Source: Candidatus Woesearchaeota archaeon
GTDB lineage: Archaea > Nanobdellota > Nanobdellia > Woesearchaeales > JACPJR01
DNA: 64,000 nt
Reading direction: 5' to 3'
Assembly (NCBI GenBank): GCA_016187565.1
Contig: JACPJR010000026.1
Span: 44,232-108,231 of the forward strand
Part shown: positions 1-64,000 of the stretch, piece after piece
How positions within the stretch are numbered: position 1 is the stretch's first letter
How the letters are laid out: every line of letters begins with the position of its first letter
Program-made: the position numbers and the translations under genes
Notes under the pieces: model-generated
What the model saw: only the letters and a program-made list of their open reading frames with translations
What the model was told of the DNA's origin: nothing
Database searches by the model: none

Positions 1-1
1 T

Positions 2-148
2 ATTGTTCCTTTGGTGGGAAAGGCATATCGTGAAGGTAAGGCCCTTGCTATTGCCCAGGATATACTTACTGATGCAACGGTTGGCAATGTCCTTGCCAAG
101 GCACAGGCTCAAGCACATGCATTACAATCTCTGGTAGGTGCTCAATAA
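2..148 (+). CDS. Partial CDS (3' end); probable ribosomal protein L10/P0 C-terminal region
   Basis: Frame-2 translation ...KAYREGKALAIAQDILTDATVGNVLAKAQAQAHALQSLVGAQ* resembles the helical region preceding the tail of archaeal P0. It lies directly upstream of P1 as in the conserved L10-L12 operon. It stops at 146-148 without the usual acidic C-terminal tail. Confidence 0.4.
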   Translation: MVPLVGKAYREGKALAIAQDILTDATVGNVLAKAQAQAHALQSLVGAQ

Positions 149-197
149 ACAATAAGCTATCGTAGAAAAAGAAAAGCGGAATAAGATAATAGATAAT

Positions 198-204
198 GAG
201 GAGG
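198..204 (+). promoter_or_regulatory. Shine-Dalgarno-like GAGGAGG 8 nt upstream of P1 start codon
   Basis: Sequence tgaGGAGGttataaccATGG read directly. Confidence 0.5.
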
Positions 205-212
205 TTATAACC

Positions 213-521
213 ATGGAATATATCTACGCTGCAATGTTGATTCACAAAGCTGGACAGAAAGTAAACGACGCGAATGTGACTCAAGTGTTGGAAGCTGCAG
301 GCGTAAAACCAGATCCTGCACGGATAAAAGCGCTTGTTGCTGCTCTTGATGGTGTCAATATTGATGAAGCGATCCAAAAAGCAGCAGTGGTCCAAGCAGC
401 AGCTCCTGCAGCGGCAGCGCCAGCAGGCAATGACGAGAAAAAAGAAGCAAAGAAGAAAGAAGAAGAAGAGAAGAAATCTGAGGAACAAGCAGCAGCAGGA
501 CTAGGTGCATTATTTGGTTAA
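213..521 (+). CDS. rpl12: 50S ribosomal stalk protein P1 (L12e)
   Basis: 102-aa protein with N-terminal [11 protein letters not shown]...EAAGV domain, Ala/Pro hinge and KKEEEEEKK...GLGALFG acidic tail typical of archaeal P1. Confidence 0.9.
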
Positions 522-526
522 ATGCA

Positions 527-546
527 TTCTTTTTATTTTTTTATGA
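527..546 (+). terminator. Oligo-T tract after rpl12 (archaeal intrinsic terminator-like)
   Basis: ttctttttatttttttatg immediately after the stop codon. Confidence 0.4.
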
Positions 547-569
547 TTCTTTAGGTTGTACTGATATAA

Positions 570-1514
570 GTGAATTGGAGTGACAGCATGCTCACTGGAA
601 TAGAACCGAAAAAGTTATATGATGATATAGCCCAACAGCGAAAGGAAATAACGCAATTGAAGGAGACGCTCGATCATCTCAATGAACAAAAGGAAGTGTG
701 GTTTGCAAAGAAAGCAAGCCTTCAAGAAACGGTTTCTCAGCACCTTCAGGAATTAAGAGAACAAAAGCACCAGCGGAACGTCTTAACTACCGAAGTACGT
801 CAGCTCAAAGAAGAACGAAAAAAAATTCATGAGGAGATTAAAGCAAAGATTCCTTTACTCCAAGAACAGAAGAAGAGTAAGCAAGAACTCATGAAAAAAT
901 ATCCCTTTAAAGAAGATCCTTCTACAGTAACCAGCAGAATTGCTGCCTTAGAGACAAAGATTGAAACTGAACCAATGTCTTTTGATCGCGAAAAAGAAAT
1001 CATGAAGAAGATCAAAGACTTAAAAAGAAGATTCGCTGAGGTTAAAGATATCAATGAGGTCAGTACTCGCATCCATGCAATTGCTGGTGAGCTTAGGGAA
1101 TTTCGGAAAGAGGCTGACAGGGTTCATCAAAAGATCCAGGAAAAGGCTTTGGAGAGCCAGAAGCATCATGAGGCTTATCTTCAGAGTGCTGAAAAAATAA
1201 AAGAGCTGCGCAGCCAAGAAGAGGAAGCGTATAAACAATTTGTCAGTTTTAAGCAGCAATTTAGCGATGTTAATCATCAATTGAAGACTAAACTTGATGA
1301 GGTCAGGGCACTTCAGGAGAAAGTTTCTGAGCAGAAACTTCATGCAAGAGAAGAGAAGGAAGAAAAAACAAAACAGCGTATTGAAGATAAAGAAAAGATT
1401 GTTCAAGAGAAAATTAAGAAAAGACAAAAGCTCACCACTGAAGATCTCCTCGTCTTTCAAAAAGCAGAAGAGAATAAGGAACAAGAAACGCCCGGTAAGA
1501 AAGAATTTAAATAG
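570..1514 (+). CDS. Archaeal coiled-coil protein (COG1340-like), function unknown
   Basis: 314 aa, almost entirely heptad-like charged K/E/Q-rich sequence. Such proteins are often found near ribosomal operons in archaea. Confidence 0.55.
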   Translation: MNWSDSMLTGIEPKKLYDDIAQQRKEITQLKETLDHLNEQKEVWFAKKASLQETVSQHLQELREQKHQRNVLTTEVRQLKEERKKIHEEIKAKIPLLQEQKKSKQELMKKYPFKEDPSTVTSRIAALETKIETEPMSFDREKEIMKKIKDLKRRFAEVKDINEVSTRIHAIAGELREFRKEADRVHQKIQEKALESQKHHEAYLQSAEKIKELRSQEEEAYKQFVSFKQQFSDVNHQLKTKLDEVRALQEKVSEQKLHAREEKEEKTKQRIEDKEKIVQEKIKKRQKLTTEDLLVFQKAEENKEQETPGKKEFK

Positions 1515-1572
1515 GTTTATATAGTAACGTTTTCTTAATGTAGCATATAGTACGTTTAAAAGAGGTGATTAT

Positions 1573-3012
1573 ATGCAATCTCGTACCAAGGTACTCTTCG
1601 TGCTTATCATTCTTATAATTTCTTTTTTTGCAGTTCGTGTTTCTGCAGTTGGCTGTGATGTTTCGGTGACACCCACGGTTGTCGAGGTTGTAGATGGTAC
1701 GGATCCAACAGTCAATACAGCCAAGGTTACTGTCTCTGGACAGGGGTCTGCGAGTGGATTCTCAGAAGCCACGAGGGTTGAAGTAAATTGTAATATTTAT
1801 GGAACAAAACCTGGTGCTGAGGAAGATGTCGTGCGTGCAACGATTTCAACATACACGCCAACTGAGTTATCATATACTGATGCGATTTGTGTGTACAAGT
1901 CGTCAGAGAGAGATGTCGACTATAAGGTCAGTGCTACCATTAAACTGGACGACATCGTCTGCACGGGTGGTTTTTGCTTCAGTACTATCTCTTGTAGCAA
2001 TAAAGAAACTGATAGTTATGCTGTGGTAACTGTCAAAGCATCCACTCAAGAATCTAAACAACAGGATGAGATAGTCCCTATGTCAAACGAGCAGTGTGGC
2101 AGCTTGAACCAAGCACCCTGTACTGCTTGTCCATCAGGAAGCATCTGCTCAAGTGGTTGTCTAGAACCCTATGTCAAGAAGAATGGGTTATGCCTTGCCT
2201 GTGATCCTGGCTATGTTTACAGTGGTGGAGCCGGAAGAGTTGCCCTTTGTCTAAAATGCGGCGGTGAATTACTTTTTGCCTGTGGTGCACCAGCTCCAAA
2301 TGGCAAAACGTGTGATCCAGGTCTAACCGTTGACTCAAGCGGAAGATGTTTTAAGCAGACGAATACCGACCAAACAAACACTGGACAAACAACTGTAGAA
2401 CAGACGAGCAGTGAGAGGGAGATGAGGTTTGGGTTGGATTGGAAGTGGAGTTTGATTGGCGTACCCTATGGCGAGATCTCAAGCGAAGATCATGCATGCC
2501 TTTCAAAGATATATTATTACGACAAAACTCAAAGAAAGTATCAGAAAGTTACTGATTTAAAAGACAAGAACTTAATTGGAAAAGGATTATGGGCGATGAG
2601 ACCAGCAAAAGGTGTTGGAGGGTGTACTATAAAATACACGGGTAAGTTCTTAGCCTCGCAAACAATAGAATTGAAGAAAGGATGGAATCTGATAAGCGTT
2701 CAAACAGAGAGGGGCATAGACACGTCAAAGGCAACAAGTTGCACGATTACCGGAGGGCCATATATGTACAGTGGTTTTATTGAAAATGGGAAAGCACAAG
2801 GATATGTGAAGCGAGACAATTTGAACTTTGGGAGTGGTTATTGGGTTAAAGTGGCTGACGATTGCAGATTGATCAGCGAAGAGGAGGAAGAGGCACCTCC
2901 GGCTGCTCCAGGGGAATCAGAGAGTGAGACCCCCTCTGCCTCATCTGGGAGTGGCAGTACCATTGAACCTTCTGGAACACGAGGGAGGAGGTTTATAGCA
3001 GATGCAGGATAA
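1573..3012 (+). CDS. Secreted Cys-rich protein with EGF-like cysteine spacing; hypothetical
   Basis: N-terminal signal peptide MQSRTKVLFVLIILIISFFAVRVSA. Central Cys-dense block (CTACPSGSICSSGCLEPY...CLACDPGY...CLKCGGELLFACG). Acidic Ser/Glu-rich C-terminus. Confidence 0.55.
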   Translation: MQSRTKVLFVLIILIISFFAVRVSAVGCDVSVTPTVVEVVDGTDPTVNTAKVTVSGQGSASGFSEATRVEVNCNIYGTKPGAEEDVVRATISTYTPTELSYTDAICVYKSSERDVDYKVSATIKLDDIVCTGGFCFSTISCSNKETDSYAVVTVKASTQESKQQDEIVPMSNEQCGSLNQAPCTACPSGSICSSGCLEPYVKKNGLCLACDPGYVYSGGAGRVALCLKCGGELLFACGAPAPNGKTCDPGLTVDSSGRCFKQTNTDQTNTGQTTVEQTSSEREMRFGLDWKWSLIGVPYGEISSEDHACLSKIYYYDKTQRKYQKVTDLKDKNLIGKGLWAMRPAKGVGGCTIKYTGKFLASQTIELKKGWNLISVQTERGIDTSKATSCTITGGPYMYSGFIENGKAQGYVKRDNLNFGSGYWVKVADDCRLISEEEEEAPPAAPGESESETPSASSGSGSTIEPSGTRGRRFIADAG

Positions 3013-3025
3013 AAGTGGTGATAAC

Positions 3026-3241
3026 ATGAAAAAAAAGAGCATGGGAAAAATACTGATGATTTCATTGTTCATGGTAGTTTTTGTTGCAATGCTCTTGGTA
3101 GCTGGTTGTGTTAATACAAATACCTCTGACGACCAAAGCAGCAATAATACAGGGCAACTCGATGATGAGACACCCCCAGCACCTCCAGCAGAGGATGACG
3201 ATCAATTACCTGCACTCCCTGAGGATGATGGGTCTAGTTGA
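3026..3241 (+). CDS. Small lipoprotein (lipobox LVAGC), acidic Pro-rich tail
   Basis: Internal ATG at 3026 gives MKKKSMGKILMISLFMVVFVAMLLVAGC... The longer ORF start at 3002 overlaps the upstream gene. Confidence 0.45.
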   Translation: MKKKSMGKILMISLFMVVFVAMLLVAGCVNTNTSDDQSSNNTGQLDDETPPAPPAEDDDQLPALPEDDGSS

Positions 3242-3337
3242 TTAAACCATTGAAGTCGAAATGTTCTAAGAACCGGTCACTTAACAGTAGTAAATGAAGG
3301 AACATTTATATACTAATCATTCTATTGTACCTATAAA

Positions 3338-4072
3338 ATGCTCAGAAGGGACCTCTTGCGATTGGTAGTAGGTAGTTTGCCAGTTCTCGCTACTGCTTCT
3401 CCGTTAGAAATTTTGGCTTCTGATGGTTCTTCAGAAGGCACAGGTATTAAAAACACAGGTATTAAAAACTTACGAGTACAAAATGGTCGTGATATTTACA
3501 TTACCTGTCCTGCGGTAGCCTTGCCAAGGGAGTTAGGGGATACCATAGCAAAACACATTAATGCAATTATGGAGAAGGGCTACGCCCGTCAATTGAGCAA
3601 TTATGATTTTTTTCATGGACATCTTTTGTTTGATAAGGATAATACATTTAAAGATCCATTCGATTGGGAAAACGGGGCAAAAGAGAGGTGTTTCACGTTA
3701 GATGATTATTTCTCATCGGTAAGAGCGTTTCTTTATCATACGAGAGAATATCTTAATGAATGGGTTCCTAGATCCGATAAAAATGTCCCACGAAGCATTG
3801 TTGGTTTGATGGATGGTTCAATAAAAATTCCTGAAATAGAGAGTGAAATGTATAGGCAATACGGCACCGTTTATGGATGTGACCAATTTACGGTTGATGG
3901 AATGATGAATCAGTGGCAAGAGGAAATACCTCTTTTGAGCATTAATGGTCATTTGTATCGGACATTTCCTAAATTTCATATCGAACCTGATAAGCACGGG
4001 AGATTTTCTCTCAATAATGGACAAAAATACGAACTTTATTTAGTTCTGAAAGAGGAAAGCAAAAATAAGTAA
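3338..4072 (+). CDS. Secreted hypothetical protein with twin-arginine-like signal (RRDLLRL)
   Basis: MLRRDLLRLVVGSLPVLATASP N-terminus; 244 aa; no recognised catalytic motif. Confidence 0.5.
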   Translation: MLRRDLLRLVVGSLPVLATASPLEILASDGSSEGTGIKNTGIKNLRVQNGRDIYITCPAVALPRELGDTIAKHINAIMEKGYARQLSNYDFFHGHLLFDKDNTFKDPFDWENGAKERCFTLDDYFSSVRAFLYHTREYLNEWVPRSDKNVPRSIVGLMDGSIKIPEIESEMYRQYGTVYGCDQFTVDGMMNQWQEEIPLLSINGHLYRTFPKFHIEPDKHGRFSLNNGQKYELYLVLKEESKNK

Positions 4073-4170
4073 TGGGCAACTTGTAATAGAGGACAATAGT
4101 TTTTAATAAATTTTTCTTCTATTATAGATGGAGATGTTTTCAGTACCCAGTAACCATTACCAAGATTATT

Positions 4171-4356
4171 TTACTTCTGCTGGAATTCGACATACGCACA
4201 TTTACCGCAGGTTAATCGGTTTTTGTGTGCAGCAAGGAATACGCCAGCACCACATTTTGGGCAAAATTTTCGTTTTCGTTCGATTTTATTTCCAGAAATC
4301 GTATAGGCTTTGTAAGCCTTCATACATCGTTTTGGTTTTCGTTGTTTTTTTGCCAT
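4171..4356 (-). CDS. rps27ae: 30S ribosomal protein S27ae
   Basis: 61 aa, C4 zinc ribbon CPKCGAG...CGKC, basic N-terminus [10 protein letters not shown]. Confidence 0.85.
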
Positions 4357-4409
4357 GGTTAGTCTTCGAGTATTTTTCAGTGGATAAATCGTTCAGTTTT
4401 CGTTAGTAA

Positions 4410-4748
4410 TTATTTCTTTTTCTTTTCTTCGGATTTTTCTTGAGGCTTTTTCTCAGCTTTCTGTTCTTGTTTGTCTTTTTGTTGTCTTCGGAGCGCATAG
4501 GGCTCTTCTATCTGTGCTAAGTCTTTTGCTGTTTGGTAACAGAAAACAGTTACCTTTGCTTTTCCAAATCCAAATACTGGTTCAATATGCTTGACAACAA
4601 CTTGCTCAGAGTTCCATTGCTGATGGGTACAAACTTCCTTTTTAATATCTACACGTGATGGTGTTGTTCCTGTGTACGTTAAATCATACTGTACTTCGGT
4701 TCGTGCAAGCAAAGGCACATCTTTTTTAGTTACGAGTTTGAGGTCCAT
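4410..4748 (-). CDS. rps24e: 30S ribosomal protein S24e
   Basis: MDLKLVTKKDVPLLARTEVQYDL... matches the S24e N-terminus. Start moved to the internal Met (4748) to avoid overlap with spt4. Lys/Glu-rich tail. Confidence 0.8.
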   Translation of the reverse strand: MDLKLVTKKDVPLLARTEVQYDLTYTGTTPSRVDIKKEVCTHQQWNSEQVVVKHIEPVFGFGKAKVTVFCYQTAKDLAQIEEPYALRRQQKDKQEQKAEKKPQEKSEEKKKK

Positions 4749-4752
4749 GGTA

Positions 4753-4941
4753 TTAGTTCGCCTTAATGGCATATTCTCCAGTCGTTGTTACTCCAATTTT
4801 TTTTGCAATCATTGATTTTTGAGCATCGATATAGGTAATTCTCCCATGCCAATTCGTGGTAAATTGGCTGGTTTTACAGTAAGGACATTCATCTCCATCA
4901 ACAAAATGTCGACAATTTTTGCATACTTTCTTTTTTGCCAT
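4753..4941 (-). CDS. spt4: Transcription elongation factor Spt4 / RNA polymerase subunit E''
   Basis: 62 aa, CKNC...CPYC zinc ribbon plus NWHGRI...AKKIGV...GEYAIK motif. Conserved position between rpoE and rps24e. Confidence 0.8.
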   Translation of the reverse strand: MAKKKVCKNCRHFVDGDECPYCKTSQFTTNWHGRITYIDAQKSMIAKKIGVTTTGEYAIKAN

Positions 4942-4975
4942 GGTTTCACGACACGTAGCTTATTTTCCTAAGGCT

Positions 4976-5563
4976 TTATTCTTTTCTACTTTTTTCTTCC
5001 TTTATTTCTCGAGAATCAGACTTTTTTTGTGAAAGATCTTCTTTGGTCCAGTCTAATTTTCCTAACCCTGGTTGGCGCATGGTTAATCCTAATTTAAGGT
5101 TAGTAATATCTTTGTAACTTATCGCAATAATACGTGCTCTGCATAAATCATTGGGTTTTAAACTTCTTTTTGAATCCTTTCCTAAGAGGACTTTATCTTT
5201 ACTGAAACTGACAAAATCATCCATGGTTTGACTGATGTGGATCATTCCTTCCATTGGTCCAATTTGGATAAAAGCACCAAAATCAACAATGTCTTTAATC
5301 CTTCCTAGAACTACTTCCTGGATCTCTGGTTTATAGGCGAGAAGTTCAAAGGTCGTTTCGTAATAAGAAGCACCATCTCCGGGAATGATAATTCCTTCCT
5401 TTATTTCTTTGATTGCACAGACGTCGATAACAATACCGAGGTCCTTAGAAACATATCCTTCATATTTCACTTTAATCTGTGTGGTTACTGCCTCGCTTAC
5501 CACTAACCCGAATAAACGTGGTGGCACTCTGATATGGTCCTTGACTTCGATTTTGTAAAACAT
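4976..5563 (-). CDS. rpoE: DNA-directed RNA polymerase subunit E' (Rpb7 homolog) with S1 domain
   Basis: MFYKIEVKDHIRVPP...GLVV...S1-like GRIKDIVDFGAFIQIGPMEGMIHISQ. Confidence 0.85.
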   Translation of the reverse strand: MFYKIEVKDHIRVPPRLFGLVVSEAVTTQIKVKYEGYVSKDLGIVIDVCAIKEIKEGIIIPGDGASYYETTFELLAYKPEIQEVVLGRIKDIVDFGAFIQIGPMEGMIHISQTMDDFVSFSKDKVLLGKDSKRSLKPNDLCRARIIAISYKDITNLKLGLTMRQPGLGKLDWTKEDLSQKKSDSREIKEEKSRKE

Positions 5564-5568
5564 GCTTC

Positions 5569-5967
5569 TTACTCCATTATTAAATATTTTTGTTGTCTCA
5601 TCACCATGCGCTTGGCATGTGCTTCTTGTAAACGTCGCTTCAATTCACGATCATTTGTTGCAATGATGTACTGGTCTTTATGCTCTTTAACAAGCGAGAC
5701 AATGGCATCATCAACCGTGCTCTGGGTCATGGGAATGACCATGAGTTCTTTTGCTTGGATAAGGCACAAAGCAAGCTTTGCAGCCCGTTTATCTCCTCCT
5801 TTTTGAGTTTCAAGGATTTTTTGAAGCTCTTCAAAGGTTTTTTCCATGATACAGAGCTTATAAGGAAAATGACATATCCTCTGTATCTCACTGAAGATAT
5901 CCAGGTTAAATTGGCCTGGAATCATCAAAAAGTTTGTGTCTAAGATTATTTTTAAAGGTTTCTGCAT
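5569..5967 (-). CDS. PIN-domain nuclease (conserved RpoE-operon PIN protein)
   Basis: ILDTNFLM N-terminal PIN motif and IIATNDRELKRR C-terminal motif. The same operon position is seen across archaea. Confidence 0.7.
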   Translation of the reverse strand: MQKPLKIILDTNFLMIPGQFNLDIFSEIQRICHFPYKLCIMEKTFEELQKILETQKGGDKRAAKLALCLIQAKELMVIPMTQSTVDDAIVSLVKEHKDQYIIATNDRELKRRLQEAHAKRMVMRQQKYLIME

Positions 5968-5980
5968 TATTTATAAATCT

Positions 5981-6784
5981 TTATCTTTTTTTGCTTTTCG
6001 TTCTTGCTTCTTTTGCATCAGCGATGATGCGTGCCATGGTTAATGAATCTTTCCATGTAATTGGCGACTCGCTGATAATCGTAATATCCACGTTACGTTG
6101 GATAATCTCCTGAGCAATAGGCTTGAAAAAGGATTCCTCTAACTCCAGATGATGACTCTCTCCTTTTTCCGTATACGCAATACCGGAACAATGTGCATGA
6201 AGATGAGAAAATTCATGCAGACTATTAAAAAGTTGCGTAAAATTGATTTTTCCCATGCTCCTTGCATACAGATGGGCAAAGTCTACGCACAAACCACACT
6301 TCAGCTCGTGATGGAGCTTGAGTAGCTCTTCCATATCACCAAATTGACTGTGTTTTCCACTGGTCTCTGGTGCTAGTATTGTTTTCCATCCTTTTTGAGT
6401 AACTATCTCTTGGACAGAGCGTATGGCATGCTTTACCAATGCATAGACCTCTTTTTTATCTTGTCCTTGATAATATCCTGCATGAAAAACAATGTGATCA
6501 GCCCCTAAGTCATGGCCTCGTTCACAGGAGTCAAGGATGCGCTGCTGCGATGCCTTTACTTTTTCAGGGTCTGAGGAAGCAAGATTGATGTAATAGGGAG
6601 CATGAATACTTAATCTGATTCCTAATTCTTTTGCAAGAGCACCTGCTTCACTTGCTGTTTTCTTGCTCATATGAACACCACGGACAAACTGCACTTCTTG
6701 CGTTGTCAGACCTAATTTCTTTAAACGAGGTAGTGATTCCATAATGCTCTTTCCACAATTTCCTGCTGGGCCTAACCAGATCAT
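5981..6784 (-). CDS. nfo: Endonuclease IV family AP endonuclease (xylose isomerase-like TIM barrel)
   Basis: Motifs HAPYYINLA, VFHAGYY, APETSGK, CVDFAHLYA, HLHAHCSG align with Endo IV metal-binding blocks. The start is uncertain. The ORF extends to 6886, but that leaves only 5 bp to the divergent gene, so an internal Met is preferred. Confidence 0.7.
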   Translation of the reverse strand: MIWLGPAGNCGKSIMESLPRLKKLGLTTQEVQFVRGVHMSKKTASEAGALAKELGIRLSIHAPYYINLASSDPEKVKASQQRILDSCERGHDLGADHIVFHAGYYQGQDKKEVYALVKHAIRSVQEIVTQKGWKTILAPETSGKHSQFGDMEELLKLHHELKCGLCVDFAHLYARSMGKINFTQLFNSLHEFSHLHAHCSGIAYTEKGESHHLELEESFFKPIAQEIIQRNVDITIISESPITWKDSLTMARIIADAKEARTKSKKR

Positions 6785-6891
6785 GACGTGTTCAAGAAAA
6801 GCAAAGTATATATGCGTTTCTATTTGGTGAGGTAAGCGTTTTGCAATACAAAAGCTTATATAGCTGCATGACGTGACTTTTTCCACAAAAA

Positions 6892-7770
6892 GTGGTGTTG
6901 AGCGTGGAACAAAAGCAGAACATTGTTGATTTTTTTGAACAAGTAAAAAACTACCGCATCACTCTGTGGTTTGAACAGCTTACTTTTTTACGTATTCTGC
7001 TTGCATGGATCATTATCGTTGTCTCTTTTGGTGTGATGTATCATGTTTTTAGCGGTGAACAAGGGTATCTTTTTTCGGTCCACGGCGCCACAAAAGTAAC
7101 AAGCGTTTTTGACGCTGTTTATTTCAGTTTTGTTACTGCCACCACCACGGGTTTTGGAGATATTGTTCCGGTTGCCTCTTTTAAAATCATTGCCATTGCT
7201 GAAGTGATCTTTGGGCTCTTGCTCCTTGCAGTTGTTACCTCAAAACTCGTTTCTCTCAAACAGGATGTTATTTTAAGCGAGCTCTATGAGTTTTCCTTTA
7301 GTGAAAAAATTACCCGGCTGCGTTCTTCATTACTCCTGTTTCGTCAAAGTCTTGACCGAATGATGAGTAAGATTGAGGATGGAGTGATGAGGAGCAGAGA
7401 TACCAATGACATTACCGTTAATCTTGCTTTGCTTGAGAGCACATTAAGCGAAACCGCAAGATTATTGGGAAAAAGAAAACAACATCAATTTGTCAAAAAG
7501 CTTGATGCGGTAAACACCGAGCTTATCTTTAACAGCATCCTGAGCTCCTTTGAGAAATGGTATGAGCTCATGGTCTTGCTTGATCAAAAAACCCTCAGTT
7601 GGAGAACAGAACAACAGGTCTCACAGTTGTATCATTGTTTGGATATAGCGAACGATCTCTTTAATCAACTCGATACATCTGCGGGAATCAACGAGGATCT
7701 TCGTGAGGACCTTATCAACAGAAAAAACATCTTAACCAGCATTATCAAGCAGAAGATTACTGAAAACTAA
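6892..7770 (+). CDS. Two-TM potassium channel family protein with cytoplasmic helical C-terminal domain
   Basis: Pore helix plus selectivity-filter-like TTTGFGDIVP between two TM helices. The C-terminal ~170 aa is predicted helical rather than RCK. Confidence 0.65.
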   Translation: MVLSVEQKQNIVDFFEQVKNYRITLWFEQLTFLRILLAWIIIVVSFGVMYHVFSGEQGYLFSVHGATKVTSVFDAVYFSFVTATTTGFGDIVPVASFKIIAIAEVIFGLLLLAVVTSKLVSLKQDVILSELYEFSFSEKITRLRSSLLLFRQSLDRMMSKIEDGVMRSRDTNDITVNLALLESTLSETARLLGKRKQHQFVKKLDAVNTELIFNSILSSFEKWYELMVLLDQKTLSWRTEQQVSQLYHCLDIANDLFNQLDTSAGINEDLREDLINRKNILTSIIKQKITEN

Positions 7771-7908
7771 GCAATTTTAAGTATGAGTTTATTCAGAACG
7801 TGTTAACCTTAATTCTGGGAAAATTGTTTTCTGAGATCCACAAATTTGAGCATCTAGAAGTAGTGACAGAATAGCAATATTTAAATAACAACATACAATA
7901 CTAAGGCA

Positions 7909-8595
7909 ATGAATCTATACAAACGTATGGAATGGCAGTCATTGAAAAAAATTGAGAGAGCACAACTCCTACTCGTCATTGAAGGACTAAAGAGAGGTGC
8001 TATTATTGAGGGGAATTGGACATATTTTATGGATATTCTTGCCCAAACAGGTCTCAGTTACGTGCTAGATACCAGCGAGTATAGTTTGTATCCAGTCGTT
8101 AAGGTAACACAGCCAGAAACTTTGGAAGAATTCAATAGGGGGTGTTTGACTCTTTCTGCAAAGACAACCGTGGCTGAATATAATCGAATTTTAGGATGGC
8201 TGCTGAATTATCCTGAATGTTGTACTCAAGAATTTGTGAAAGAAAAAACTCATGAACAAAAAGAGGCTAAAAGAAAAGGGCAGTGTCATTTGAGTTATAA
8301 ATTCGGTCAAGAGCTTGACGCCAAGATTAAAGCTGAAGGAAATTATCCAGATATTTTTGATTATCGACCAGCAACCTTTACACCGTGCGGAATAGAATGT
8401 CCTGAAGCGACAAAAGTTTTAACTTCATGGAAAGAAGCAATTGATGCTCTTGATCCTGAAGCTGGCAGAGAATTAGTTTATTATAATAGACTTAGTCTTC
8501 CTCAACGATTAGCACACAAAGAGTATTTACACCAAGAAAGACAGCGAAGAGGTTTGGAGTGTCGATTACAATTACTAAGAGAAAGTGTCCTTTAA
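7909..8595 (+). CDS. Hypothetical Cys-containing protein
   Basis: 228 aa; motifs YPECC and FTPCGIECPE; no confident family assignment. Confidence 0.45.
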   Translation: MNLYKRMEWQSLKKIERAQLLLVIEGLKRGAIIEGNWTYFMDILAQTGLSYVLDTSEYSLYPVVKVTQPETLEEFNRGCLTLSAKTTVAEYNRILGWLLNYPECCTQEFVKEKTHEQKEAKRKGQCHLSYKFGQELDAKIKAEGNYPDIFDYRPATFTPCGIECPEATKVLTSWKEAIDALDPEAGRELVYYNRLSLPQRLAHKEYLHQERQRRGLECRLQLLRESVL

Positions 8596-8768
8596 ACTAA
8601 TCCCTGGGCTTTTCTCTCTGCTTCTTTTGCTTTTCTTCGATAGCTTGCATAGGAATCGTCAGGACTGTATTTCATGGGTTTTGGATTCTTTGTTTCCTCA
8701 CCACATGCACAACGTTCTCTCAAAGAATACGTTCCGCATTGAAAACACTTTCGAATAACATTAACCAT
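8592..8768 (-). CDS. nop10: H/ACA ribonucleoprotein subunit Nop10
   Basis: MVNVIRKCFQCGTYSLRERCACGEETKNPKPMKYSPDDSYASYR: zinc ribbon plus conserved P-x-K(F/Y)SP-D-Y motif. Downstream of aIF2alpha as in most archaea. Start placed at an internal Met. Confidence 0.8.
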   Translation of the reverse strand: MVNVIRKCFQCGTYSLRERCACGEETKNPKPMKYSPDDSYASYRRKAKEAERKAQGLV

Positions 8769-8769
8769 C

Positions 8770-9549
8770 TTAATCAGCACGAACAAATTCGCCGAATCCA
8801 CCCTCTTTTTTGAGATAGCCTAATGAAGCATCAACTGCTTTTTTGAGCATTGTTTCTGCAGCTTTATAATCTGCTGCAATGATCATCATTTCATAAGCAC
8901 CGGCACCAAGATAACGAAGCGTGATGTGTTTGGGATTAACTGCTTCTGCTTTGAGAAGCACCTCTTGTACGGTACTTACTCCATTTGCTGCGTACGAGCC
9001 GATCTTGAACACACCTTTGATGGTAACTTGCGGGAGCTTTATACGCTGTTGAATTAAGGTCAAAAGATCATGTGATATATCTTTACCGAGATCAAGTTTA
9101 GTAAGTAAGGATGGAGTATGAAGAACTGCCTCAAAATAAGGATAAAGTCCAAGGTACTCTGCCTTCAGTCCTGTTGTTATCTTCCTATAGAGAGCTGGAA
9201 GATCTTGACGATGTTTCTTAGCAACCTGTTCAAGGATCTTTTCTGCAAGCTGTTCTTGTTTGATCTCATTGACCTTTGCTCTGCGTTGAATCTCAGTTAC
9301 TCGACGCAACGAGAGATCAATATGACCTCGCTCTCGATTAATACGGAGAACTTTGCAGATGATTACTTTGCCTTCTTTGACAAAATCACGGATGTTTCGA
9401 ATCCTTCCCGGACTTACCTCAGAAATATGGATCATACCTTGAAGTTCATATTCATCGAGGTTGACAAACACGCTATGGTGCTGGACAGAAGTAACCGTAC
9501 ACATGATCAGTTCAGATTCCTCAGGAAAACCAGTTTTACGTAACAGCAT
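8770..9549 (-). CDS. eif2a: Translation initiation factor 2 alpha subunit (aIF2-alpha)
   Basis: N-terminal S1 domain (GMIHISEVSPGRIRNIRDFVKEGKVIICKVLRIN), helical domain and alpha-beta C-terminal domain; 259 aa. Confidence 0.85.
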   Translation of the reverse strand: MLLRKTGFPEESELIMCTVTSVQHHSVFVNLDEYELQGMIHISEVSPGRIRNIRDFVKEGKVIICKVLRINRERGHIDLSLRRVTEIQRRAKVNEIKQEQLAEKILEQVAKKHRQDLPALYRKITTGLKAEYLGLYPYFEAVLHTPSLLTKLDLGKDISHDLLTLIQQRIKLPQVTIKGVFKIGSYAANGVSTVQEVLLKAEAVNPKHITLRYLGAGAYEMMIIAADYKAAETMLKKAVDASLGYLKKEGGFGEFVRAD

Positions 9550-9559
9550 TGTTAAGAAA

Positions 9560-9754
9560 TTAATCTAAAATCTCTAAAATTCTTGCTTTAATTTTTGACT
9601 TTCCACCAGTTGAATCGACTAATCCCTTGCCACAGACAAGACATGCTACCTTTGTGCTTACCTTTCCAAAGGTGATCTGTTCATTCTTGCATTTAGGACA
9701 ACGAACTTTGATGAACTTTGAGACGGGTTCTTTTACTGTTGCCATAGTGATCAC
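9560..9754 (-). CDS. rps27e: 30S ribosomal protein S27e
   Basis: FIKVRCPKCKNEQITFGKVSTKVACLVCGKGL C4 zinc finger typical of S27e. Confidence 0.85.
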   Translation of the reverse strand: MITMATVKEPVSKFIKVRCPKCKNEQITFGKVSTKVACLVCGKGLVDSTGGKSKIKARILEILD

Positions 9755-9790
9755 GTGTTTTTTCTTTCTGATATACTTCTCATGTACTTA

Positions 9791-10099
9791 TTAAATCAGT
9801 TCTACCCTTTTTGCTCGTAGACCCATACGCTGGACATGAATTTTTTTACAAACAGCGCATTGATAACGAAGATCAGTCTTTTTCGTAACTTTTTTTCCTG
9901 TACGCTTGAATTTCGTGACTGCGGGTTTAGAATATCTTCCTAGATTTCCAAATCCACGAGCTTTTCCTCTTTTTCGTGCACGAAATTTTGAACCATAGGT
10001 TAAGGAACTTGCTGCTCTTTTTTTGTTCTGAAATACCTTGTGTTCAGTATGTTTCTTACAATAAGGACATAATCGTTGTATTGTTTTTGGAATCTTCAT
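9791..10099 (-). CDS. rpl44e: 50S ribosomal protein L44e (eL42)
   Basis: MKIPKTIQRLCPYCKKHTEHKV...CAVCKK zinc ribbon and Lys/Arg-rich segment KRGKARGFG. Start set to the internal ATG at 10097-10099; the longer ORF adds an unlikely 20-aa leader. Confidence 0.8.
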   Translation of the reverse strand: MKIPKTIQRLCPYCKKHTEHKVFQNKKRAASSLTYGSKFRARKRGKARGFGNLGRYSKPAVTKFKRTGKKVTKKTDLRYQCAVCKKIHVQRMGLRAKRVELI

Positions 10100-10165
10100 T
10101 GTAGAGTACTCTTTTTGTGGTGCATATCTCCACAAAGGAACAGATGAGGGGTTATTCACTTATAT

Positions 10166-10921
10166 TTAAAGGTTTGGCTTATTTTCCTCTGGTTCTAGCT
10201 CCTTTTCTTCTGGCTCATATTTTCCCTTCTCTCCTTCTTCGTGTATCTCTTCTGCACGTCCTTTCTTCACTAAAAGGTCTGCTATCCTCGTTGGAAGATT
10301 GGCAATGTCTTCCTGCAAGAATGGTCCAAAAATTTCTAACTCAGGACCGACAAATTGAGGAACGCCATGTAAAAAGCGTACCATTTTTGTTGAGGATGGT
10401 ACCGGCAAGGCTTCTTGTCTCTCAGCGTCTTTTTTTTCAGGAAAAAATGTTTGATGGAGCGAAGGAAATGAAGGAAAAATGCTTGCTTCTGGCATTTGAA
10501 CCCCTTGAAGGAGGGGGAGTAGCATCTGGTAGCGCGATGCTTTAAGCAGAGCAATTAACTGATCACAAAGTCTTTTTTCTTGAGGTAATAGCGCTGCCAT
10601 TTCCTGGGGAACATAATCAATTCGGGAAGCATCAATCGCAAGCTGGACAATTTTTTTCTCTCGACGATCATAAAGGTCTTTTAAAATCTGTTTAATATTT
10701 TCAAGTTGTCCCTCGGTCTTTCTGGCTTCCTCTTGCGAAAACGGGTTATTAGGATCTACTGTAGAAGAAATAGATTTCTTTTGGGCAATGTAGTTAGCAA
10801 CATCCTCAGAAAAATTGCTCTCGAGCTTTTGAAGCTCAAGACGATTTTTTTCTCGACGTGACAGCTCAAATAATGTCTCATAGGTAATTCTCACTTCTAT
10901 TTCTTTATGCTGCTGTTCCAT
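10166..10921 (-). CDS. Hypothetical protein, possible GINS (Gins51/Sld5-like) subunit
   Basis: N-terminal ITYETLFELSRREKNRLELQKLESNF resembles the GINS A-domain. Acidic C-terminal tail. Weak assignment from motif recall only. Confidence 0.4.
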   Translation of the reverse strand: MEQQHKEIEVRITYETLFELSRREKNRLELQKLESNFSEDVANYIAQKKSISSTVDPNNPFSQEEARKTEGQLENIKQILKDLYDRREKKIVQLAIDASRIDYVPQEMAALLPQEKRLCDQLIALLKASRYQMLLPLLQGVQMPEASIFPSFPSLHQTFFPEKKDAERQEALPVPSSTKMVRFLHGVPQFVGPELEIFGPFLQEDIANLPTRIADLLVKKGRAEEIHEEGEKGKYEPEEKELEPEENKPNL

Positions 10922-11055
10922 TTTCCCCTAACTTCATCCCCTCACCTCATAAATCGATACGCCTATATAAATATTGTTAAGCACGGCTATAGAGAATGAG
11001 TTATCAACCAATGCAAACAACAAAATTTAAATAGATCACTGCTTGGATCCTTCGT

Positions 11056-12285
11056 ATGGCCCTTACTCTTGATCTTACTCCCTCAATTCTTAAACGCGTA
11101 CCCTCTTCCCTCCAAAAAAAGCTCAACGAAATACAAACCAAACCACTTCCTGCATTTGTTACCCATGAGCCAGACATTTATGGGATACGTGCTTTTGTCC
11201 AGCCATACCATGATTACCAAACACTTCTCTTACTTGGAAATGGTGGTTCTATTAACAATTTCATCGCACTCTATGAGGCATTAACTGCATGGCATAATAA
11301 TGGTAAACAAGTCATTATTGTCAATACCAATGAACCAGAATTTATTACGAAGATAAAAAAGCGATTCTCAAACAAAGATTCTTTAGTGATGATGATCAGT
11401 AAATCTGGCGAAAACCTTGTACCGTTAGAAGCCTTATTCGCATTCCAGGACTATCATTGGGTTGGAGTCACTCAAGAAAAGAGTACGGTTGCGCAACTTG
11501 CAAAGCATTCTGGAGTACCGGTCTATATCCATCCTGATGTTGGTGGCCGTTATGCAGGGAGAACATCATGTAGTTTTGTGCCTTTAGCTTTTTTCAATCT
11601 TGATATTGAGCAAATTAATGAAGGTGCCCTTGCACTGTACAAAAAAAGTCATCCTTCAGTGCCTCTTACAGAGAATAAGGCCCTCCAGTTAAGCCTTTAC
11701 CTTCTCATGCTTGAGGAACAGGGATATGGTGAGGTCTTTATGTCTTTCTACACGACTGCACTCACCGGGTTTCTCCCGTTAATTGTGCAGCTGATGCATG
11801 AAAGTGTCGCTAAACAGGAAAAGGGTCAAACTTTTTTTGGAGGCCTAGCTCCGGAAACGCATCATCATACGAATCAACGTTTTTTTGGAGGACCAAAGAA
11901 TGTTGTTGGTTTGTTTGTGCGAGTTGCACGTCATCAGCATCTTACTCTCACAGTACCACAACATCTCCGAAAACTTCCCTTTCGCAAAGGCACGCTTGGT
12001 GACCTCCATCATTTAGAACTTGGAGCTGCCCTTCTCTATGAGTATGAAGGGACACGACAACATGCCCTTAAGAAGAAAATCCCGCATGCAGTACTAACAC
12101 TTGATGCTGTTACTCCCTACACCGTTGGAGAACTTCTTGCGTTTTTCCAGTATGTTGCTGTCTATAGTTCTTGGTTGCGAGATGTTAATCCCTTTGACCA
12201 ACCTGAGGTTGAATTTGCAAAATCAGTAAGCTTTCGCTTGATTCAACATGCTGCACAGGAGAAATCACTTCCTCAGAAGCAGTAG
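11056..12285 (+). CDS. pgi: Glucose-6-phosphate isomerase (SIS-domain PGI family)
   Basis: SIS motif MMISKSGENLVPLE and overall ~400-aa PGI-like layout. Confidence 0.6.
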   Translation: MALTLDLTPSILKRVPSSLQKKLNEIQTKPLPAFVTHEPDIYGIRAFVQPYHDYQTLLLLGNGGSINNFIALYEALTAWHNNGKQVIIVNTNEPEFITKIKKRFSNKDSLVMMISKSGENLVPLEALFAFQDYHWVGVTQEKSTVAQLAKHSGVPVYIHPDVGGRYAGRTSCSFVPLAFFNLDIEQINEGALALYKKSHPSVPLTENKALQLSLYLLMLEEQGYGEVFMSFYTTALTGFLPLIVQLMHESVAKQEKGQTFFGGLAPETHHHTNQRFFGGPKNVVGLFVRVARHQHLTLTVPQHLRKLPFRKGTLGDLHHLELGAALLYEYEGTRQHALKKKIPHAVLTLDAVTPYTVGELLAFFQYVAVYSSWLRDVNPFDQPEVEFAKSVSFRLIQHAAQEKSLPQKQ

Positions 12286-12341
12286 TCGTTGAAAAAACAT
12301 AAAATCTAAAAATAAGAAAAGATATTCGAGAAAATAGAACT

Positions 12342-13538
12342 ATGCCTCCTGAGATACTTATCCTTGAACCCCGATTGGTTAAAAAGATATGGGGAATTAC
12401 GCAGAGCGAGCAATTTACCCATATTAAGGCACCGGCATATACTTCTATTGGCGAGGTCTATCTTGCCTCGGCCCAAACAACCCTTCCAGAAAAAGGGCAA
12501 GAAGGGACAATAGGAAATCGAGTTATGAATGTCGCTGATGGAACAAGGACATTACACGACATTTTTGGAACAAATCCGCAACAATTTCTCGGTAGAAGTT
12601 TCTCTTCATTTGGTACCTTACGCGGAAAAACAGAGGCATGGTACATCCGAGCGGTGCGTGGAGAAGTAAGAGCTATTACTGGTTTACAGAAGCAGGTAAC
12701 GAAAGAGATGTTTGCAAAGATCATTGCTTCTGGTGTTCTTGAAGATAAAAACACCATGGAATCATTAGTACCAAGAATATTTACTACCTCAAAACTTGAG
12801 CCGGGACAAGTCTATATTAACAAAGCGAGAGGTCTCCATACACTTTGGCCCGTGACTCCTAATGCATTTGTTGTCATTGATGAAATTCAACAAGGATTTG
12901 GTACTAATCTCTTACCAACCCTTTCTAAAATTCTGCTGGTTCATGATATTTTATCATTACAGGTTCATCCTGATGACCTGTTAGTGCAACAAGAACAAGA
13001 TCCCTTTATGAAGCAGCAGTACCTTGCTGAGCCGACCTTGCGTATTGCTGACTTTGGAAGAGGAAGGTCTTGTCATACGACAAAAGCATTGGAAGTTCTT
13101 CTCTTTGGAAAAATAACATGCTCACTCACGAAGCCCTTACGAAGAAAAATTATCAGCGGTGTGGAAAGGGTTCATCTTGTTGCCAATCGATATTTTGCAA
13201 AAGATCTCCTAACCATAACCAAGCAAGCTATGATTCGTCTGAGCACTGAGCAACGGTACATTATCTACCATGTACTTACAGGGAAAGTAAGTTTTCATTA
13301 TAATCAAAAACATTGTAATCTTGAAGCAGGTCAAACGGTTTTTGTCCCTCCGCATATTCATTCCTATGCCATCAATGCCCATGAAGATACAACACTTCTT
13401 GGGGATTATGTGCCAGATCTTTTACAGCTTAAAGAGACATTACAACAGGAACGATTTGCTCTAGAAGATATCCGTCAGTTAGATGGCACTTGTTATCAAA
13501 ACGATTTTGACAATCTCAATTATAGCAAAGGACACTAA
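12342..13538 (+). CDS. manA: Mannose-6-phosphate isomerase, class I (cupin)
   Basis: Signature LSLQVHPDD (type I PMI zinc-binding block) and downstream HxH cupin region. Confidence 0.6.
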   Translation: MPPEILILEPRLVKKIWGITQSEQFTHIKAPAYTSIGEVYLASAQTTLPEKGQEGTIGNRVMNVADGTRTLHDIFGTNPQQFLGRSFSSFGTLRGKTEAWYIRAVRGEVRAITGLQKQVTKEMFAKIIASGVLEDKNTMESLVPRIFTTSKLEPGQVYINKARGLHTLWPVTPNAFVVIDEIQQGFGTNLLPTLSKILLVHDILSLQVHPDDLLVQQEQDPFMKQQYLAEPTLRIADFGRGRSCHTTKALEVLLFGKITCSLTKPLRRKIISGVERVHLVANRYFAKDLLTITKQAMIRLSTEQRYIIYHVLTGKVSFHYNQKHCNLEAGQTVFVPPHIHSYAINAHEDTTLLGDYVPDLLQLKETLQQERFALEDIRQLDGTCYQNDFDNLNYSKGH

Positions 13539-13654
13539 TAACCGTAACTTTATGTCCTTTGCTTATTAGGAAAAGACATACAAATTATTACGAAATTTAA
13601 TGTTTTTTCCTATAATTCGCTCTCAACTCCTTTTTGGAGACGTTGTTCTCAAAC

Positions 13655-15442
13655 CTATTCTTTCAAAAGCTTTGATTTTGCGATCTTTAATTTTTTCACG
13701 AATCCAGATTGATATTTCTTACTTAACTGTGTGAGGTTGGATTCGTGTTTTTTGGTAAACCCATAAATGAGGCGCGAAGATCGGAAAGCATAGATAAGGA
13801 TAAGGGTGAGGATAAATACCTCTATAAGATAGGCAAATTCTGGTGTTATAAAAGCAAAGGTGCTTGGGGACACAATCAATATAAAAAACAATAAGAGAAG
13901 TATGATAACATGGTTGAATATTTTCTTCTCGCTCGATGCTTCTTGGGGATAAAGCTTGGTACAGCATTGTAATGTACGCCTTAATACATTTTTGGTACTT
14001 CGCACGACACGCAGTGTGGGAAATGAAGAGAGAAATAAGAAGAAAAGAAGCACCACTGCAAGCACGTACTGGCTTCCGATGATGGATGCGATAACCTCTC
14101 GGAAATATCGCCAAACAAAAACCCCTACAGCAGCAATGATGGTAATGGCAGTGATGTTATTAATTATTGCCTTTAAGTCCAGATCTATTTGTTTCATACT
14201 TATGGTATCCCTTATCATGGTTAGGGAGATACTACTAATAAACTTTGAAATAAGGGTCATGTTCTCCTGTACTGCTCGAGGGATTGACCGAGTAGTGAGG
14301 GTATGTATTTTTTCAACATGATTTATCAAGAGCGACATACTTATTGAAGAGAGAAAAATAATTGCAGCAGTTATGCTCACTAAATCTATACCTGACACTA
14401 CGGATGTAGACTCTTTTGCAATTAACAGCGAAAATTCTCCAACAGATATCATAGCTAATCCGCTGAATACTGCTTGCCTACCGCTAACGTTTGCAAATAA
14501 ATAGCTCCCCAGTCCGACACCGATATATTTTGCGACTATATTAATTATTAGAAGAACAAGGACAAGCAATAAGCTGGTCAATATCACTGAAAAGTTTACT
14601 ATCGTCCCTATCGAAAAGAAAAAAAGCGAGGTAAAAGTAAGAATAAAGGGGTGTATTGTTCTCTCAAACTGTTTCGCATTAGGAAGTGAAGAAACAATGT
14701 TTCCGGCTAAAAATGCACCAACTGACGGAGAGAGATGAAAGAGGAGCGCCAGGTAGCTCATTCCTCCACACAAACCGAGAGAAATAAAGGTCGATGTTTC
14801 TTCAGTACTATACTTGCTCAGCCAATGGATAACCCGTCGTAGTATTCGTTGGAGGATAACATACGTTATCGCCATTAATGTGAGTGAAACAAGCAATCGA
14901 GTGGCAATGATGGGAATGGTTAAGTCTTCTCCATTGAGACTTGAAAAAAAGGTCAATGCAAAGACACCAAAGATATCTTCAATGATTAAGACGGTTATAA
15001 GCAATGGTACTTCTTCTCTTTTCGCCATCCCTTTTTGTTCAAGAACTTTCATGAAAACAACGGTGCTTGTTATCGATAGAATAACGCCAACAAAAAGTGA
15101 CGTCATAAGGTCAAGCCCCATAACTTGGGCTGCTGAGTAAGAGAGAAAGAAAACCATCCCGAGTTTCATGATGGCAACGATTACTGCTCTTGTGCCGAGA
15201 TTAAACAGATGTGCAAGACTAAATTCTATACCTAAGGTAAAAAGAAGCAAGATAGCACCGATCTGAATCGAAGCCTCAATCAAGAAATCATCTTGTACGA
15301 GGCCGAGCATATGTTGTCCTGTAATTGCACCGATTAAGAGCAAACCTAAAACCGTCGGTTGCTTAAACCTCACGGCAAGAACTCCCCCTATAATGGAAAA
15401 GAGAAAGATCAATCCTAGTTCTGTCAGGAAGGCCATAGTCAT
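13655..15442 (-). CDS. Cation:proton antiporter (CPA2 / Na+-H+ exchanger family)
   Basis: 595 aa, ~12 TM helices, Na_H exchanger-like glycine-rich TM segments. Confidence 0.7.
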   Translation of the reverse strand: MTMAFLTELGLIFLFSIIGGVLAVRFKQPTVLGLLLIGAITGQHMLGLVQDDFLIEASIQIGAILLLFTLGIEFSLAHLFNLGTRAVIVAIMKLGMVFFLSYSAAQVMGLDLMTSLFVGVILSITSTVVFMKVLEQKGMAKREEVPLLITVLIIEDIFGVFALTFFSSLNGEDLTIPIIATRLLVSLTLMAITYVILQRILRRVIHWLSKYSTEETSTFISLGLCGGMSYLALLFHLSPSVGAFLAGNIVSSLPNAKQFERTIHPFILTFTSLFFFSIGTIVNFSVILTSLLLVLVLLIINIVAKYIGVGLGSYLFANVSGRQAVFSGLAMISVGEFSLLIAKESTSVVSGIDLVSITAAIIFLSSISMSLLINHVEKIHTLTTRSIPRAVQENMTLISKFISSISLTMIRDTISMKQIDLDLKAIINNITAITIIAAVGVFVWRYFREVIASIIGSQYVLAVVLLFFLFLSSFPTLRVVRSTKNVLRRTLQCCTKLYPQEASSEKKIFNHVIILLLLFFILIVSPSTFAFITPEFAYLIEVFILTLILIYAFRSSRLIYGFTKKHESNLTQLSKKYQSGFVKKLKIAKSKLLKE

Positions 15443-15555
15443 CCCTCAGAAATGAGAAGTATAAAAATCTGTTGCTTCAATCTCAGATGTTTCTAGGAAA
15501 CAAGAACTTACCTTGATGCTAAAGTATTAAATACTCCATTGTTTTGCGTGTTCTG

Positions 15556-16632
15556 ATGAACTTCCAAACGCTCATAACCATAGCGTCCTATCAGACCTAT
15601 TTGGATGTTGCATTTCGTGATGGCCGAGAGGCAGCAACACGGGAACGTGCACGTACGAGACATCTCCAAAAGAGCAGAAAATACAAAGAGATTGGTTCGC
15701 TAGCAATCAAACTTATTAAAGAAAAAAAACGTGAGACTGCACGATTAAAGGCGATGCACAAGACCTTACGAAGCCAATTAGGAGCTATCCTTCGTGCCTA
15801 CCCTTCGATCGATAATTTACCTCCGTTTTACCATGAACTTGTTAAAATTACGCTGAACTATACCCAGCTTAAGAAATCCTTAGCAAACATTCAATGGGTA
15901 ATAGCGAAGCTGGACGAGCTTGCAAAATATTATCTTGATGTCATGAAAAATGCGCGAAACAAAGAACGAGTAGAGCGCTATCAGCGAGCTTTTTATGGCA
16001 GGGTTTCTTCACTTCTCCAACAGATAGACGCTTCGTTGCAGTGTCTCGAGACTGCGCGTAAAACTATGAGGAAATTTCCCACACTAAAGACCGAAAAATA
16101 CACGGTTACTCTCTGCGGTTTTCCAAACGTGGGTAAAACAACCATTCTCACTTTGTTGACCAAAGCGGATCCAGATATCCAAAGCTATCCCTTTACCACA
16201 AAATCCTTAAACATTGGATATAGAAACATCAACAATCATTCTGTTCAGGTTATTGATACACCTGGAGCGTTGGATAGGCCCTTCACGATTATGAACGCTA
16301 TTGAAAAACAGGCTGTTCTTGCCCTTACCTATGCAACCCATGATGCTCTTTTTGTTATTGATCCTACGGAAACCTGCGGCTATGCTTTGGAAAAACAGTT
16401 AAGTCTTTACACGAACTTTCGAGCACAATTCTCTCATTTGAATTTTCTTTTAGTCGTTAATAAGAGCGATTTGATCACTCCGCAACTCACGCACCAATTG
16501 CAGCAGGACTTACCAAAGGATGTTCATGTATTATCGATGAGCGGAAAAACCGGTGAGGGCATACCAGCAATCATTGCTTATCTTACTGAACGAGTTAATG
16601 ATTTTCATCAAACAAACGTTACTAACGTTTGA
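15556..16632 (+). CDS. Nog1-family GTP-binding protein
   Basis: N-terminal Nog1 domain followed by G1 GFPNVGKTT, G3 DTPG, G4 NKSD. Start set to the internal Met (MNFQTL) typical of archaeal Nog1. Confidence 0.75.
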   Translation: MNFQTLITIASYQTYLDVAFRDGREAATRERARTRHLQKSRKYKEIGSLAIKLIKEKKRETARLKAMHKTLRSQLGAILRAYPSIDNLPPFYHELVKITLNYTQLKKSLANIQWVIAKLDELAKYYLDVMKNARNKERVERYQRAFYGRVSSLLQQIDASLQCLETARKTMRKFPTLKTEKYTVTLCGFPNVGKTTILTLLTKADPDIQSYPFTTKSLNIGYRNINNHSVQVIDTPGALDRPFTIMNAIEKQAVLALTYATHDALFVIDPTETCGYALEKQLSLYTNFRAQFSHLNFLLVVNKSDLITPQLTHQLQQDLPKDVHVLSMSGKTGEGIPAIIAYLTERVNDFHQTNVTNV

Positions 16633-16649
16633 TCAAAAGGTGTAACAAA

Positions 16650-16835
16650 TGTTGCACGTCGCGGCCTGCCTGTTGGTAGGATAGCCGCGTCAATAGCAGT
16701 GTGCTTCCTTGCGTGTGAACTGAGCGTATATACTTGTGGCGCTGACGAAGTGGGGGTTGGCCCCTCCGGGGTGCTTCGTAGGGTTGTGAACAACGTGAAC
16801 AATCCGTCAGCCGCCATCGACGTGGCGTGTCTTTT
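16650..16835. ncRNA. GC-rich putative structured ncRNA of unknown class
   Basis: ~185-nt GC-rich island in an AT-rich intergenic region between nog1 and gatE. The ends can pair (CACGTCGCGGC with GCCGC...GACGTG) and internal GGGG/CCCC hairpins are present. It lacks RNase P P4 motifs. There is a weak resemblance on the minus strand to SRP RNA helix 8 (AAGGAAGCAC). Confidence 0.3.
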
Positions 16836-16911
16836 AGGATTCGGATGTTCAGTTAAACACTTGACTTAAAAAAGAAAGATTTTTTAAAGAAGTGTGTTAC
16901 CCTTCTCTGGT

Positions 16912-18765
16912 ATGGAGATTGACTACGAAAAAATGGGTTTACGATGCGGTCTTGAAATTCATCAGCAGTTAAACACGCACAAGTTATTCTGTACCTGTCC
17001 TTCTCAACTCCGTGATGATCCTCCTGATGTTATTGTCAAACGAAAACTCAGAGCATCTGCAGGAGAAACCGGAAGCATTGATATTGCAGCCCAGCATGAA
17101 ATGGCAAAGCAGAAAACCATTGTCTATGAAGGATATACCGATACGACTTGTCTTGTTGAGTTTGATGAAGAGCCCCCTCAACCGATGAATACTGAGGCAT
17201 TGGCTATTGCACTTCAGGTTGCTTCTCTTCTCCATGCTATGGTTGTTGATCAAATACAAGTGATGCGGAAGATTGTTGTTGATGGCAGTAACACTACTGG
17301 ATTTCAACGTACAGCACTTATTGCGCTTAATGGCACGCTTCAGGCTCCTCATGGCAAGGTTGCTATTCCTACTATTTGCATCGAAGAGGAATCAGCCAAG
17401 ATTATTCAGCAGGATGCAAGTACGGTTATCTATCGTCTTGATCGTTTAGGGATTCCGCTTATCGAGATTGCAACTGATCCCAGTATTACTTCACCCCTCC
17501 AGGCACGAGAAGTTGCTGAAGAACTGGGCATGATCTTGAGAAGCACTGGAAAGGTACGGCGTGGCTTAGGAACCATACGGCAAGATCTCAACATCTCTAT
17601 TCGTGATGGTGCTCGTGTTGAGATTAAAGGAGCACAGAACTTGAAGCTATTGCCTATGCTTGTGGAATATGAATGCATTCGTCAACGTAATCTTCTTGAG
17701 CTCAAGCAGGCGTTGCATGCCACCAAGATAATGAGAGAAGCACAAAAAACAATAGCCTCCGCTACTATCTATGACCTTACCCCTCTCTTGCAGCATTCAT
17801 CAAGTAACGTCATTCAGTCAGCACTCCACTCAAAGGGTGGTGTTTATGGATTACCGCTTAGAGGATTTAAAGGAAACCTGGGAAAGGAGCTGCAACCAGG
17901 ACGGAGATTAGGAACAGAGCTTGCTGATTATGCTCGAGTTCACAGCGGTGTTAAGGGATTGTTCCATGCCGATGAACTTCCTGGCTATGGTATTACACCA
18001 GAAGAAGTTACTCTGCTCCGCAAAAAACTTTCCTGTGCAGCTAATGATGGCTTCATTCTCATTGCAGATCAGCATGACCGTGCACAAGGTGCACTTGACA
18101 TTGTCCGTAATCGTATTATCAAATGTTTTGAGGGCATTCCCCAAGAAGTCAGGCGAGCAAATGAGGATGGAACCTCTACCTATCTGAGACCTATGCCAGG
18201 TTCTGCTCGACTATATCCAGAGACTGATGTTCAACCCTTTATACCACAAGTAACTTCTCTTGAGCTTCCTGAACTGATTCGAGACAAAATCCAGCGTTAT
18301 GTCATTACGTATAAGATTAGTAATGATAGTGCCGACCAGATGGCAAAGCGGGGTATTCAGTTTGATGCGTATGTCTCCCGATTTTCCCATATCAAACCAC
18401 AACTCATTGCTGAGGTCTTTACCAGTTATCCCAAAGAGATAAAAACACGGTATGCAGTTACCTTTAATCCCTTTGACCAGTTATCATTAGTAGAAGATTT
18501 GTTTGTTCGTCTTGATAAGGGTGAGCTTGAGAAAGAAGCACTCTTTGAGATTCTCGTCCAGATTGCACAGGGAAAGCAGGTAGTGTATGAACAGTACAAG
18601 CCACTTTCGCGTAAGGAGCTAGAACAGGAAATAGGTAAGATTATTACAGCACATCCTCAAGGCCAGTTTAATGTTTTGATGGGAAAGATTATGGCTAAAT
18701 ATCGTGGCAAGGTCGATGGCAAGGAAGTGGCGGCATTCCTCAAGCAAAAGGGAATAGTGCCATAG
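16912..18765 (+). CDS. gatE: Glutamyl-tRNA(Gln) amidotransferase subunit E
   Basis: MEIDYEKMGLRCGLEIHQQL...KLFCTC N-terminus is diagnostic of archaeal GatE, with a GatB/YqeY-like C-terminal domain; ~618 aa. Confidence 0.85.
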   Translation: MEIDYEKMGLRCGLEIHQQLNTHKLFCTCPSQLRDDPPDVIVKRKLRASAGETGSIDIAAQHEMAKQKTIVYEGYTDTTCLVEFDEEPPQPMNTEALAIALQVASLLHAMVVDQIQVMRKIVVDGSNTTGFQRTALIALNGTLQAPHGKVAIPTICIEEESAKIIQQDASTVIYRLDRLGIPLIEIATDPSITSPLQAREVAEELGMILRSTGKVRRGLGTIRQDLNISIRDGARVEIKGAQNLKLLPMLVEYECIRQRNLLELKQALHATKIMREAQKTIASATIYDLTPLLQHSSSNVIQSALHSKGGVYGLPLRGFKGNLGKELQPGRRLGTELADYARVHSGVKGLFHADELPGYGITPEEVTLLRKKLSCAANDGFILIADQHDRAQGALDIVRNRIIKCFEGIPQEVRRANEDGTSTYLRPMPGSARLYPETDVQPFIPQVTSLELPELIRDKIQRYVITYKISNDSADQMAKRGIQFDAYVSRFSHIKPQLIAEVFTSYPKEIKTRYAVTFNPFDQLSLVEDLFVRLDKGELEKEALFEILVQIAQGKQVVYEQYKPLSRKELEQEIGKIITAHPQGQFNVLMGKIMAKYRGKVDGKEVAAFLKQKGIVP

Positions 18766-18895
18766 GTTTACTGTTTAAGTTTTACTGATTGTATTGACTA
18801 TTTCTGAGAAACTCGACTATTACAAAACATTTATATACTATTGACATTCTCCAGACAATACTAATAATATCACTATACGAGGGGTGACTTGTTAT

Positions 18896-19120
18896 ATGGA
18901 AATGTCGCGACCATTGGATGCATTAAATCATGCACGGAATAAGCGTGTCATGGTTGAGCTCAAAAACGGTAAACAATTCATAGGAAATCTCTATGCCTTT
19001 GATATTCACATCAACATTGTGCTGGAAGAGGGTGAAGAGCATATTGATGGGCAGCTGAAACGAAAACTAGGAAAAGTGTTTATTCGTGGAGATACCATCA
19101 TCTTGATCTCACCGGCGTAA
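18896..19120 (+). CDS. Sm-like archaeal protein (SmAP/LSm)
   Basis: Sm1/Sm2 motifs: VMVELKNGKQFIGNLYAFDIHINIVLEE ... KVFIRGDTIILI. Upstream TATA-like ttatatac and GAGGGGTGA before the ATG. Confidence 0.8.
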   Translation: MEMSRPLDALNHARNKRVMVELKNGKQFIGNLYAFDIHINIVLEEGEEHIDGQLKRKLGKVFIRGDTIILISPA

Positions 19121-19151
19121 TTCTACAGTAATGCTGCTATGAGGGATCGTC

Positions 19152-19316
19152 ATGGGAAAAGGAACACCTGCACGGGGAAAACATAACAAAACTGCGCCAC
19201 ACATGATGTGTCGACGCTGTGGAAAGCATTCGTATCATCGGACGAAAAAGGTATGCGCATCCTGTGGCTATGGACTTTCTAGCAAACGAAGATCGTATGT
19301 CTGGCAAACACGGTAA
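19152..19316 (+). CDS. rpl37e: 50S ribosomal protein L37e
   Basis: Not in the ORF track (54 aa). Manual translation gives [54 protein letters not shown], a C4 zinc ribbon. Classic Sm-L37e gene pair. Confidence 0.85.
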
Positions 19317-19367
19317 GTCATTTTCTCGTCTGTATCTTCTGTCCTATTCTCTCTTTTCAATGCGATA

Positions 19368-20135
19368 ATGGCAAAAAGTATTTATACTGCGAGAATTTCC
19401 AGTAACTGGGGGGTGAGTGACGCTGTTCTTTTGTGTCGGGATATGGATAATCAACCAGCACAACGGCTTGTTGCAAAAAAAGTAACCATTGCAGATATTC
19501 TTTCAGGACAATATGTTAAGGAAGAGGGATGGACGCCCAGTTATGTACTTACCTCTGCAGGAGAGAAAATTTCTCGAGTGAATATTATCGCTGTTATCGT
19601 TACAGGGCCGTTGCAAGAACTAAGCTATCGCATGGTTGTTGTTGATGATGGCTCTGGCAAGATAAGCGTCAGGAGTTTTGAAGAGAACAATTTGTTTGCC
19701 AATGTTAACCTCGGACAACCATTACTTATTATTGGAAGAGTACGTGAATTTGGAGGTCAATATTATATTGCTCCCGAGATTCTCAAGGTTATTGTCAATG
19801 CACGATGGGTTGCGCTTCGTAGTCTTGAGTTACAAAAACGAGGGATCCTTCACCATCATCACCAAACAGAAGATGATGTAAAAACATCACTACACCATGA
19901 AGTCGTTTCTTCTATTATCGAGCAAAAGGAGGAACGACAAAGCCCTGACGTTTCGTTAGTCAGTCCCAGTGAAAAAATCCTGAACATCATTCGACAGCTC
20001 GATAAAGGCGATGGTGTAGATATTGAAGATGTTGTTGTCCAAAGCAATATACCGAATGCTGAGGAAATTATCGACCACCTCTTAAAAGAGGGTGAAATCT
20101 TCCAAAATAAGCCAGGTCGTGTTAAGACTCTTTGA
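19368..20135 (+). CDS. OB-fold ssDNA-binding protein with C-terminal winged helix (RPA32-like)
   Basis: Central OB fold (ISRVNIIAVIVTGPLQ...GSGKISVRSF...PLLIIGRVREFGGQYYIAPE). C-terminal wH-like segment (ILNIIRQLDKGDGVDIEDVV...HLLKEGEI). Confidence 0.5.
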   Translation: MAKSIYTARISSNWGVSDAVLLCRDMDNQPAQRLVAKKVTIADILSGQYVKEEGWTPSYVLTSAGEKISRVNIIAVIVTGPLQELSYRMVVVDDGSGKISVRSFEENNLFANVNLGQPLLIIGRVREFGGQYYIAPEILKVIVNARWVALRSLELQKRGILHHHHQTEDDVKTSLHHEVVSSIIEQKEERQSPDVSLVSPSEKILNIIRQLDKGDGVDIEDVVVQSNIPNAEEIIDHLLKEGEIFQNKPGRVKTL

Positions 20136-21990
20136 TGGTTGTTGGTGGCTGCTTTTTCATAAATCGTGCGAAAAATGAATCAATATCATAAAAGTTGTGC
20201 TTACGGTTCGGGTCTTTTTTATCTTTCTGTTTCTTGACTTTTTTGATTCTTCCCAAAAAGGAATCAATATCAGAGAATGTTGGTTTGGTAATTAATTCGT
20301 TCTTGGTTTGTAATTCTTTAAACTGATTAACTTCATTTATTTTTTTCGTAATAATCTTACCTATATCCTTGGTATAATCTTCCAGAATAAGTGAAATATG
20401 GTTGTCATTGATATAGGTCGGATAGATGACATAATCTGCTCCAGCTTCATAGAGCTCAATACTCTCTCGTAATGTTTTTGAAGTAACCATGACAATACAC
20501 TTCGGATTTGCATTTTTACCATACTTGATTATAGCCTTTGTTGCATCGATATCCACTACTTCAGACAAGATGAGCTCAACGTTCTTCATATGAAGATGCT
20601 CAAAAAAATATGGATTATAGATTGAACCATAGATATAGTCAATTTTTTCACTTTTCATCAACTCTATCTTTGCAGGATCATTTTCAATAACACAAATGCT
20701 CTTTCCCATAGCTCTGAGATTGGCGTTAATCCTTTCCATATATTCAGGATACCCAAAGAAAAGCACATCGAAATGCTTGTCTGTTTGAAAGCTAGGAATC
20801 TCTCGTGTTCGGATTTTATCATATTTGTTGAGGAATGGAAGGATAAATGCTAGGAGTTGCCTATCATATTTAATGACATAGGAGGAGAGAATCATGGATA
20901 TGACTAGTCCTAAAAGAACAATGGAATTTAATGAAGGATTATTCAGGAAGGAAACTGAGCTTACAATGATAATACCAAATTCGCTAAATTGGCAAAGATA
21001 TATTCCTGATTGTAGTGATGTTTTTGTATCATAACCACGTATTCTAATCGAGAGATAAATAACCAGTGGTTTGATGATGAAATTCGCTACAAGGAAGAGA
21101 AACAACAGCAAAATAAAACTCATGGAAAGATCAAATTTCATCTGAAAGCCGAGGCTGAAGAAAAAAAGCATATTGAAGAAAATAATTAGCGGTTTTAATC
21201 TGGAAACAATGTCTGTTTTATATTGCGTATTCGCAAGGGTTAATCCGGCAATAAACGCTCCTACGGTTGTCGAATACCCCAATGTTGGTGCAATGATAAT
21301 GAAGAAAAAACAGACACCTAATGAACATAAGAACAGAAGTTCTGGATAGCGGCTAGAAAACTGTAGGGGTTTGTTGAGAGCGTATTTTGCTAGGACAATG
21401 GAGATGATAACCAGTAAAATACCCTTGAAAGGGATGAGGATCATACTGAAAAAACCTTCTTGGCTCGAAAAATTCATAACCGTCAGGATAAGTATAGCAA
21501 GTATGTCTTGGAGGATGAGGGTGGTGAGGATAACCTTTCCACTCAGTGTTTGAATCTCTTTTTTGTCTTCGAGCCACTTTGCTACGAGTAATGTACTACT
21601 AAAGAGAAAGGTAACTGCCAGTAAAGCCCTTTCCATGAAACTGAGAGGAAAGGCAAGGGTAATCAAGAACGCAATAGCGAAAAAAGCAATGGTCTGAATA
21701 AGCGAAGAGATCAAGAGATCCTTCCCTGTATATTTTAAACTCTTTAAATCAAATTCAAGTCCCATTAAAAAGAGCAAAAAGGCAATACCTAATTCAGAGA
21801 AAATGATAAAATTGCTTTTATCAACACTTTTGAACTGGTAATAGGCAAAGAACAGTCCTGCCAGGACATAGCCAACAATGATCGGTTGTTTCATCAATTT
21901 CACAAGAAATGAAAGTACAAGCATGACCAGAATGACAACACCGAAGGATAAAAGGTAGTTCATAGTTATCACTGTTTTTGATGGGTACAC
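20122..21990 (-). CDS. CPA2 cation:proton antiporter with C-terminal RCK/TrkA-like domain
   Basis: 622 aa; N-terminal ~390 aa polytopic membrane domain; C-terminal soluble Rossmann-like domain. Confidence 0.6.
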   Translation of the reverse strand: MYPSKTVITMNYLLSFGVVILVMLVLSFLVKLMKQPIIVGYVLAGLFFAYYQFKSVDKSNFIIFSELGIAFLLFLMGLEFDLKSLKYTGKDLLISSLIQTIAFFAIAFLITLAFPLSFMERALLAVTFLFSSTLLVAKWLEDKKEIQTLSGKVILTTLILQDILAILILTVMNFSSQEGFFSMILIPFKGILLVIISIVLAKYALNKPLQFSSRYPELLFLCSLGVCFFFIIIAPTLGYSTTVGAFIAGLTLANTQYKTDIVSRLKPLIIFFNMLFFFSLGFQMKFDLSMSFILLLFLFLVANFIIKPLVIYLSIRIRGYDTKTSLQSGIYLCQFSEFGIIIVSSVSFLNNPSLNSIVLLGLVISMILSSYVIKYDRQLLAFILPFLNKYDKIRTREIPSFQTDKHFDVLFFGYPEYMERINANLRAMGKSICVIENDPAKIELMKSEKIDYIYGSIYNPYFFEHLHMKNVELILSEVVDIDATKAIIKYGKNANPKCIVMVTSKTLRESIELYEAGADYVIYPTYINDNHISLILEDYTKDIGKIITKKINEVNQFKELQTKNELITKPTFSDIDSFLGRIKKVKKQKDKKDPNRKHNFYDIDSFFARFMKKQPPTTIKES

Positions 21991-22080
21991 CTATTTTTCT
22001 TTGATGTTCACACGTCCCAATCCAACACCTAATTTTAGTAACTAGTATACTAATTGCCATATTTATATACTTTTCGTTTT

Positions 22081-22929
22081 TCAAAAGAAAATAGGGGTAA
22101 CAAAGACCTCGAGAAGTGCAGCAACAAACAAGAGAGCAACCGAAAGCAGAATAAGATCTGATGAATCAATAAGCACTCGCTCAAACTCCTTGTGATCATT
22201 ATGATGCCGAATAACAGCAAGTGAGATAATGCCACCTGCCAATCCAACGGTAAAGTACGCGAGTATCTCAGGGATGCCATGAATAACATATTGCAAAAAA
22301 CCATAGGACAGGACCTTAAAATAGTGCGCCAGTTGTTCTAATCCCATCGTTGCAGCCACATTGCTTATGTTCAGACGAATATAATTACCAATAGCTACGC
22401 CAATGACGGTTGCATTCCAGCTAAGGATAAACATTGCACCAAGCCCGTACACAAAGGCAAAAAGCAAACAGAAAATGATCACATTGAAATTGTTAAAAAA
22501 AATCCTGAAAAACAGCTGGAAGGTTTGTCCACCTTGGGTTACCCTACTGTTAATCGTGAGAATCGTATCGCTTTGTGAGCCAAAGAGGTTGATTAATGTT
22601 CCTTCAGGAAGTAACACATACCATAATGCAGTTGACAATGTAATCCCGAGAAATAAGAGCATGAGAAAGGTAAGTGCTTTTCCATGTTCTTTGAGGAGAA
22701 ATATTTCCTTGGTTATAACCTCTGCTTTACTCTCTTCTCGTTTTAGGGAATTATAGACCAAGGGCATCGATGCCATAACCGTAAGAAAGACCATGATTAA
22801 TGAGGCTTGCTCGCCAAAAATCCATAGACTTAAGATGATTGCAACAGTATTAAACAGAAAGCCATAACCAATCATTCTCCAAGGATGCTGTTCTGCCTGC
22901 AACGGACCAATAAGGGCTTCAAGTACCAT
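22081..22929 (-). CDS. Polytopic membrane protein (SpoIIM/DUF95-like)
   Basis: 282 aa, ~6 TM helices; no catalytic motif recognised. Confidence 0.45.
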   Translation of the reverse strand: MVLEALIGPLQAEQHPWRMIGYGFLFNTVAIILSLWIFGEQASLIMVFLTVMASMPLVYNSLKREESKAEVITKEIFLLKEHGKALTFLMLLFLGITLSTALWYVLLPEGTLINLFGSQSDTILTINSRVTQGGQTFQLFFRIFFNNFNVIIFCLLFAFVYGLGAMFILSWNATVIGVAIGNYIRLNISNVAATMGLEQLAHYFKVLSYGFLQYVIHGIPEILAYFTVGLAGGIISLAVIRHHNDHKEFERVLIDSSDLILLSVALLFVAALLEVFVTPIFF

Positions 22930-23050
22930 TCCTACCTCTTATTCATACTGTTCCATATGAGAGTCAACAACAAAGTCCTTTAACTACTTTTCGCTTTCAA
23001 AACAAAAGGTATATAAACGTAGACCTTGCTATCTTCACCGAGGTGATGTT

Positions 23051-23758
23051 ATGACGCTTCGGCTAACGAAGAAGCTCAAAAATCCAGTTATTATCCAAGG
23101 ATTTCCTGGTTTTGGTTTAGTAGGAACAATAACCACTGAATTTCTTGTCGATCACTTGAAGACTGAATCTATCGGGAGTATGTACTTTGAAAAGATGCCT
23201 GCAATTGTCGCTATCCATGATCAGCAGGTTGTCCAACCCATTGGTATTCATTACAGTAAAGAGCACAATCTTGTCATTCTCCATGCTATTACTGCATCAA
23301 CAGGCCAGGAATGGAATATTGTCGATACTATCCTTACCTTAGCTCGTGATACAGGAGCATCTGAGATCATTAGCGTGGAGGGTGTGGGAAGCCAAGAAAC
23401 CGTCGAAAAACCACAATCCTTTGGTTATAGTTCTAGTCCAGTGTACATGAAGAAGCTCCAAAACATAGGATTGAAACCATTGAAAGAAGGAATTATTATG
23501 GGAGTAACCTCTGCTTTGCTGGTTAAGGCAAGCATTCCCGTAACCTGTATTTTTGCAGAAACCCATTCCCAGCTTCCTGACAGCAAAGCTGCTGCAAAGG
23601 TTGTTGAAGCGCTTGACAAGTATCTTAGTCTAAAGGTTGATACCAAGCCTCTCTTAAAAACAGCAGAGAAGTTTGAGCAAAAGATCAAATCATTGCTCGA
23701 GCAAGGGCAGCTTGCCCAAAAGCAACGTGACCTGAAACAGATGAGTTATATCCAGTGA
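23051..23758 (+). CDS. PAC2-family proteasome assembly chaperone-like protein
   Basis: N-terminal VIIQGFPGFGLVGTITTEFLV motif characteristic of the PAC2/PbaA family. Confidence 0.55.
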   Translation: MTLRLTKKLKNPVIIQGFPGFGLVGTITTEFLVDHLKTESIGSMYFEKMPAIVAIHDQQVVQPIGIHYSKEHNLVILHAITASTGQEWNIVDTILTLARDTGASEIISVEGVGSQETVEKPQSFGYSSSPVYMKKLQNIGLKPLKEGIIMGVTSALLVKASIPVTCIFAETHSQLPDSKAAAKVVEALDKYLSLKVDTKPLLKTAEKFEQKIKSLLEQGQLAQKQRDLKQMSYIQ

Positions 23759-23891
23759 AATCTCCAGCAAACTCATTTTTTATCTATCTTCTTCTTGCAT
23801 CTTTTTTCCATCATCTCTTCTGAGGGACTTTATTAGCGAATGAAGAGGAGATGATCAAAAGATTTAAATATAATCACTCACTAGTAGAATC

Positions 23892-24503
23892 ATGATGGGC
23901 GTTACGCTAACAGAACAAGAAATTGATAAACTAAGAATTGCAAGTCATAGTTTCGAAAACATTAGCTATGAAAGAATAACAGATGATTTAGGACGACCAG
24001 ACATTGTTGCAAGATTACAAGGACAAAAAGTAATTGATTTAGGTTCTGGAACTGGATGGTACTTGCCTCGTTTCTTTAATGCTGGATGTAGAGAAGTTGT
24101 TGTTGTTGAACCAAAACCAAAGCAAAAATTACTAGATCAATTGAGAGAAATGAATGCACAAGGAATGAGATCTTCTTTAGAAGAAGATACTTATGGATTT
24201 TGGGATAAACATCCAAACGAATCGGCTATTGTGACAAGTTACGGTGTGTTTGATCAAAATATTATTGGAGGATGTAGGTCAATTTTGATTGATGATTCAG
24301 ATTTAGACGCAATTATGGATAACTATTATAGGAGAATTGCAAGAGAAATAGAAAGAATTACACCTACTGGTCAAATAACGATTCATCGTGGTCCAATGGC
24401 TCATCTCATCAGAGAGTATTCTCAACGATTACAACCATATTCGGGTGACAGAATTCATGCTGATTGGGTAGAAAGTAGTGGTGGAATTTTAGTGAAGCAG
24501 TAA
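23892..24503 (+). CDS. SAM-dependent methyltransferase
   Basis: Motif I VIDLGSGTGWY. The gene is more AT-rich than its neighbours, with different codon usage. Confidence 0.55.
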   Translation: MMGVTLTEQEIDKLRIASHSFENISYERITDDLGRPDIVARLQGQKVIDLGSGTGWYLPRFFNAGCREVVVVEPKPKQKLLDQLREMNAQGMRSSLEEDTYGFWDKHPNESAIVTSYGVFDQNIIGGCRSILIDDSDLDAIMDNYYRRIAREIERITPTGQITIHRGPMAHLIREYSQRLQPYSGDRIHADWVESSGGILVKQ

Positions 24504-24545
24504 TTATCTTTCCCTTATTTATTTTTTTAGCCTGTCTGGCTGAAA

Positions 24546-26531
24546 CTATCCGAACAACGCGCTAAAGAATGAGGCTATGCCTTGCAACAGGCGGGTGAAG
24601 AATCCTGGTTCTGCTTCTGTTTCCCCATCGTTACTTTTTTCTTCAGTTACTGGCTCCTGGATGTTTGTTGATTCGTTGTTTTCTGACTCCTGCGATGTAT
24701 TTTCCTCGACGGGTGTTATCTGCTCTTCAGGAAGCTTAGTAATGGTAATAACCTTCTCAGCAACAGTACCATAGGGAAGGCCTTCTTCTTCATACTCTAC
24801 CCTTGTTTGGATGGTTGTTTCCGTCAGGTTAGTTCCTAAAGGAGCCAGAAGTTTGTACTGATAAATCTCTTTAGTCTCTCCTCCCTTGAGGCGATCAAAC
24901 ACGGTAGAAGAGGCTCCACTAATGAATGTTAATCCAGGAAAGGTATCAGTTACTTTTAGGTTTTCAAGAGCGTACTCTTTTACATTCGTAAGACTTACTT
25001 TGACAATTGCCGTGCTGTTTTCCTCAATGGTTGCGGATAGAGTTTGCGTTACTTGGACGCTTGCATTAGCAGCCTTAGCATTGACCTGAAATGTTTCGGT
25101 TTTGCTATAGTCAAAGAGCTCATTGTTCGTTGTCTGATAAGACCCTTGAACCATTATGTTGTAATGTTGCTCTTGCTCAACCCACGGAGCCTTAAAGTTT
25201 TGCGTATAAATCACTTTTTTTTCTTTTGGATAGAGCACCTCAACGAAACTTGATAGATTCTCAAAATAGGGATAATCAGTAGTTACTCTTGCAGTAATGT
25301 TATGAAATGATCGCTTTTCATCAGTGTTTTCCAGCGAAATTTCTACAAGAGATTCTTGGCCGCTGATTAAGGAGAGATCATTAAGAAGAAAGTGGATCAG
25401 AGGGCGTATTTCACCAAGCTTTATCGTTATTGTTTTATTGTCGGTGTGACGCTCGGAGAGAGTTCTTAGTTCCAGTTTCCAATACGATGTTGCATTGAGT
25501 GATAACCCAAGGTCATAATCTCCGGTAAAAAGTCCAACTACACCTAACGTGAATGTTTTTGTCTCTCCTGGCTGGAGAACCATGTTGTACCTGAAATCAG
25601 ACGTTGTTTTCTTTTGCAGAGGTTCATAACTGCTGACAATGAAACCATCATCAACATGGATAAGCATTTCAGTAATAGTTACCATTTCAGAAGGATCAGT
25701 ATTGGTTAATGAAACCGTATAGATTACGAGTTCATTAATAACTGCTGGATTTTTGTCAATCGTTGTTGTGATTGTTAGGGGAATTTTTGCTGTATTTGTC
25801 GTGATGCTGATGTCTTTATTTGTTAAGGAATACGGATTTCCGTTATAGGTGTAGTTCAATGAAGCATTTACTGTTCCAGCAAATGGCTTGGTAAATCTAA
25901 GTTCGTAAGAAAGTGTAACATTAGAGCCATAGACTACAGAGCCAGTCCATTCAAGAATATTACCTTCTCTTCTCAATGAGGGATGCTCAAGAATAACTGC
26001 TTCTTGCGGGATGGTTTCACGATAGGTAACGGTTTCAGCAGTCTTCAGTCCGTTATTAACCATACTTATTTTAACCGTAACAGTATCTTGAAGATAGGGT
26101 GTTGTGTTGCTTACTGTTCTTGTAACAACAACCTGTGGACGAAGATCTGAAACGGTGAGATGGATTGATGGAAGGATCTTGTTTCGTTTGTAGTCCTTTT
26201 TCCCGTACCCTTCTGCAGGATCAAAGATGGCAGTGATGTAACAGAACTCTTTGTAATTTAAGATTTCACAGTACCCTTGGTCAACAATCACACTTTCTTC
26301 CTCTCCTTGAATGTATAATCTATCCCATGTTGGTGTGAGGCTTAGTACAAACAGTTCATCATCAATATTGAGGACGTCTTCATCATACACCCAATCATCA
26401 AGGAGCTGTTCTTTTCCTTCTGCGCCGAGAACAGATGAACTATGAGCCAAGAGAGTGAGCACTCCTATGAACAACATAAGGCTCCAAAGAATATTACGGT
26501 TCACCATCTTTTGTAATCTTGAGAGCAACAA
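24546..26531 (-). CDS. Secreted cell-surface protein, many Asn-X-Ser/Thr sequons, PGF-like C-terminal hydrophobic tail
   Basis: Signal peptide MLLSRLQKMVNRNILWSLMLFIGVLTLLAHSSSVLGA. Repeated beta-rich domains. Acidic linker then EPGFFTRLLQGIASFFSALFG at the C-terminus. Confidence 0.65.
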   Translation of the reverse strand: MLLSRLQKMVNRNILWSLMLFIGVLTLLAHSSSVLGAEGKEQLLDDWVYDEDVLNIDDELFVLSLTPTWDRLYIQGEEESVIVDQGYCEILNYKEFCYITAIFDPAEGYGKKDYKRNKILPSIHLTVSDLRPQVVVTRTVSNTTPYLQDTVTVKISMVNNGLKTAETVTYRETIPQEAVILEHPSLRREGNILEWTGSVVYGSNVTLSYELRFTKPFAGTVNASLNYTYNGNPYSLTNKDISITTNTAKIPLTITTTIDKNPAVINELVIYTVSLTNTDPSEMVTITEMLIHVDDGFIVSSYEPLQKKTTSDFRYNMVLQPGETKTFTLGVVGLFTGDYDLGLSLNATSYWKLELRTLSERHTDNKTITIKLGEIRPLIHFLLNDLSLISGQESLVEISLENTDEKRSFHNITARVTTDYPYFENLSSFVEVLYPKEKKVIYTQNFKAPWVEQEQHYNIMVQGSYQTTNNELFDYSKTETFQVNAKAANASVQVTQTLSATIEENSTAIVKVSLTNVKEYALENLKVTDTFPGLTFISGASSTVFDRLKGGETKEIYQYKLLAPLGTNLTETTIQTRVEYEEEGLPYGTVAEKVITITKLPEEQITPVEENTSQESENNESTNIQEPVTEEKSNDGETEAEPGFFTRLLQGIASFFSALFG

Positions 26532-26622
26532 TGCTATTTAAAACTTTTCTTTGTGGTTTTGTTATTGTTTTGGAGGTACATTTAAAAAGTATCTTCTCTT
26601 CCTAAATCAAGGAGACTAAACT

Positions 26623-27486
26623 ATGACACTTATGAATAGTAATCCAGATGATCCAGACAATGGATTGAGTGAAGGCGATGGAGAAGAATGGAGAGATCCT
26701 GATCCAGCTTCTCGAGAATGGAAACAGTCAAGAGAGCAATTAAAAAGGAGTTTTGGACCTGAGGACTCTTGGGCGGCACTTCGACAACAAATTTTGAAAG
26801 ACTATGCTCATTCTCCTCGATATACTGGGCTTACTTTTTCTTCAGTCCAGAGATTAATGAAAGCGATGACTGGATCTCAGCCACAAACATGGGAAGATCT
26901 TTCTACTCCTCTCTATGCTGCTTTAGGAGTAAGAACCATATTGCTTGACGATATGCGATTACAAATAAAGAACTATGGTGTTGGTAAACATTATCTAACT
27001 GGGCATGGATGGCATAACTTTGATGCTATTGAATGTTATCTAAACGATCATCAGGGATTTAATCCTGACTTTCCCTCGAGAATACCGAGCTTTTTCCGTG
27101 TTTATAGGAAAGATGAACATCTTATTGAACTTGGCGTTTCTTATGAATTGCCTGACCTTAATGAAAAAGGATATCAAGAACAGGTGGGCGTTACGTTGAG
27201 GAGAAGCAGTGATGAAGATCCAGGTATTCATCGGTTGGTTTCATGTTCTGTCTCAGAATATCGTCCCTATTCTGATGGAAGTTTAATCCTTACTCATGGT
27301 GGTCAGGATTGTGTCGGCTTTGATCGTGATACCTACAGATGGAGAGAGCCACGCTATGCCCAAGCTTTGGAGGAAGTATTTACACTTTTACAGGTTCAGC
27401 GAGATCAGGTGCAGCCAAGACATCCAGACTCTGGTAAACTCCTCGGCCTTCTTGGACTTCTAGGGATGATCAACGAAGAAAAGTAA
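26623..27486 (+). CDS. Hypothetical protein
   Basis: 287 aa, acidic N-terminus, no recognisable motif; clean non-overlapping ORF. Confidence 0.45.
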   Translation: MTLMNSNPDDPDNGLSEGDGEEWRDPDPASREWKQSREQLKRSFGPEDSWAALRQQILKDYAHSPRYTGLTFSSVQRLMKAMTGSQPQTWEDLSTPLYAALGVRTILLDDMRLQIKNYGVGKHYLTGHGWHNFDAIECYLNDHQGFNPDFPSRIPSFFRVYRKDEHLIELGVSYELPDLNEKGYQEQVGVTLRRSSDEDPGIHRLVSCSVSEYRPYSDGSLILTHGGQDCVGFDRDTYRWREPRYAQALEEVFTLLQVQRDQVQPRHPDSGKLLGLLGLLGMINEEK

Positions 27487-27491
27487 TGGTC

Positions 27492-28115
27492 TCAGGCAAT
27501 AATAGTGGCACGATGGTCATGAATCTCAAGTACTTTTCCTTCTGGGCCAGGATTCATGGTTAGTGTTTTCTTGATGTAATCGTATTTTCCGGCATTTTCA
27601 TGGATATGACCACAGATGTGGAGTACAGGTTCGAGAAGTTCAATAGTTTTCCTGATTGTTTTATTGCCACAGTATTGATTACGACCAAGTTTATCAAGTT
27701 TAGTGTGATAGCCAGGGGCATGGGTTATAAAAATAACCGGTTTTTTTGTCGCTATTTTTTGGAAACGCTGAATATTTTTTTCTAACCGCGGGGAAGTCCT
27801 GCCGAAGCCACCACCACCATAACCGAGAAAGAGGTAGTTGTTACAGGTGGTGAAAGAGTTGTGGACAAAGTACAACAACGGATATTTGTTGCACAACCTG
27901 AGTACCTTTTCTGGAGTCTCATGGTTTCCATGCGTCATGATAACCGGAATATGGAGCTGTCCAAGCATCGTAATCATGGGTGAGAGACCACGTTCAAAGG
28001 TTGATAAATCTCCTGCACAGACCACAACCTCAACCTTGTACTTTTTGACTTTCTTAACAATCTTCTCCATGAAAATCTTTCTTCGATGGACATCCACAAA
28101 GGCTAACAGCTTCAT
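27492..28115 (-). CDS. Calcineurin-like metallophosphoesterase
   Basis: Motifs D-x-H (FVDVHRR), GDL, GNHE, GHIHE in canonical order. Confidence 0.75.
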   Translation of the reverse strand: MKLLAFVDVHRRKIFMEKIVKKVKKYKVEVVVCAGDLSTFERGLSPMITMLGQLHIPVIMTHGNHETPEKVLRLCNKYPLLYFVHNSFTTCNNYLFLGYGGGGFGRTSPRLEKNIQRFQKIATKKPVIFITHAPGYHTKLDKLGRNQYCGNKTIRKTIELLEPVLHICGHIHENAGKYDYIKKTLTMNPGPEGKVLEIHDHRATIIA

Positions 28116-28214
28116 TTCAGTTTTTCAGTGCTCACTCCTATTTAAAGTTTTATCCTCATCAGGCTTCATTATAGACAAACTATTAAAAATAAAATTCCCT
28201 TTCTTAGTGTTACA

Positions 28215-28631
28215 ATGATAGTATCCCTCTGTAGTCGAGCTGATTTAGAACTGCTTGTTTGTCGAGAAGCATCGTGTGCTGCTGTTGCTGATGATTTCGC
28301 AAGTGGACGATATAAACCTGAAAAACTGCTCCATTACTTTCAGGTTAATGGAATTCTTAACGCAATGTTTCCTACTCCATTTTCAACTCCTTGTTACCCT
28401 CTTCATAATGGTCTTTCAGGTTCACAGTCCCTCGACAAATGGTTTGCTCAGCGTGAAGCTGCCCTTCCGCATGCTGCACAGATTGCAGCAGGATTCTATG
28501 AGCAGGATCCTCAAATGTTACTTCACGATTATCAAACAGTGAGCGCAGTGCGAAAGACGCATGCAGTAACCATACCGGTAGCTAGGCAACCTGAGCATAA
28601 TCCTGAAGGACAATCATATCAAGCTCACTGA
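28215..28631 (+). CDS. Hypothetical ORF (weak)
   Basis: 138-aa ORF filling the gap between the phosphoesterase and vWA genes; its 3' end overlaps the vWA gene; no motif. Confidence 0.2.
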   Translation: MIVSLCSRADLELLVCREASCAAVADDFASGRYKPEKLLHYFQVNGILNAMFPTPFSTPCYPLHNGLSGSQSLDKWFAQREAALPHAAQIAAGFYEQDPQMLLHDYQTVSAVRKTHAVTIPVARQPEHNPEGQSYQAH

Positions 28632-29814
28632 GATTGGTAAGGACATAGAACCTTCCTTCGCCTATCTCGACCATTTTTTGTGCCATACGCTTGCCTTTTT
28701 CATCAATATCAATACCAATAACCGAGATGGTTATTCCTGCTTGGCGTGCAAGCGCCACTGTCTCAAGAGTTTTTTCTTCGGGATTTTTTCCGACAGTTGG
28801 TTTTGCATCAGTCAGCAGAATTAAATGTTTTGTCTGGTCTACAGAGGGAAAAAGTTGGATAGCATGGCTAATGGTTTTTGCGAGGTCTGTCTGTTGTGAG
28901 GCACGGATGCCCGCAATTTTCTCGAGCAACAAGGCAAAGTCCTGGGTTGGTTTTACCTCTGCAACAATATCACTTCCAAAGACGAGTAATCCTATCTGAT
29001 CTTTGGCCTCAATTGCTTTGTATGCCAATGCAATTCCTGCTCGTTTACAAGTTTCAATTTTTTTTCCGCGCATACTTCCCGAAGCGTCTAAGGCATAAAT
29101 AATAGAGATTTTTCCTTTCTGCTGTCGTTCATGAGCAACAAGATCCTCTTTCATTAACGCATGGTGCTGCCTTCGTACTGCACGCTGGACAGATTTCTTT
29201 ATCGCAATATCACGATAGCGATGGCCTTTTTTAAACGGTTTTAGATTTTCTTTGTCGCCATAAATTGCGTGTTTTTTGTGGATTTTCTCGCCCAGAAATC
29301 CTTTTGCAAGTAGGTGATTAAGTTCTTCCATAGAAAGCGCAACGGCACCAAAGCGTAATGCTTTGTCAGTGAGCATTCCATCTCGATTAAGCAATTTCCT
29401 CTGCTTGAGTTTGGTGATATGTTCTTCAATTTGTTGTTTGAGTTCTCGACGAAACTCTGGAAGGTTTATATTCTTCTGTAAATAGCGTTCATCATAGCCC
29501 GTCAAGAGTCGGATGAGGCGATCACCGTAACAGGTACGAGCATTTCGGTAATCCTTAACAATCTGCTCAAAAAGAAGATTTGGGGTAAAGCTTCCTAATC
29601 CCTGGTTAATGGCATCATTGATGAGTTGTGCATCTTCAATGCTTTTGGTATCATTTTCGAGAAGTGAGTGCATCAGCTTATCTTCATCAGGATCACGAGC
29701 AAGGCTTCCTGCTGCCTCCTGGATGATGGCTGCTTTTTCGTAGCTAACGTGTTCAACTTTTTTAGGGACCATCACCACTTTCATGGATTGGATGATGCTC
29801 TGCGAAATGTGCAA
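28582..29814 (-). CDS. vWA-domain protein (ChlD/BchD C-terminal-like)
   Basis: MIDAS motif DASGSM...GLLVFGSD...TD in the C-terminal half and a helical N-terminal half. Partner of the upstream ChlI-like ATPase. Confidence 0.75.
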   Translation of the reverse strand: MHISQSIIQSMKVVMVPKKVEHVSYEKAAIIQEAAGSLARDPDEDKLMHSLLENDTKSIEDAQLINDAINQGLGSFTPNLLFEQIVKDYRNARTCYGDRLIRLLTGYDERYLQKNINLPEFRRELKQQIEEHITKLKQRKLLNRDGMLTDKALRFGAVALSMEELNHLLAKGFLGEKIHKKHAIYGDKENLKPFKKGHRYRDIAIKKSVQRAVRRQHHALMKEDLVAHERQQKGKISIIYALDASGSMRGKKIETCKRAGIALAYKAIEAKDQIGLLVFGSDIVAEVKPTQDFALLLEKIAGIRASQQTDLAKTISHAIQLFPSVDQTKHLILLTDAKPTVGKNPEEKTLETVALARQAGITISVIGIDIDEKGKRMAQKMVEIGEGRFYVLTNLSELDMIVLQDYAQVA

Positions 29815-30814
29815 ACTGCTCTTTAATAAAATCCGGGGGTTGTTGCAGGTACTTGACTGAAGGTTTTAGCCGAATTCTGTGACTGAGCACAGACAGTAAC
29901 GAGGCTTCAATGTCCTCCTTGGTAACTACCTTTCTCTCATGCAACAGTGCATATGCCTGAGCGCGTTCGTAAAGGCTTAGTGAAGCCCTTACGCTTGGTT
30001 TTTTTTCAACGTGGGCATGATCTCGCAAGTAGCGGACAAAAGAAAGCATAAAGCTCAAAAGCTCTGGAGGAAAAACGATGGCCTTTCCCTGATGTGTCAG
30101 TACCTTTGCTTTTTGCTTGACGATTGTTGTCTCTGTAGCAAGCTTCTCAGGATAGGTCATGTACATCAGATCAAACCGGTCGATGAACACGTCAGACAGT
30201 TTCTCGGTGCTGGTATCTTCAGGATTCATCGTGCCAATAAAAATAAATTCTGTGGGAAAGTCCACCTGATAACTTCCTATGGTTACCTTTTTTTCCTCGA
30301 GCACTTGGAGGAGGGCATTCTGTAGTTTTTCAGGACAACGATTCACTTCGTCAAAGAATAAGATGCCGTTGTTTGCCTGAAAGATTTTTCCTGGCGTAAA
30401 TGCTTGGAGTGAGAGAGGCCCAAATTGCAATGCTTTAAGAGGGTCAATATCTCCCAGAAGATCTTCAGCAGTTAAATCCGGACTCCCTTGAACACGAACA
30501 AAACGTTCTTTTCCCGTAAGCTCTTGTGTTGGTATTGTCATCCCACGTTCTTGTTTATGGAGGCATTCTGGACAGACAGGTAGTTCAGGAAGACAATGAT
30601 AAAGACAGGTATTCACGTGAACAGAGGGTAATAGCGCAGCAATATTTTTTGCCAGCGTTGTTTTTCCGATCCCTGGTGGACCAACAATGATGACATGATG
30701 CCCCATCAGGAGGGCCGACTTTAGTTGTAGCTTTGTTTCTTCCTGACCAACGATATCGTGTAAGCGATCCTGTTTTGTCAGAAGAGCAGTCCTTAATTCA
30801 TCATAGATAGACAT
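29762..30814 (-). CDS. ChlI/BchI-like AAA+ ATPase (MoxR-related)
   Basis: Walker A GPPGIGKTT, Walker B/sensor ILFFDEVNRC, Arg finger region, and a Cys-rich insertion CLYHCLPELPVCPEC after Walker A. Architecture parallels the Mg-chelatase I subunit. Confidence 0.8.
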   Translation of the reverse strand: MSIYDELRTALLTKQDRLHDIVGQEETKLQLKSALLMGHHVIIVGPPGIGKTTLAKNIAALLPSVHVNTCLYHCLPELPVCPECLHKQERGMTIPTQELTGKERFVRVQGSPDLTAEDLLGDIDPLKALQFGPLSLQAFTPGKIFQANNGILFFDEVNRCPEKLQNALLQVLEEKKVTIGSYQVDFPTEFIFIGTMNPEDTSTEKLSDVFIDRFDLMYMTYPEKLATETTIVKQKAKVLTHQGKAIVFPPELLSFMLSFVRYLRDHAHVEKKPSVRASLSLYERAQAYALLHERKVVTKEDIEASLLSVLSHRIRLKPSVKYLQQPPDFIKEQFAHFAEHHPIHESGDGP

Positions 30815-30875
30815 GAAAGAGCTAATATGGTTTTCTTATTTAAACTTTTGCTAACTCTTTTTTTGGATAAAGCTT

Positions 30876-33800
30876 TTACTCTTTTTCCTCTTCCTCTTTA
30901 TCCTTGCTTTCTGCTTCCAATCGCTTTGCTGTTTTATGTAAATTTTGTTGTCGATAGAAATAAATACCAATAGCGAGAATGACAATAATCGCAGTGAGAA
31001 TTACCCACAGAATCCAGTTGACTCGTGGCAGTGCTTTCTCATCCTCTGTTGTTTCAGGAGTGAGCAGAATCTCCTCCTGTGAATTATTTTCTCCTTGGTC
31101 TCCTTGTTGTTCTTGTTGGAGTTCTGACTCATTCTTTGGCTGTTCCTTTCCACTAATTGCGAAATAACTAAACCCTGGAGTTTCTGCCTCATAATACACA
31201 TAACTCGTATCTGAACCTGTTTTGTTTGTTGGCAGTTCGTTCCATACATCATTTGCGTATCGAAGAAGCAAGACGTCATTTTCAAGAATGTTTTTTTCAC
31301 TCAGCCATGAAAGGTTTACTTTAAAGCGAATCTTTGCATTGGTAAGCTGTCCTTCTTCTATATTCGAGGGAGTCACTTCGACGTATTGGTAGACCACCCT
31401 TTCAGAAGGAAGTAAGGTAGTTGGTGCAGAGCTGAGCTTTGCGATCTTAACGCTCACATTTGTTTTGTTTTCAAGCAAGGTAAACTCGAGCTGAGTTACT
31501 TCAATATCAACATCTTTTATCGTCCATATTGCGAGCTGTTCAGCAGTAACACTATCCCATTTTTTTTCTCCAGAAGTATTCAGTGTTGTTGTTCCTGAGG
31601 TTGTAGTATTTTGTTGGGTATTTCCTCCTCCTCCACCACCACCGCCTGTATCTTGGTTGCCTGAACCACAATCAGCACTACAGCTACTGCTTGATTCACC
31701 TGACTGACACGTACCATCGCCACAATAGGTAGCAATGCTCACACTTCCATTATTGGTTGGGCCAATACTGAGATTTTTATTTCCAGCATCGTCAACAGCA
31801 GTGACAATGTAGTAGTAGGTTGTATTGACCGATACACTATTGTCATTGTAGGATCTTGCAGTGGTATTTGTCAGATATGCTAATGTTTCATTGGCAAGAG
31901 CCTTGCTGAAGTTTGCCGTGGTATTCCTCCAGATTTGGTAGATTATGCCTGTTGCATCGGTGTTATTATTAACATCTCTTGTTACTGCTGTCCAGGCGAG
32001 TTCTGCAACGCCACTTCCTGAATCTACAATGCTTAGTCCGGTAGGAGACATTGGTTTAAAGGTATCATCGGTGGTTGCATTGAGGCTGTTGCTTACCACC
32101 GAGAGATTGTAATTTCCTGCAGTATCTTTCGTTACTAAAGCGTACCAGTAATTTGTTGCATGCACGCTGGTATTGTCTTCATAACTCGTGGTAGTTTCAT
32201 TGGTAATGGTTTTTACGAGTGTTGCTGATGCTGCGGTACTTGCATTAATAGTCGTTGTGTACCGTAAAATAAGGTACTGTTCATTACTTTCGTTGGTGTC
32301 ATTCTGCCAGGTAAGTTCAATATTGCCGTCAGCATCAGAATCATTTACGCTCAGTAAGGCTGGAGCGGTTGTTGGTGGGGTATTATCTGCATTACCATTG
32401 ATAGATGCACCAGGACCTGAGAAGTGCGGTAATTTTAACCAAACATAATCTCCACTAAAATTGTTGCTTGTTAATGCAACACAACACGTGAAGTCGCTTG
32501 TTGTTGCTGTACAGCTCAACGAGCAACTCATCCCGCCTCTGCTTGCATTGAACCAAGAGGTATTGTAATCGGCATATTCTGTAGGAATATTGCTCAGGTT
32601 TGGATCAGCACTTGCATTCCAGATGATATTCCAGTTACTGTCATAAAGGTACGTAAGGGTGGCGTTTATTCCTGATGACGGTATAACCAGACTTGTGTTT
32701 AAGGGAATGCCAATAAGAATAGCGTCATAAATATCAGGAGCAAAACTCGCAACCTTCCAGATCTGTTGGAAACTTCCGCCTGACTGATTGGTGAGATCAC
32801 TCTCTGCCTGGTCGTTCAGTGCAGCATCGGGGGGGCCTGAGGCAAGTAAATCCATCCCGACAAACATGACCATTGGTCCATCGGTAATTTGTAGTCTTCC
32901 ATTGACCTTTCCGCCCATCATGGCTTTGAAAGGATTAAACTCAGTACCGAACGAAGCAACATCACAACTAGCGTTCGGCTGGATACCATTACAGTTTGCC
33001 TCGTTTTTGATAAGCTTGAAGGTAAAATTACTGAACTTTCCTTCAGAACTTCCGCTACTATTTACTCCCTCTGGGTTGAACTGCTTGAGTTGTATGGTGA
33101 TGGGATTTTGGGTGAGGTTGATTACTTTCTTTAGTGGTGCAAAATTACTGCTGTAAATCTCGAGGGTCACATTGCTCTCGTTGAGGAATGGCACGGTAAG
33201 ATTACCTTGGGTTACTGACTCGTACATATAGGTAAAGGTACCACTACTCATGGCAACCTGTGCTTCAAGATGGATATCAGTTACTGAACTATTTTCTTCA
33301 TCAATAAGACGGATAGTTGTTTGTGTGGCGTTGAGATCCGAGGTCTGGGTATAGGTTCCTGCCAGCGGTTTCAATGTAAGATTAAATTGAGTGTCTTGCG
33401 TTATGGTTATGTTCTGGAATGCTGCATAATATGTTGCACTTGATCCTGTCCCATTGCTTCCAAAGAATTCAAGCATATACGTAATGCCGGTTGTTGGGTT
33501 TCCCATAAGTTGCAGGCTGTAGTTTGTGGTAAAGTTCGAGATGTTTATGCCATTCGTGATGTTTGGTGTACCAAGACTTACCTCAGCGTTTGGTGGAACC
33601 ATGCCGGAAACAGATAGCTTTGCAGTAATACTCGTTACATTAATGTCATTCCTGCCTCCTTGCACGGTAATAAAACCAGTAAGATAATTTGAAGCATAGG
33701 TCATATTCTGGGTAATGGGAAGAGTATAATTTGTTCCCTCATAACTAGAAATATTCGTTAATGAATACGTCAGAGGAGGAATACAAGCGGTTGGATCAAT

Positions 33801-34427
33801 ATCACAATTACCAACAGCATCTGGGCTGCGGAAAAAAACAACCGTATAATTTCGATTTCTTGGCACGAGGATGTTTGTTGCATTCGTCAAGGTTGTAATT
33901 TTTTCACTGACAAACATGCCAAAGGTTTTTTCGAGGATAAAATAATTAAAGCTGAGATTATTCCCCGAATTGTTGATGGCATTGAGCTGTAATGTTGCCG
34001 CAGGCTGGAGATAGATTGTTCCATTCTCCATCTCTTGTTGGATAGCTTCTTTCGGCAGTATCGGTAAGGTAGGTCCTACTTCGAGACCTGTTCTATTATC
34101 AGGGTGATAGAGACGAGCGCTGACCTGAAATAAAAGACTACAGCTGCCATTAATACTTGTAATGTTGAACCTTCCTGTTGCATCGGTTAATGCCCATTTT
34201 GGGTTCTCGGGGATCGGTGTTCCTTGACTTGCTTGAATCACACTCACATTAACTCCTTGAGCAGTTTGATAAGTACTGTTCATTACTGCTCCAGAAAACC
34301 AGAAGGTGTCAGTGTCCGTACACACGGCATCGGTTACGGGTAAAAGAACAAACAGCGTGATTGCACAACAGAACAACAGAAGAAGATGTTTAGGAAAATT
34401 CTTCACAACAAGTTGTAGAGATTTCAT
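30876..34427 (-). CDS. Giant cell-surface protein (FN3-like repeats, C-terminal TM anchor)
   Basis: 1183 aa. Signal peptide. Dozens of Asn-X-Ser/Thr sequons. Cys-rich cluster CGDGTCQSGESSSSCSADCG followed by a Gly8 tract. C-terminal TM helix ILWVILTAIIVILAIGIYF plus charged KE tail. Confidence 0.7.
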   Translation of the reverse strand: MKSLQLVVKNFPKHLLLLFCCAITLFVLLPVTDAVCTDTDTFWFSGAVMNSTYQTAQGVNVSVIQASQGTPIPENPKWALTDATGRFNITSINGSCSLLFQVSARLYHPDNRTGLEVGPTLPILPKEAIQQEMENGTIYLQPAATLQLNAINNSGNNLSFNYFILEKTFGMFVSEKITTLTNATNILVPRNRNYTVVFFRSPDAVGNCDIDPTACIPPLTYSLTNISSYEGTNYTLPITQNMTYASNYLTGFITVQGGRNDINVTSITAKLSVSGMVPPNAEVSLGTPNITNGINISNFTTNYSLQLMGNPTTGITYMLEFFGSNGTGSSATYYAAFQNITITQDTQFNLTLKPLAGTYTQTSDLNATQTTIRLIDEENSSVTDIHLEAQVAMSSGTFTYMYESVTQGNLTVPFLNESNVTLEIYSSNFAPLKKVINLTQNPITIQLKQFNPEGVNSSGSSEGKFSNFTFKLIKNEANCNGIQPNASCDVASFGTEFNPFKAMMGGKVNGRLQITDGPMVMFVGMDLLASGPPDAALNDQAESDLTNQSGGSFQQIWKVASFAPDIYDAILIGIPLNTSLVIPSSGINATLTYLYDSNWNIIWNASADPNLSNIPTEYADYNTSWFNASRGGMSCSLSCTATTSDFTCCVALTSNNFSGDYVWLKLPHFSGPGASINGNADNTPPTTAPALLSVNDSDADGNIELTWQNDTNESNEQYLILRYTTTINASTAASATLVKTITNETTTSYEDNTSVHATNYWYALVTKDTAGNYNLSVVSNSLNATTDDTFKPMSPTGLSIVDSGSGVAELAWTAVTRDVNNNTDATGIIYQIWRNTTANFSKALANETLAYLTNTTARSYNDNSVSVNTTYYYIVTAVDDAGNKNLSIGPTNNGSVSIATYCGDGTCQSGESSSSCSADCGSGNQDTGGGGGGGGNTQQNTTTSGTTTLNTSGEKKWDSVTAEQLAIWTIKDVDIEVTQLEFTLLENKTNVSVKIAKLSSAPTTLLPSERVVYQYVEVTPSNIEEGQLTNAKIRFKVNLSWLSEKNILENDVLLLRYANDVWNELPTNKTGSDTSYVYYEAETPGFSYFAISGKEQPKNESELQQEQQGDQGENNSQEEILLTPETTEDEKALPRVNWILWVILTAIIVILAIGIYFYRQQNLHKTAKRLEAESKDKEEEEKE

Positions 34428-34659
34428 GTGCCCGCCTCTTTTCTCGCCATACTTATAATGATTTTGCCATCAGTTAATATCCAATTTCTTTTCTTTCTTT
34501 TGATGGTGTTTAAAGGCTATGAATGGATAACTTGTATTTAAATCTTTTTTTCTCCAATGGTTGAAGTGATAAGGTAAACAAGAAGATTTCTGGTATGTAC
34601 GTAAAAAAAACGCTTTCTGGTCAGCAATTCATATAAACTCCCGTTATCAGCATTGTGGA

Positions 34660-35085
34660 ATGACAAAACGGTACTGGCTTGATACTTCGCTTTGGAGAGA
34701 TTTCTACGAGGACAGAACAAGTAAAGCGGGTAATCCACTTGGAAAATATGCAGCAAATCTTTTCATAAAGATACTCCAAAAGAGAGATATTATACTATTC
34801 TCAAAATCATTAATTTGGGAACTAAAAAAAGATTATCCTGAAAAGGATATTTATGATATGCTTGGGTTTCTTTTTATGAATAATGTCCTTCTAAAAATTG
34901 AAATCACAAAAGAAGAGTATCTTGAAGCAAAGAGGCTAGCTCAATTGAGGAATATACCTTTTGTCGACTGTCTTAATGCAATCCAAGCAAGGAATCATAG
35001 TGCTCTCCTTATTTCACAGGACAAACATTTTCATAAAAACCTATCAGATATAGTAAAGACAATGAAGCCACAGGATATTACTTAA
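34660..35085 (+). CDS. PIN-domain (VapC-like) protein
   Basis: N-terminal WLDTSLW and C-terminal FVDCLNAIQARNHSALLISQDKHF PIN motifs. Confidence 0.5.
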   Translation: MTKRYWLDTSLWRDFYEDRTSKAGNPLGKYAANLFIKILQKRDIILFSKSLIWELKKDYPEKDIYDMLGFLFMNNVLLKIEITKEEYLEAKRLAQLRNIPFVDCLNAIQARNHSALLISQDKHFHKNLSDIVKTMKPQDIT

Positions 35086-35344
35086 ACCTTTTCTCGAGTT
35101 CTACCATTAGTTCCTTACTTACTTCCTTTTTGGTTTTTAGGTTTTGTTCATACGTCGTCTTTTTATCAGCCTTGCCCTTAAATTTCAGAAATTCCTTCAC
35201 TAATACTTCCTTGTCAAGTTCAGCCAGTTTGTCTCTCACTGCTTCTCTGAAAAATTCTGTCCGAGAATTAAAATTATGTTCTCCTATCGTTTCGTCTATT
35301 TTTTTGAGTACTTCTTCCTGAAATTTTACAGTGACAACTTCCAT
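35078..35344 (-). CDS. Ribbon-helix-helix (CopG-like) DNA-binding protein
   Basis: VTVKFQEEVLKKIDETIGEHNFNSRTEFFREAVRDKL is a typical RHH fold sequence. It is convergent with the PIN gene and not co-transcribed with it. Confidence 0.5.
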   Translation of the reverse strand: MEVVTVKFQEEVLKKIDETIGEHNFNSRTEFFREAVRDKLAELDKEVLVKEFLKFKGKADKKTTYEQNLKTKKEVSKELMVELEKRFK

Positions 35345-35399
35345 CGTATGCCATTGTAATACATGGTAATATTTAAACCTTTCTCCTCATCCTTGAGAA

Positions 35400-36296
35400 C
35401 TATTGCGTTGTTATTTCTATTTTATCGGTTACGATAATCGTGTGTTCTGCTTGACTGACGATGCCTTTTGCCACTTCAGGAAGTGGAGGGTAGTCTCGCA
35501 GTATACCTGATAGCACAAGCTGGCGCAAGGCAAATTGAACCTGGAAAGGAGAGAAATCTTTTGTTAGCCAGCGAGAGGCAAAGGGAAGCATATGATACTC
35601 TTTTATTTTTGCAAGGATCTGTCGTGTCGTGTTATCACGGACTGGTCTGGTAGCAATTTGTGAAAATATCAGAGGATTACTACTATTTTGTATTTTTCCT
35701 GCACCAGTTGTGGCAAAGGGTTCAATAGCAAAAATCATTCCTTTTGTAATAGCTCGTTTTTCACCGGTATCATAATTCGGAATGCCTGGTTCGGTATGGA
35801 CGTCATAGACACTAATGCCATGGCCTGAGAGATTTCGCACGGGTGCAAAGCCACGAGCAGTAATGGTATCCTGAATGCTCTTTCCGATAGCGCCAATAGG
35901 TGTGCCAAGAGCAAGGGTTTTGATTGCAGCTGTTAAAGCTTCTTCTGCTGCTCTGACGAGATCAGTATACTTTCCTGAAAGATCAATGGTACAGGCCGTA
36001 TCTCCGATACATCCTTTAATATGGACTCCAACGTCAACCTTTACCACTTCATTGCGAAAGACTCTTGTATCTTGGGGAGCGGCCGTGTCATGCGCAGCAA
36101 CATGATTAAGACTGATGTTTACCGGAAACGCAGGTTCTCCTCCTAATTCCCTGATCTTTGCCTCAAGAATTTCGGCAACATCAAGAACCTTAACTCCGGG
36201 CTTGACTATAGTTTTGGCGTATTCTCTGACATCTGCTGCAATCTTCCCTGCCTGACGCCAGTGTTCGATGTTCTCAATGCTGTTTGATCCAATCAT
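35400..36296 (-). CDS. map: Methionine aminopeptidase, type 2 (archaeal)
   Basis: 298 aa; pita-bread fold motifs; metal ligands within DVGVHIKGCIGDTA, HGISVYDVHTEPGIPNY, IFAIEPF. Confidence 0.85.
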   Translation of the reverse strand: MIGSNSIENIEHWRQAGKIAADVREYAKTIVKPGVKVLDVAEILEAKIRELGGEPAFPVNISLNHVAAHDTAAPQDTRVFRNEVVKVDVGVHIKGCIGDTACTIDLSGKYTDLVRAAEEALTAAIKTLALGTPIGAIGKSIQDTITARGFAPVRNLSGHGISVYDVHTEPGIPNYDTGEKRAITKGMIFAIEPFATTGAGKIQNSSNPLIFSQIATRPVRDNTTRQILAKIKEYHMLPFASRWLTKDFSPFQVQFALRQLVLSGILRDYPPLPEVAKGIVSQAEHTIIVTDKIEITTQ

Positions 36297-36317
36297 AGTA
36301 GAGTGAAAAAGAACCGT

Positions 36318-37139
36318 TTATTTAAAGGTTTGGACGTGTTTAATAATCTCCGTTGAAACCTCTCGGAAATCTGGTACTCTTTGAAGATAGTTTTTCAATT
36401 CTTTATCCCATCCAGCTTCTTTCTCTTTGACCTTTTTGATAAACCTCTGTTCTTCGAAAGTCTCTTGATAGTAGGCAAGTTTTATGTTCGTTGATTGCAC
36501 GTCAAAAGTTGCTCCTTTTTTTATGAGAAAGAAGAAATCAAAAACATCTCTGGACTTATTTCTTGTCATAATAGCTCTTACTTTCTCAGCTAAAATCTCA
36601 TGTTCATGCATAACAAGGAGCGTGTAAGGGGTGAGATCCCTATACAGGGGGATTATTTGTTTGAGATTTGGTTTCAAAAGAACGTCTTCACGGGTACTGA
36701 TTTCGACTCTGAGATGATAGATACTTGATGGGTTGGTCGTATAAAGCGGACCTTGTATGTTTATCTTAAAGGTCTTTCCAATGGTTTTTATCTCTTGCAC
36801 CGTATTTTTATATCCGAATTCAGTAATGTTCTTACTTACTTTCTCCATTATCTGATGAGTGTTGGTTTCATGGGCTTGGGTAAAATCGAGATCGACACTG
36901 AACCGGTTTAGACTATACACTTTCTGTAACGCAGTACCCCCCTTAAAAATAAGGCTGTTGGCAGTATTCCTTGATAAGAAGAGAAGAAATACGTGTTGAA
37001 GATAATCCATCTCTGCTTGGCCAAGATTGTATCCGAGCATCCTCGCATATTCCTGTAGCTCACCTTTGAGTATCATTTGCAAACACCTCGTTTGTGAGAA
37101 GTCTCCATTTTGATGAGCGTTTCGCAGTTTTAGGAGCAA
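36318..37139 (-). CDS. abiEii: AbiEii-family nucleotidyltransferase toxin (DUF1814)
   Basis: Motifs FKGGTAL and RFSVDLDF, plus N-terminal EMDYLQHVFLLFL. Overlaps the 3' end of the upstream AbiEi gene; the start may be the downstream Met. Confidence 0.7.
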   Translation of the reverse strand: MLLKLRNAHQNGDFSQTRCLQMILKGELQEYARMLGYNLGQAEMDYLQHVFLLFLSRNTANSLIFKGGTALQKVYSLNRFSVDLDFTQAHETNTHQIMEKVSKNITEFGYKNTVQEIKTIGKTFKINIQGPLYTTNPSSIYHLRVEISTREDVLLKPNLKQIIPLYRDLTPYTLLVMHEHEILAEKVRAIMTRNKSRDVFDFFFLIKKGATFDVQSTNIKLAYYQETFEEQRFIKKVKEKEAGWDKELKNYLQRVPDFREVSTEIIKHVQTFK

Positions 37140-37803
37140 AGGGATTCAGCAGATCATATCTACTGTTTAATCTCCCTTTGAGTTGGTCGTACACATCAAT
37201 TCCTTGTAATTCTAGGAGATATCCAAGTCTTTTAATGGTTACTTTTGAATCCATAAGGAGTGCATATCTGATAAGCTTGTCAATAGCTAACTCGTTGTTT
37301 TTCAGCGCCTCAAAACTTTCGCTTATCGGGCAATGTCGTGGCAAATACAGGGAATCGATGATTGCTTTTTCAGGTTCCGCGATAAAAAGATAATGATTGC
37401 TCTGTTGCTCTCTTCGATATCCAAAAAGATGGCGTTTTTTAAATTTGATAAAGGTAATGTCCATATTGTCGAGCCGGAGCGTTTTTTTCGAAGTTAGGCA
37501 AACTACCTTTACGACAATGGGGATTTGGGTGGTGAAGCCATAGAAAGAATAGGCACTGATGAATGAGAGATAGGAAGGAAAAATAAGGTTGGTGGCAATC
37601 GCAAGGGTATCATTTACCTTTGTGTATTTTCCCTTTTCAACCTCCTGAATAAGATTTCTTTTGATGAGCCTATGAACATAGATGCGTGCATATTCTCTGC
37701 TTTTCCCGGTGATCCTAATAATCTCATTAAGCGTGATGACGGGATTAGATATCTTTTCAAGCTCCTGAAGAAACGGTATTGCCTGCATGTACCTTTGAAG
37801 CAA
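37060..37803 (-). CDS. abiEi: AbiEi-family antitoxin / transcriptional regulator
   Basis: N-terminal winged HTH (ITLNEIIRITGKSREYARIYVHRLIKRNLIQEVEKGKY), C-terminal AbiEi_3-like domain, paired with AbiEii. Confidence 0.6.
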   Translation of the reverse strand: MLQRYMQAIPFLQELEKISNPVITLNEIIRITGKSREYARIYVHRLIKRNLIQEVEKGKYTKVNDTLAIATNLIFPSYLSFISAYSFYGFTTQIPIVVKVVCLTSKKTLRLDNMDITFIKFKKRHLFGYRREQQSNHYLFIAEPEKAIIDSLYLPRHCPISESFEALKNNELAIDKLIRYALLMDSKVTIKRLGYLLELQGIDVYDQLKGRLNSRYDLLNPFAPKTAKRSSKWRLLTNEVFANDTQR

Positions 37804-38013
37804 AAAGAAGTATTTAAGCTTTTCGTTAATCTAAAATTAGCAAAATTAGATATTATGTGATAATGAAAAGTAGGGTTCTATCTTTTTATTAAACCATTAT
37901 TATCATAAATGATTATTTTGACAAAATAAAAAGATACCACCTACCGAGAAAAGAATCTATTTTTTCCTCACAACCCCTAATCTTGCCTCAATAAGTATTC
38001 CAACCGTCCTTCC

Positions 38014-38664
38014 TTAGAAATGTTTCCACCCACTAAGGTTATAATCTTTTGGATCTCTTTTTGGCCGTAGAGACTGTAGTTGATTATTGTACGCATCGTA
38101 TTCTTGATCTCCAGGTCTAATTACCTTGTGATGACGGGGTGGTTCATAACGTCCGAATCCCTTGGTAATATATAGAGCATAGCCCAAAGAGTCAGAGAGA
38201 GTACTGCACGCAAAAACAGTTATGGTATCTGGGATACTTGCTGTAGAATCACCTTCTTGAATGCGTATTATCCGTTCTTCTAGTCCAGCTACCAACCAAT
38301 CGTTTCGTTGGTTTTTTTCTCTGTATGCTTTAAATTGTTGATTATGGTGTTCGTATGCTTGATCACCGGGTCTAATGAGGTGGTTATGTCTAAAAAAGGG
38401 TTCATTTATGTTCCAAGTAAGTACTGCAATGTATGATGCATCATCTGATGATCCTCCGCCCTCACCACCGTAAATAAAGAGAGTATCTGGATTATAACCG
38501 CTTTTTAAAACAAACGCTCTTTGTTCAAAATCTTCGCGTTGCTGATTCATAATAGTCGTCTTTTTCTCTTCGCTCTTTTCACTATTTGTTTCACTTTTGC
38601 TTGCACAGCCAGCAATACTCATACCGATAACGCCTATGCCCATTAACATCCTTCGATAGTTCAT
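38014..38664 (-). CDS. Lipoprotein with internal duplicated H-x-H-L/V-IRPGDQ-x-Y motif
   Basis: Lipobox SIAGC. Two copies of the motif: FFRHNHLIRPGDQAYEHHNQQFKAYR and RHHKVIRPGDQEYDAYNNQLQSLR. Confidence 0.5.
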   Translation of the reverse strand: MNYRRMLMGIGVIGMSIAGCASKSETNSEKSEEKKTTIMNQQREDFEQRAFVLKSGYNPDTLFIYGGEGGGSSDDASYIAVLTWNINEPFFRHNHLIRPGDQAYEHHNQQFKAYREKNQRNDWLVAGLEERIIRIQEGDSTASIPDTITVFACSTLSDSLGYALYITKGFGRYEPPRHHKVIRPGDQEYDAYNNQLQSLRPKRDPKDYNLSGWKHF

Positions 38665-38816
38665 GTTTCATCACATCCAAAACGTTTCTTCTCTCATTTT
38701 TTCCAACGGTTATTTTACTACTTCTCTGGGAGATCACGTCTACTATTTTAACCTTTGTAGTAAAAGTTTTTACGAAAATAAGAAAATTTAAATACTCCCA
38801 GAGGTTTATCCGGTAG

Positions 38817-39551
38817 ATGAACACCGAGATTCTCAAGGAACTTGGGTTGACCAACAATGAGATAACCGTCTACCTCACTTTGTTGCAAACAGGTTCTGTT
38901 TCTGTGAATACTATTGCCGAGCGATCAGGGTTACATCGCCAAGCCGTGTATGATGCGCTTGACCGATTACTTGAGAAAGGGTTTGTTAGTTTTGTGGTGC
39001 AGCAGAATAAAAAGCACTTTCAAGGGATCCACCCTGAGAAGATTATGGATATGTTTCACCAAAAAGAACAGAAGATTCAATCCTTTCTTCCTGAATTAAT
39101 TGCCTTAACTCATCTCCCTCGTGAGGATACCTTTGTCGAGCTTATTAAGGGAAGAGAGGTCATTAGAACAGTTTATCGTGACATCATTAAGACCTTAACG
39201 AAGAAACCAGGCGAAATCCTTATTTCGGGTGTTGATGAACGCAAATTCTTTAACGAAGATCCTATTGCTCTTGACCAGCACATCAACCGATTACGAAAAC
39301 TCAACTGTACTGAACGAGTACTCGTGAAGGAAGGAGACAGAACCTTTGTTACCGGTAGACAAACAACCTACCGTTGGGTTCCTGCAGCGTACTTCCATGC
39401 CACTCCCATGATGGTTTACCAACATAAGCTTACTATTATTATAATGGGTACACCAAATTACGCTATTATGATTGAGAACAAGGATTTGGCTGATGCTTAC
39501 CGAAAACAGTTCAATCTTCTCTGGAGGGTTGCAAAGCCATTGGATCGCTAG
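38817..39551 (+). CDS. TrmB-family transcriptional regulator
   Basis: N-terminal LGLTNNEITVYLTLLQTGSVSVNTIAERSGLHRQAVYDALDRLLEKGFV is a TrmB winged HTH; C-terminal effector-like domain. Confidence 0.7.
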   Translation: MNTEILKELGLTNNEITVYLTLLQTGSVSVNTIAERSGLHRQAVYDALDRLLEKGFVSFVVQQNKKHFQGIHPEKIMDMFHQKEQKIQSFLPELIALTHLPREDTFVELIKGREVIRTVYRDIIKTLTKKPGEILISGVDERKFFNEDPIALDQHINRLRKLNCTERVLVKEGDRTFVTGRQTTYRWVPAAYFHATPMMVYQHKLTIIIMGTPNYAIMIENKDLADAYRKQFNLLWRVAKPLDR

Positions 39552-40525
39552 GTTGTTATTTGTACTTGGGGAGAACGAGTTGCCTGATTGACTAATGTTG
39601 TTCCAATGCCCTGACCTATATAAAATGACTGTTGCGAAAAGACCTCACCAAGGACATCAAAGAGCGTACGCTTTTTCTCATAGCGGACGAGTTGGGGAGT
39701 TTCCTCGATCGATTCTTCGAGAATAGCGAAGACTTCATCCTGGCCACCCAAGACATCGACTAACCCAAGGTCTTTGGCCTCAACACCTAAAAAGAACTCT
39801 CCAGTAGCTATCTCCTTTACGGTGGCTTTATCAAGATTACGGTTGTCTGCTACTTCCTGAATAAAATACGCATGGATACGGTCAATTTTTTGTTGGAGCA
39901 ATGCACGTTCTGAATCACTAAGGCTTTTCATGGGTGAACCCAGTTCTTTGTATGTCCCGCCAGTCATCTCTTGATAGGTGATGTTATAACGTCTCAAGAA
40001 TCCCGAGAATTCAAGATACGAAGCAACAACGCCTATACTTCCGGTAATGGACATGCGATTTGCCACAATAACATCGGTTGTTGAGGCAACCCAGTATCCA
40101 CCAGATGCACCTACCTCACGAATCCAGGCAACGGTTGGCTTGGTTGTTTTTTTTATTGCTGTGCCAATCTCATCACTCGCAACTGCCGAACCTCCAGGAG
40201 AGTTGATTTCGAAAAGAATTGCCTTAATCGTAGGATCGTTTTCAGCTTGTTCAATAAAAGCCACGATGTCTGTTGAGGAAGTAACATCATCGCTAAAGAA
40301 CCCGGAGCTACGTTCAGTTAGAATGATTCCTGTAATCGGAATGACGGCAACATTGCCGCTTCCTCCATAACTCGAGGAGTCTCCTGCAAAAAGAAACGCA
40401 ATGACTCCAGCGATGAGCATGCTCACGATAAGGACAGCACCGATAATCAGAAGGACAAACAGCCAGCGAAGCCAGCTCTTTTTCTGGGTGCCTTTTTCCT
40501 GATCTTTTTTTGTTTGGAGTGCCAT
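39548..40525 (-). CDS. sppA: Signal peptide peptidase SppA (S49 family)
   Basis: N-terminal TM anchor; AILFEINSPGGSAVASDEI and GGYWVAST blocks of the S49 peptidase family. Confidence 0.75.
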   Translation of the reverse strand: MALQTKKDQEKGTQKKSWLRWLFVLLIIGAVLIVSMLIAGVIAFLFAGDSSSYGGSGNVAVIPITGIILTERSSGFFSDDVTSSTDIVAFIEQAENDPTIKAILFEINSPGGSAVASDEIGTAIKKTTKPTVAWIREVGASGGYWVASTTDVIVANRMSITGSIGVVASYLEFSGFLRRYNITYQEMTGGTYKELGSPMKSLSDSERALLQQKIDRIHAYFIQEVADNRNLDKATVKEIATGEFFLGVEAKDLGLVDVLGGQDEVFAILEESIEETPQLVRYEKKRTLFDVLGEVFSQQSFYIGQGIGTTLVNQATRSPQVQITT

Positions 40526-40606
40526 AATGCTTGTCAGAGGAAAGACTGCCTTAATAAAACTTGCGATAAATAATCCGAAAACTGATGATATCTGGTACGG
40601 TTAATC

Positions 40607-42058
40607 CTAGCTCTTGTGGTTTTCTCTATCCTTTTGTGGGAGATCTTTTGGCAGATTTGGCCGGGTTAAGCTCTCTGGATCAAGGATGGCTGCTACTTTC
40701 TCTTTGTTCAAGAGGTTTTTCTCAACAACCAAGTCTTTCAGTGGGATTCCTGTACGACGAGCTTCTTTGACCAATGCAGCAACAAGGTCATACCCAAGGT
40801 AGGGATTAAAGGCCGTACCTACTGCGAGAGAATGCTCGAAGTACCATGCACACTGTTCTTTATTAACGGTAATTCCGATAATGCATTTGTTCGTAAATAT
40901 GCGAACTGCATTGGTAAGGATTTCAAGTGATTCAAGAAGGGTATTGCCGATTAAGGGCATATGGGTGTTAAGCTCAAGGTTTCCTGCAGTTGCTGCCATG
41001 GTTATGGTTACATTATTTCCCATCACTCTGTAGCAGACCATATTCATCGCTTCAGGGATGCTTGGGTTGATCTTTCCCGGCATTATTGAGGATCCTGGTT
41101 CAACCGCAGGAAGGGTGATTTCATTAAATCCAGTTGTCGGACCAGAAGCCATTAAGCGTAAATCATTGGCTATTTTGTTGAGATCAATGGCAAGGTTATT
41201 CAGTAAGCCAGAGAGCGCAGCAAGATCAGTTAAGAACTGCGTGCTTTCAATACCATCACTGGTTACTTTATATTCTTCGGTTACCTTCTGTTTACTCTGT
41301 TCTGGTGATGCATTGAGATAGCGAATAATCGTAGCGCGAAATTCAGGATAGGTGTTAATCCCTGTACCAACGGCATTTCCTCCAATTCCTAATTCGCAGA
41401 GAAAGGTTTTGGTCTGTTTCAGTCGTTCGATGTGTTTTTGTATGGCAGTAGCATAGGCGGTAAATTCCTGACCTAAGGTAATGGGAACAGCATCCTGGAG
41501 GTGGGTTCGTCCTGCCTTACCTACCCGTACAAAAGCAGATGCTTTTTTCTCCAGTTCTTTTTTGAGTTGTGTTAAGCCATCGAGTAAGTCATTAACCAAA
41601 TCAAGGGCGGTTATTCGTATAGCTGAAGGAATAACATTATTCGTCGATTGGCCTTTATTGACATCATCATGAGGATGCACGGGACTTTTCAGGCCTTTGT
41701 TACTTCCCCTGAGTTCATTGGCACGATTAGCAATAACTTCATTGACATTCATATTCGTGCTTGTCCCTGAACCTGCCTGAAAAATATCTACAGGGAATTG
41801 GTCGGCAAATTTTCCTTCGTTGATCTCATGGCATGCCTGCACCATGGCTGTTGTTTTCTCAGCACTCAAGAGACCAAGCTCATGGTTTGCCTGGGCGCAT
41901 GCTAACTTCAGTTGGACAATAGCCGAGATCAGCTTTGGATGCCACGGTTTGCCACTAATGGGAAAATTCTGGAGAGAACGTTGCGTGTGGATACCAAAGT
42001 AAGCATCAGCTGGAACAGAAAGTTCTCCAAGAGAATCCTTTTCAGTGCGAAAAGTCAT
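40607..42058 (-). CDS. Fumarate hydratase class II / aspartate ammonia-lyase family enzyme
   Basis: Signature GSSIMPGKINP and N-terminal KDSLGELSVPADAYFGIHTQRS; 483 aa. The sequence alone does not firmly discriminate FumC from AspA. Confidence 0.8.
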   Translation of the reverse strand: MTFRTEKDSLGELSVPADAYFGIHTQRSLQNFPISGKPWHPKLISAIVQLKLACAQANHELGLLSAEKTTAMVQACHEINEGKFADQFPVDIFQAGSGTSTNMNVNEVIANRANELRGSNKGLKSPVHPHDDVNKGQSTNNVIPSAIRITALDLVNDLLDGLTQLKKELEKKASAFVRVGKAGRTHLQDAVPITLGQEFTAYATAIQKHIERLKQTKTFLCELGIGGNAVGTGINTYPEFRATIIRYLNASPEQSKQKVTEEYKVTSDGIESTQFLTDLAALSGLLNNLAIDLNKIANDLRLMASGPTTGFNEITLPAVEPGSSIMPGKINPSIPEAMNMVCYRVMGNNVTITMAATAGNLELNTHMPLIGNTLLESLEILTNAVRIFTNKCIIGITVNKEQCAWYFEHSLAVGTAFNPYLGYDLVAALVKEARRTGIPLKDLVVEKNLLNKEKVAAILDPESLTRPNLPKDLPQKDRENHKS

Positions 42059-42086
42059 GTTTATACCGGAGAGATCTCATGTATTA

Positions 42087-42776
42087 TTAAGGTTTTGGTT
42101 GGTTTTCGTGGATTAAGGTTCGTAAGAGATCGGGCATGACTTTCTTTTCTGCTCTCCGCAGATGTTCACGGAAGGTTGAAAGCGAGCATTTAGCCTCACC
42201 CGCGAGCTGTCTGAGTTCAACCTTTCGCGGATAATTATAATAGCCCCGTACAATAGCAAGATTTAATGCCCGCTTTTGTGGATCAGTCAGCTTGGGCAAA
42301 AACACCGGAAAGTAGATGTCCTTGCACTTTACCTGCTCGATTTTCAGGATCTTAAAGATCTCTAGGTCATGAATTTCGGTTTTTACCTCTTGAATCCACG
42401 TCATGAGATGGTTTTTGACGGTTGATCCCACTTCATAATATTCATAGCCTTCTGGATCATGATACACCGGTTTGGTAAGAAAAACATTCCTTCCTAATAG
42501 GGATGAAGGTATCCGTTCCCTGACTGGCTTTTTGCTCGTCAGCACTAAGGTATTTCCCTGCTGATCGAACTTCACGACATCAGGGTCATGTTTGAGAGCT
42601 TCCATGAAATTCTTGATCTGCTGGTCATTACCAAAGAGGGTTGCCATTCGTGAATACAGGACGTTGTTCCCTTCGGTATAATAATCAAGGGGAACAGCGA
42701 GCAGTTCAACGTGAAACGCCCTGCATTTGTTCCCCATCATACAGTTATGCCGGAGCTTGATCTTCATGATCCACAT
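42087..42776 (-). CDS. HTH_10 (bacterio-opsin activator-type) DNA-binding protein
   Basis: C-terminal LTDPQKRALNLAIVRGYYNYPRKVELRQLAGEAKCSLSTFREHLRRAEKKV. Confidence 0.55.
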   Translation of the reverse strand: MWIMKIKLRHNCMMGNKCRAFHVELLAVPLDYYTEGNNVLYSRMATLFGNDQQIKNFMEALKHDPDVVKFDQQGNTLVLTSKKPVRERIPSSLLGRNVFLTKPVYHDPEGYEYYEVGSTVKNHLMTWIQEVKTEIHDLEIFKILKIEQVKCKDIYFPVFLPKLTDPQKRALNLAIVRGYYNYPRKVELRQLAGEAKCSLSTFREHLRRAEKKVMPDLLRTLIHENQPKP

Positions 42777-42810
42777 AGTTGTACCTCATTCTCTGCACTG
42801 ATGTAGTGAC

Positions 42811-43416
42811 CTAATGTTTTGCTTTATTCCTTCCCCGTTGTTGAACGTGTGCTAATCGTTGTAAGATCGCCTTGTGGTCAGGCGATGAGCTATAGCCTTT
42901 ACAAAATGCAGACCAGCATGCATCTGCAATAGTATAATGTTTACTTGCCAATGCCTGTTGTAAGAGATGGAGGTCTACAGCTTTATCCTCTCTTTTGGTT
43001 GAAAAAAAGCTTAATCCAAAATCAACAAACACAATCTCCTTTTCTGGGGTAAGCATAATATTTGAGGTGGTAAGATCTCCATGGATGATATGGTTGGCAT
43101 GCATGAGTCCAACGTACTTTCCGATGGTTGTGAAGAGCTGCATATACGGAGCGGACTCAAGGACATCGCTTAAGGTACTTCCCTTAATATTTTCCATGGT
43201 GACACACCTCCCTTTATCATCGATGGCCAGTAAACGAGGACAGGGGATCTTGAGCAGTGTTAATGTTTCCATGACCTTTGCCTCTCTCCGTGTCCGTTGT
43301 TTTCTTAAGACATCATCCAGTTCAGGAAGACGGTATTGCTTGGGTCTTCGCTCCTTGACAATGGCATCCTTTTCTTGTAAGAGAACTGCCTCAGCCCCTT
43401 GAGAGATGATTTTCAT
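42811..43416 (-). CDS. bud32: KEOPS complex kinase Bud32
   Basis: Small RIO-like kinase: catalytic loop HGDLTTSNIM, DFGLS motif; 201 aa, not fused to Kae1. Confidence 0.75.
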   Translation of the reverse strand: MKIISQGAEAVLLQEKDAIVKERRPKQYRLPELDDVLRKQRTRREAKVMETLTLLKIPCPRLLAIDDKGRCVTMENIKGSTLSDVLESAPYMQLFTTIGKYVGLMHANHIIHGDLTTSNIMLTPEKEIVFVDFGLSFFSTKREDKAVDLHLLQQALASKHYTIADACWSAFCKGYSSSPDHKAILQRLAHVQQRGRNKAKH

Positions 43417-43460
43417 AAACTATTATTAATGGGGGAACTATTTAAACATTATGGCAAAGG

Positions 43461-43468
43461 TATAAATA
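43461..43468 (+). promoter_or_regulatory. TATA box (tataaata) ~26-33 nt upstream of tRNA start
   Basis: Read directly; spacing typical of archaeal tRNA promoters. Confidence 0.45.
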
Positions 43469-43493
43469 TAACTACGCCTGCACTGAGCGTAAC

Positions 43494-43646
43494 GCGGGGA
43501 TGCCGGAGTGGCCAAACACGGTAAGCAACTTACCTGGGTCAGACGGGACAGGCTTAGGCATTTCAAGGTGTGATGAGCCTTAGGGCAATGAAATGAAGAC
43601 ACCTGTTGGCTTAGTGCCTTCGCAGGTTCGAATCCTGCTCCCCGCA
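43494..43646 (+). tRNA. Intron-containing class II tRNA, most likely tRNA-Leu(TAG)
   Basis: Acceptor GCGGGGA/TCCCCGC with discriminator A. T-arm GCAGG-TTCGAAT-CCTGC. Variable-arm hairpin GGC-TTAGT-GCC. Anticodon stem ACAGG (43548-52)/CCTGT (43602-06) with loop CT-TAG-G interrupted after position 37 by a 42-nt intron (43559-43600) that itself forms a CATTTCA/TGAAATG helix. An extra ~25 nt (43523-43547) between the D-arm and anticodon stem suggests a second non-canonical intron. No encoded CCA. Confidence 0.7.
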
Positions 43647-43965
43647 TTCTTTTGCTTTCTCTTGCCAGCTCTTCTTCTCGATAAGCAAGGTTAGGGAAAG
43701 AATAGAGAAAACGAAAAATAACTGTTTCTATCGGGGAGGTACAAAAGGTTGGAAAGCCAAAATTCTTATCTTACAGGATTTGAAACCCCATCTACCCTTA
43801 CCAGGGAAACAATCCATTGCGAAAACTTTATAAAGGAGGATGGATATACTTTACCAAAACAGTTCAACAATAGGCGCTTCGGCGAGGTAGAGTGCTGTCT
43901 TGCCGAGGAAGACCGTACTGAAAACGATTAAAGTACCCAAAAAAATACACATGGAGGTGTAGCGA

Positions 43966-46434
43966 ATGAGGGTAAAAAAGGCGATTAGGAAAATTGCAGC
44001 CTTAGGAGCAGGAGCAACCATGCTAGGTGCAACGGTGCTCGGAGCAATGGCTGCTGATTTAAGCAACTATCCGAACCCACTATTCATCAAGGATGGTGTG
44101 TTTGATGCTGTTTTAGTTGTTGGTGATAATGCAGCAGCAGAAGACGTGGTTGGTGTGACCAACATTGCCATTGCAATGCAGGCTGCATCAGTCAAGAAGA
44201 CTCCGGTCGATACTGGAGCTGGCAGTACTACGGTTGTACAAGGTGATGCTGCCCAGATTAAAGAAAGTACTGATTATGTTGAATTTAACGAAACGTTAAG
44301 TTCGGTAAAAACCTCAGTGACCAAAACAGATATCAAGGCTTTGGCTGATGCCAATACCGGTTCTGCACTGAACACCGCAAGCGTTTCCCAGGTTATTAAC
44401 CTGCCGAATTCTACCAGAGTCATGTGGGAGCTATGGACAGATGTTAGTGATAAACCACAGGCCTATCTCAAGGTTGATGGAAGCAGTCTTGGTTACGAGT
44501 ACAAGGCAACCTTTACTCCTGCCTGGAAATCTGATCACACCACTGCCAATAGTGGAGAACTCAAGAACTTTGAGAACAAGAAGATAACCCTTTTGGGGAA
44601 GGAATACACGATAACTGATACCGACCACAGCACTACTAACAATGTAGCACTTACCTTGATGGGCGGTGCAGGAACCTTTACCCAAAAAGAAGGAACGAGC
44701 AAGACCATTACCGTAAATGGCGTTGAATATGCCGTAACAGTTGATGCAGTTGCTTCAGGACCAAAGGCCTACTTCACGGTTAATGGAGAATCAACCGGAG
44801 ACCTTGAAGAAGGAGAAACCTACCTCTTAAAAGATGGTAGTGAGTTGGGTGTAACCAATATGATTTACTATGGTTATGCATCCGAGATTGGTAATCAGGT
44901 TACCTTTACGGTTGGAGCTAAGAAAGTAAAGCTCACTGATGCCAACACCTCTAATAACAACTATGGTGGGTCCCTTGAAGTTGGTACCAACACGGTTGAT
45001 GCTGTTGGTGTTGATATCATCACCGGAACTGATGCAGGAACAACTGAAGGTGCAGACGTTACTATTAGTGAAATCCGTGTCAAATACACGCCTTCAACGA
45101 CACTCTATATTACACCAGGAACGACCATGGATGCAGCTGCTACAAAGGAAGAGGGTGAATCCGGAAATTTCTTCCTCAGTGCTTTTGATATTGACTACAA
45201 AGGCATGGACTATGGCAAGACCGAGGAAATCTCCTTAAGTGGTTCAGACAACTACTACAAGTTGAAATGGACCAACAAGTTGGGAGGAACTGCCAATGCG
45301 GAAATCTTTTCCATCAACGGAACTGGTGTCGTACTTGGATATTATTCCTCTCCGGTCAGAGACTTGGTTCTCAACGAAACAGAACCCATTGCTGATGAGG
45401 AATACCTTGTTGTTTCCAAGAACGAGTACAGCCACATCCTCCAGTATAGGGGAATAGACATCAGTAACACCCAGGCAAAGTTTGACGATGAGAACAATGC
45501 AGGCGTTACCTATGTGGGAACCTACACGGGAACAACCGGTACGGTAACTATTGATGGTAATTCCTACACTTTTGTCGTACCAAGTTCTCCGACAGCAACC
45601 TCATCGCTTACCTCGTTTGATATGAACGGTGATGGTGACTATGGTGATGTTGCAGGAGACAGTTGTTATGGTGCAACTGACGACTTGGCAGATGGTCTTT
45701 ACACCCAGTATGGGGCCTGTATTGCGTTTAACACAACTGCGGAAAACAAGTTTTCCGTAACCAGCAACCAGATGGACGATGGTTCAACCAGAGTTACCTG
45801 GAGATCTGGTAATGTCTATGTTTCCAGTAACGAACTGCAGTACAACACAACCTCACCAACCCAGGGCTCAGAGATTTACAGCTATGCCCAACTTGGTGAC
45901 TCAACGTTGTATGAGGCAGCAGACAAGTACGGAACAATCTACCAAGAGAACAGGCCAACCAGTGGTCAGAACTCTTTGAAGATTACCTTCCCGAAGCAAC
46001 AGGCAATGGGTTTGGTCTATGTCACTGCAGGAGATACGACAACCTCAACAGGAACCAGCGGCGTCAATACTGATGACGTCCAAGAGATTGGTCTTGGTGC
46101 TGTTAAATTAGCATCTGAGATAGCCAATGTCAAGGCACAGAATGCAATTGTTGTTGGTGGACCATGTGTCAACCCAGCAGCTGCTACCTTGCTCGACAAT
46201 CCAGCTGATTGTGCATCTGGATTTACTGAAGGAAAAGCGAAGATTAAGCTCTTCCAGAACGGTGACTATGTCGCTATGCTTGTTGCAGGATATAGCGCAG
46301 CAGACACCAGACGAGCAACCAATGTAGCCTCTGACTATGCAAGCTATAAGGACCAACTTACTGGTGACGAAGTTGAAGTTACCGGTACCAGCTTGACGGA
46401 CATAACCGTTGGCAAGCCAACAGTAACTGGATAA
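43966..46434 (+). CDS. S-layer protein (Methanococcus-type S_layer_N / S_layer_C architecture)
   Basis: Signal peptide KIAALGAGATMLGATVLGAMA. N-terminal block DLSNYPNPLFIKDGVFDAVLVVGDNAAAEDVVGVTNIAIAM. C-terminal block VKAQNAIVVGGPCVNPAAATLL...YVAMLVAGYSAADTRRAT. Thr/Gly-rich central region with sequons. Confidence 0.75.
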   Translation: MRVKKAIRKIAALGAGATMLGATVLGAMAADLSNYPNPLFIKDGVFDAVLVVGDNAAAEDVVGVTNIAIAMQAASVKKTPVDTGAGSTTVVQGDAAQIKESTDYVEFNETLSSVKTSVTKTDIKALADANTGSALNTASVSQVINLPNSTRVMWELWTDVSDKPQAYLKVDGSSLGYEYKATFTPAWKSDHTTANSGELKNFENKKITLLGKEYTITDTDHSTTNNVALTLMGGAGTFTQKEGTSKTITVNGVEYAVTVDAVASGPKAYFTVNGESTGDLEEGETYLLKDGSELGVTNMIYYGYASEIGNQVTFTVGAKKVKLTDANTSNNNYGGSLEVGTNTVDAVGVDIITGTDAGTTEGADVTISEIRVKYTPSTTLYITPGTTMDAAATKEEGESGNFFLSAFDIDYKGMDYGKTEEISLSGSDNYYKLKWTNKLGGTANAEIFSINGTGVVLGYYSSPVRDLVLNETEPIADEEYLVVSKNEYSHILQYRGIDISNTQAKFDDENNAGVTYVGTYTGTTGTVTIDGNSYTFVVPSSPTATSSLTSFDMNGDGDYGDVAGDSCYGATDDLADGLYTQYGACIAFNTTAENKFSVTSNQMDDGSTRVTWRSGNVYVSSNELQYNTTSPTQGSEIYSYAQLGDSTLYEAADKYGTIYQENRPTSGQNSLKITFPKQQAMGLVYVTAGDTTTSTGTSGVNTDDVQEIGLGAVKLASEIANVKAQNAIVVGGPCVNPAAATLLDNPADCASGFTEGKAKIKLFQNGDYVAMLVAGYSAADTRRATNVASDYASYKDQLTGDEVEVTGTSLTDITVGKPTVTG

Positions 46435-46540
46435 GAGCGCAACGCTCTTTTTTCTCTTTTTTTCTTTTCCTTCTTGTTGTTGTTTATCTTCATGTTCCTG
46501 ACATTCCTCTTATATGTAGGGATGAATAGTTTACGTTTAA

Positions 46541-47110
46541 TTGTCGTTGATCACCATGAAACTTCGCTCGCTGTATAGTCTGTTATCAATGGTTCTTGCA
46601 CTCTTTTTCTCTAGTTTCCTCATGCCTCAGGTAGATGGGGCTGATCTTCATGATTATCCAGATCTTTTCTTTGCTGATGGTCATTTCAATGGGCTTTTGG
46701 TGGTTGGTGATTATGCCAATGCAGCAGATGTGGTAGGTGTTACCTATGTTGCGTTGAGCTTACAGGCATACAGCAACACTGCCATTAATGTAGAGGCTGT
46801 TCGTTTGGCCTCTGAAATAACCAATGTCAGTGCCCAAAATCTGATTGTGGTTGGCGGACCTTGTATTAATACCGTTGCAGCAGAACTAATGGATTATCCA
46901 GTTCCCTGTACCAAGGGCTTCAGTCAGGGAATGGGATCTATTCAGCTTTATGAGCATCCTAATGGAAATATTGCTATTCTTGTTGCAGGATTAGAAGCCA
47001 TTGACACCAAGCGAGCAGCGCTTGTTCTGGCAAAGTACGATCAATACCAGATTTCTGGAACGAATGTTGAGGTCACGACAAGCACTGAACCACAGATTCT
47101 TATTCGGTAA
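46541..47110 (+). CDS. Minimal S-layer paralog (N- and C-terminal S-layer domains only)
   Basis: Signal peptide, then DLHDYPDLFFADGHFNGLLVVGDYANAADVVGVTYVALSLQA fused directly to AQNLIVVGGPCINTVAAEL...IAILVAGLEAIDTKRAAL; 189 aa. Confidence 0.6.
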   Translation: MSLITMKLRSLYSLLSMVLALFFSSFLMPQVDGADLHDYPDLFFADGHFNGLLVVGDYANAADVVGVTYVALSLQAYSNTAINVEAVRLASEITNVSAQNLIVVGGPCINTVAAELMDYPVPCTKGFSQGMGSIQLYEHPNGNIAILVAGLEAIDTKRAALVLAKYDQYQISGTNVEVTTSTEPQILIR

Positions 47111-47116
47111 CCTCTT

Positions 47117-47443
47117 TTACCGCAACCCATGCAGTCGCTGAACTAACTCATCAAAAATGTTCTTTTTCTTTTCACTCGATAGAGAAAATAATACTTTTTC
47201 AATCATAGCAGTCGAAACAGTAAAGATGTAGTTTAATTTAATGACACTATCCTTGAGAGCTCCATCCTTTTTTGTCAACAGTATGCCTTTCATTTCAAGA
47301 TTGCTGGTGATACCAGCGACCACTACATTATCAAATTCGCTGAACAGCACTACGGCAGGTCTTTTTTTAATCTCAAACGTATCAGTAAACTGGACATGAG
47401 CGAGAACAATATCGCCTGGCTTAGGCATTTTCCCATGCCTCAT
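47117..47443 (-). CDS. MazF/PemK-family toxin
   Basis: PKPGDIVLAHVQF...KKRPAVVL matches the PemK/MazF N-terminal consensus; 108 aa. Overlaps the upstream antitoxin by 23 nt. Confidence 0.65.
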   Translation of the reverse strand: MRHGKMPKPGDIVLAHVQFTDTFEIKKRPAVVLFSEFDNVVVAGITSNLEMKGILLTKKDGALKDSVIKLNYIFTVSTAMIEKVLFSLSSEKKKNIFDELVQRLHGLR

Positions 47444-47645
47444 CTTCTTTGTTGTCCCACAGTTCTTTCATCTTAACTTGCTGAGTTTTATGGAGAAACT
47501 CATCATATTGGTTTCTTTTCTTTATATTCTTACATGTATGAATCATCTGCTTAATCAATTCATTATAGGTCTGTCGAGGATATTCTTTCACTTCCTTTAA
47601 TGATGCTACAACGGATTTCTCAAGTTGTATAGTTGTTGCGCTCAT
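47421..47645 (-). CDS. Putative antitoxin (RHH/MazE-like) of the MazF-like toxin
   Basis: 74 aa with N-terminal beta strand TTIQLEKSVVASL followed by helices; immediately upstream of, and overlapping, the toxin. Confidence 0.5.
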   Translation of the reverse strand: MSATTIQLEKSVVASLKEVKEYPRQTYNELIKQMIHTCKNIKKRNQYDEFLHKTQQVKMKELWDNKEDEAWENA

Positions 47646-47795
47646 TATACATCACCAATAGTAGGTATATAATCAGTTATATATAAACTTTGCTTTTCTG
47701 ATGAGTGGTTGTTTTTAAATGTGTAAACAGAATAGCAAATGGAACACCAGAATTGCCTGTCCGAAACGTTTATATAGAGAAGTAACATCAACTTC

Positions 47796-47996
47796 TTGGT
47801 GAAAGATATGACAAGGACAATAACGATAAATGAAGATATTTTTCAGGAAATGATACGGAAGAAAGAAGAATTCGATGTTATTGTGGAATCAATAGAACTT
47901 ATGAATGCTCCTGAGGTGCGAGAATCAATAAGAAGGAGCAAAGAAGATATCAACGCTGGAAGAATACACAAGCTAAAGGATGTTCTCAAAAAATGA
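47796..47996 (+). CDS. Phd/RelB-like antitoxin
   Basis: 66 aa, acidic; overlaps the downstream RelE-like gene by 4 nt (ATGA). Confidence 0.5.
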   Translation: MVKDMTRTITINEDIFQEMIRKKEEFDVIVESIELMNAPEVRESIRRSKEDINAGRIHKLKDVLKK

Positions 47997-48247
47997 GTTA
48001 TGAAGTTATATTAACCGACTCTTTCTTAAAGGATGTGAAAAAATTAAAGAATAAACCACTTGAAGAGCAGGTTCTCTACAAATTACAGGAACTTGAGGAG
48101 AGTCCAGAAAGAAACAAGAAACTACAATACGAATTGAAGGATTATTATAGAATAAGAGTAGGAAAACTTCGAATTCTTTACACCATTCAAGGCAATAGAG
48201 TTTATGTTGAAGTTCTCGTCAGAGGACATAAGTACGAAGAGGTATAG
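47993..48247 (+). CDS. RelE/ParE-family toxin
   Basis: C-terminal LKDYYRIRVGKLRILYTIQGNRVYVEVLVRGHKYEEV matches the RelE/ParE consensus. Confidence 0.7.
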   Translation: MSYEVILTDSFLKDVKKLKNKPLEEQVLYKLQELEESPERNKKLQYELKDYYRIRVGKLRILYTIQGNRVYVEVLVRGHKYEEV

Positions 48248-48300
48248 GGCGGGCAATAAACCTCACATGTGTTTTTAACTGCGTCTTTCGATCGTATAGC

Positions 48301-48588
48301 TCATTTGAAGATGTCAGAAACAGACTCTATTTTAATAGTCTTTTCTTTTTTAATCTTCGCAAGTTTCTTGATAAACGCTTCCTTGAGCGGTAATTCGTCA
48401 ACAGGATGCCAGTCTATGCTCTCACAAAACGTCCAGTCGTCATCAGAAACTTCTCCGGTTTGAAGGTACTTTTCAAAAATCAGCTTCTTTCTGGTTTCTT
48501 CTTTAGCGATCTCGCTCCAATTAACCCATTCGAAATGCTTTAGCTTTTCCTTAAATTCACTGCTTATTGATAATGTTACCGATGCCAC
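48301..48588 (-). CDS. Orphan VapB-like (SpoVT/AbrB or RHH-type) small protein, GTG start
   Basis: VTLSISSEFKEKLKHFEWVNWSEIAKEETRKKL is homologous to the VapB-like antitoxin at 62306-62533 (ITLAIPEDLHTRMREHSEIRWSEVVRKTITQKI); 95 aa. Confidence 0.4.
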   Translation of the reverse strand: MASVTLSISSEFKEKLKHFEWVNWSEIAKEETRKKLIFEKYLQTGEVSDDDWTFCESIDWHPVDELPLKEAFIKKLAKIKKEKTIKIESVSDIFK

Positions 48589-48589
48589 G

Positions 48590-48745
48590 TTAGAGCGCTC
48601 CTTTATTCTTCAATTCTTCAAACTTTAGCAATTCATGTATTCTAAGCTGGAATCTCTTTTTTAGATATTCAGCTAAGTTAATTTCAGGGAATTTATCAAT
48701 TTCTTCTTTCAATTCCTTAGGTATTGATACCGTAAAGGTAGCCAT
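48590..48745 (-). CDS. Small VapB-like paralog (51 aa)
   Basis: Manual translation MATFTVSIPKELKEEIDKFPEINLAEYLKKRFQLRIHELLKFEELKNKGAL; tandem paralog of the downstream gene; not in the ORF track. Confidence 0.35.
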   Translation of the reverse strand: MATFTVSIPKELKEEIDKFPEINLAEYLKKRFQLRIHELLKFEELKNKGAL

Positions 48746-48864
48746 AGTACGAGCACCCAACTTAGTTAATACACGAGAATTCGTTTGTCTATTTAAACTT
48801 TGCTTCTTTTGAGACGTTTATCTCTCACAAAACGTCCAGTCTTCATGAGAAATTTATTTTGTGG

Positions 48865-49758
48865 TCACTTGGCATATCTATAATACATTTTCAAATATCT
48901 CTTTACTAAAGATTGTACAAAAATATAGTCTTTGTTCTTCGTCTGGCTTCTCTCGAGAGCGTTATAATAACTGTTTCGGTTTGTATACTCAATGTTTAAC
49001 ATCGGATAGCTGTGCTTATGCAATACAAAATTCATCATTAATCTTGAAATTCTTCCATTACCATCGCTAAATGGATGGATAGTTACAAATTTCAAATGAA
49101 CCAACGAAGCCAAGACTACGGGGTTTAGTTTACTTTTATTTTTATGGTACCAGCTACAAAAATCATGGAGCAAAATATCAAGCTCTGCTGGGAATGGTAG
49201 TTCTACTTTGCTTCGAGCAATAGCTACTTGATGCTTTCTTATTACCCCTGCAATATCAGGCTTGGTGTCTTGTAAAAGTAGCTTGTGCCAATAAAGTACC
49301 GTAGACAGACTTAAATCTTTCTTAGAGTCTAGCATTTCATAGAAAACTTTCCTATGAGCTTCTGCTTCTTTCACATCCTCTAGAGGCTTATTTCTGGGCG
49401 TTATGTGTTGCTGTAACAAATCAGCCGTTTCTTTCAACGACAGTGTACTACCCTCTATTCTGTTGGTGTTATACGTAAATCTAATCATAAATGATTCAAT
49501 GTGCTGTTCTCTCGCAGAAGGGGGATAGGTAGAGAAATCCTCGCTAAATTTCTTCTGAATACTCTCAAGATTTTCGTTAAATTTCTCTAAGAATAGCTCG
49601 TGCATGAATTTTTCTTTAATTAATGCTGTATTCTTAGGCTCTTCAGAACCAAGATACTTTCTTTTGTTCCTAAATCTCTTACCTTCTCTGATGGTGTGTT
49701 CGAGATAATAATAAGTCTTACCTTTAACTGTTCTTATCCTCAGGTTCACCATAAACAC
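48865..49758 (-). CDS. Fic/DOC-family protein (putative AMPylase)
   Basis: Fic motif HPFSDGNGRISR; 297 aa. Confidence 0.8.
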   Translation of the reverse strand: MFMVNLRIRTVKGKTYYYLEHTIREGKRFRNKRKYLGSEEPKNTALIKEKFMHELFLEKFNENLESIQKKFSEDFSTYPPSAREQHIESFMIRFTYNTNRIEGSTLSLKETADLLQQHITPRNKPLEDVKEAEAHRKVFYEMLDSKKDLSLSTVLYWHKLLLQDTKPDIAGVIRKHQVAIARSKVELPFPAELDILLHDFCSWYHKNKSKLNPVVLASLVHLKFVTIHPFSDGNGRISRLMMNFVLHKHSYPMLNIEYTNRNSYYNALERSQTKNKDYIFVQSLVKRYLKMYYRYAK

Positions 49759-49855
49759 AGGTATGCGTCACAAATATATAAATCTTGCTATTTTCATCAA
49801 AAAGTGACGTATAAGCATATTCCTGCTTCAAGATTTGTCCTGGAGAAGCATCATT

Positions 49856-52153
49856 TTAATCACAAGGTGGTCCTGGATGTGCACAATGTGTAGCAGGATC
49901 AGTAGCACTTACCGCAGCTGCTGTTGCAGTAGGATCAGGAGGTGGATCTACAGCAGTATGATCTAATGCAGCCCTCTCTTGAGCTTGTCGTTTCCAGTCA
50001 TCTCTTTCCTCTTGGGTTGGTGGATCTTTTGGTACCTCATTATAGTCCACAGGAAGTTTATCAAAGCTATAGATTTCTTCTCCACCCCATATAGCTGCAT
50101 AGGGACCTGTAGGGTAACTATCACTATCTGTGTAATAATATTTACCTTCTTTAACTCTTACCTCGTAATACTTTCCATCTGGCTGCTTGATGTACAGAGA
50201 ATTAAACTCCAAATCGCCAAACAGATCATCAAGACCAACAGCATCGGGAAGTCCAGAGTTGATGGTAATTATGTCATTCTCTGTCCTTGTCCATTCTTTT
50301 CTTGCTTCTCCTGGAGAGTTGCGGGTTTCAGCGCCAGTCTCTCCATCTGGAGCTGGTTCAGCACTTTCTTCTGCTTCGTCCTTTGTTGCATCAGCACTTA
50401 CTGCTGCTGCCTCAGGAGCACCACTCGTACCTGCAGCAGTGTCAATCGCATACCATCCATCTGGTTTCAGGGTACCTAAATCAATTGGAAATGTAACTAA
50501 CTTATTTTTATCGTTGTCCCATGCGGTTACGTCGTTGAACAGAGTTGTGGAAGTGGGATCAACACTCACTCTCATTTGATTTAGGTCATTGATGCTGGCT
50601 ATTTGACCGCCTCCTTTATTCTTACCAAGAGCGTCAAGAGGTTCTGTGGAGAAGGAGACCTGTGTTGTTGATGTTGGTTGTTTTTTTTCAGGATCTTGCG
50701 TTGTCCCTACCCATAAAGGTTGCTTATCAGGTATTCTGTTGTCATACTCGTAGAATAGCTCCTGGTTGTCAACATTGACTCTAGCTAGATCCTCTACATG
50801 ATTCTCTTCAAAGTCAAACTCTTCTGTTGTTGCCAATTGTACCTTTTGTCCTTCAATGCTGGTGTAGAGGTCTTTATACATTCCCTCTACTGCGATATCG
50901 CTCTCACCCTTCTTTTGCGTTACCTTTCCTTGTCCCAGAAGCACAGTTTCAGTGCCGGTGAAAATTGCGACTGGAGTATTTTCATCCGTTCTGAGAGTCT
51001 CTATTGCAGTTACATCTCCGTTCAAAGCCTTCTCTCCGTCAGAACCTTCTTCAACGCCAAAGAGAACCCGGAGCCCATGGTCGGGGGCATTCTCAAACCG
51101 CGTAGCCGTACCTGAAAGAGCATCGGTAGCATATGCATCACCATCTTTAATGGTTGTTTCAGTCAACGCTTGAAGTCCTTGTCGGTCACTAAATCGAATT
51201 CCAAAGTAGTTTCCTTTTCCTTTCACATCGTATTTTTTTCCATTAACCTCTGTCAGAAAGGTGAATTCAACATCCAGTGTAGAGACAATAAGATTCGCGT
51301 CAGGATTAAACGTGACCGTGGCATCATTCTTCCCGGGCTGTGCCATAATATAATCACTTTCCCGGTTAGTAAACAATTTACCTTGGATTTTCCAGTTGCT
51401 CCCTTGAGCTAATGAAAAATGTCCTTCCACGAATTCAAATCTGACTGCAGGGTGGTCAGATTCTCCTTCTACTCTACGATACGTCACCCCATCTCGGGTA
51501 ACTGTTCCAACTCCATTAATAATAAACTGATCACCTTCTAAGGTCATTGATGCTCCAGGTTCACCTCTAAATACACTATCCGTGCCTGCTACAGGAACCG
51601 TGACTTTTCCTCCTTTATCAGCGAATGTTACCTTAATTGAGTCCCCCTGCTCAGGATATCCCTCGTTAACGACAGTAATCATTGCTGCACTGTCAAACTC
51701 ACAGGTCTTTCCTTGATAGATACTCTGACAATATTTCTCGGCAATGGTTTTATCTTTCTCAGCAGTCATACCATCTGGGAATAAGGTTGATGAGGTTAGG
51801 TAGTTGTGTGCATTATTGAGGGTGTTGTCTGTGTAGGTCTCACCACTATCACTGCTTTCCAAATATCGTTGAAAGAGATCCTTATTGCTCTCACTGACCT
51901 CGGGTTTATTTTCAAAATAGGTCTTTGCATAGTCTCCTTTATAGTTGGCTGTTAACCATTTCGGACAACTCTCTGGGTTAGTTTCACACCAGGTACTAAA
52001 ATCTTCAACATTTTCACCAGTAAATTGTTGGTTTCCATCGTCAGAGTCACCCCCCCCGACATCTGTTTCTGCAGAGATGAGGGGTGAGAACACCACTAAC
52101 ACTACAAGTAACGTTATCCATAATGGTATCATCATTTGTTTCATCGTTATCAA
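49856..52153 (-). CDS. Large secreted protein (operon member H), Cys-containing C-terminus
   Basis: Signal peptide MITMKQMMIPLWITLLVVLVVFSPLISA. 765 aa. Pro/Ala/Thr-rich C-terminal tail ending CAHPGPPCD. G8 homopolymer near the 5' end. Confidence 0.6.
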   Translation of the reverse strand: MITMKQMMIPLWITLLVVLVVFSPLISAETDVGGGDSDDGNQQFTGENVEDFSTWCETNPESCPKWLTANYKGDYAKTYFENKPEVSESNKDLFQRYLESSDSGETYTDNTLNNAHNYLTSSTLFPDGMTAEKDKTIAEKYCQSIYQGKTCEFDSAAMITVVNEGYPEQGDSIKVTFADKGGKVTVPVAGTDSVFRGEPGASMTLEGDQFIINGVGTVTRDGVTYRRVEGESDHPAVRFEFVEGHFSLAQGSNWKIQGKLFTNRESDYIMAQPGKNDATVTFNPDANLIVSTLDVEFTFLTEVNGKKYDVKGKGNYFGIRFSDRQGLQALTETTIKDGDAYATDALSGTATRFENAPDHGLRVLFGVEEGSDGEKALNGDVTAIETLRTDENTPVAIFTGTETVLLGQGKVTQKKGESDIAVEGMYKDLYTSIEGQKVQLATTEEFDFEENHVEDLARVNVDNQELFYEYDNRIPDKQPLWVGTTQDPEKKQPTSTTQVSFSTEPLDALGKNKGGGQIASINDLNQMRVSVDPTSTTLFNDVTAWDNDKNKLVTFPIDLGTLKPDGWYAIDTAAGTSGAPEAAAVSADATKDEAEESAEPAPDGETGAETRNSPGEARKEWTRTENDIITINSGLPDAVGLDDLFGDLEFNSLYIKQPDGKYYEVRVKEGKYYYTDSDSYPTGPYAAIWGGEEIYSFDKLPVDYNEVPKDPPTQEERDDWKRQAQERAALDHTAVDPPPDPTATAAAVSATDPATHCAHPGPPCD

Positions 52154-53181
52154 CCGGTTACATTAATCATAAGCATGATAAAGTCTGAGGCATTCAAGGG
52201 ATCGGTAACCGTCACAATAGGTGTGTAAAGACCGGACTCAGTAGGGGTAAAGCTCACCATTCCCTCAGCATTAATCGTTGCTTGGTCATCGAGAATTGCA
52301 TAGGTTAAGGGATCATGGTCAGGATCAACCGCAGTGATGTTCAGAAGAATTAAGCCAAGCGGTGCTTCATGGTATGGTTCTATGGTAATGATAGGCGCTC
52401 TGTTTCCTAGGCCAGGCTGCATCTGGACGGCAAAACTAAATTGTAACGGATAACCATTCAGTTGCGTGGTGTCCTCTCGTATGGTGACTACCTTCTCATA
52501 GGTGTCAAGATGATACACCGCTACATCTACGGGTTGTGCGGCAATACCGCTTAAGTCTATCATAGTGGGATCTGCAGCAAAGAGATCAACAACAGCATGC
52601 CCGACCGTAAGGACCTTGCCAAGAGGAACTGGAACAAGAACATTAAATGCATCTATCTGCTGCTCATTTCCTGGCGTAGCAATGGTGAGGGGGAATTGTG
52701 TCTGTACAAGGACATCTTCTTCACGGATTTGTACCGTGCTCTGCAAGGTTCCATAATTTGTAATGTTGTATCCCGGCAGGTTGTCTTCTAAGGCAAGAAT
52801 ACAGGAAAGGGCGAATTGATCAACATAGTCGGCAATCTGCTGGGCGATGAGCGTCGTAGAGGGTGAAATATCATTTCCCTGGTAAAACCAGTAAGAGGTG
52901 TTGGCGTAGAAGGTTGCAAGGGTTGGGATAGAAGGAGGAATCCAGATATAGCCTCCTTGAAATCCTGAGAAAAAAAGAGCATTCTTCGCTTCATTGCTCA
53001 GACAAGATTCCACATAGACCTGGGCAGTTGGCGCAACAACCAGTGATTCTTGCGCCTGTTCTTGTTGCTTTTTGGTTTCAGTGGTTGTTTTTCCTTTCGT
53101 GAGCGTAAATAAGGTACCAACCACAATAACGAGAACAATACCCACTATCAAGAACAAGGTTATTTGACCCTTTGTACTCAT
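52150..53181 (-). CDS. Type IV pilin-like protein with class III signal peptide and cadherin/Big-like C-terminal domain
   Basis: MSTKGQITLFLIVGIVLVIVVGTLF matches the archaeal prepilin motif (K-G-Q then hydrophobic helix). C-terminal DPDHDPLTYAILDDQATINAEG resembles cadherin-like repeats. Confidence 0.6.
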   Translation of the reverse strand: MSTKGQITLFLIVGIVLVIVVGTLFTLTKGKTTTETKKQQEQAQESLVVAPTAQVYVESCLSNEAKNALFFSGFQGGYIWIPPSIPTLATFYANTSYWFYQGNDISPSTTLIAQQIADYVDQFALSCILALEDNLPGYNITNYGTLQSTVQIREEDVLVQTQFPLTIATPGNEQQIDAFNVLVPVPLGKVLTVGHAVVDLFAADPTMIDLSGIAAQPVDVAVYHLDTYEKVVTIREDTTQLNGYPLQFSFAVQMQPGLGNRAPIITIEPYHEAPLGLILLNITAVDPDHDPLTYAILDDQATINAEGMVSFTPTESGLYTPIVTVTDPLNASDFIMLMINVTG

Positions 53182-54032
53182 GCGTTAGCCTCTTTTGTGG
53201 TTATTTTTTGAGATATAGAGCCAGAGCTTCCTTTTATACCTTTTGGTTTTATGGACTTTGTTTTGATTGTTATTCTGCTCGATGCCACTGTGGTGATGAC
53301 TTGGATGAAAAACAGCCGTGCCCAATCCAGATAGGCAAGGAACAGAAGAGCAATACAACCATACCATACGCCTGCTGGCAGTCCTTGCAAGGCAAAGATG
53401 AGAATGAAGAGCAGTACACCACCAACGCTTATAATTATAAGAGGGATAATAAATCGATGGATCTTGAAGAGCACGTGCATACTCTGAGCGAGTGATTTTT
53501 TGATCTGTTGTGGATCAAGAAGTGTGGAGAGAATGACCGTACCATAAACGTAAAGCGGGAGAAGGATGTACACCATGGTCCAGAAGAAGGCTTGTTCCTG
53601 TTGGATGGTGAGTAAGAGCAACAGAAACATTGCCCATAAAAGAAACCAGCCGGTCTTCATAAGAAAGAGCACACTGAAAAAACGTGCAGTATAGCGTTGT
53701 TGCATACAGTAGCGATAGATCCATCCCTTGATAATGGAGGAGAGCAAGAGAGTAGCAAGGATTGTCAAGAGCGTGATAAAGACAAATCGATAGGCTATCC
53801 CTTGCACAAAGGTAAGTAAGAGAGCAGGATCGTCAAACTGTCCAGGTTCTGTATTGAGAATGCCTGCACTATACGTGAGATAGCCATACCAAAGCAAGGC
53901 AATGAGGATGACATACACCAGATCAAGAGCAAGACCAACAAGTAACTGCTTTCCATCAAAACTCTTCTTGAGTTCTTTGAGGGCAAGAAGATCTCCAAGG
54001 CGAGAGGTGTTAAGGAATGGTGCGCTCATCAT
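53178..54032 (-). CDS. Polytopic membrane protein (operon member)
   Basis: ~8 TM helices. Start placed at an internal Met to avoid a 77-nt overlap. Confidence 0.5.
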   Translation of the reverse strand: MMSAPFLNTSRLGDLLALKELKKSFDGKQLLVGLALDLVYVILIALLWYGYLTYSAGILNTEPGQFDDPALLLTFVQGIAYRFVFITLLTILATLLLSSIIKGWIYRYCMQQRYTARFFSVLFLMKTGWFLLWAMFLLLLLTIQQEQAFFWTMVYILLPLYVYGTVILSTLLDPQQIKKSLAQSMHVLFKIHRFIIPLIIISVGGVLLFILIFALQGLPAGVWYGCIALLFLAYLDWARLFFIQVITTVASSRITIKTKSIKPKGIKGSSGSISQKITTKEANA

Positions 54033-54951
54033 CACTACCTCCACCGTCACCCGGCCCAATATCTGGCGCTTCCCCTTGTGGAGCACTATAACTTAACATT
54101 CCTTCAACAAACTCATCCTGGTTAAGCAGAGGAACACAGACAGGATCTTCAATATCTTCCGCAGTATAACTTGCAGCCAAGTCTGGATTGTAATCTTCAA
54201 TATACCGGACACAGAGATCAGTCCAGTATGGCTGGTCTTGAGCAACATTTTTGTCACTATAACTACTCGAGGTTTCATTCAGATAAAACTGGAAGAATCC
54301 ACTTGCAGCTCCCTGCTGATTTCTGAGAAGGGTTCCACTCTTATTGATGACTGCATAGGTATTGGGGATGTTTCTGTTTTTCAAGTAAAGAGTAAAGTAG
54401 ATGCTATCTCCGAGAGACCAGTCGAGTTTGTAGGAAAAGGTATCATCTCCTGTTTGGTAGTACCATTCTCCTGCAAGATAAACTGCATAGCGTCCAAATC
54501 CCTGGGAATCAACACGAAGCATTGCATCTTCAGGCACTCCTAAACCAAAATCAGACTTCTGGCACATCCACAATTCCCAGACAAAAGGATCTGCAAAATC
54601 ATAAGGAAGTCGCCGTTCTTTTTCATAGTCAGTCCATCCGAGTTTTTCAGCAAGGTAGATTGAACTTGGATCTGGGGTTCGGAAAAATTGTTGTCCAGAA
54701 GGAACGCCAACCCCACCAAAGATGAAATTACACCATCCAGACCAACCTCTGTCTGAACCCTCAGTTGGAGCTGAACACGCTTTATCAGAGTGTACTACTG
54801 GACTTACGGTTGTTCCTATCCCTGCGTCTCCTCTTGTCTCCCCTTCATCCGGCCTATCACCTGTCCCTTCCACCCCTTGTGGTAGCACCAAGAGTATGCT
54901 TGTTGCTACTACTATCATCACCACTATGTTGAGGTATGCTCTGGAGTTCAT
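54010..54951 (-). CDS. Secreted protein with C-terminal PDIGPG-Gly-rich motif
   Basis: Signal peptide IVVMIVVATSILLVLPQGVEG; Trp/Tyr-rich beta domain; ends ...APDIGPGDGGGSDDERTIP. Confidence 0.55.
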   Translation of the reverse strand: MNSRAYLNIVVMIVVATSILLVLPQGVEGTGDRPDEGETRGDAGIGTTVSPVVHSDKACSAPTEGSDRGWSGWCNFIFGGVGVPSGQQFFRTPDPSSIYLAEKLGWTDYEKERRLPYDFADPFVWELWMCQKSDFGLGVPEDAMLRVDSQGFGRYAVYLAGEWYYQTGDDTFSYKLDWSLGDSIYFTLYLKNRNIPNTYAVINKSGTLLRNQQGAASGFFQFYLNETSSSYSDKNVAQDQPYWTDLCVRYIEDYNPDLAASYTAEDIEDPVCVPLLNQDEFVEGMLSYSAPQGEAPDIGPGDGGGSDDERTIP

Positions 54952-54957
54952 GTTGTC

Positions 54958-57900
54958 TCACCCTGAAGGCCCAATGTCTGGCCCTCCACCTTCTTCTCCT
55001 CCTTCTTGATCTTCTTCACGCTTTTCAAGGGCATCAAGGACTTCCTTGACATCTTCTTGGCCACAGATATCATCTTCTCCTTTGAACATGTTCTTGAAAC
55101 TATCTGCTTTAAAGATTGATGCAATATTGTTGGTGTAGCTTTCATGATCGGCAAAGGTCATATAGGAATCAAAAAGAGCACAGCCCATGTTGGTGATGGT
55201 CATGGGATTCTCTAAGGTAGATGCCTTACAGACCGGCGTACTTAGTTGCGTATTATAGTCAGCACAGACAAATCCTCGAGCCTGTTGGATTGCAAACGCC
55301 GTAGGATGGTTAAGAATGGTTTGCACCCACTCAGCCATTCGTTCAAGGACAAGAAAGGCACCAAAGCTGCGGGCAATACTTCCCCAGGTATAGACACATT
55401 GCGCAATCGCTAATCCTTCTTCACAACTGGCAAATCGCTGTAATCCGCTCTTGCTCTGCTCAGCCATACAATCAACATAGGCACATTCAAGTTGCTGTAG
55501 TCTATTGAGATGGTAGATAATGCCAGGCACACAAAAACAGCCAATACTTACAATAATACTGTCCTCTGGCCGTGGATATGCAGAAAAGGCATTTCGTAGA
55601 TCTTCGGTAGTAGGAATGGGTCGTACATTCTTTTCTGTCCCTGTTTTTTCCTGAGCGGAGTCTGTTATTTGTTTATCAAATGGTAAGAATGTTTCAGGGT
55701 CAAAGAGATAATCACTTCCAGGAAATCTGTTCCATGTATACCCCTCACTGTCAACTTCCCCACCCCAGAGATTCGTTTGTGGATTAGGATCACATTGCGC
55801 ACAACTCACCGCAGCACAGGCCTGTTTGAGAAACTTACCTCCACCTGTTGGTTCACCAGATGACTCTTTTCCAAATAATTTTCCAATGCTCGTCAGTTTC
55901 GTACTCTGAATATTACACATAATCTCATTATACTTGTCCCAAAGGTTTTGTGCAGCCGGAGGATCAAAGGCATAAATAACCCCGCTGATGGCATAGACAA
56001 CTGCTCTGGTCTGGGCCATGAGTTTGTACAGTGCAGACAGTACACCTTCCAACTCGCAGATATTATTGAGAATGGTAAAGAGTTTATTGAGCCCATTGAC
56101 CCATTCTTGCCCTGCACGAACCCAATGCCTATGTTCATTAATCTTGTCCAAAAACGCATCATCAACACTATCTAAAGGAACATTATAGATCTGGACCGCA
56201 AAACTCACGTTCTCAAGCTCTGGATTTCTCAGAGCCTGTTCTTGATAGATATAGTCGAGGTAGAAGATACAATCAAAGGGAACCTCTGGGCCGATCTCAG
56301 AGAAATCCGTTGTTTTGAAATCAATCCGCAATACTGCAGTCCATTCGTCTAAGGAAGGATCATATACCGGATCAGCATAGAGATAGGGCTCGTCAGAAAA
56401 TTCAGAGGCGTAATTACATTGTTCTCTGACGACTGCCTTGAGATCATCTCCGTTAATGCTTGCTCCTGCTTTCTCCCTAAGATGCACGACGGCAAATGCC
56501 TTCAGCGGAAAGCGTTGCGCAGTTAATGCATCTAATTTGTAGTTGTCCGGAATAAAGGAAACCGTGTTGGTAAAATGGTCAGGAAATTCCTCAGTAGAAA
56601 CACCATAGATCCTGAGCGTTGTTTCTTGGGTTGCCGTGTTGCCCACCATATCACTGATAGAAAATTTCACACTCACCTCTCCGCTTGTTGCTCGTACATC
56701 AGTAATCGTCCAGGTACAGGTTTGCGTATTGTTAATGGTCTTAGGACTGCATTGATCTGCAGGGATCTTAATCGCTCCTGGTTTAATCCGTGAAAAATCT
56801 CCAGAGGTAGTACTGCCATCTTCAGCTACCTGACTGTGGATTTCTTCAATCTCGGCAGTAAAGAGTAGGGTATCACCATCCTTAAAATAGTCCTTTCCTT
56901 CATCGGTTGCTACGGTAATGCTGAGAATTTCTGGTGGCGTTTCATCATACACGAAGCTTCCTCGAATTTCGCCTTCAATAGGATTACCAGCATCATCCTG
57001 CGAAGGGGTGGTGAGAAAGATATCAACCGTTCTTCCACTCACTAAGGAAACTCCCTTTCGCAGATTATACCAACGGCAGCTCCAGAGTTCGCCTGCTGCC
57101 GTGCAATCATTACTTCCAACCCGTTGCCAGGCGCTTCCCATAAAGCCACTTAAATCTACGGTTACATAATGCACCTCTTGATTATTGATGCTCATGGTCT
57201 TGGTAAATCCTGCGCCAGGAGATTGCAGGACTATGGTAAGATTATTGCTATCAGGTCCTAAGAAACATGCCTCGTTAATGCACATGCCGCTTTGAATTCC
57301 CAAACCTTCAGGTCCGCTATCATCAATGGTAAAGGTGACGGTCTGTTCTGCAGCGACGTTATTCCCTCCAACATCAGTCAGATTAAAACGCAAGACAGCA
57401 CTCTCGCTGTTCATCTTCAAATGGATGCGCTCAAAGGTACAGGTGTAGGTTTCTTCACTGGTCTCACAATCAACCTGGATTCCTGCGCCACTATTGGGAA
57501 AGGGAATTGCTTTATAGCTCTCGGCAAAGCTTCGGTCATCATTAAGATAAGAGAGATCAGCAATACTTTCGACAAGATTTTCTTCCCTAAAGACGACTTC
57601 AACATCAACGACTTGTTCTCGGTTCCCTTCTAAGGAGATGTATCGTACTTCTTCGCCAGACTGATCATCCAGTATGCTAACGCTTTCCAATGCAGGGTCC
57701 TCAAGATCAATAGTATAGCGTATATGATCGCTCTCGGTTGCTTGACTAAAGAGATCATAAACTCTAACGTACAGATCAGTTTCTCCTGAGGTAACACCGT
57801 CAAGAACAAGCCCGGTTGCATAGCTGCAATTTTGGGTATTGGGACGATCAAGACCAACAACATCACCATTCGCATAGATCTCAAGATACGAAATGCCTGT

Positions 57901-58482
57901 ACATTTTCCTTCACATTCAGGATCTTGGCATGCAGTATCAGCAACAGAGATATTTGCTGTTACTTTTTTGTTTCCCTGGGTGATATTAAAGAGGGTTATG
58001 GTTGGAGGAAGCTCTTCAGGATAGACCATAACAGGACCAAAGACATCAAGCGGATCACTGACACCGGGAGTAAAATAATAAAAGGTAAATCCATAGGGAT
58101 CCTCAGGAATAAAACTGGAGTCCGTACACGTACATTCTTGGCCAACAACAGTTGGGCTGGAATAAGCTGCACAGGAAGTACCTCCATTACAAAAGTTGCG
58201 ACCAAAAACAACATTGTTTACCTTAATCTGGTCTGGCTCAACAGTATCATTGGTTTCAACAATGACCTTGTAGGTTAAGATATCATCTTGGCGATGATAT
58301 TGAGCAGTGCCATCAATACCGGTTACTGTTGCATTAAAAATAGTGTTTGGTTGAGCAAAAATCGGCGTAATCAAGGATAAACTGATGACTAAGCTTGCCA
58401 TCAACAAAGCTATACTTTTTTTGAGATCTACGGTTCTTGTGAAATCCATGATCCTTAGGGGCATAAATAAGTTTCTCCTCAA
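54958..58482 (-). CDS. Giant secreted Cys-rich protein with C-terminal GGGPDIGPSG motif
   Basis: 1174 aa. N-terminal signal/TM KSIALLMASLVISLSLITPIFA. Ig-like beta-rich N-terminal two-thirds. Cys-rich ~400-aa C-terminal domain ending EEGGGPDIGPSG. Confidence 0.65.
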   Translation of the reverse strand: MRRNLFMPLRIMDFTRTVDLKKSIALLMASLVISLSLITPIFAQPNTIFNATVTGIDGTAQYHRQDDILTYKVIVETNDTVEPDQIKVNNVVFGRNFCNGGTSCAAYSSPTVVGQECTCTDSSFIPEDPYGFTFYYFTPGVSDPLDVFGPVMVYPEELPPTITLFNITQGNKKVTANISVADTACQDPECEGKCTGISYLEIYANGDVVGLDRPNTQNCSYATGLVLDGVTSGETDLYVRVYDLFSQATESDHIRYTIDLEDPALESVSILDDQSGEEVRYISLEGNREQVVDVEVVFREENLVESIADLSYLNDDRSFAESYKAIPFPNSGAGIQVDCETSEETYTCTFERIHLKMNSESAVLRFNLTDVGGNNVAAEQTVTFTIDDSGPEGLGIQSGMCINEACFLGPDSNNLTIVLQSPGAGFTKTMSINNQEVHYVTVDLSGFMGSAWQRVGSNDCTAAGELWSCRWYNLRKGVSLVSGRTVDIFLTTPSQDDAGNPIEGEIRGSFVYDETPPEILSITVATDEGKDYFKDGDTLLFTAEIEEIHSQVAEDGSTTSGDFSRIKPGAIKIPADQCSPKTINNTQTCTWTITDVRATSGEVSVKFSISDMVGNTATQETTLRIYGVSTEEFPDHFTNTVSFIPDNYKLDALTAQRFPLKAFAVVHLREKAGASINGDDLKAVVREQCNYASEFSDEPYLYADPVYDPSLDEWTAVLRIDFKTTDFSEIGPEVPFDCIFYLDYIYQEQALRNPELENVSFAVQIYNVPLDSVDDAFLDKINEHRHWVRAGQEWVNGLNKLFTILNNICELEGVLSALYKLMAQTRAVVYAISGVIYAFDPPAAQNLWDKYNEIMCNIQSTKLTSIGKLFGKESSGEPTGGGKFLKQACAAVSCAQCDPNPQTNLWGGEVDSEGYTWNRFPGSDYLFDPETFLPFDKQITDSAQEKTGTEKNVRPIPTTEDLRNAFSAYPRPEDSIIVSIGCFCVPGIIYHLNRLQQLECAYVDCMAEQSKSGLQRFASCEEGLAIAQCVYTWGSIARSFGAFLVLERMAEWVQTILNHPTAFAIQQARGFVCADYNTQLSTPVCKASTLENPMTITNMGCALFDSYMTFADHESYTNNIASIFKADSFKNMFKGEDDICGQEDVKEVLDALEKREEDQEGGEEGGGPDIGPSG

Positions 58483-58501
58483 AAATCTTTGGTATCTTTG
58501 G

Positions 58502-59380
58502 TTATGATGGTTTCATCATGTAGGGGTAGGCTTGTGAAAAATCCTCAACAGCCATCATGATATTCATCTCCTCAATGCGGATGGGTAAGGGTAACTTAAA
58601 GACATAAAAGGTTATCTCTTCCTGAGCCAGCATCTCCTTGGTAATGGTAATGTTCCCGACAGCACCTCCAATAAGTGCAGGGTTTAAGGTTATGGAAGGA
58701 ACCGTTACCTTTTCCTCGTCTCCAAGACAACCAAATATATTGGCGAGGATCTGCAGAGCAAAAATAACGCTTACAATGGCTATGCCAATAGGACCTGCTG
58801 CAGCCAAAGGCGCTGCAATACTTGAAAGTACCGGGATAGAGGCAGCGGCAAGATAGCTTGCTCCGACACTAATGCCTGCTGCAATAGCTGCATCTTTTGC
58901 CGTATCACCGGTCTGTTTCCATCCCCCACCAGTCAGACCTTTACAGTAGGAAATCTGATATTCAGGAATGGTCACATTTTCATACAACAACAACTGTGCT
59001 TCCATGCGATAAGTCCCAGGAATGAGCGGAACAACAACCGTCTTATTTTTTTCATCGCCTTTTTTAATCACATACTGTTGAAAAGGAGCATCGCCAGGGT
59101 CAGTGCTTATGCGTTCCAGTATCAATAACACTTGCTCTGCTCTTTCGACAGGGCTTGTTTCTGTTGCCAATAATTGCCGTCGTTGTTCTAAGGTAGGGGC
59201 TTGCTGCAGCGCGTAGATATTATCAAAGTCTCTTTCCTTTAAAACAACATTCTGGTAATCAAGCGGCTCAAGGTCTACGGTAATTGGCTTCGTACTCAGA
59301 AGGGATGCCGTGGTCACGGGCAAAAAAAACAGAAGGAGACAGCAACAGAGAACACTTATACGCATCAGTAACGGTTTCAT
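58502..59380 (-). CDS. Secreted protein with C-terminal Ala/Gly-rich hydrophobic anchor
   Basis: Signal peptide MKPLLMRISVLCCCLLLFFLPVTTA. C-terminal AAIAAGISVGASYLAAASIPVLSSIAAPLAAAGPIGIAIVSVIFAL. Confidence 0.55.
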   Translation of the reverse strand: MKPLLMRISVLCCCLLLFFLPVTTASLLSTKPITVDLEPLDYQNVVLKERDFDNIYALQQAPTLEQRRQLLATETSPVERAEQVLLILERISTDPGDAPFQQYVIKKGDEKNKTVVVPLIPGTYRMEAQLLLYENVTIPEYQISYCKGLTGGGWKQTGDTAKDAAIAAGISVGASYLAAASIPVLSSIAAPLAAAGPIGIAIVSVIFALQILANIFGCLGDEEKVTVPSITLNPALIGGAVGNITITKEMLAQEEITFYVFKLPLPIRIEEMNIMMAVEDFSQAYPYMMKPS

Positions 59381-61011
59381 TGTTCAACCACCACCGAAAG
59401 CTCCTCACCTATCTTCGTATCAACGACCACTGAATAGTCAAGATAATCCTGCTTGCTCATGGTGAGGACACCATTTAAGCAGACAGGTAATTGTTTGGTT
59501 ATTCGTGCTTTTTCTTCATCGTCAAGAGAGGTCACTCCAACAAAGAGGCTGCGTGCGCCACAGGCATACATGACCTGAACACCGGGCAATGCCTGTTTTG
59601 TTTGCTTATCCCGTGTTTCAATGGTCACATTGCCACTCAATCGTTGATTCCGCTGGTCAAAGAGGGATTGTTCTCCTAACAAAGGCTCTCCTAGTTGATA
59701 GTCTGTAGTAAGTGCCCAGTTATCACGAATGTTTGTTTCTATGGCAAACTGGAAATGATATCCCTGTCCAGCAAATGCATCATCATCACGTAAGGTTACT
59801 AATACCGGGAAGCTCACATCATATGAAAACTCATACCGCTGGATAAATACTTGGAGAAGACCTTGTAAACTCTGCTGTGAGATCGTGCTTGCCGTGATAA
59901 GCTCACCTTCACGTGGCGTAATGTCAAAATAAACAGGCCACCCTAAATAAAAGAAATCAACGCTATAGGGATAGGGCTTTTCAAGAATCGTGATGACGAA
60001 CATATCGAGAACACCCTGTTGTTCATTCGTCAAGACCGCGTTATTTTCAACACGGTATCTTCGATAACCAGTCGTGTTCGGAATCTGGATGGCCTGGATA
60101 TAGTTGGGCAAAATGAGCTCTTCGATGACCTCTTGAACTTCAGTCTTTATCCAAGGTGCTCGTATGCCGCCAGGGCCAAAGGTTGTGGCAGCAAAGGGTG
60201 GCAGAGGTTTTTCCACACCAGAATACAATGCAATAAGGTTTAAGGTAACGTCCTCAATATATGCCCAGGCAATCTCCTCATTCACGATTTTTGTGGAAAG
60301 CTCGTACATTGCAAAGAGAGGAACATCGATAATACTAATGAATGCATCAAGATCATAGATTTTTTCTCCACGCTGTACGGTTAAGGGGTAGGAGATCTCG
60401 ACAACCACATCCTTCTGCGTCACTATGGTTAAGGGTTGGATATCTCCTGTTTCGGTAATCACCATGCCTTGTTGGGCAAATGGTTTAAAGTCATCAAGGC
60501 AAGCAGGTAGCTCTCGTTGTATCCACCGATCCAATTGTGCTTCCATGGACTTATCGTTTGACGTTCTCATTCCTTCTTGTTGCGTGCTTTTAAGCAAAGG
60601 TCTTCCGCGATCAGAAAACTGACAATCCTTGGTACAGTCATTCCTGCTTTTCAGGTACCACCAGTATGGTACACGTAAGGGACCAAAATCAATAAGCTCT
60701 GACTCTGTTGGTACAGAAGAATAGTGAAAGCTGCTGCCGCTTAAGGTTTCATCAGTAAGACTAATCCACCCTCCCTGCATACCCATAATCTTCAAGCCCT
60801 TCACCGTAACATCAGTAACACAGTTCTCCACATAATCCTGTATTGGTTGCACTTCGGGAGGAACCTTTACTTCTTCTCGTACGGGTGGTTTATATTCGCT
60901 GACTCTGGACTTAATAAAAAAGATAAGGAATGAGGAAAAAATCAAGAGGAGTCCAATAAGCAAAAAAACCGTTACCTGTGCTTTTCTTCCTCTTTTTTTA
61001 TTTGATGGCAT
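59377..61011 (-). CDS. Large pilin-like protein with class III-type signal peptide
   Basis: From the internal Met: MPSNKKRGRKAQ|VTVFLLIGLLLIFSSFLIFFI (charged, then A-Q, then hydrophobic helix). The ORF-track start at 61074 would overlap the upstream gene by 77 nt. ~544 aa extracellular domain. Confidence 0.5.
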   Translation of the reverse strand: MPSNKKRGRKAQVTVFLLIGLLLIFSSFLIFFIKSRVSEYKPPVREEVKVPPEVQPIQDYVENCVTDVTVKGLKIMGMQGGWISLTDETLSGSSFHYSSVPTESELIDFGPLRVPYWWYLKSRNDCTKDCQFSDRGRPLLKSTQQEGMRTSNDKSMEAQLDRWIQRELPACLDDFKPFAQQGMVITETGDIQPLTIVTQKDVVVEISYPLTVQRGEKIYDLDAFISIIDVPLFAMYELSTKIVNEEIAWAYIEDVTLNLIALYSGVEKPLPPFAATTFGPGGIRAPWIKTEVQEVIEELILPNYIQAIQIPNTTGYRRYRVENNAVLTNEQQGVLDMFVITILEKPYPYSVDFFYLGWPVYFDITPREGELITASTISQQSLQGLLQVFIQRYEFSYDVSFPVLVTLRDDDAFAGQGYHFQFAIETNIRDNWALTTDYQLGEPLLGEQSLFDQRNQRLSGNVTIETRDKQTKQALPGVQVMYACGARSLFVGVTSLDDEEKARITKQLPVCLNGVLTMSKQDYLDYSVVVDTKIGEELSVVVEQ

Positions 61012-61765
61012 TGTAGCAGGTAAATTTGTAAAACTCTGATTGAATTTCATTACAGGCTGTTTGTACGTTTTCATTATGACGGTGGATTAAGGCAACGGTT
61101 ACCAGGCATAGATCGTTCTGTTTTTCTCGTGTTAAGCATACTACCTTTGCTTCGGTAAAGTCAAAGCCTTCAAGTTCCTGAACGATTTGATCGATGTTTT
61201 TGGTGAGCGAGAGATAAAGGCCAATGGCTGAGCTCAGAAGGATTAACAACATGATACATCCTATGACAATGATACTGTGGGCAAAGAAAACATCCTTGCG
61301 TTCAGGAGAAAAATATGTTTTCTTAAGGAAATAGCTTCTCCTGTTGTGGACATACCAGAGCGTAAGTCCATTGAGAATGACGGTAACAAGCAATGCTCCA
61401 AGAATCAGTTGTTCCATAAAGCCAAAGATACTGAACTTTAAGAATGCTACTGAGATGAGTGAATTCAGGACGCTGAGGGAATAGAGAACAAAAGCCAAAT
61501 AATAGGACCATGATTTTTGTTCAGCAATACCATACACCAGCACGGCAATAATGACGGTCGTAAGAATATTGACGTCTCGTGCTGCATTGCCAATCAGCAT
61601 TTTGCCTGCAAGCATGGTGCTGGGCACGTAGATCGCTAAGAAGAGATAAAATACTCCAAGAATAAGAGAATAAATGATCAGCACTCGGACTGCATACGGC
61701 CTCTCTTTTTTAAAAGGCTGAGCTACTTTTTCAATCTGCCCCTTCCTCTCTTTTTTCATTCGCAA
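60998..61765 (-). CDS. Polytopic membrane protein (first gene of surface operon)
   Basis: 255 aa, ~7 TM helices, basic N-terminus. Confidence 0.55.
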   Translation of the reverse strand: MRMKKERKGQIEKVAQPFKKERPYAVRVLIIYSLILGVFYLFLAIYVPSTMLAGKMLIGNAARDVNILTTVIIAVLVYGIAEQKSWSYYLAFVLYSLSVLNSLISVAFLKFSIFGFMEQLILGALLVTVILNGLTLWYVHNRRSYFLKKTYFSPERKDVFFAHSIIVIGCIMLLILLSSAIGLYLSLTKNIDQIVQELEGFDFTEAKVVCLTREKQNDLCLVTVALIHRHNENVQTACNEIQSEFYKFTCYNAIK

Positions 61766-61807
61766 GGATTAAAAGAGAACTTCTTTATAAAGTTTTTCTT
61801 ATTTTTT

Positions 61808-61850
61808 CTCGTTGTTTTTGTTGAAAAATCAATTTTTTGGATCTCAAAAC
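61808..61850. repeat. Direct repeat copy A (promoter-like, upstream of surface operon)
   Basis: ctcgttgtttttgttgaaaaatcaattttttggatctcaaaac; near-identical to copy B at 62632-62675. Confidence 0.6.
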
Positions 61851-61871
61851 ATTAATGTGCCGCGTAGGTAA

Positions 61872-62309
61872 CTATTTGGTTTTTTCTTTTTCTTCAGGAA
61901 AAAACAGTTTTACAATATGCTTTGTCTTAAAAACTCTAACTTTATTCTGTTTTTCAAGATGAGGGTCATCTGACCACATCTTAGAATTTTCAATGCCAAA
62001 AGCAGTTGCCAAGAAAACAACATCATCAGGATCAATTTTTCCAAGAAGTTTATCAACTTCTTCTATTTTAAGCTTAATCTGCTCTTCTGGGACTAAAGTA
62101 ATATGCTTTAGTAAATGATTTAACAATTCTGTATATTCTTCTTCATTCATTCCAGATTTTTCTAGAACTAAATCTTTATACTTCCTTATCTCGTGGAAAG
62201 AAGATTCTGGATAGAAAAAGTCCCAGCCAGACTCAACAATAATCTTTCTTACAGTAGAATCCCTAATAAGACTAGCAAGAAGGATATTAGAGTCAATGAC
62301 AAGAATCAT
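61872..62309 (-). CDS. vapC: PIN-domain toxin VapC
   Basis: MILVIDSNILLA N-terminal PIN motif and DDVVFLATAF C-terminal motif; 145 aa; overlaps vapB by 4 nt. Confidence 0.65.
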   Translation of the reverse strand: MILVIDSNILLASLIRDSTVRKIIVESGWDFFYPESSFHEIRKYKDLVLEKSGMNEEEYTELLNHLLKHITLVPEEQIKLKIEEVDKLLGKIDPDDVVFLATAFGIENSKMWSDDPHLEKQNKVRVFKTKHIVKLFFPEEKEKTK

Positions 62310-62533
62310 CTTCTTAGACCGAGTTTTCTTGCAACTGCACTATCTACTTTATTAGCAATTTCATCTACATCTTTTTGTGTTAATTTACTCTTAGCAGTTA
62401 GTTTGTCCATAACATCTAAATCTTCTATCTTCTGGGTTATAGTTTTTCTAACTACTTCACTCCACCTAATCTCAGAGTGTTCTCTCATTCTTGTGTGTAA
62501 ATCTTCCGGTATTGCTAATGTTATATTTGGCAT
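62306..62533 (-). CDS. vapB: VapB-like antitoxin
   Basis: 75 aa, ITLAIPEDLHTRMREH beta-strand/helix N-terminus; upstream of, and overlapping, vapC. Confidence 0.55.
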   Translation of the reverse strand: MPNITLAIPEDLHTRMREHSEIRWSEVVRKTITQKIEDLDVMDKLTAKSKLTQKDVDEIANKVDSAVARKLGLRR

Positions 62534-62631
62534 GTTTTATCACCTTATGTGGATAGATGTGATTACACATATATAAACCTTTCGCTAAGTTTTCGTAAAA
62601 ACGTCCTTTCGTCAGTTAGGAAACCCCCGTT

Positions 62632-62675
62632 CTCGTTGTTTTTGTTTAAAAATCAATTTTTGGGATCTCAAAAAA
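62632..62675. repeat. Direct repeat copy B (promoter-like, upstream of vapBC)
   Basis: ctcgttgtttttgtttaaaaatcaatttttgggatctcaaaaaac. Confidence 0.6.
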
Positions 62676-62759
62676 CGTATGCGGATCGCGGTTATGCTCC
62701 TCCGTTAGGGCAGAGTTCGAGTTTTGGCGTATCGAGGACGAAGAGTCATTCCTTGCTGC

Positions 62760-63020
62760 CTATTTAGACCTAAAATAATAAAGATACAACATAAATACAG
62801 AAGTTAATATATTTAGTGTAAATAGAATATTATTATAGAAATCTCTAACCTCAATGATATTATATATCAACATGAATCCATTTCCAATTACCCAACACCA
62901 AATCATTAAAGCACTTAAACCTTTTCGGGTTTTTGTCTTAACCTGAGTGTAGATTTGTGGTAATACAGAAAAAATTATAAGAATATTTCCCAAAATTGCT
63001 ACAACAGAGAGCATTGTCAT
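62760..63020 (-). CDS. Small hydrophobic membrane protein (weak)
   Basis: 86 aa, three predicted TM helices, very AT-rich. Confidence 0.3.
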   Translation of the reverse strand: MTMLSVVAILGNILIIFSVLPQIYTQVKTKTRKGLSALMIWCWVIGNGFMLIYNIIEVRDFYNNILFTLNILTSVFMLYLYYFRSK

Positions 63021-63358
63021 AATACCTAACTTACTGAATAGTTAATAAATTTTTCGTTAAGCGGGCAAGGAATTATTGAACATAACACATACGCCCGGTG
63101 TTATGCTCTCCGTCGGTTACGAAGTCCCAACGGATTTCGACCGAAAAGTAATTTTGAGAGGCGTTCTATCAACGGAGCGAACAGCGACTTTCAAGAACAA
63201 GAAGTAACGGGGACAATTTTAATTCATCCAAGGCAAAGCCTCTTCAAGTTAATCTATTTTAGGGGAGAGTTCTGTTTCTACAAAATTTCATCGGAATATT
63301 TATATAGGAATTATGCCTTGGCTTATGATATATCACAGTTTACGGGGGAGTTTCGCTA

Positions 63359-63586
63359 ATGATTAATACAAAACAAAAGATACTAGAATTTCTAAAAAAG
63401 GCAGATTGGCCTTCAACAACAGAAGACATAGCAGCAGAAGTTAAAGTATCTTGGAATACAGCACAAGTGCATCTTCTAAAAATGGTTCACGAAGGAATTC
63501 TAAAATATAAGAAAGTCGGAAGACAAAATCAGTTCTGGCTTAATGAAAGTTATGAGAAATACTTTAAGATAGTGGATAAAAAATGA
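63359..63586 (+). CDS. Small winged-helix DNA-binding protein
   Basis: 75 aa; ILEFLKKADWPSTTEDIAAEVKVSWNTAQVHLLKMVHEGILKYKKVGR is a wHTH fold. Confidence 0.5.
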   Translation: MINTKQKILEFLKKADWPSTTEDIAAEVKVSWNTAQVHLLKMVHEGILKYKKVGRQNQFWLNESYEKYFKIVDKK

Positions 63587-63912
63587 TAAAGGAATACAAA
63601 CAATTAAGTTTAGTCAAACCACGAACTGGAATTATAGCAAAAATTTGTGGAATATTCTTAATTTTATTAGGTTTTATAATATTTCTAACAGGAGTAATAG
63701 CCATAATAACTATTATAGGTATATTTTACACATTTGGCGCAGCACTAATAGCTTATGCCTTAGGGTTACTTGGTCTTAGTCTTTTTTTTGGATTAGTTAA
63801 GGCAGAATGTCCTTATTGTGGAGCAAAATTAAAAATTTTGCCATTTCGCCATTCGCTTAGATGTATTAGGTGCTTTAATTTAATATTGCTTAAATGGAAA
63901 GATGAAAAATGA
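63583..63912 (+). CDS. Small membrane protein with C-terminal zinc ribbon
   Basis: Two TM helices then CPYCGAKL...CIRCFNL; overlaps the upstream gene by 4 nt. Confidence 0.4.
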   Translation: MIKEYKQLSLVKPRTGIIAKICGIFLILLGFIIFLTGVIAIITIIGIFYTFGAALIAYALGLLGLSLFFGLVKAECPYCGAKLKILPFRHSLRCIRCFNLILLKWKDEK

Positions 63913-64000
63913 TTGAATCAAAGAAATTTAAACAGATTGATATAGAATTTTCTGAATTTTGTAAAGGCGTTAATAATAAAAATGAGTATCAGCAAGAAAT

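Follow-up and report, generated by a model that had tools for sequence, protein, structure and literature searches.

The closest described counterparts of the locus analysed here are integron cassettes, whose attC sites are 57–141 nt long, and the pdif modules of Acinetobacter plasmids, in which toxin–antitoxin pairs or single genes lie between inverted short Xer-dependent sites (28 bp, arranged 11-6-11 for XerC/XerD). The pdif modules are found in varied contexts; they carry no recombinase gene and are not flanked by target duplications. Archaeal integron cassettes and CALINs, mostly with no integrase on the contig, have been reported from the Nanoarchaeota, the GTDB phylum in which the same paper places the DPANN group (Ghaly et al. 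2022, PMC9668308). We analysed a stretch of 64,000 nt from Candidatus Woesearchaeota archaeon (the window), and focused on its AT-rich end. The lineage of the window presumably belongs to the Nanoarchaeota.

The terminal region is compositionally foreign, in agreement with the preliminary description, which had called it AT-rich. From ~61806 on, six genes (the five in 61872–63912 and the next one, of 228 aa, with sequence taken from contig L001) have 26.8–33.3 % GC and 16–25 % GC3, compared with 41.6±2.8 % GC and 37.8±5.7 % GC3 for the 45 core ORFs to the left. Two segments within this stretch, S1 and S2, had been described as GC-rich, and both proved to be outliers: the 60 nt from 62681 (S1) reach 58 % GC against 31 % in the flanks, the top local contrast in 64 kb, and the 60 nt from 63086 (S2) reach 55 % against 32 %, which ranks third. 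Within the limits first given for S2 (63061–63240) the mean GC is only ~46 %, and its informative portion is 63061–63162.

The compositional break coincides with a break in synteny. In the nearest relative on hand, contig L023, which encodes a 253-aa protein 79 % identical to the 255-aa protein of the window, seven genes of the upstream surface-protein cluster are kept in order. DNA similarity ends at ~61809, exactly at the onset of the AT-rich stretch, and the islet is missing beside the conserved cluster; other foreign DNA is found there, with an IS200-like TnpA transposase and a GC-rich hairpin at the equivalent boundary, and the L023 contig stops after 665 nt. The loss of similarity at this point, with a transposase in its place, indicates that the region is variable. 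The preliminary description had suggested that relatives be compared for presence or absence, with identical synteny counting against an acquired region; in L023, the sole relative compared, the islet is not syntenic. We tentatively propose that the last 2.2 kb of the window opens a strain-variable islet, made up of small acquired genes and adjoining a conserved cluster of large surface-protein genes.

The features of the islet are collected in Table 1; the NCBI locus tags for 60998–63912 are HYW21_07245 to HYW21_07270. Its first unit, 824 nt in length, consists of RHH and PIN genes bracketed by copies A and B of a 44-nt direct repeat, which occurs twice in 64 kb (0 expected) and does not extend to either side of the copies. 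The RHH antitoxin gene overlaps the PIN gene by 4 nt, and a PIN toxin preceded by an overlapping gene for a small DNA-binding antitoxin is the arrangement of a type II (VapBC-like) toxin–antitoxin system. A second context for the pair was sought and not found: the exact PIN protein is present at one locus only, in a single genomic context across nine contigs. The 44-nt repeat, used as a query against the genome-contig collection, returned nothing useful. A second AT-rich toxin–antitoxin islet (PemK, ParE, Fic) is located at 47.1–49.8 kb in the same window.

Table 1. Features at the AT-rich end of the window, in order of position
Feature	Position	Strand	Basis or remark
44-nt direct repeat, copy A	61806..61849	.	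Inner edge is the point where L023 similarity ends (~61809)
PIN-domain toxin, 145 aa	61872..62309	-	PF10130 PIN_2, E 7.7e-23, 81.6 bits
Ribbon–helix–helix (RHH) antitoxin, 75 aa	62306..62533	-	PF26688 RHH_12; VapB-like NF050799 E 4.5e-6, below cut-off
44-nt direct repeat, copy B	62630..62673	.	2 mismatches to copy A
Outer arm CGTATG, downstream side of PQ-loop module	62676..62681	+	Read from sequence; partner 63088–63093, minus strand
Element E1 (S1), ~75 nt	62683..62759	-	Model R2, alignments
PQ-loop / SemiSWEET-like membrane protein gene, 86 aa, 26.8 % GC	62760..63020	-	PF04193, E 3.5e-11, 43 bits
Predicted TATA box TTTATTAA	63041..63048	-	20 nt before PQ-loop ATG; sequence and alignments
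Compact upstream arms of split inverted repeat	63061..63093	-	Word rarity, inverted pairs I13 and I15, model R3
11-9-11 hairpin/palindrome GAACATAACAC-ATACGCCCG-GTGTTATGCTC	63078..63108	.	Inverted pair I13, 91 % complementary
Element E2, putative diverged orphan copy (S2 core)	63091..63162	-	Leave-one-out model R3
Predicted TATA box TTTATATA for wHTH operon	63299..63306	+	Predicted from sequence
Winged helix-turn-helix (wHTH) protein, 75 aa	63359..63586	+	FaeA-like PF04703, 22.9 bits (cut-off 20.7)
Membrane protein with C-terminal CxxC...CxxC zinc ribbon, 109 aa	63583..63912	+	phrog_10121, E 5.8e-10
Start of 228-aa gene, runs past window end	63909..64000	+	Read through in L001 10327–11013

The three small proteins named in the preliminary description, an 86-aa membrane protein, a 75-aa wHTH protein and a 109-aa transmembrane and zinc-ribbon protein, were recognized by the PQ-loop domain, the FaeA-like domain and a CPYC...CIRC motif, respectively. 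The wHTH protein also scored 28.2 bits against DUF7342, just under the cut-off of 31.6. The 109-aa protein has two to three transmembrane helices in addition to its CPYC...CIRC motif and found no homologue but itself among 5.8 billion proteins, and the 228-aa product has no Pfam, PHROG, PADLOC or NCBIfam match. Two further coding candidates were rejected. A 105-codon stop-free frame across S2 (63042–63356, plus strand), considered as a pseudogene, closes with TAATG, where the wHTH gene starts; it has neither a start codon nor a Pfam match, and gave one marginal, repetitive match among 1.84 billion representatives (E 5e-5). Conservation opposite the GC-rich element described below (E) tracks the DNA and not a reading frame, which rules out a small ORF there. 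The N-terminus MEEPAKDKALVVFQSKKIRRTWFKDEWHYS of the gene where the contigs break might recall Bro-N/KilA-N-type domains, but its 30–36 residues gave no Pfam match.

The PQ-loop gene has 17 homologues (57–100 % identity, NCBI name Candidatus Woesearchaeota), and its neighbours differ at every locus examined: a HepT toxin in L016, a GreA-like gene and an aminoacyl-tRNA synthetase (tRNA-synt_2) gene in L015, a peptidase A24 in L014, eRF1 and TruD in L009, and the genes of Table 1 in the window. In L014, the PQ-loop gene has 28 % GC within a contig of 50 % GC. The predicted TATA box is kept in L016, L014 and L030.

We observed that S1 forms an element, designated E, which is attached to the 3′ end of this gene. 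The copy in S1, E1, consists of a B′ box GCAGCAAGGAATGA right after the stop codon, CTCTTCG, a 33-nt variable segment, CGGAGGAG and an A′ box CATAACC. Covariance model R2, built from the L016 and L030 copies only, found E1 as its single match in 64 kb (20 bits, E 0.005). Four contigs with different neighbouring genes carry E directly 3′ of the PQ-loop stop codon, namely the window, L016, L030 and, in part, L015, whose copy is an independent match (E 6.6e-5). At these four loci the first 14–29 nt past the stop codon are 97–100 % identical, as against ~85 % for the ORFs. There are no further copies of E in 64 kb beyond E1 and E2, nor in 16 other loci, and thus no sign of a repeat family or of repeated mobility. 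The 5′ motif of E returned nothing useful from the metagenome-contig collection, and a PQ-loop profile search of public collections found only five distant loci, none with E.

The core of S2 may hold a second copy, E2, with the order GCCTCTCAAAATTA, CTTTTCG, a 29-nt hairpin, CGGAGAG and CATAACAC. The preliminary description had claimed a related core in S1 and S2, and the relationship appears to be real, if modest. The local alignment ACGGA(G)GAGCATAAC is equalled in only 0.6 % of shuffles, and the unrelated contig L016 has the same core 3′ of its PQ-loop gene (p 0.006); a blastn-short search at E<10 missed the match between S1 and S2. With S2 excluded from training (model R3), E2 was the top non-training match in the window, at 11.7 bits; the E value is 0.57 over all 64 kb, 0.18 when 20 kb is searched without filters, and roughly 0.002 if S2 alone is taken as the search space. 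Model R2 gave it 7.1 bits. All seven core stem pairs are kept in E2, two of them by G-U. The closing stem reported earlier for S2, CTCCGT (63109–63114) with ACGGAG (63171–63176), is present in the sequence and lacks comparative support; the stem common to all copies pairs, in E2, CTCTCCG (63106–63112) with CGAAAAG (63142–63148). On sequence grounds, the case for E2 as a second, diverged copy of E is marginal. Our provisional reading is that S1 and the S2 core are same-strand copies of a previously undescribed GC-rich element of ~75 nt. In the same provisional reading, E travels with the small PQ-loop transporter gene and forms the 3′ end of a portable module.

The end boxes of E recur, inverted, on the other side of the gene. 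The upstream arms comprise CGTATG (63093–63088), an A box GTGTTATGTTC (63088–63078) and a B box TAATTCCTTGCCCGC (63075–63061), and fall outside the predicted promoter. Because S2 holds these end boxes in compact, inverted form, the promoter and ORF appear to be bracketed by a split inverted repeat. The B box has just two occurrences in 64 kb, an inverted pair around the PQ-loop gene, and model R3 matches the upstream arms at 63063–63094 on the plus strand (11.5 bits). The A box, together with the A′ box of E2, makes up the 11-9-11 palindrome. Both arms are present at only two loci, the window and L016 (upstream arms at 476–498, minus strand, E 0.07). At each of these the two arms agree at 23 of 24 positions, compared with only 19 of 24 between the loci, and they co-vary at four positions. 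A gapped alignment test of the inverted repeat, with lenient gap costs, was not significant; the repeat is supported by exact-word rarity, model matches and the agreement between arms. The upstream arm is missing in L015, the L030 contig is too short to judge, and the closer-packed orthologues L009, L017 and L029 have no arms. We read no target-site duplication in the sequences flanking the repeat. The upstream arms could be an operator, as their position is one expected of transcription-factor binding in archaea. The 80-aa gene that follows the PQ-loop gene in L016 is unrelated to the wHTH gene of the window, so a conserved pairing of regulator and operator is unsupported.

These observations led us to propose a module with the sense-strand order CGTATG, A box, B box, TATA box and 86-codon ORF, followed by a 3′ part that would consist of the B′ box, a short stem around the variable segment of ~30 nt, the A′ box and CATACG. 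Promoter and ORF would thus lie within a split inverted repeat of ~24 nt, the 3′ copy of which would be interrupted by a hairpin-like insert. We hypothesize that the ends of the module are marked by the boxes, which would act in cis as DNA sites, and that a recombinase or transposase supplied in trans moves or inserts the module. In this scheme E2 would be what is left of a neighbouring module, and a similar, independent insertion would have produced the 44-nt repeats on either side of the toxin–antitoxin pair as its scar. This combination of cis sites used in trans, relic and scar is a possible explanation, which we put forward with reservation. We see the region as a whole, in a proposal that is likewise tentative but somewhat less so, as a horizontally acquired mosaic islet of portable small-gene modules.

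Ranking next after a recombinase acting in trans, and on balance unlikely, is the possibility that E is an RNA element, a structured 3′ UTR or terminator-associated hairpin that fixes the 3′ end of the PQ-loop mRNA or stabilizes it, with E2 as a relic or an independently made small RNA. Such a role would suit the placement of E, which in every case adjoins the stop codon and is sense-oriented. It would also suit the composition: structured RNA is expected to stand out in GC from AT-rich surroundings, and the sharpest GC peaks here are those of S1 and S2. A stem of 7–8 bp, CTCTTCG/CGGAGAG, is kept in 87.5 % of cells of the alignment, and three one-sided changes stay paired, by G-U, only on the sense strand, leaving A-C mismatches on the other. 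Directly past E1 comes TTTTTT, which usually signals termination in archaea, but a T-run follows E in the window only. The preliminary description had suggested that the GC-rich segments could be small RNAs and that covariance models be searched, and here the results are against it. Rfam 15 gave no match in the window at gathering thresholds and nothing overlapping S1 or S2 even at E<=10, and the two segments belong to no Rfam family. Folding energies of S1 and of the L015 copy are no better than those of shuffles on both strands (z scores for whole segments: S1, +0.38 and +0.99; S2, −1.62 and −0.93; for the element only: E1, +0.07; E2, −1.88). The shared stem appears in the minimum-energy fold of two of the four copies and is absent for E1 and L030, and none of its eight pairs is changed on both sides, so that there is no compensatory change, in a comparison of four sequences with low power. 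Nor does an RNA role explain the inverted arms, which precede the predicted TATA box and so would be left out of the PQ-loop transcript.

It is improbable that S1 and S2 are functionless, decaying remnants of duplications and indels in the non-coding DNA beside a PQ-loop gene acquired by recent transfer, the arms deriving from an old inverted duplication and being kept alike by gene conversion. The variable segments of L015, L016 and L030 do align with indels and internal duplications, as under neutral decay, many short motifs (CTTCG, CGCCCAAA) reappear in shuffled order, E2 is degenerate, and the structure has no energetic or covariation support. Neutral decay does not account for 3′ flanks better conserved than the ORFs at four loci, for end boxes conserved around a scrambled interior, for arms that co-vary between loci, or for GC-rich sequence retained in genomes with otherwise very AT-rich intergenic DNA.

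The preliminary description had taken the whole AT-rich stretch for one plasmid- or virus-derived element with S1 and S2 as att-like repeats or small RNAs. Part of this stands: the composition is foreign, synteny is lost at the boundary and the content is like that of mobile elements (toxin–antitoxin pair, wHTH, and a membrane zinc-ribbon protein with a PHROG match). All assembled contigs also break in the same gene, 0.7 kb past the window, which suggests repeated or variable DNA there. As stated earlier, no integrase is present before the end of the window. An integrase or rep gene sought past 64 kb was not found in 1.1 kb beyond it, and the six genes from 61872 to that point include no integrase, rep, capsid or other viral hallmark. 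IMG/VR, queried with the 109-aa, 228-aa and PQ-loop sequences, INPHARED phages and PLSDB plasmids held no relatives; nineteen 16-mer matches in IMG/VR were at chance level and failed the covariance model. The genome-contig collection, queried with a 565-aa protein, gave nothing useful. The distance between S1 and S2 is only ~330 nt, with room for a single gene of cellular type, the 261-nt PQ-loop gene, and E follows orthologous PQ-loop genes in three other contigs, in genomes without the rest of the islet. No repeats bound the whole stretch, since the 44-nt repeats bracket only the toxin–antitoxin pair. Neither ARAGORN, which let an intron-bearing tRNA at 43494–43646 escape and is therefore unreliable for this DNA, nor direct reading found a tRNA-like sequence at 61806 or in S1 and S2; tRNA or split-tRNA fragments in the two segments were rejected, since neither a T-arm nor an acceptor pattern could be read there. 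Neither S1 nor S2 is an att site of an integrated virus or plasmid, and a single element of this kind is very doubtful. As far as it was read, to 1.1 kb beyond the window end, the region has the look of small separate modules in a mosaic and not of one integrated element, although a larger element may reach farther.

If E and the inverted boxes are sites for a recombinase acting in trans, the nearest parallel is the integron cassette. As in integron cassettes and CALINs, the units are small and mostly of a single gene, each followed by an imperfect palindromic site, they are found in differing genomic contexts and they have a toxin–antitoxin neighbour; like attC sites, E has conserved end boxes and a variable middle. 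The A boxes are near the R-box consensus: GTTAAAC/GTTTAAC of L016 fit GTTRRRY/RYYYAAC, and GTTATGC of the window is one base off. However, direct reading of E1, E2, L016 and L030 did not reveal attC architecture. The polarity is wrong, E ending (3′, sense strand) in an RYYYAAC-like box with no GTTRRRY at the other end; attC sites have no equivalent of the outer boxes GGCAAGGAATGA; neither L boxes nor extrahelical bases are recognizable in E; and the sole RYYYAAC...GTTRRRY palindrome, I13, is 31 nt in length, under the attC range. Unlike integron cassettes, the PQ-loop module has its own predicted promoter and the array is not co-oriented. Of the two marks of an integron, an IntI gene or at least two attC sites within 4 kb, neither was found, IntI being absent among the ORFs scanned.

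Other systems are similar in part. The PQ-loop module resembles pdif modules as a discrete small unit bounded by inverted short sites, with no target duplication and no recombinase of its own. It departs from the 11-6-11 layout, its sole full palindrome being 11-9-11 and on one side, with a half-site on the other. The ORFs scanned, which comprised the small islet genes and about 25 of the 47 ORFs of >=150 aa, yielded no recombinase. MITEs and IS200/IS605-dependent PATEs also have short GC-rich hairpins at their ends, without a transposase or target duplication, and L023 has its IS200-like TnpA and hairpin at the equivalent boundary. The wobble pairs of E favour one strand, as with single-strand-specific HUH transposases (TnpA, IS200/IS605 type). 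In contrast to PATEs, there is no TnpA, TnpB or other Y1 transposase among the window ORFs scanned, the one Y1 transposase being that of L023. The hairpin interior of E is variable over ~30 nt, unlike the tight imperfect palindromes of IS200/IS605 ends, and 64 kb holds no multi-copy family, E being present there in two copies; both ends are found only in L016 and the window. Finally, the low-GC small genes, PIN/RHH pair, small regulator and lost synteny are those of toxin–antitoxin-rich islets of archaeal and bacterial chromosomes, a likeness of setting and not of mechanism, which leaves E and the inverted arms unaccounted for.

A more specific form of the proposal, which we consider a long shot, is that E and the inverted A and B boxes are the recombination site of an undescribed DPANN gene-cassette system. 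Small promoter-bearing genes, such as the PQ-loop gene and toxin–antitoxin pairs, would be bounded by foldable split inverted repeats and shuffled between genomes by a host- or helper-encoded recombinase, in a manner analogous, and unrelated, to integron cassettes and pdif modules.

The islet itself is ordinary; only its flanking element E is new, with a putative function. If E is a 3′-end RNA hairpin, it would amount to a minor regulatory trait specific to the lineage. The genomes of DPANN archaea are tiny, and gene exchange among these archaea is poorly understood. Located beside a repeat-flanked toxin–antitoxin pair, at a place where a relative has an IS element, the PQ-loop gene with its E and inverted-repeat flanks represents a concrete candidate for cassette-like gene movement in DPANN.

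PQ-loop homologues sharing 57-88% identity with the 86-aa protein are common in Woesearchaeota, where their neighbours are unrelated and in many cases housekeeping genes. L009 has eRF1 and TruD beside the gene, L015 a GreA-like gene together with an aminoacyl-tRNA synthetase (tRNA-synt_2) gene, L014 peptidase A24 and L016 a HepT toxin (L handles denote other contigs and loci compared with the window). The closest readable loci are L015, L016 and L030, with 84-88% identity at the amino-acid level and, for L015, about 85% at the DNA level. In them, similarity runs beyond the PQ-loop stop codon as GC(N)GCAAGGAATGACTCTTCG, 97-100% identical, and then as a GC-rich stretch. This element, E, comprises a B' box immediately 3' of the stop codon, CTCTTCG, a variable segment of 28-33 nt, CGGAG(A/G)G (complementary to CTCTTCG) and an A' box, YWTAAC(A)C. 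By these comparisons the first GC-rich segment, S1, is no boundary of the islet but the 3' flanking sequence of this lineage of PQ-loop genes, since a covariance model of the L016 and L030 copies only had S1 as its sole match across the 64 kb (20 bits, E 0.005) and L015, outside the training set, scored E 6.6e-5 for the 5' half of E, E-values of such custom models being rough. Four E copies were retrieved, and two loci with both of the arms described below; scans of public DNA found no further relatives.

Further observations were made at these loci. The L014 PQ-loop gene has 28% GC in a contig of 50% GC, which suggests recent transfer. In L017, the PQ-loop gene adjoins an apparent reverse complement of a tRNA 5' half (GGGCCCGTAGCTCAGCTTGGTAGAGG). 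A ~45-nt direct repeat, TATAACA..TTAAC(C)GGTTCG..C(A)CCAAAAT, is present twice in the 360-nt non-coding tract 3' of the L030 gene; its motif TAACG-TTCGC-CCCAAA is seen again in L015 and L016, and in weaker form in the second GC-rich segment, S2.

Coordinates of the features discussed
Feature	Sequence	Positions	Strand
GC-rich island upstream of gatE	window	16690-16830	+ (shown)
tRNA gene, about 153 nt	window	43494-43646	+
Second toxin-antitoxin islet	window	47117-49758	
34-nt direct repeat, 91% identical	window	48419-48452; 48822-48855	
44-nt direct repeat, copies A and B	window	61806-61849; 62630-62673	
Islet genes, five	window	61872-63912	
S1	window	62676-62760	
E1 (E copy in S1)	window	62682-62759	-
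PQ-loop gene, 86 aa	window	62760-63020	-
Stop-free frame, 105 codons	window	63042-63356	+
S2	window	63061-63240	
Compact arms	window	63061-63093	PQ-loop gene strand
11-9-11 hairpin	window	63078-63108	
E2 (putative E copy in S2)	window	63162-63091	-
Stem and palindrome 3' of E	L016	875-960	
~45-nt direct repeat	L030	347-400; 549-590	
PQ-loop gene	L014	2050-2310	
PQ-loop gene and tRNA half	L017	1-100	
Transposase and hairpin	L023	1-440	
Gene at contig breaks	L001 (also ends of L002-L005, L024)	11047-11136	

The related core reported for S1 and S2 in the preliminary description (gttatgctc-tccgt) was borne out as a modest similarity, and consists of the A' box and, from the E stem, the 3' strand. 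On the minus strand, positions 63162-63091 within S2 read GCCTCTCAAAATTA, CTTTTCG, a 29-nt hairpin, CGGAGAG and CATAACAC, in the order and spacing of E. This was the best non-training match of a leave-one-out model in the window (11.7 bits; roughly E 0.57 over the 128 kb searched, and about 0.002 for the pre-specified S2 alone), a two-sequence model scored it at 7.1 bits, and pairwise alignment of S2 to S1 and to L016 beat 99.4% of shuffles. We therefore consider, with moderate confidence, that S2 holds a degenerate orphan copy, E2. A stop-free frame also crosses S2, ending in a TAATG that overlaps the wHTH start codon; a run of this length has a chance of roughly 0.1% per frame at this base composition, but its first ATG, GTG or TTG lies near its end and, with no recognisable homologue, it was rejected as a recognisable pseudogene.

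Between E2 and the PQ-loop promoter lies CGTATG-GTGTTATGTTC-AA-TAATTCCTTGCC, the reverse complement of the E1 end boxes minus the middle. In 64 kb the B box is found only twice, as exactly this inverted pair, and the models match the compact arms on the opposite strand both in the window and at the equivalent L016 site (roughly E 0.07 at L016). Over the three arm blocks 23/24 positions agree within each locus and 19/24 between loci, four of the between-locus differences occurring in both arms. The arm's A box and the A' box of E2 form the 11-9-11 hairpin. A conserved TATA-like box, TTTATTAA, 20 nt before the PQ-loop ATG, is placed inside the arms, so that, if the promoter assignment is right, the arms would lie outside the PQ-loop transcript. 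At L016, the sequence 3' of the E copy holds a 10-bp stem, GGGCTATACG / CGTATAGCCC, enclosing a small hairpin, and a perfect palindrome with 18-nt arms, ACGTTATGCAAAATGCGC-C-GCGCATTTTGCATAACGT, again with the GTTATGC/GCATAAC word; in folding, this stretch is far more stable than its shuffles (z = -2.9 and -3.9).

The most likely mechanism, which we favour only tentatively, is that the boxes act at the DNA level, as module ends for recombination or transposition in trans. Ranking closely after it is the doubtful case that E acts as a 3'-end RNA. Pairing of the shared stem holds in 87.5% of cells, clearly above slid controls, and three one-sided changes are tolerated via G-U on the sense strand only; against this, the stem shows no double change, and neither strand of S1 or L015 outperforms shuffles in folding. 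The stem is present in the minimum-energy fold of two of the four copies, and only L016, which carries the extra 10-bp stem, folds better than shuffles. The Rfam search proposed for S1 and S2 returned no family. It is unlikely that S1 and S2, the latter with its degenerate copy, are neutral leftovers.

Two other candidate RNAs were seen in the window. The tRNA gene, which has a long intervening sequence, shows a mismatch-free 7-bp acceptor stem (GCGGGGA / TCCCCGC), together with a T arm (GCAGG-TTCGAAT-CCTGC) and a type-II-like D arm (GCCGGAGTGGCCAAAC). ARAGORN predicted no tRNA anywhere in the window, nor did this gene match the Rfam tRNA model, so both overlook intron-rich tRNAs of this genome. 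The island upstream of gatE (65% GC, the fourth-highest local GC contrast in the window) has long complementary ends, GGCGCTGACG ... CGTCAGCCGCC. Rfam gave nothing for it at E<=1, and it may be a structured RNA that is divergent or not yet described.

The closest known analogy for the PQ-loop module and E is the integron cassette. Archaeal integrons are documented in Nanoarchaeota, mostly without an integrase on the contig and with abundant toxin-antitoxin cassettes (PMC9668308). E departs from the attC definition in polarity, box content and length, and no integron integrase IntI was found among the ORFs scanned (about 25 of the 47 with at least 150 aa, plus the small islet genes).

The AT-rich character ascribed to the terminal region proved correct and strong: the five islet genes and the 228-aa gene after them, taken from contig L001, have 26.8-33.3% GC and 16-25% GC3, against 41.6±2.8% GC and 37.8±5.7% GC3 in the 45 ORFs to the left. 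S1 and S2 are the sharpest and third-sharpest local GC peaks of the entire window (58% vs 31% and 55% vs 32% in the flanks). The gene assignments were confirmed, namely a PQ-loop protein (PF04193), a winged HTH and a membrane protein with CPYC...CIRC, and a PIN_2/RHH toxin-antitoxin pair lies upstream of them. The window comes from a metagenome-assembled genome of Candidatus Woesearchaeota (DPANN): the 86-aa, 255-aa and 109-aa proteins are 100% identical to NCBI entries of this name on a 129.5-kb contig (locus tags HYW21_07245 to HYW21_07270). The presence of GatE, fumarase and Na+/H+ antiporters confirms that the sequence is cellular archaeal chromosome. To the left of the islet, a cluster of large proteins in one orientation (343, 302, 313, 1174, 292, 565 and 255 aa) has no Pfam domains except an Ig-like domain in the 343-aa protein.

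That a single virus or plasmid integrated here, with S1 and S2 as att sites, is improbable; S1, likened to att-like repeats or small RNAs in the preliminary description, recurs as PQ-loop 3' flank in other loci. No integrase was seen in the islet up to the window end, as had been noted, and neither an integrase nor a rep gene appeared in the 690-736 nt past position 64000 reached by identical contigs from several runs of one project. This sequence adds the 228-aa protein, for which Pfam, PHROGs, PADLOC and NCBIfam gave no match, and the first 20-36 residues of one further gene, beginning MEEPAKDKALVVFQSKKIRRTWFKDEWHYS. All contigs, from six sequencing runs, break within these codons, which suggests multi-copy or strain-variable sequence. 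The islet genes have no relatives in IMG/VR, phage and plasmid collections; the 109-aa protein matches phrog_10121 (5.8e-10) and has no homologue except itself among 5.8 billion proteins.

The RHH-PIN pair, with a 97 nt leader and 22 nt trailer, is bracketed by the 44-nt direct repeat (2 mismatches, 824 nt apart), which occurs only at these two places in the window and extends on neither side. Each copy opens with a T-run right behind the preceding gene and holds the near-palindrome TTTTGRGATCYCAAAA around GATC. An 824-nt circle would be released if the two copies recombined; among the contigs found, the exact PIN protein had a single context. A second toxin-antitoxin islet, also AT-rich (35-36% GC), lies within the surface-protein region. 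It encodes two toxins, PemK/MazF (108 aa) and ParE/RelE (84 aa), whose partners have 74 and 66 aa respectively, and also holds a 95-aa ORF, a gene for a Fic/DOC protein (297 aa) and the 34-nt repeat.

Identical synteny, named beforehand as counter-evidence to an island, was not seen in L023, the only relative found for this comparison. The 255-aa protein has a 253-aa counterpart in L023 (79% identity), after which come seven cluster genes in conserved order. The L023 DNA is near-identical through the 255-aa gene promoter, and all similarity is gone at about 61809, the inner edge of repeat copy A and the start of the AT-rich stretch. Beyond this point L023, which stops 665 nt further on, carries an IS200-like Y1 transposase and a GC-rich hairpin (GCCGCCGACC-TAT-GGTCGGCGG), and this lineage thus has a hot spot for foreign DNA at the boundary. 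The evidence fits a horizontally acquired mosaic of independent small modules, which would comprise a toxin-antitoxin pair flanked by repeats, a PQ-loop gene enclosed in a split inverted repeat that carries a hairpin-like insert, and a wHTH operon.
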